From Fonticula alba ATCC 38817 (lineage: Eukaryota; Protista; Nucleariida): a DNA stretch of 19,168 bases. The notes under the pieces are model-generated. The model ran no database searches and was not told the DNA's origin. It saw only the letters and a program-made list of their open reading frames with translations. The first letter of the stretch is position 1; every line of letters begins with the position of its first letter. The position numbers were made by a program, and so were the translations under genes. Location of the stretch: NCBI GenBank assembly GCA_000388065.2, contig KB932205.1; one strand, given 5' to 3'. Shown here piece by piece: positions 1-19,168 of the stretch.

Positions 1-465
1 GTCCGGTCGACGACCCCCCCCCCCCCCCCCCCCCCGACTCTTCGCACCCCGTGCCGACCCTCCTGCGCGCTTGGACGTGCTGACCCGCCCCCCCCTCCCT
101 TGGGTTGATCGTGGCCTGGTGAGCATAACCTGGGCGTCCCGCACGCGCGCGCGCGCGCGGGTGTGCCGGCCGCGCGAACACCCATCCAACAGGGCCGGGA
201 GTCCTGGCCCGCCAGCCCCAGCCGGCGGTGGGGAGCCCGACATACACATACACACATCACTCAACGCGAACTCGCGACGAGGGGGGGGGGGGGGGTGCAC
301 GCCGACGTGCTTGTGCGGGACGGACGCCGGGTCTCGGCGGGCAGAACCCGCGGCAGAGCGGCCAGACCCAACGGCAACAGCAGCAAAGTGCGCATGACCC
401 ATACTTGGCCCAGGCGCCGCGGAGGCGGTGGCCGGGTGCACCGACGGAAAAATGCTCAGGGGGAT

Positions 466-1314
466 TCATTCCAGGCGCGGGCGCGTGAGGCCGCCCGAGC
501 GCATGTGATCGATCAAGGACGTGAGTTTCCCTGCCAATGGTTGGGCGTCCGTGACGCCCGGGGCCTCCTCGGCTCCCGGGACCGAGGGGGCGGGGGCCGT
601 TGCCGGCAGAGCGGCGATCTGGCGGCCACCGGGCGCGGAAGCGGCCCCACGCGCGGGCCGCCGCGGGCGGTGTGCCCTCGCGGCAGGCGGCAGGCTCCCG
701 GCAGGAGCAGGCGCATCGATGGCCGGGCTGGGAGGAAGTCGAGCCGCCTCCAGCAGGGCGACATGTTCCATCAGCCGGCGGATTTTGGCCTTTTTGGCGT
801 TGAGGATCTCGGCGAACTGCCAGGAGGCCGGTTAGTGCGCCCGGCGCGGGACCGGTGCTCGGACGGCCTTCCCTCCCCATGACCCCTGGTGTATATCGCC
901 CGCCGGGCTCTTGTGGCTCCCCTCCTCTCCCTTGCCTGGCTGCCTGCTGGCCCCTTCCCGCTGGCCATGAACACAATGCCCCTTGCGCGCGCGAGGGCCA
1001 GGCAGGAACGCACCGCGGTACAGAGCTGGTCGTCGCGCTCGCGGCGCTTCTGAAGGGCGGAGCGCAGGGCATGGGCTGCGCGATTCCGAGTGTTCCGCGC
1101 GTCGCGGGTGATCTGCTCCACGGCACTGGCCTCCTGCAGGAGGGTGTCCCGGTCGGCTGCCAAGGCCCGGGCGATGGCGGCGAGCTTGGCAGCTGGCCTG
1201 TCCCGGAGGTGAAGGTGCGCCTGGCCAACGAACAGCTGAAGGTGATGGGCCATGCCAATGTGTCGGCACGTTAGCACCTTGGCGCGTGTGTGTGTGTACA
1301 TACGTATGTATGTA

Positions 1315-1345
<31 letters not shown>

Positions 1346-2067
1346 CTGTGTTTTTGCATGATGGGCGCGCGGTTCATGTGCGGGCTGGCTCGTGCACTTG
1401 CAGGTCGGCACCCGGCTGCACGCATTCTTGCGGACACCGGCATGCATGATGCCCAAATGCCCGCCGCACTTGCGAGCAGGAGGCCAGCCTCGGCCCAGTG
1501 GCAAGGACGCACTTTGAGCCCGGCCCCACCGCCAGGCTGACGAGAGAGGGCCACCTTCCAGGACAGGATGCCACAGCAGCCTCCGGTGGAGGAGCGCCAC
1601 TCCAGGCTGCCAGACTCTGCGAAGCAAACCACCCCTCCCGCCGAGGGGGGGCAGTCGTCTTTGGCCATGGGCACAAGTTGTCCACCGAGGCGGGCTGCGG
1701 GGACTCGATCACCCCGAATAATGTGTGCCGCCAAATCCCGGACCGAGGGATCGGCCGACAAATCCGCGCACAGGGCAAGCCCGCTGCCCGGGCCCGGGGG
1801 CGCCTTCACACTGAAGAGGCTTTCTCCCCCGTCAGATGTGAGAACCAGCTGGCGCAACTCGCCAGGGCCGTGCCAAAGGGAAAAAACTCGCAACAGGTGT
1901 CCCGCCACCAGAGGACGCCGGGAGCCGGGGTCCTCGGGTCCCACGACGCAGGAGCACCCGGGGGGTGGCTCGACACCGGCCGGGGCGAGCACAGCAGTGC
2001 GGGCATGCCATCGTGGCTGCGGCCCCCCGGCCGCCTCATCCAGGGCAATCTGGGGAGTGGAGTGCAT
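466..2067 (-). CDS. XRCC4: DNA repair protein XRCC4 homolog (NHEJ, ligase IV partner), 3 exons, ~375 aa; 5' end uncertain
   Basis: Exons 2067-1513, 1235-1014 and 816-466 (both introns GTGCGT...CAG, phase 0, with CTAAC branch-like motifs at 1270-1275 and ~831-835). The spliced product has a head motif HLLRVFSLW...LVLTSDGGESLF (cf. human HFLQVSW...ITLTDGHSAW) and KLFVGQAHLHLRDRPAAKL (cf. SFRLGSFNLEKVENPAEVI). A coiled coil follows, then DQLCTA|FAEILNAKKAKIRRL (cf. ligase IV-binding [20 protein letters not shown]). Alignment was by eye from memory. An extra upstream exon (ATG at 2345) is possible. Confidence 0.8.
1286..1350. repeat. Interrupted (GT)n/(GTAT)n microsatellite in an XRCC4 intron
   Basis: Direct reading; lies within intron 1236-1512. 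Confidence 0.9.
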
Positions 2068-2098
2068 ACGGAAGGCAGGATGGCCGGGCAGGATGGTC

Positions 2099-2162
2099 CT
2101 GTGTGTGTGTGTGTCTATGTGTTTGTGTGTTTGTGTTTGTGTGTGTGTGTGTGCGTTTGTGT
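2099..2162. repeat. Imperfect (GT)n microsatellite upstream of the XRCC4 main exon
   Basis: Direct reading; CA-rich on the minus strand like the introns of this locus. Confidence 0.85.
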
Positions 2163-2501
2163 ACGCGCCTGTATTCGCATGTATCGGGGTGTGTCAGGGG
2201 GTTTGTGTGCAGGACGCGTGTGTTTGTCCACGCCGGTACGTGCCAGTATGTGCGCGTGTGCCTTTTGTACGCCTCGCCCCCCGTTCCACCGCGAGCCACG
2301 ACGGTGAATGCTGAAGAGGTGACGCCAGATCGCGTATCCCGCCATCCTCGGACAAAAAAAAACGCACACCGCCGAGGCCTCCCCGGCGCGTCTCCCCCTT
2401 TGGCCCTTCTCCAGTCGCTGCCCCCATCCCCCCCAGGCGCCGATCGGTTTCTTTTTCGGGAGCGCGATCAAAGGTGTATTCGTTGGCACCTGGGCCCCTG
2501 G

Positions 2502-2771
2502 CTACGGGCCGTCCTGCCGGAGCAGCGTCTCGCCGCACATGGGACACCCATTGGCCGCGAGCTGGCCGAAGAAGGCGTCCGTCGGGCACAGGAACCGGGC
2601 CGCGCAGTGGACACACCGGGCCAAGCCCGCGCCGGGGAACCACAATGGCAGGAGTGACAGCGAGCAAAGCCCTGCCGAGTGACAAAGGGAGGGTCAGTTC
2701 CAACACAAGGCCCGGAGCAGGGCGAGAGCGAGCGCAGGATGTGCGTGCGTGTGCGTGCGTGTGCGTCGGTA

Positions 2772-2843
<72 letters not shown>

Positions 2844-5800
2844 AGGGAGAGAGAGAGAGGGAGTGCCGAGGGGAAGGAGGATGACAGGGGGAAACCTACC
2901 TACAGCGTGACCCTTCTCGCACTGGAGTGACTCCGGCGGGTGCCCTGCCACGAAGTCCGGGAGATCGGCCGCCGCATTGGAGGCCGCTGCCCCGGCGCGA
3001 GAGAATTGCGCCTCCAGCAAGCAGGGCAGGCAGGTATACTGGCGGACAGGGGCGCCCGCGCTTGGACCACCACCCGGGACACCCTCACGCAGGCAAGAGA
3101 AGGCATCCAGACGCAGGAGATTGGCCAGGTCAGCCGGTGCACGGTTGGGCAGCACCTCCGCCGCACGGGCCAGTACCGCCCCGAGCAAGGCCCCCTCTTC
3201 GGCCCCGTGGAAGAGCCCCGTCCGGAGGGGGAACCCCCGGGACCGGACCACCCGCCGGACTTCGGAGCGCGACACCGGCCACCGCCACCCGGCGTCGGCC
3301 CCGGCCAGGGCGACATCCATGAAGGGAAGCCGCAGCTGGCCGCCAAGGGGCCACACCTCGCCGAGGAAGCCGGCCACCTCGAGCCAGGTGGCCGCGAGCC
3401 GCCGGCCGGCGGCCGGGCGTCCAGCAAACCGCCGGATGGCCAAGTCAAACGCGCACACCAACCCGGCCAGCAGCTGGTGGAGCTGCACCAGCGGGTCTGG
3501 GCTGCGAGCCAGGCTGTGCAGGCGCCGCACGTCGGCCTGGAGAAGATCCACAGGGGCACCTGGCCCATGGGCCAGGGGCCCATTGCCCTCGCCCTGGTCC
3601 ACGTACCCCGGGAGCAGGGCCAGGAAGTCGGCGCTCGAGCGCAACGGCGGCCCGGCCCCGGCCGCCGGGTCGGAGCTCGGCGCAGTCACCGCGCTCGGCG
3701 ACCCTCCCTGCCCGGTGGTGATATCACCGGGGGCATCCCCCATCGGAGGTGTGTCCAAATTTGCCGGGGCCGTCACCGATTCCGCCAGAAGTTGGGCCTC
3801 GTCCTGCAAGTGGAGGAGCATCTCCCCCAGGGCAAAGGAAACACGCGCAGCGCCATTGCCTGGTCGGGTGGGTCAGTGAGGATGGCTCCTGCGGCTGGTG
3901 TGTCTTCCCTCGACTCTCCGCCCCCCTCCCCTGCTCTTCCGCCTACTTAGCTCGTGGGCAGCCGCATGGCCAGGCATTGCCGTGGTGCCCGGAGGACCAA
4001 AGCCCGGGCAGGGAAAAAGGAGGAATCCGCCAGTCGGAAAGGCCGGGAGATACGCACAGTCGCCGAGCACCCGCTGGAGCAGCCAGCGGTGGTAGTTTGC
4101 CGTGGCCTGGGCCACGGCCGGGAAGAAGGGCCGCACATCGCGCGCATACAGGCGTGCCACGTCGGCCGCCAAATGCCGGCTGGCGGCCGACGGCGTGTCT
4201 GGCTCCGGGCAGAAGGTCCCAGCCAGCAGGGCCTCGGGGCCCAGACCGACCAAAGCCTCCGGCGCCACGGCAAACAGGCTCGGCATGGCAACGACATGCA
4301 CCACCGGGCTGGCCAGCTGGAAGGCCACATCGTCCAGCGGCGCCAGCAGCATGGCCGCCGTGTTGCCCGATAGCCAGGGAGCCAGGCCCAGCAGGTGGGG
4401 AAGGGCATGCGGCGCCAGGCCCACCGGGTTACACTGCGCGTCGTGGCCCGGGCCCCCGGTCGCGGATGCGGTCGAGGAGCCGGCCGCCAAGTCGACACCC
4501 TCCGGGCGGGAATCCTCCTGCGGGAGGTCCTGTGCCCCGCGGTAGGGCGATAGCTTTCGCACCGCCGCCAGGAGGATCTGGCGGAAGTGGCTGGGCACGG
4601 CATTCAAACTTGGAGGACAGGGCAAGGAAGGCAAGGGAGGCCGGGATGGCAGGCGGCTCGGCATGTCAGTGAGTTGATCCGGGCGGAGAAAGCCACAAGG
4701 TCCCCCCCTCCCTTTTCCCCACCCCCCCTCGCCCGCGCCTCGGAAGGGGGGGCCTTCTTGCTTGCCGCGCACCGGAGAGATTCAGCTGTACGGCCAGTGC
4801 CGGGCCCGGGGGACGGCACATCCACGCGTACCACCAGGCAGTCCAGGTCGCTTGTGACCGCACAGAAGAATGCCTGCATCGGGCACCACTGCAGGAAGAC
4901 GGTGCCACTCAGGGGCCGGCGCAAGGCCCGGAACGTGCCGCTCTCCACGCCGGCGGCCAGGCGAAGCTCCTCCCGCTGGAGCCCGGCCACCGGGCGCAGG
5001 GCCGCCGGCATGCTGGGCTGCTCGGCCGGCTCGGCCGGCTCAACCAGCTCGATCACCCGCACGGCCGATGCGGACACCAAGCCCAAGCGCAGGCGAACCG
5101 AGTCGCCCGAGCCCACCGGTAACGGGGTCGACCAGCAGCTGCCGGTGAAGGCCCGGCCGAAGGCCCCCAGCGGCGACGCCCGACCGCCGGGGATGCTGGC
5201 GAAGCGCACGCTTCGCGAGGCCAGGCGCATGGGGCCGGTGGCCCCCTCGGCGGTCGGGGCAATCCCGACGCGCCAGACGGCCACGCTGCCGTCCGAGCAG
5301 CCTGCCGCCAGGAGGAAGTCGCGGCTGGTGCCAGGCTCCTCGCGCCAGATCGGCTGACAGGAGATGAATGTCACCGAGCCGGAGCCCGGCAAGGAGAGGT
5401 GCCCTACGTGGGAAATCTTGCCCTTGGATCTTTGGTTGGGTGATGTGTGCATGTGCGTGTGCATGTGGAGGCATGGGTGCATGTGTCCGGGCAAGTGCCG
5501 AAGTCAGAAGGGTGGACAACGCCCAGGCAGAGGCAAAGGGGAGGGCGGAGAGGGATGCACGCACGCGGGGACATCCCAGAGGGAAACCATGCCACACCGA
5601 TTCCCCAGCAGTAGGAGGGAACGCGTGGCGTCGGCCAGACGAATCGCCGGCGACCAGGCCAGAACTGCAAGTCCGGTGAGCGGAGGCAGCACGCAGAAAC
5701 AAGGGCAAGCAGGGGAGGCGAGACGGGAGGGGAGGGGGGGGGGGGCGGGTGCAACTCCCCCATCAGCGGGAAACGGGCTGCACACGCACCGGAGGTGGTA

Positions 5801-7521
5801 AAACAATCGATGGAAAACAGACGCCGAGAGAAATCAAAATCGAAGCCGGAACGATAGTCCATCGAGGCGAAAAGGCCCTGCATGGAGGCGGACGCCGAAG
5901 GCACGTTGATGGCCTTCTCCAGGGGCTCCGGACAGTCGTCCGCGTCGTCCAAGCTGCCAGGAGATGGCAGGAGTAGTAGCAGCAGCGGGAGCAGCAAAGG
6001 ACACGGGGAGGAATTAGCCGGCGGACGAAAAGCATGACACAGGAAGAGGCCGGCAAGGCGACGGCGCGGCGGACGGCGCACCAGCTGGCCGGGCGCTTCT
6101 TGCTGCGGACCGGGGCGCCGGGTTGGCCGGCGGGCTGGAAGCCGAAAACCTCCAAGATGGACGCCTGAGATGCCAGGGTCCGGGCCAACTCCGCCGGATC
6201 CATGTAAGGGGGGCGCCAGTGGAAATAGACGTCCCCACCGAGAGCCGACTGGTGGGCTGGCGAATGGCCGAGCCACCGGCCGCGCGGCAGCCCATCGCAA
6301 TCGGACACCAGGGCGGGCTGGGCGTCGTCACCGCGGAAGCGCAGCGCCAAGCTCCACTCGAGCACGGCCTCCGACAAATCGGCGGTCTTGGTTTGGTCAC
6401 AGGCAGAGAGGGGTCAATGCCGGGAGGAAGGAGAAGCCACCAGGCGCGCAGAGCGCCCCCGGTGCCGCCACAAACAAGCTCGGCCCGCATGGACGCACCT
6501 TGTCCCAGGCGTCGACCTGCGGGTGGCCGGTCGGGGCATACACCGCCACCCGGCCCATTTGGCTGACGGCGGCGAGGATGCACCCGCCGGAGGGGGCCAT
6601 ACCACGGCCCGACCAGGCCGCCTGGAGGAAGGTGTCCTCGGGAGAGCCGGACCCGGCGCCGAGGATGGCCGTTCGCTCGGCCGCCGGCCCGGCGGTGATG
6701 CCGATGTCCGAGCTCCCGGCACAGGCGCCGGACCCGACGTTGGCCCCGGAGATGCCGCCGATCTCGGCGTCCGCCAGCCCCGGGCGCAGGTCCACAGCCT
6801 GGCCAAAGATCGCATTCGGCGGGAGCGGCCCGAAGTGCGCATACCCGCGGAGCTTCTGCAGCTGGGCCAAGGACGGGGCCCGGAGGCGCGAGTTGTTGGG
6901 GATCGCCCCAACCAGCGCTCGGAAGCGCAGCGATCCCAGGGGAAAGGGAATGGGCGTAGGGCCGGGAGGGCCTGGCCGAGCCGCTAGGCCATCGGGCGAC
7001 CGGGTGTCCTCACCTGCCGCGGCCTCCGCCGCCGCCGCCTCCTCCTCCTCCTCCTCCCCCATGGCTGGGGGCTCGTAGCCGGGCTGGAGATCCGGCCGCA
7101 CGCGGAAGGAGGCCAAGGGCGACTCGTGAGGCGCGGCCGGCAATTCCGGCAGCTGGAGGATGGTCGTCCGGGCAAAGGTCGGTCCCGCCTGGAGGGACTG
7201 TTGTCGGCACAGCGACCGAGTCGGCGCGCGCGGCAGCGAGGGAGGGGGCGCAGGAGCGAGAGGGGAGGAGACAGGAATTGGTCACGATCAGTGGCGGTGG
7301 GGGGTTTCAAAACCGAGGAGGGCAGGAAAAGGCCGAAGAGAGGATCCCGGCAGTTGACGGACCAACACGGCGAGCGACTTCCCGGTGACCACCACAAGGA
7401 AGCCGTCCTCGGAGAAGGTGATGTTCCCCCGGCCTCCCGGCGGTGCATGGCAAGGGGTCGACCCGAGCAGCACCGATGGCGACGGGAGGACGGGGTTTGG
7501 CAGCTCGGCGGCAGACTGCAT
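2502..7521 (-). CDS. GTF3C4: General transcription factor IIIC subunit 4 (TFIIIC90 / tau60 / Tfc8-like), 9 exons, ~1291 aa
   Basis: Exons 7521-7363, 7197-6499, 6386-6082, 5953-5790, 5664-5565, 5429-4773, 4608-3947, 3859-2900 and 2671-2502 join in frame (3876 nt). N-terminal beta-propeller motifs: ITFSEDGFLVVVTGKSLAVL (human LAWSEDHRVSVSTARSIAVL) and AAWSGRGMAPSGGCILAAVSQMGRVAVY...WDKTADLSE (human TSWSPMGCDANGRCLLAALTMDNRLTI...WVQLVDLTE). WD-type segments VLAWSP...LLLGNRCGMVSLWD and FLLAAGCSDGSVAVWRV are present. The C-terminal zf-TFIIIC pattern is CLPC...CEKGHAVGLCSLSLLPL...CVHC...CPMC. The start codon could lie in a further upstream exon. Confidence 0.85.
2775..2836. repeat. (GT)31 / (AC)31 microsatellite in the last intron of GTF3C4
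   Basis: Perfect dinucleotide run read directly from the sequence. Confidence 0.98.
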
Positions 7522-8240
7522 TGGGCAGACGGGCGGCGGCAGGGGGCCGGGAGCAGGGTGGCAGGCTGGAAGTAGGAGGGGGGAGCCGCGGGCCGAAGAG
7601 GAGAGGGGGAACGGAGGGGAGAGGGTGTGTGTGTGTGTGTGTGTGTGTGTCTGTGGGCGCGCACGAGGCGCGAAGGAGAGAGAGAGAGGGGGGAGTACTA
7701 AAAGGAGGAGGCGAGTGTCGGGCCAAGGGAGGACAGGAGGCGGGATGCTCCAGCCGGTCAGACGAGGGCGCCAGGATAGTCGCTAAAGAGAGGATCGCGG
7801 AGAGGGAAAAAAGAGTGCCCCCCACCGAGGTCGAACTCGCGCCCTCGTCGCGAGATGACGCGCGCCGGCCGTCCCCCCGCCAATAAACGCGATATTCCCA
7901 CCCTCGGGTGGGGCGGGGGAAGCGGGAAGGGCTCCGGTCGGCGCGCCATGCCCCGGTTGCCCCAGGGGTTAGGCAGAGGGGGAGGCGCTTTGGCAACAGG
8001 CGGGCCGACAAATGCAGGGCAGCCCGGGCGCGGCCGAGCTGGGGCGCTCAACTGGCGAGCTGCCCATGCTTGGGGCGCGGGCAAAAAAAAAAAAAGGAAA
8101 CCATGCTAGGGGATCTCTATTGGGGGGGGGGGGGGGGGGGGGGGGAGCAAAGGCAAAAGCACACGAGCGCCGGGCGGGGATCCTTGCGCGCGGCGACACC
8201 GGTGTTGTGGTGGTGGTGGCTGCTCGGAGAGCGCACACGC

Positions 8241-11239
8241 CTACGCGACTGCCGTCGACTCCCCGGCGGTGATCTCCACCACTGCTGGCGGGCGCTTGCC
8301 GGCCCGGATGACCAGCCAGCGCTCATGCAGGGTCAGGCTTCCGAGCAGGGTTTCGGGCAGGGCCGGCAGCGGACCGGCCAACGGCTCGACCCCGGCGCTG
8401 ACAGCCGTGGCCCAGGCCGAGGTGGCCAGATCGCCATCCTCCGGCTTGTCCCCGGTAGCCAGCAGCCCCTGGTCCAGTGGCCGGCGAACTTCGGCCGGGC
8501 CGATCTGCCGGTTGTTCACATACAGGGCCCCCTGCGTGGCCAGGCGAATGGCCTCGCCTGAGTGTCCGCACCCCCGCGAGGACGGCCAACCAGAAGGGAG
8601 AAGGGAGCAAGGGGGAAGTCAGCACAGGGGCCCCGACAGGGCGGCAGGCCGAAGCCGTCCAAGGGGCAGGAGGGGGGGGGGGGGCTGAGGCAAAGCCAAC
8701 AAAGAGAGAGAGAATGCCCGAGAGGGAGAGGGAGAGGGAGAGACACGCACCGCGCGAGGCGCACAGGCCCACATCAACGCACAGCCCGGCCACGGTGACC
8801 GGGGCCTGGTCGGTCCCCCGGCGCAGGATGTCCCCGATCGGGACCCGGTGGCAGGGGACCACGCTGGACAGGGCGGCGAGCTTGGCATCGGTAGCCAGGG
8901 CGGTGATGGCTCCGACCGCCGGGTTGACCCAGGCGTCCAGAGTCCACCCTGGCAGGCCGGTCGCCGTGAGGGCCGCGGCCAGGGCACGCCGCGGCGCGGA
9001 CTCCAGCGGGCGCGGCACCGGGCCCAGCTCGCGCGCGGTGGCCGACGTCCGACCCTGCTGGATTTCCGACGAGAAGAGCAGCCGACTGGCATTGTAGCTC
9101 CGGATGGCGGCCAGCTCTGCAAGCGTGCCAGCCCGGGGAGGGGAAGAGAGAGAGAGGGGGGGGGAGGGGGCGACCACTTAGAGAACAGACAGGCGGGCGT
9201 GAAGGGAGGGGGGGACAAAGGGGCGAGCGGGAACCCAGGCAGGGGGGGGGGGGAGGCTCCAGGAGGGCCGGAGGCACGCACCACCATGCACCAGGCGCGT
9301 GACCTCGAAGGCCAGGACATTCTGCGCGACGCCCCGCTCGCCGAGCGTGTCGGCATGGGCATTGAGCACGGCCTGGATGGACGCCGGCCCGAGGAAGGTG
9401 TAGTACTGGAGCATGCGGCCGACATCGGCATCCGGGACTGCGTGGCGGAAAAACTGGAACAAGTGGAAGGGCGACGTCTGCGCGGCGTCCAGCCAGATGG
9501 CATTGCCGAGGGACTTGCCGAACTTGCGCCCCTGGGAATCGGTCACCAGGGGAGTGGTCATGCCGATGGCCAGGCCGACATCCGATGGATTGGCGTGGTC
9601 ACCGGGCCCGGGGGGGGCCGGGCCGTCAGCGCGCCACCAGCCGGCCGGCTTCAGCGTGGCCGCCGTGTCCGGCATCGATCCAATCAGGTCGACACCGGCC
9701 ACGATGTTGCCCCACTGATCGCTGCCACCGATTTGCACCCGGCAAGATCGGTCCCGGAAGAGCCGGTAGAAGTCGTACGCCTGCAGGATTTGGTACGTGA
9801 ATTCCGCCAGCGACAGACCATCGCCGGAGTCCCCGCCCGTGGTCCCGGCCGGGGCCAGCCGCGACCGGATGCTATCCCGGCCGATCATTTGCTGCACCCG
9901 GACCCGGGACCCGACGTCCCGCAGGAAGTCCAACAGCCCAAGCCCCTCGTAGAAGCGCCGATTGTTCAGGAGCTCCACCTGGCCCCCGGCAGCCCCGGCC
10001 CGAGCCGCACGCGTGGCTAGCCCCGGCGCCGCGGCCGTCGGCCCAGCCACCGGCACCGGCCCGGCGCCCTGCAGCATCCCGGCGACGGTCCGGCGCTCGG
10101 CCGCCACAGCGGCAACGGTCTCCTGCTCGGCCTCCGCCCCGGGCGAGGCATTGAACAGTGCCTCCGGCACCTCCACCTCGGCCAGCATGTGATCCAGGTA
10201 GGTGGGCGCGAAGGGGTACGCCCGGGCCTGCTGTGCGGCCAGGCCCTCGGCATCCCCGCCGAAGAGGGTCTGCCGCTCCAGGCGATGCGAAAGGGCCAAA
10301 GAAGAGCCCCGCAGCAGCAGCGTGGCCAGCTGCTGCTCCAGGGACGAGGCATTCGAGGACACCTGCGACTGGGCCTGGTGGGTGCGGGAGGTGGTGCGGA
10401 AGCTCGGGTCGCCGACCTCGCCAGTGGCACCGCCGATCTGCACTCGCGAAGCAAAAGCGATGGCGGTGACGAGGGGGCAGCGGCCGGGGAAGAACAGACA
10501 CCAGGAGGGAGGTGAGTCATGGGGGGGGGGGGGGTGCAATGCATGAGGGTGTGTGTGCGTGGGTGTGGGCCTGCGTCTGCCTTTGCGCGCGTAGGAGTGT
10601 TTGCACGCACCAGACCCACGGCATGATGGCCAAACGAGGCGAAGTGTGACAGGACAATGATGCTGATCAGGTTGCCGATGTGCAGGCTGCTGGCAGTCGG
10701 GTCGAAGCCGGAATACGCGCACAGCGGCTCGGCATCGACCGCCGAATGGTATGGCAAGTCACGGACACCCTCACTGCAGCAGGGAGAGGAGGGAGGGGCA
10801 TGCACGTTTGGTCAGCTGAGAGAGGTGTAGGGGAGAGAGAGAGAGAGAAAGAGAGGGAGAGGGAGAGGGAGAGGGAGGGAGAGGGAGAGAAAGAGAGGGA
10901 GAGGGAGAGAGGGAGAGGGAGAGAGAGAAGGCCTCATGCGCGGACTGCGACGCACTGCGTGATGCCGGCAATCAACGAACGCTGGGTCAGCTCGCGGAAG
11001 AGCTCAGACACCGACGGCCGGGACACATGGCCGGCCGGGTCGATCTCCGGCTGGACCACCGTTTCGGCCCGAAGAGACAGCACATTGAAGGGGGCCCCTT
11101 CCACCGGGTCAGCCGGGACCGGGGCCACGCTCGAAAAGCCCCGAAGCACCGGCCCAGGAGGCAGGACCGACCGGGTGAGAGGCAGGGAGACGCTGCGGCC
11201 CAGGAGGGTGCGCGTCCGGGCGGCCAGCTGGGATCTCAT
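8241..11239 (-). CDS. YARS2: Mitochondrial (bacterial-type) tyrosyl-tRNA synthetase, 5 exons, ~761 aa
   Basis: Exons 11239-10956, 10773-10611, 10437-9282, 9116-8751 and 8557-8241; all four introns are GTGCGT...CAG and in frame. Motifs: YSGFDPTASSLHIGN (HIGH), IGGATGEVGDPS, EFTYQILQAYDF, QIGGSDQWGNI, KFGKSLGNAIWLD (KMSKS), TSPFHLFQFF, VTRLVHGE, and an S4-like C-terminus SRGEAIRLATQGALYVNN...VIRAGKR. The Arg-rich N-terminus with no acidic residues (MRSQLAARTRTLLGRSV...RGFSS) resembles a mitochondrial presequence. Confidence 0.97.
10829..10931. repeat. Pure-purine (GA/GAGG)n tract in TyrRS intron 1
   Basis: About 103 nt of A/G only on the plus strand (polypyrimidine on the sense strand). Confidence 0.95.
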
Positions 11240-12227
11240 GATGCTACCGCGCCTGAAGGAGGGGAGGGAGCAGATAAAAGGAGGAGAAAGGGAGCGAGGT
11301 GGAAAGGGGGGGGGAGGAGAAGGATGCGCTTGATCGGGCCTGACTTGCGTCCTGGGAGTGGCCGCGATAAACCTCCCCCCGGATCGTATCCCACCGCCGG
11401 CCAGCGAGGCTGGCAAGGCGCCCCCCTCCCCAACCCCGAGAGACACAGCACAGACCGAGCGCGCCGTCAATGGGCAAGGGAGCCGGGAGGCTCCATGGCA
11501 TTAGTACGCCGCCGCAGGGCCCAGCTGGCAGCCCTGGACAGAACGTGTTCCGCGTGTGCCGGACGCGCCTCGCAGGCCGCTCCGGGCCTGCGCGCATGCG
11601 CGCCTGGAGGCGCGACTGCGCGACGATCGGTCCCATGGAGCGCGCACGCGCGTCGGTGGCAAATGTGTGATCGGATCGGGGATTTTGGTCGAAGATCTGG
11701 CCTTCGCATCTGCTTCTGGAGATCCTCCAGAACAGATGGTTACACATGCGCCCAACAAACACCGAGAGCGGAACGTGCCATCTCTCCCACGGGGGGCCGC
11801 TCGGGGCGTGAATGTGCGCGTGCGTGCGTTTTACGATTCTGCCCTCCGAGCATGTTGCACCATCGCGCCTCCAACGGGGAGGAAAAAGCCCGGGCTGAGG
11901 CGCGCCCCACATCCGAAGACAGGGAAGGGGCCCGGGAAAGGGGAGAGGGAGCAAGAGGGGAGAGGGAGGGGTGTGGTGCGCCGGGGGGTACTGTATTATG
12001 CAAGGGCCGCCAAGGCCGAGTGAAAGAGAGGGGAAGGGAGAGATAGGTAGATAGAGGGGGCGCATGCCGAGAGGCGAGGAGTGGAGGAGGAGGAGGAGGA
12101 GGAGGAAAAGACGGAGGAGAGCAGGAGGAGGAGGGAGGCGAGGACAGAGGGGAAGCCCGCCACCCGCCGGGTGGCCGCATGCCCGGGTCTCCCAGGCTCT
12201 CGTTCATTTGCACGCTGCTGGTCCCCC

Positions 12228-14205
12228 TCAGTTGGCGGTGGCCGGGGGGGCGGCATCAGACTCGTCGGCGGTCTCGGCGCTGCCGTCAGGGGCATCGACC
12301 TTTGGCGTCGTGGAACCCATGTACGCCTTGGCCGTGTCGACCGGGCGCGCCTGGCCGAAGGGGTTGGTCGAGGAGCTGCTGATGTAGGTGGTGGTCCGAG
12401 CGGGGGCCGGGGTGGTGGCGGAGCCGCTGGCAGGGCGCCAGGCAATGGGCTCGCCTGGTGTGTCGCAAGCCAAAGAAGCGAAGAGGCAGAAGGGGGGCTA
12501 TTAGCAAGACGGTCGCTGGCAACGGGGGATCCCCGAGGGGATCCGAGGGGGCGGGCGGGGGGAGGGGGGGGGGATGCGCACGAGGGGGGGTAATGCGAGC
12601 CGGCTCGACGAAGACGATCGGGCTGTTGGGGATGTCAAGGCGGAAGGGGGTGTTGTTGCGAGACCCGATGACTGAATGGCGAGGGATCGAGGAGAGGAGT
12701 TGGGGGGAGGGCGCAACCAACGGCGAAGGGCGGTTAGAGGATTATTGGGGGGGGGGGGGGATGGGGGCCAGTGACTGAAGGAAGCTGGAAGCGAAGGACC
12801 ACAGTAAAGGAAGAGGCGAGGAGGGAGGGTCTCGACGTACTGTGAGAGAGAGCGTCGGCAGACTCGACCTCGAAGCGGCAGCACAAGGAAGACTTGACCT
12901 GGAAAATGTTGACATTGGAAACCTGCGGACCGGTGGGGTCGGGTGTGGAAGCATGGCGAGGCGGCACACGGCGAAACGTCAGAAGGATAGTTCTCCACAT
13001 GTGAAGACAACAAAAGGCCATTGGCATGAGGGAGAGGGAGGGGGAGGGAGAAAAGAGAGGAAGGAAAGGCCCGAGGAGTGTGGCGTACAGCGTGCGGCGA
13101 GGCGAAGTGCTCAATATCCTCAGGCGTGGTGCCCTCCGGCAAGCCACGGACGAAGGTCACGAAGGGCGGCGAAGCGGGCACAGGCGGAGGGCCCGAGGGG
13201 CGAGAGGGCTGCGCGCGGAAGCTGGACCGCATGAGGGGCGCAACACCATCGCGCATGGGGGCCGAGCGGCGGTCGTCATAGTGCTGGCGACGGTCGTCAT
13301 AGTGCGAGGGGCTGTGGCGGCGATCGTCGTAGTGCGAGGGGGCATGGCGGCGATCGTCATAATGCCGGCGGTCATCGAACTGGCGGCGGTCGTCGTAGTG
13401 CCGGCGGTCGTCAAACTGGCGGCGATCATCGTAGTGCCGGCGGTCATCGAACTGGCGGCGATCGTCGTAGTGGTGCGCCGGTGCGTGGTGCTGGCCGCCA
13501 TGGTGCGGGTGGAAGGGGGCATGCGCCGGGGCATGGTGAGCGCCGGCGTTGCGGTCGTCATAGTGGTGCTGCTGGTGCTGCTGCTCGCCGCGCTCGAAGT
13601 GCCCGTCATGGAAGCGGTCCCCACCGCGCGGGTGGTGCTGGTGGTGGTGGTGGTGGGAGTGACCGCCGGGCGGGGGGAAGCGCCCGTCACCATGGCGGCT
13701 CATGTCCGACCGGCTGAAGCCATCGCCACCGTGGTCACCGCCGCGGCGGTGGTGGTGATGGTGGCCGCCATGGCGCCCACCGCTCAGGCTGGCATTGTGA
13801 AGCTGGTGGCTGAGCTGCTCAGTCGAGCGAATGGGCTGGGCCTCGGCTGTGAGGCGCATCCCAGGCATCCGGATAGGCGGGGAGGGATGGAGGGGGTAGG
13901 TGTGTGGGAGGCCGAGAGGTTAGCGTGGGGAGGTTGTTGGTCGTCGTGGCCGTTTCTCGCGAGGGCAACGAAGCGAAGGGGTGGGATAGAGAGAGAGAGA
14001 GGGAGGGAGAGGGAGGGAGAGGGAGGGAGAGGGAGAGAGAAACATGCGCACACTCAAGCATGGGGCGGTCATCGACCTCGCCATCCCAGCAGGGGGTAGT
14101 CTGGAAAGCCTCCAGCGAGAAGGTGGAGGACTTCTGCGCCTTACGGCGAGAGGCCGAGGTCTGAGTGGGCTTCTTGGGGGTCTCGGAGGAGACGGAGGAC
14201 GACAT
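12228..14205 (-). CDS. EIF4B: Eukaryotic translation initiation factor 4B-like protein, 5 exons, ~436 aa
   Basis: Exons 14205-14052, 13846-13089, 12922-12841, 12671-12582 and 12454-12228 join in frame (1311 nt). The N-terminus RRKAQKSSTFSLEAF...CWDGEVDD matches eIF4B KKKNKKGKTISLTDF...SWADETDD. The RRM begins PPFVTFVRGLP (eIF4B PPYTAFLGNLP). The C-terminal NPFGQARPVDTA matches the eIF4B/Tif3 FGGAKPVDTA repeat. Confidence 0.85.
13266..13472 (-). repeat. Coding tandem repeat (HYDDRR/QFDDRR units) inside the eIF4B-like gene
   Basis: Ten consecutive [YF]DDRR units: three 36-bp HYDDRRQFDDRR units, then 30-bp HxPSHYDDRR units, with synonymous variation between copies. Confidence 0.95.
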
Positions 14206-14241
14206 GGCAAAAGACGAGTGGGAAGGAGGGAGGAGGAGGGG

Positions 14242-14276
<35 letters not shown>

Positions 14277-14282
14277 GGGGGG

Positions 14283-14395
14283 NNNNNNNNNNNNNNNNNN
14301 NNNNNNNNNNNNNNNNNNNNNNNNNNNNNNNNNNNNNNNNNNNNNNNNNNNNNNNNNNNNNNNNNNNNNNNNNNNNNNNNNNNNNNNNNNNNNNN
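14283..14395. other. Assembly gap (N run)
   Basis: Run of n preceded by a long poly-G. Confidence 0.99.
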
Positions 14396-15237
14396 GGAGG
14401 GGGAAGGAAGGAAGGGGGGGTATGCACGGCCAGGGGCGAATGGAGGAGGAGGGGGGTGGCGACGCGGACGGGCGTCCTATGGGGGGGCACATGGCCGGCC
14501 GAAAAGGGCATCATAACTCGCGGGGATAGCGACAAAGGCGGTTCGACGTGCGTGCATACGTGTGTGTTGTCTGTGTGTGGGGTGCGTGCGCGCGTGCCTG
14601 CATGTGCGCGCATGCGCGTCCACGCGTCCACATGTGCGAGAGCCCCGGAAATGCGGCCAGACCAAGGGAAGCGGCTAGATCTCACCCGCGTTGGGGCGGC
14701 ACCATTCCCCTCGCCGCCACTCCCCACTACACCCGGGCCCCCCTGGATGGCGGGAAAAGACACCCACGGTGTGGTGCCTGGCGAATGTACATATCCAGGC
14801 CGCCTCTCTGGCGGTGGCGACGACGGCGCTGCCGCGGGTCGCGAGAAGAAGGCCATGGCCGGCGATCCGGTCTCCCGCGCGGAGCCGACTCCCGGGCCGG
14901 CCAAGCCCGAGCCGTGCCAGTCACGCTGCTAACGCACGGGCCCGGGGCGGGGGCGGGGAGAGAGACACACGCCCTTTACATTCGGCAGCGACAGGGGCCC
15001 CAGCGCCGAGTAACGTTTTCGCGGAAGCGCCCAGAGCCGGGCGGCACTTGCCCGGGCCTGTGCTCGGTCCGGGCCCAGCGACGCACGCCTGGCACCCATC
15101 GCAGCCGCTGCAGGGGGGGGGAGGGCCGGGGGCCCGGCCCATTCGCCAGCCCCGGTGGACATGTCGACGCACGAGTGTACGCGCGTGTCAGCTGCAGTGG
15201 AGATATATGACTAGCGACTCCCCCCCCGCCCCCCCCC

Positions 15238-15271
15238 CCCCCCCTCCGCCAAGGTGCCGTGGGCGCCCCTC
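15238..15271 (+). repeat. 34-nt direct repeat, copy 1 (copy 2 at 17398-17431)
   Basis: CCCCCCCTCCGCCAAGGTGCCGTGGGCGCCCCTC is identical at both positions; copy 1 ends exactly at a gap edge. Confidence 0.9.
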
Positions 15272-15991
15272 NNNNNNNNNNNNNNNNNNNNNNNNNNNNN
15301 NNNNNNNNNNNNNNNNNNNNNNNNNNNNNNNNNNNNNNNNNNNNNNNNNNNNNNNNNNNNNNNNNNNNNNNNNNNNNNNNNNNNNNNNNNNNNNNNNNNN
15401 NNNNNNNNNNNNNNNNNNNNNNNNNNNNNNNNNNNNNNNNNNNNNNNNNNNNNNNNNNNNNNNNNNNNNNNNNNNNNNNNNNNNNNNNNNNNNNNNNNNN
15501 NNNNNNNNNNNNNNNNNNNNNNNNNNNNNNNNNNNNNNNNNNNNNNNNNNNNNNNNNNNNNNNNNNNNNNNNNNNNNNNNNNNNNNNNNNNNNNNNNNNN
15601 NNNNNNNNNNNNNNNNNNNNNNNNNNNNNNNNNNNNNNNNNNNNNNNNNNNNNNNNNNNNNNNNNNNNNNNNNNNNNNNNNNNNNNNNNNNNNNNNNNNN
15701 NNNNNNNNNNNNNNNNNNNNNNNNNNNNNNNNNNNNNNNNNNNNNNNNNNNNNNNNNNNNNNNNNNNNNNNNNNNNNNNNNNNNNNNNNNNNNNNNNNNN
15801 NNNNNNNNNNNNNNNNNNNNNNNNNNNNNNNNNNNNNNNNNNNNNNNNNNNNNNNNNNNNNNNNNNNNNNNNNNNNNNNNNNNNNNNNNNNNNNNNNNNN
15901 NNNNNNNNNNNNNNNNNNNNNNNNNNNNNNNNNNNNNNNNNNNNNNNNNNNNNNNNNNNNNNNNNNNNNNNNNNNNNNNNNNNNNNNNNNN
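15272..15991. other. Assembly gap (N run, 720 nt)
   Basis: Run of n followed by a long poly-G. Confidence 0.99.
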
Positions 15992-17117
15992 NGGGGGGGG
16001 GGGGGGGGGGGGGCACAGGGCGCCGCCCGCGCCGTCCGCGCCGTCTCGATCTGTTCTACAGAAGCGCCGGGGCCGCGGCAGTATGCGGGCCAGGACTCGC
16101 GCCAGTATGCGGGCCAGACTCGTGCCTCCCTCGCCCCCGCCCGCAGGGTGGATGGAGACCGCATGTCCTGGGTCGGCCGCGGTGCCGGAAAAAAAGCTGA
16201 CAGAGCCGGCCCCGAACGCACGAAGGGTCGACCGAGCGCGAGGGAGAGGGAGACAGAGGGAGAGAGAGAGAGAGAGCGAGGGTAGGCCGTCCGAATGCAT
16301 TGGCAGATGGCTGTTTGGCCAGGGTCGCCCGCCGCCCGCACCCCAAGGGCTCCGCGAAGGGAGGCCGAGCCACCCCCGCCTCCCCTGTCTGGACCCCCTT
16401 TGTGCGGGAGCTCGCCCCCCCTCTCTCCCGGTTGGTAACTCCGTCGCCGGGGGGCAGGTTCGTTTTGATCTAACCCTCTTGGGGAGGGAGCCGAGGGCGA
16501 ACCCTGGGCCCGTGCCGCGCGTGTCCCCGCGAGACATGCATGTGACCTTTCCACCGGCACAACGCCGACCCTGCAATGTGCGTGCGCCATCCCCGCCGGC
16601 AGTACGTTCCCGCTGGTCCGGCGGACGGGAGGGAGACTGCCGCCCTCTCGCTGCACCAACAGGCCCAGCTCCCGGTCCGTACTCCACATCAGGGGGGTGG
16701 GGGAGCATCGCCGAAGAAAAAAAAAACACCCACACGGGGACCATGAGAACGATCGGCAGCCGGCACAGGCTCTCCGATATACTGGCATGTATTATTTATT
16801 TGACAGAGAGGCCAACGTGGGCGCTTGGCGTGCTTCAGCGCCTCTCCAGGGCGCCGCGGGCGCTGGGGGCTAGCTGGAGTGCGGCCGGCCATGGGCGAGA
16901 TGGCTCCGATCGTGAGGCTGACGATCCCTCCTGCCAGGGGACCGGGTTGCCCCCGAGAAGGCCTCCGCCCTGCCCCGGATCAAAGTCCTCCAGTGCAGGC
17001 TGAAAGGGCACCAGGGCCTGCGACGGGCACACCGATCCTGGAGGGCACCCTCCCCCTCTGCCCTATTCCCCCCCCCCCCCCCCACCCCCCTACACTTGAC
17101 GAGAGAGAGAGATCGAT

Positions 17118-18877
17118 ATGTCCGCCTCCCCTGCCCGCATTCCCCTCGGTGGGCCGACGGCCAAGCTTCCGTCCGACTCGGTGTTCCGCATCGAGATCAA
17201 CAAGGACCGGCATAAGTTCGGCTGCGCCCACTGGACCTTCTTCGCTCCGGATCCCCAGGAGGCCGGAAAGGAGGACGGCCCGGTGCGCGCCGAGTGCGAG
17301 CGCCTCCACGGGCACAACTACTATATCCGGGTGTACTTCCATGCTCGCGGGTCCCTGACCCATGGTGCGCCAGCCGGATGCGCCTCTGTCCCCCCCGCCC
17401 CCCCTCCGCCAAGGTGCCGTGGGCGCCCCTCTTTTGCCCGGGGAACGTGGGCTTCCACATGCGCATACAGTCACAGCAAATGGTCCTGGCCAGCCTCAGT
17501 GTGACGAGAGGGCCCGGGATGATGCAATTCCTGGCGAAAGTCAGAACGGATCCAGCCGGGGGGGGGGGGGCGGGGGCGAGCCGGCCCGGGGTGCCAGGCC
17601 GTGCACCCTCAGCACCTGCCCGGAGAGGGTGGCATAGCTGATCCCGGTTTCGGCGCCGGGGAATGGGCTGGGCCGAGGCCGGCCGCCGTTCGGCTCGCAG
17701 GTTGGCCGGGGGCCGAAGGGGGGNNNNNNNNNNNNNNNNNNNNNNNNNNNNNNNNNNNNNNNNNNNNNNNNNNNNNNNNNNNNNNNNNNNNNNNNNNNNN
17801 NNNNNNNNNNNNNNNNNNNNNNNNNNNNNNNNNNNNNNNNNNNNNNNNNNNNNNNNNNNNNNNNNNNNNNNNNNNNNNNNNNNNNNNNNNNNNNNNNNNN
17901 NNNNNNNNNNNNNNNNNNNNNNNNNNNNNNNNNNNNNNNNNNNNNNNNNNNNNNNNNNNNNNNNNNNNNNNNNNNNNNNNNNNNNNNNNNNNNNNNNNNN
18001 NNNNNNNNNNNNNNNNNNNNNNNNNNNNNNNNNNNNNNNNNNNNNNNNNNNNNNNNNNNNNNNNNNNNNNNNNNNNNNNNNNNNNNNNNNNNNNNNNNNN
18101 NNNNNNNNNNNNNNNNNNNNNNNNNNNNNNNNNNNNNNNNNNNNNNNNNNNNNNNNNCCTGCAGTCCACCGTCCTCCCTGCCATCCACCACCCCTGGCGC
18201 CCGGTCCACTGACATGATGCCGCCGTGTCGCCGCCCCTCCCCCTCTCGATGTGCCCGAAGGCATGGTCCTGCCCTTCGACAAGGTGAAGCGTGTTCTCGA
18301 TGAGGCTTGCCGCGAGTGGGATGAGCACATTTTCATTGCCGGGGTACGTCTGCACCGACATGTGTTCTGCTCCGGCCTCCTCGCCATGTGGCCAGGGGAG
18401 CGTGGCGTCAACGGCGCACCCTCGTATTGCCACCCCCCTCCCTCGATGTGTCCCGGTCTGAGGGGCGGAAATGCTCCCACCAAACACGCCAGCCTCCTCT
18501 ACGCCCCTCCCCCTTCCCCTCCTCCGCGCTCCTTCGACAAGCGGTGACTCACCCCCTCTTCTCTTTCCCCTCTTCAAAAGGACTCTCCCTTCCAAACGGT
18601 GTCCCTCATTGGCGAAGACCAGTCCGAGGTGGAAGTGGTCTTCGGACCGCTCCATGGCCCTCGGCGCTATGTCTTCCCTCTGTCGGAGTGCAAGATCTTG
18701 CCCTGCGACAACATCACCAGCGAGTGGCTGGCCGTGCTGCTGGCCCAGAAGTGCGCATGCTTCCCCCGTTCGCCCCTCCTGCGTCGCCCCGCTGTCCTCC
18801 TGCTCCAGCCTGAGCCCCCTTTCTCCCTCCCTTCCTCTCTCCCTCTCTCTCTGACACACGCACACACGCGCGCACAT

Positions 18878-18947
<70 letters not shown>

Positions 18948-19037
18948 TCTCTTTCTCTTTCTCTCTCTCTTTCTCTTTCTCTTTCTCTTTCTCTTTCTCT
19001 TTCTCTTTCTCTTTCTCTTTCTCTTTCTCTCTCTCTT

Positions 19038-19115
<78 letters not shown>

Positions 19116-19168
19116 CCTCTCTTTGACTCGCCATCATCATGGCCGCCACCGCGGTCGCTGCTCAGGCT
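17118..19168 (+). CDS. 6-pyruvoyl-tetrahydropterin synthase-fold (COG0720, PTPS/QueD family) enzyme, PTPS-III-like long form; 3'-incomplete
   Basis: Exons 17118-17364, 18261-18343, 18581-18750 and a probable start of exon 4 at 19166; phases are consistent, but intron 1 contains an N-gap. Protein: ...KFGCAHWTFF...CERLHGHNYYIRV...GMVLPFDKVKRVLDEACREWDEHIFIAGDSPFQTV...RYVFPLSECKILPCDNITSEWLAVLLAQK. It has the Zn-binding AH + HGH residues, the G(M/Y)VxxF motif and the T/S-E-x-L-A motif of the T-fold family. Confidence 0.92.
17724..18158. other. Assembly gap (N run) within PTPS intron 1
   Basis: Run of n preceded by a G-run. Confidence 0.99.
18879..19124. repeat. Compound (CT)n/(TCTCTT)n polypyrimidine microsatellite in PTPS intron 3
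   Basis: About 246 nt of C/T only, made of (CT)n flanks around a hexamer block. Confidence 0.97.

What the first reader, a model, noticed from the sequence alone, without database searches (positions are those of the whole stretch)
17295..17315. Eukaryotic PTPS-fold enzyme with the dual-function CEx2HGH motif: candidate FolB-bypass folate enzyme
The active-site motif reads C-E-R-L-H-G-H. In the COG0720 family, Cx5HGH marks BH4-pathway PTPS-II (animals) and Cx3HGH marks QueD/PTPS-I (queuosine). Ex2HGH marks PTPS-III, which makes 6-hydroxymethyl-dihydropterin and bypasses dihydroneopterin aldolase, as in Plasmodium. CEx2HGH has been described for dual PTPS-I/III enzymes in bacteria. The scaffold here has the long central insert (SPFQTV...RYVFPLSECKILP) seen in Plasmodium-type PTPS-III rather than the short animal form. 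Eukaryotes are not known to make queuosine de novo, so the simplest reading is an intron-containing PTPS-III-type folate enzyme, possibly with retained Cys-dependent activity and possibly of bacterial origin.
Basis: partly seen in the sequence, partly recalled or inferred. Interest (0 to 1): 0.7.

Follow-up and report, generated by a model that had tools for sequence, protein, structure and literature searches.

The report
Malaria-type pterin enzyme gene in Fonticula
The amoeba Fonticula alba expresses a spliced gene, mis-annotated as two fragments, for the same unusual pterin-cleaving enzyme type that malaria parasites use in folate synthesis. Published work says Fonticula still has the ordinary enzyme too, so this is an extra route and not a replacement.

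Summary
The motif C-E-R-L-H-G-H is at 17295-17315 (residues C60-H66) exactly as described. The genome is Fonticula alba.

**Gene.** Transcript contigs from four runs (one study) show GT..AG splicing of three exons: 17118-17364, 18261-18343 and 18581-18750. A fourth exon starts at 19166 and runs into an assembly gap. NCBI splits the gene into two "hypothetical proteins".

**Family.** Each exon aligns, in order, to a profile of long-type ExxHGHNY PTPS proteins. That profile matches Plasmodium PTPS over its full length (E 3e-35), central insert included. It matches QueD and animal PTPS only weakly. The PTPS-III enzyme type and the Plasmodium-like insert are therefore supported.

**What is not supported:**
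- A needed FolB bypass. Maguire et al. 2014 report a folB-folB-folK-folP gene in F. alba.
- A retained QueD-type cysteine. The residue before the Glu varies by clade (K/A/R/V/C/S). Cys also occurs in one diplonemid and in a Gemmatimonadota clade that is not close to Fonticula.

**Function.** In the bacterial relatives that carry Cys-Glu, the neighbouring genes are methanopterin-type cofactor genes. In others a true QueD sits next door. Both fit formation of hydroxymethyl-dihydropterin.

**Limits.** The origin is unresolved, and the C-terminal catalytic Glu cannot be seen in this assembly.

**Verdict.** A new, mis-annotated member of a known enzyme kind, of modest interest.

The parts
17069..17117 (+). 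5' untranslated region; transcript contigs begin between 17069 and 17102
   Evidence: table 8
17118..17364 (+). Exon 1 coding part: 82 codons plus 1 base. Holds the three predicted zinc ligands H38, H64 and H66, and Glu61.
17253..17291 (+). Fonticula-specific 13-residue loop insertion (PQEAGKEDGPVRA) just before the motif. It is absent from all relatives and present in the mRNA, so it is not an intron.
   Evidence: 13-column gap in the profile alignment; contig continuous over 17093-17363 with no gaps
17295..17315 (+). C-E-R-L-H-G-H motif (C60, E61, H64, H66)
17365..18260 (+). Intron 1 (GT..AG, phase 1). It contains the assembly gap of N at 17724-18157.
   Evidence: joint in all four runs
18261..18343 (+). 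Exon 2 (GMVLPFDKVKRVLDEACREWDEHIFIAG). It holds the W-D-E-H motif at the site of the classical Asp-His pair.
18344..18580 (+). Intron 2 (GT..AG, phase 0). A related gene of an unidentified metagenomic eukaryote has an intron at the same position and phase.
18581..18750 (+). Exon 3: the Plasmodium-type central insert and the N-x-[ST]-x-E helix (DSPFQTV...RYVFPLSECKILPCDNITSEWLAVLLAQ)
18751..19165 (+). Intron 3 (inferred; GT at 18751, AG at 19164-19165). It is mostly a CT/CTTT microsatellite.
   Evidence: transcript leaves the genome at 18751; sequence
19166..19168 (+). First 3 bases (GCT) of exon 4. The transcript continues GCTGTGCGATTTCCTCGAGCGCGATCGCCGT (K-LCDFLERDRR). The rest lies in a 1267-N assembly gap.
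   Evidence: loose end at 18751

Best explanation
This is a real, expressed Fonticula alba gene of at least four exons. It encodes a zinc-dependent tunnel-fold enzyme of the long, Plasmodium-type PTPS-III subfamily.

By homology it binds 7,8-dihydroneopterin triphosphate at a zinc held by H38, H64 and H66. Glu61 would act as the base that cleaves the side chain, giving 6-hydroxymethyl-7,8-dihydropterin, the substrate of HPPK. Some 6-pyruvoyl-tetrahydropterin probably forms as a second product, as with the malaria enzyme.

F. alba is reported to keep a fungal-type folB-folB-folK-folP gene. The enzyme would therefore give a second, direct route from the triphosphate that skips dephosphorylation and the aldolase. 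It would not replace a missing aldolase.

Cys60 is a lineage-specific substitution at a clade-variable site next to the catalytic Glu.

Shown: the motif, the splicing, expression, subfamily membership and the gene contexts of the relatives. Inferred: substrate, product and physiological role.
For: - Motif and frame.
- Spliced transcript in four runs.
- Identity with F. alba H696_03523.
- The three exons align in order to profile columns 3-49, 55-80 and 83-130 of the long-type family (E 1e-17, 2e-10, 8e-15).
- The family profile matches P. vivax and P. falciparum PTPS (2A0S, 1Y13) at E 3e-35 to 1e-33 over residues 30-178. QueD and PTPS-II match only at 1e-8 to 1e-4 and only over the N-terminal half.
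- All 123 relatives carry ExxHGH.
- PfPTPS makes 6-hydroxymethyl-dihydropterin, and Glu38 is required for this: PMC2229834.
- ExxHGH marks PTPS-III, and CExxHGH enzymes can serve both pathways: PMC5041015.
- Of the 81 bacterial loci with usable gene context, about 11 (Gemmatimonadota and allied MAGs) place the gene inside a methanopterin-type cofactor cluster (TIGR03123 above its cut-off, an MptN-like ligase). That pathway needs the same pterin product.
- Nine Bdellovibrio-type loci have a true QueD next door, so the long type is not QueD.
Against: - No biochemical test was done.
- The exon holding the invariant C-terminal Glu (E153 in P0089) lies in an assembly gap and could not be inspected.
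- F. alba is reported to have two DHNA domains (PMC4224340), so the folate role would be redundant.
- The classical Asp-His pair reads D-E-H here and D-E-R/K/Y in most relatives.
- A 13-residue insertion sits next to the catalytic Glu.
- Fifteen bacterial loci pair the gene with a short-chain dehydrogenase. In the Gemmatimonadota-type ones I scanned, a pterin-4a-carbinolamine dehydratase domain follows it. This would also fit synthesis of an unconjugated pterin.
- I could not check the F. alba genome myself for FOL1, GCH1, sepiapterin reductase or queC/E.
Confidence: 0.6

Rival explanations
1. The enzyme's physiological product is 6-pyruvoyl-tetrahydropterin or a related unconjugated pterin. 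A short-chain reductase would then make a biopterin-like cofactor, and folate synthesis would rely on the DHNA domains of FOL1.
For: PfPTPS makes both products in comparable amounts. DHNA is reported present in F. alba. Fifteen of the 81 bacterial loci with usable context have an adjacent short-chain dehydrogenase, overlapping the PTPS stop codon in P0089 and P0090. In the Gemmatimonadota-type ones I scanned, a Pterin_4a domain follows it.
Against: The signature Glu is the residue shown to direct side-chain cleavage. The dehydrogenases match no specific sepiapterin or pteridine reductase model. No partner reductase or pterin-dependent hydroxylase was examined in F. alba.
Confidence: 0.2
2. It is a true dual PTPS-I/III enzyme. 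Cys60 also makes 6-carboxy-tetrahydropterin, which feeds a 7-deazaguanine (queuosine-type) pathway in a eukaryote.
For: The CExxHGH register equals QueD's CxxxHGH, and hybrid enzymes are reported to work in both pathways. A Gemmatimonadota clade conserves Cys-Glu on the same long scaffold.
Against: Eukaryotes are not known to make queuosine de novo (established knowledge). Fonticula is far from the Cys-Glu bacterial clade: 64-70 summed bits against 105-116 for the best relatives. The site is otherwise K/A/R/V/S. Family members score below the QueD cut-off. No queC/queE evidence was obtained.
Confidence: 0.04
3. The gene is a decaying or neofunctionalised relic of a transfer: transcribed, but no longer a pterin enzyme.
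For: It is redundant with DHNA. It is divergent: 40-48% identity to its best relatives, and the single exons find nothing in PDB. It has a 13-residue insertion beside the active site. The C-terminus is unseen.
Against: The reading frame is open across three correctly spliced exons and for 10 codons into the fourth. All inspectable invariant residues of the family are kept: F, H, E, L-H-G-H-N-Y, K, P, N and E of the N-x-[ST]-x-E segment.
Confidence: 0.1
4. It is bacterial contamination from the food bacterium or from the assembly.
For: The closest scoring relatives are bacterial.
Against: It has three GT..AG introns that are removed in transcripts. It lies inside a 2.3-Mb scaffold between eukaryotic genes such as a class-I aminoacyl-tRNA synthetase, SH3/EH and Yae1. 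Its GC content is the same as its surroundings.
Confidence: 0.01

Closest known systems
Plasmodium falciparum / P. vivax PTPS (PFF1360w; PDB 1Y13, 2A0S)
   Same: It has the same long scaffold of about 165-180 residues, with the central insert (...Y-x-F-P-x-x-D/E-C-x-x-L/I-P...), the Cys in F-x-C-A-H, the E-x-L-H-G-H-N-Y motif and (in the relatives) the C-terminal S-E-S segment. The family profile aligns to these chains end to end.
   Different: Plasmodium has R-E (no Cys) and D-H-H where Fonticula has C-E and D-E-H. Fonticula has a 13-residue loop insertion before the motif. Plasmodium lacks DHNA, whereas F. alba is reported to have it. The single Fonticula exons do not reach significance against these chains.
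Bacterial PTPS-III (Pribat et al. 2009, as summarised in PMC5041015, PMC4224340 and PMC4674097)
   Same: It has the ExxHGH signature. The closest scoring relatives are Acidobacteriota-type proteins, one of the folB-lacking phyla named for PTPS-III.
   Different: It is a spliced eukaryotic gene, and the host is reported to keep folB. None of the relatives found here has been tested.
PTPS-I/III hybrid enzymes (CExxHGH)
   Same: The seven-residue motif register is identical.
   Different: Membership of that functional class needs a queuosine pathway to serve, and none is known in eukaryotes. The Cys here is a singleton within its part of the tree.
QueD (PTPS-I) and animal PTPS-II
   Same: They share the tunnel fold, the three zinc histidines, and a nucleophile in the loop before H-G-H.
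   Different: QueD and PTPS-II are short (about 120-145 residues) and lack the insert. The profile match covers only the N-terminal half at E 1e-8 to 1e-4. The PTPS-II spacing Cx5HGH is absent here, because residue 58 is Ala.

Membership tests
PTPS superfamily (Pfam PF01242, COG0720) | Significant match to the family model | tested here: met
   Exon 1 scores 22.4 bits, equal to the gathering score. Exons 1, 2 and 3 match the subfamily profile in order at E 1e-17, 2e-10 and 8e-15.
PTPS superfamily (Pfam PF01242, COG0720) | Three zinc-binding histidines (A-H ... H-G-H) | tested here: met
   H38 in F-G-C-A-H-W; H64 and H66 in L-H-G-H.
PTPS superfamily (Pfam PF01242, COG0720) | Conserved C-terminal catalytic Glu (E-S/T-x-x-x segment) | not testable with these tools
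   The last exon lies in a 1267-N assembly gap. Only its first 30 bases are visible, as a transcript loose end.
PTPS-III (folate/methanopterin type) | ExxHGH signature (Glu three residues before H-G-H) | tested here: met
   E61-R-L-H64-G-H66. The motif definition is from PMC5041015.
PTPS-III (folate/methanopterin type) | Forms 6-hydroxymethyl-dihydropterin from dihydroneopterin triphosphate; complements folB | not testable with these tools
   This needs enzymology or complementation. It is shown only for PfPTPS and, per the literature, for bacterial examples.
PTPS-III (folate/methanopterin type) | Host lacks folB (the comparative-genomic hallmark of a bypass) | tested here: not met
   This rests on the literature only. 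A folB-folB-folK-folP architecture is reported for F. alba (PMC4224340). I could not search the genome itself.
Plasmodium-type long PTPS subfamily | Central insert of about 40 residues between the D-x-H segment and the N-x-[ST]-x-E helix | tested here: met
   Exon 3 aligns to profile columns 83-130. The same profile aligns across the insert of 2A0S and 1Y13.
QueD / PTPS-I | CxxxHGH motif | tested here: met
   C60-E-R-L-H-G-H has that spacing.
QueD / PTPS-I | Score at or above the NCBIfam TIGR03367 equivalog cut-off, and the short scaffold | tested here: not met
   Exon 1 scores 18 bits. Full-length relatives score 38-58 bits against a cut-off of 89.25. True QueD paralogues of 119 aa sit next to the long-type gene in nine bacterial loci.
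PTPS-II (biopterin type) | CxxxxxHGH motif | tested here: not met
   The residue six positions before H64 is Ala58.

The most novel reading that the evidence does not exclude
The malaria-type PTPS-III is not an apicomplexan oddity. It would be a bacterial (Acidobacteriota-like) gene that spread into several unrelated free-living eukaryotes: Fonticula, diplonemids and an unidentified GC-rich eukaryote. In Fonticula it coexists with DHNA. That implies a selected role beyond replacing the aldolase, for example a direct shunt from dihydroneopterin triphosphate that makes the poorly known dephosphorylation steps unnecessary, or a two-product enzyme that feeds folate and an unconjugated pterin at once.
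Probability: 0.3. Interest if true: 0.5.

Novelty: new member of a known kind. Interest (0 to 1): 0.35.

Why it matters
- It corrects an annotation. Two "hypothetical proteins" of F. alba are one expressed PTPS-III-type gene broken by assembly gaps.
- It extends the Plasmodium-type enzyme to an opisthokont, and shows that it also occurs in diplonemids.
- It gives a natural case in which DHNA and a PTPS-III-type enzyme coexist. This bears on why Maguire et al. found no clean folB/PTPS replacement pattern in eukaryotes.
- It cautions against reading CExxHGH as "dual function" without looking at the scaffold and the clade.
- The bacterial by-products may interest people who annotate COG0720: a conserved Cys-Glu long-type clade inside methanopterin-type clusters, and QueD/long-type gene pairs.

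Tried and rejected
- The word-index search with exon 1 found only the F. alba fragment itself.
- The exhaustive HMMER search with exon 1 gave only two true relatives at E<1e-3, plus repetitive false hits P0002-P0005 with no PTPS domain.
- The single Fonticula exons found nothing in PDB. The link to Plasmodium had to go through relatives and a profile.
- IQ-TREE with bootstraps failed on a thread-setting error and then timed out, so I used FastTree.
- Exon-wise placement of Fonticula was not stable. Exons 1 and 3 went to a Lys-Glu bacterial clade with one sampling. With another, they went to the Acidobacteriota/diplonemid clade and a Dormiibacterota/Halieaceae group. I therefore make no claim about a donor.
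- I looked for folK/folP/folE next to the bacterial relatives and saw none among the recurrent neighbour clusters.
- Searches of the scan's notes for folate, pterin or queuosine genes in this genome gave nothing usable.
- Paper searches for Fonticula with biopterin gave nothing decisive.
- Pribat 2009 and Phillips 2012 are not held in the library.
- Plasmodium sequences were left out of the trees because they have no reference id here.
- Contamination was rejected because of the splicing.

Full report
**Observation.** The bases at 17295-17315 read TGC GAG CGC CTC CAC GGG CAC, that is C-E-R-L-H-G-H. They are in frame with an ATG at 17118, which makes them residues C60-H66. The window is about 65-72% G+C and carries assembly gaps. 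I confirmed this: exon 1 is 100% identical to NCBI hypothetical protein H696_03523 of F. alba, on the 2.3-Mb scaffold KB932205.1.

**Gene model and expression.** Four small public runs hold contigs of 933-966 nt that lie on 17069/17102-17363, 18260-18342 and 18580-18751. The runs come from two samples of one study, dated 2012, so they are not independent. The contigs skip 896 and 237 bases at GT..AG boundaries. The tool only guesses that these runs are RNA. Clean removal of two GT..AG introns in every run, however, is what spliced transcripts look like.

With the one-base shift the tool reports, the model is:
- exon 1: 17118-17364 (coding part)
- intron 1: 17365-18260, phase 1, containing the N gap at 17724-18157
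- exon 2: 18261-18343
- intron 2: 18344-18580, phase 0
- exon 3: 18581-18750

At 18751 the transcripts leave the genome sequence and continue CTGTGCGATTTCCTCGAGCGCGATCGCCGT. The window ends ...ctcag|gct at 19166-19168, after a long CT/CTTT microsatellite, and the scaffold then has 1267 N. So exon 4 most likely starts at 19166, reading AA|G CTG TGC GAT..., that is K-L-C-D-F-L-E-R-D-R-R. The rest of the coding sequence is simply missing from the assembly.

NCBI's annotation reflects these gaps. It has an 85-aa model that ends in the intron (P0001) and a separate 90-aa model that starts at the Met of exon 2.

All searches were done exon by exon, by reference.

**Family.** Exon 1 alone reaches the Pfam PTPS gathering score. 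The word-index search found only the F. alba fragment. The exhaustive search found two true relatives, P0006 and P0007. These are gene fragments from intron-bearing, GC-rich metagenomic contigs of an unidentified eukaryote.

From these I reached full-length bacterial proteins of 160-180 aa and diplonemid proteins from Diplonema papillatum, Rhynchopus, Sulcionema and Flectonema. A scan of one genome per prokaryotic species confirmed at least 495 relatives. They occur in Myxococcota, Bdellovibrionota, Planctomycetota, Acidobacteriota, Gemmatimonadota, Competibacteraceae and other groups.

A profile of 28 of these proteins (A1) aligns with the Fonticula exons in order:
- exon 1 to columns 3-49 (probability 99%, E 1e-17)
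- exon 2 to columns 55-80 (E 2e-10)
- exon 3 to columns 83-130 (E 8e-15)

The unmatched columns 131-180 correspond to the missing last exon.

**Subfamily.** The same profile hits P. vivax and P. falciparum PTPS (2A0S, 1Y13 and the Glu37 mutants 3M0N and 3LZE) at E 3e-35 to 1e-33 across residues 30-178. This span includes the whole central insert and the C-terminal S-E-S segment. QueD, the QueD-like proteins and animal PTPS match only at 1e-8 to 1e-4, and only over the N-terminal half.

In PfPTPS this Glu (Glu38) is required for making 6-hydroxymethyl-dihydropterin. E38C and E38Q mutants make only the conventional pterin product (PMC2229834).

**The cysteine.** The residue just before the Glu differs between clades.
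- Among the protein-database relatives it is A 60, V 33, K 23, C 2, and others 7. The two with Cys are Fonticula and the diplonemid Rhynchopus euleeides. Its congener R. humris has Ala.
- Among the 81 bacterial loci in which the gene could be read it is K 27, A 17, R 17, C 10, V 4, S 3.

All ten bacterial Cys-Glu sequences (HQCE[T/S]LHGHNY, or HKCEC in one) form one Gemmatimonadota-type group. Fonticula is not close to that group. Summed over its three exons it scores 64-70 bits against them, compared with 105-116 bits against the best Acidobacteriota-type relatives. Cys-Glu has therefore arisen at least three times on this scaffold.

For Fonticula the simplest reading is a lineage-specific substitution beside the catalytic Glu, not a cysteine retained from QueD. 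Extra Cys-dependent chemistry in vitro is not excluded. Family members fall well below the QueD equivalog cut-off.

**Function from bacterial context.** I clustered the open reading frames within 3.5 kb of the gene in the 81 loci where it could be read and scanned the recurrent neighbours. Three patterns appeared.
1. About 11 Gemmatimonadota-type loci place the gene among genes of methanopterin/methanofuran-type cofactor synthesis. These include a probable H4MPT-linked C1 transfer protein (TIGR03123, 311 bits against a cut-off of 244), an MptN-like glutamate ligase, CitG-like and MfnE-like proteins, EthD, and in most a dehydrogenase followed by a Pterin_4a domain. Nine of these loci carry Cys-Glu. 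The tenth Cys-Glu locus (L033) has only an adjacent short-chain dehydrogenase. Methanopterin needs 6-hydroxymethyl-dihydropterin, and PMC5041015 notes that PTPS-III members serve that pathway in Archaea.
2. Nine Bdellovibrio-type loci have a bona fide QueD (119 aa, CxxxHGH, at the TIGR03367 cut-off) directly beside the long-type gene. The two are therefore not redundant.
3. Fifteen loci have an adjacent short-chain dehydrogenase. In P0089 and P0090 it sits in an operon with an ABC transporter. Acidobacteriota-type loci have trmB overlapping the start of the gene.

No folK/folP/folE neighbours recurred. The contexts fit formation of hydroxymethyl-dihydropterin, but they leave room for a role in unconjugated-pterin synthesis in some clades.

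**Is it a bypass in Fonticula?** Maguire et al. 2014 analysed F. alba RNA-seq. [quoted passage not shown] They also found no clear PTPS/folB replacement pattern across eukaryotes (PMC4224340). I could not search the genome myself, so this point rests on that paper.

If it holds, the enzyme is not replacing a missing aldolase. At most it provides a parallel, direct route from the triphosphate. The other part, placement within ordinary PTPS-II, is not met.

**Peculiarities of the Fonticula protein.**
- A 13-residue insertion (PQEAGKEDGPVRA, 17253-17291) lies in the loop immediately before Cys-Glu. It is present in the mRNA.
- W-D-E-H sits where Plasmodium has L-D-H-H. Most relatives have D-E-R, D-E-K or D-E-Y, so the classical catalytic His is a Glu throughout this bacterial and protist group.
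- Identity to the best relatives is only 40-48% per exon.

**Origin.** Exon-wise FastTree placement was unstable between taxon samplings. Bit scores favour the Acidobacteriota-type clade. In the trees that clade also holds the diplonemids and the metagenomic eukaryote, with SH-like support 0.997.

Fonticula intron 2 and the single intron of the metagenomic eukaryote's gene share position and phase: five residues after W-D-E-H, phase 0. This hints that these two eukaryotic genes are related. The Diplonema gene has two introns at other positions. A bacterial origin is plausible, but neither a donor nor the number of transfers can be stated. Plasmodium sequences could not be put in the trees because they have no reference id here.

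**Verdict.** The enzyme-type assignment (PTPS-III, Plasmodium-like scaffold) is well supported by homology. The "needed bypass" and "dual-function" parts are not supported. This is a new, mis-annotated member of a known enzyme kind in an unexpected lineage. Its function is inferred, not shown.

Noticed in passing
window 17118-18813; L001 10001-11696: NCBI annotates this one gene as two hypothetical proteins: H696_03523 (85 aa, ending ...THASV inside intron 1) and a following 90-aa model that starts at the Met of exon 2. Assembly gaps interrupt intron 1 and remove the last exon.
   Followed up: yes
window 18830-19125: A microsatellite of about 300 nt, (CT)n and (CTTT)n, fills most of the inferred intron 3. 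It ends just before the acceptor site and an assembly gap, so it may have caused the gap.
   Followed up: partly
window 17066-17090 and 17555-17576: Very short contigs (31-57 nt, a few up to 332 nt) appear to join the C-rich run before the start codon to a G-rich run inside intron 1, some in inverted orientation. They look like low-complexity assembly artefacts and not like a splice form.
   Followed up: no
L056, L068, L077, L081, L085-L087, L089, L090 (about 6001-6490 and flanks): Gemmatimonadota-type genomes place a long-type PTPS, with a conserved HQCE[T/S]LHGHNY (Cys plus Glu) motif, inside a cluster of methanopterin/methanofuran-type cofactor genes: TIGR03123, MptN-like, CitG-like, MfnE-like, EthD, and SDR plus Pterin_4a. 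This is a candidate dual or methanopterin-dedicated PTPS clade.
   Followed up: partly
L036, L051, L055, L069-L071, L074, L076, L082: In Bdellovibrio-type genomes a true QueD (119 aa, CxxxHGH) lies immediately upstream of the long-type ExxHGH gene, mostly in divergent orientation. This is a conserved pair of two COG0720 paralogues.
   Followed up: partly
L007 5370-6492; L009 7336-8495: In two Acidobacteriota-type contigs the tRNA m7G46 methyltransferase gene trmB overlaps the start of the long-type PTPS gene by 4-11 bases, which suggests translational coupling.
   Followed up: no
L002 3736-4387; L005 4001-4671: An unidentified GC-rich, intron-bearing eukaryote in metagenomes has a VERLHGH long-type PTPS gene. 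Its single intron is at the same position and phase as Fonticula intron 2. Prokaryotic gene callers split the gene in two.
   Followed up: partly
L093 2001-3829: The Diplonema papillatum homologue (KAJ9469281.1, named 'putative 6-carboxy-5...') has two introns near residues 134 and 160. Five diplonemid species carry the family, and one (Rhynchopus euleeides) also has Cys-Glu.
   Followed up: partly
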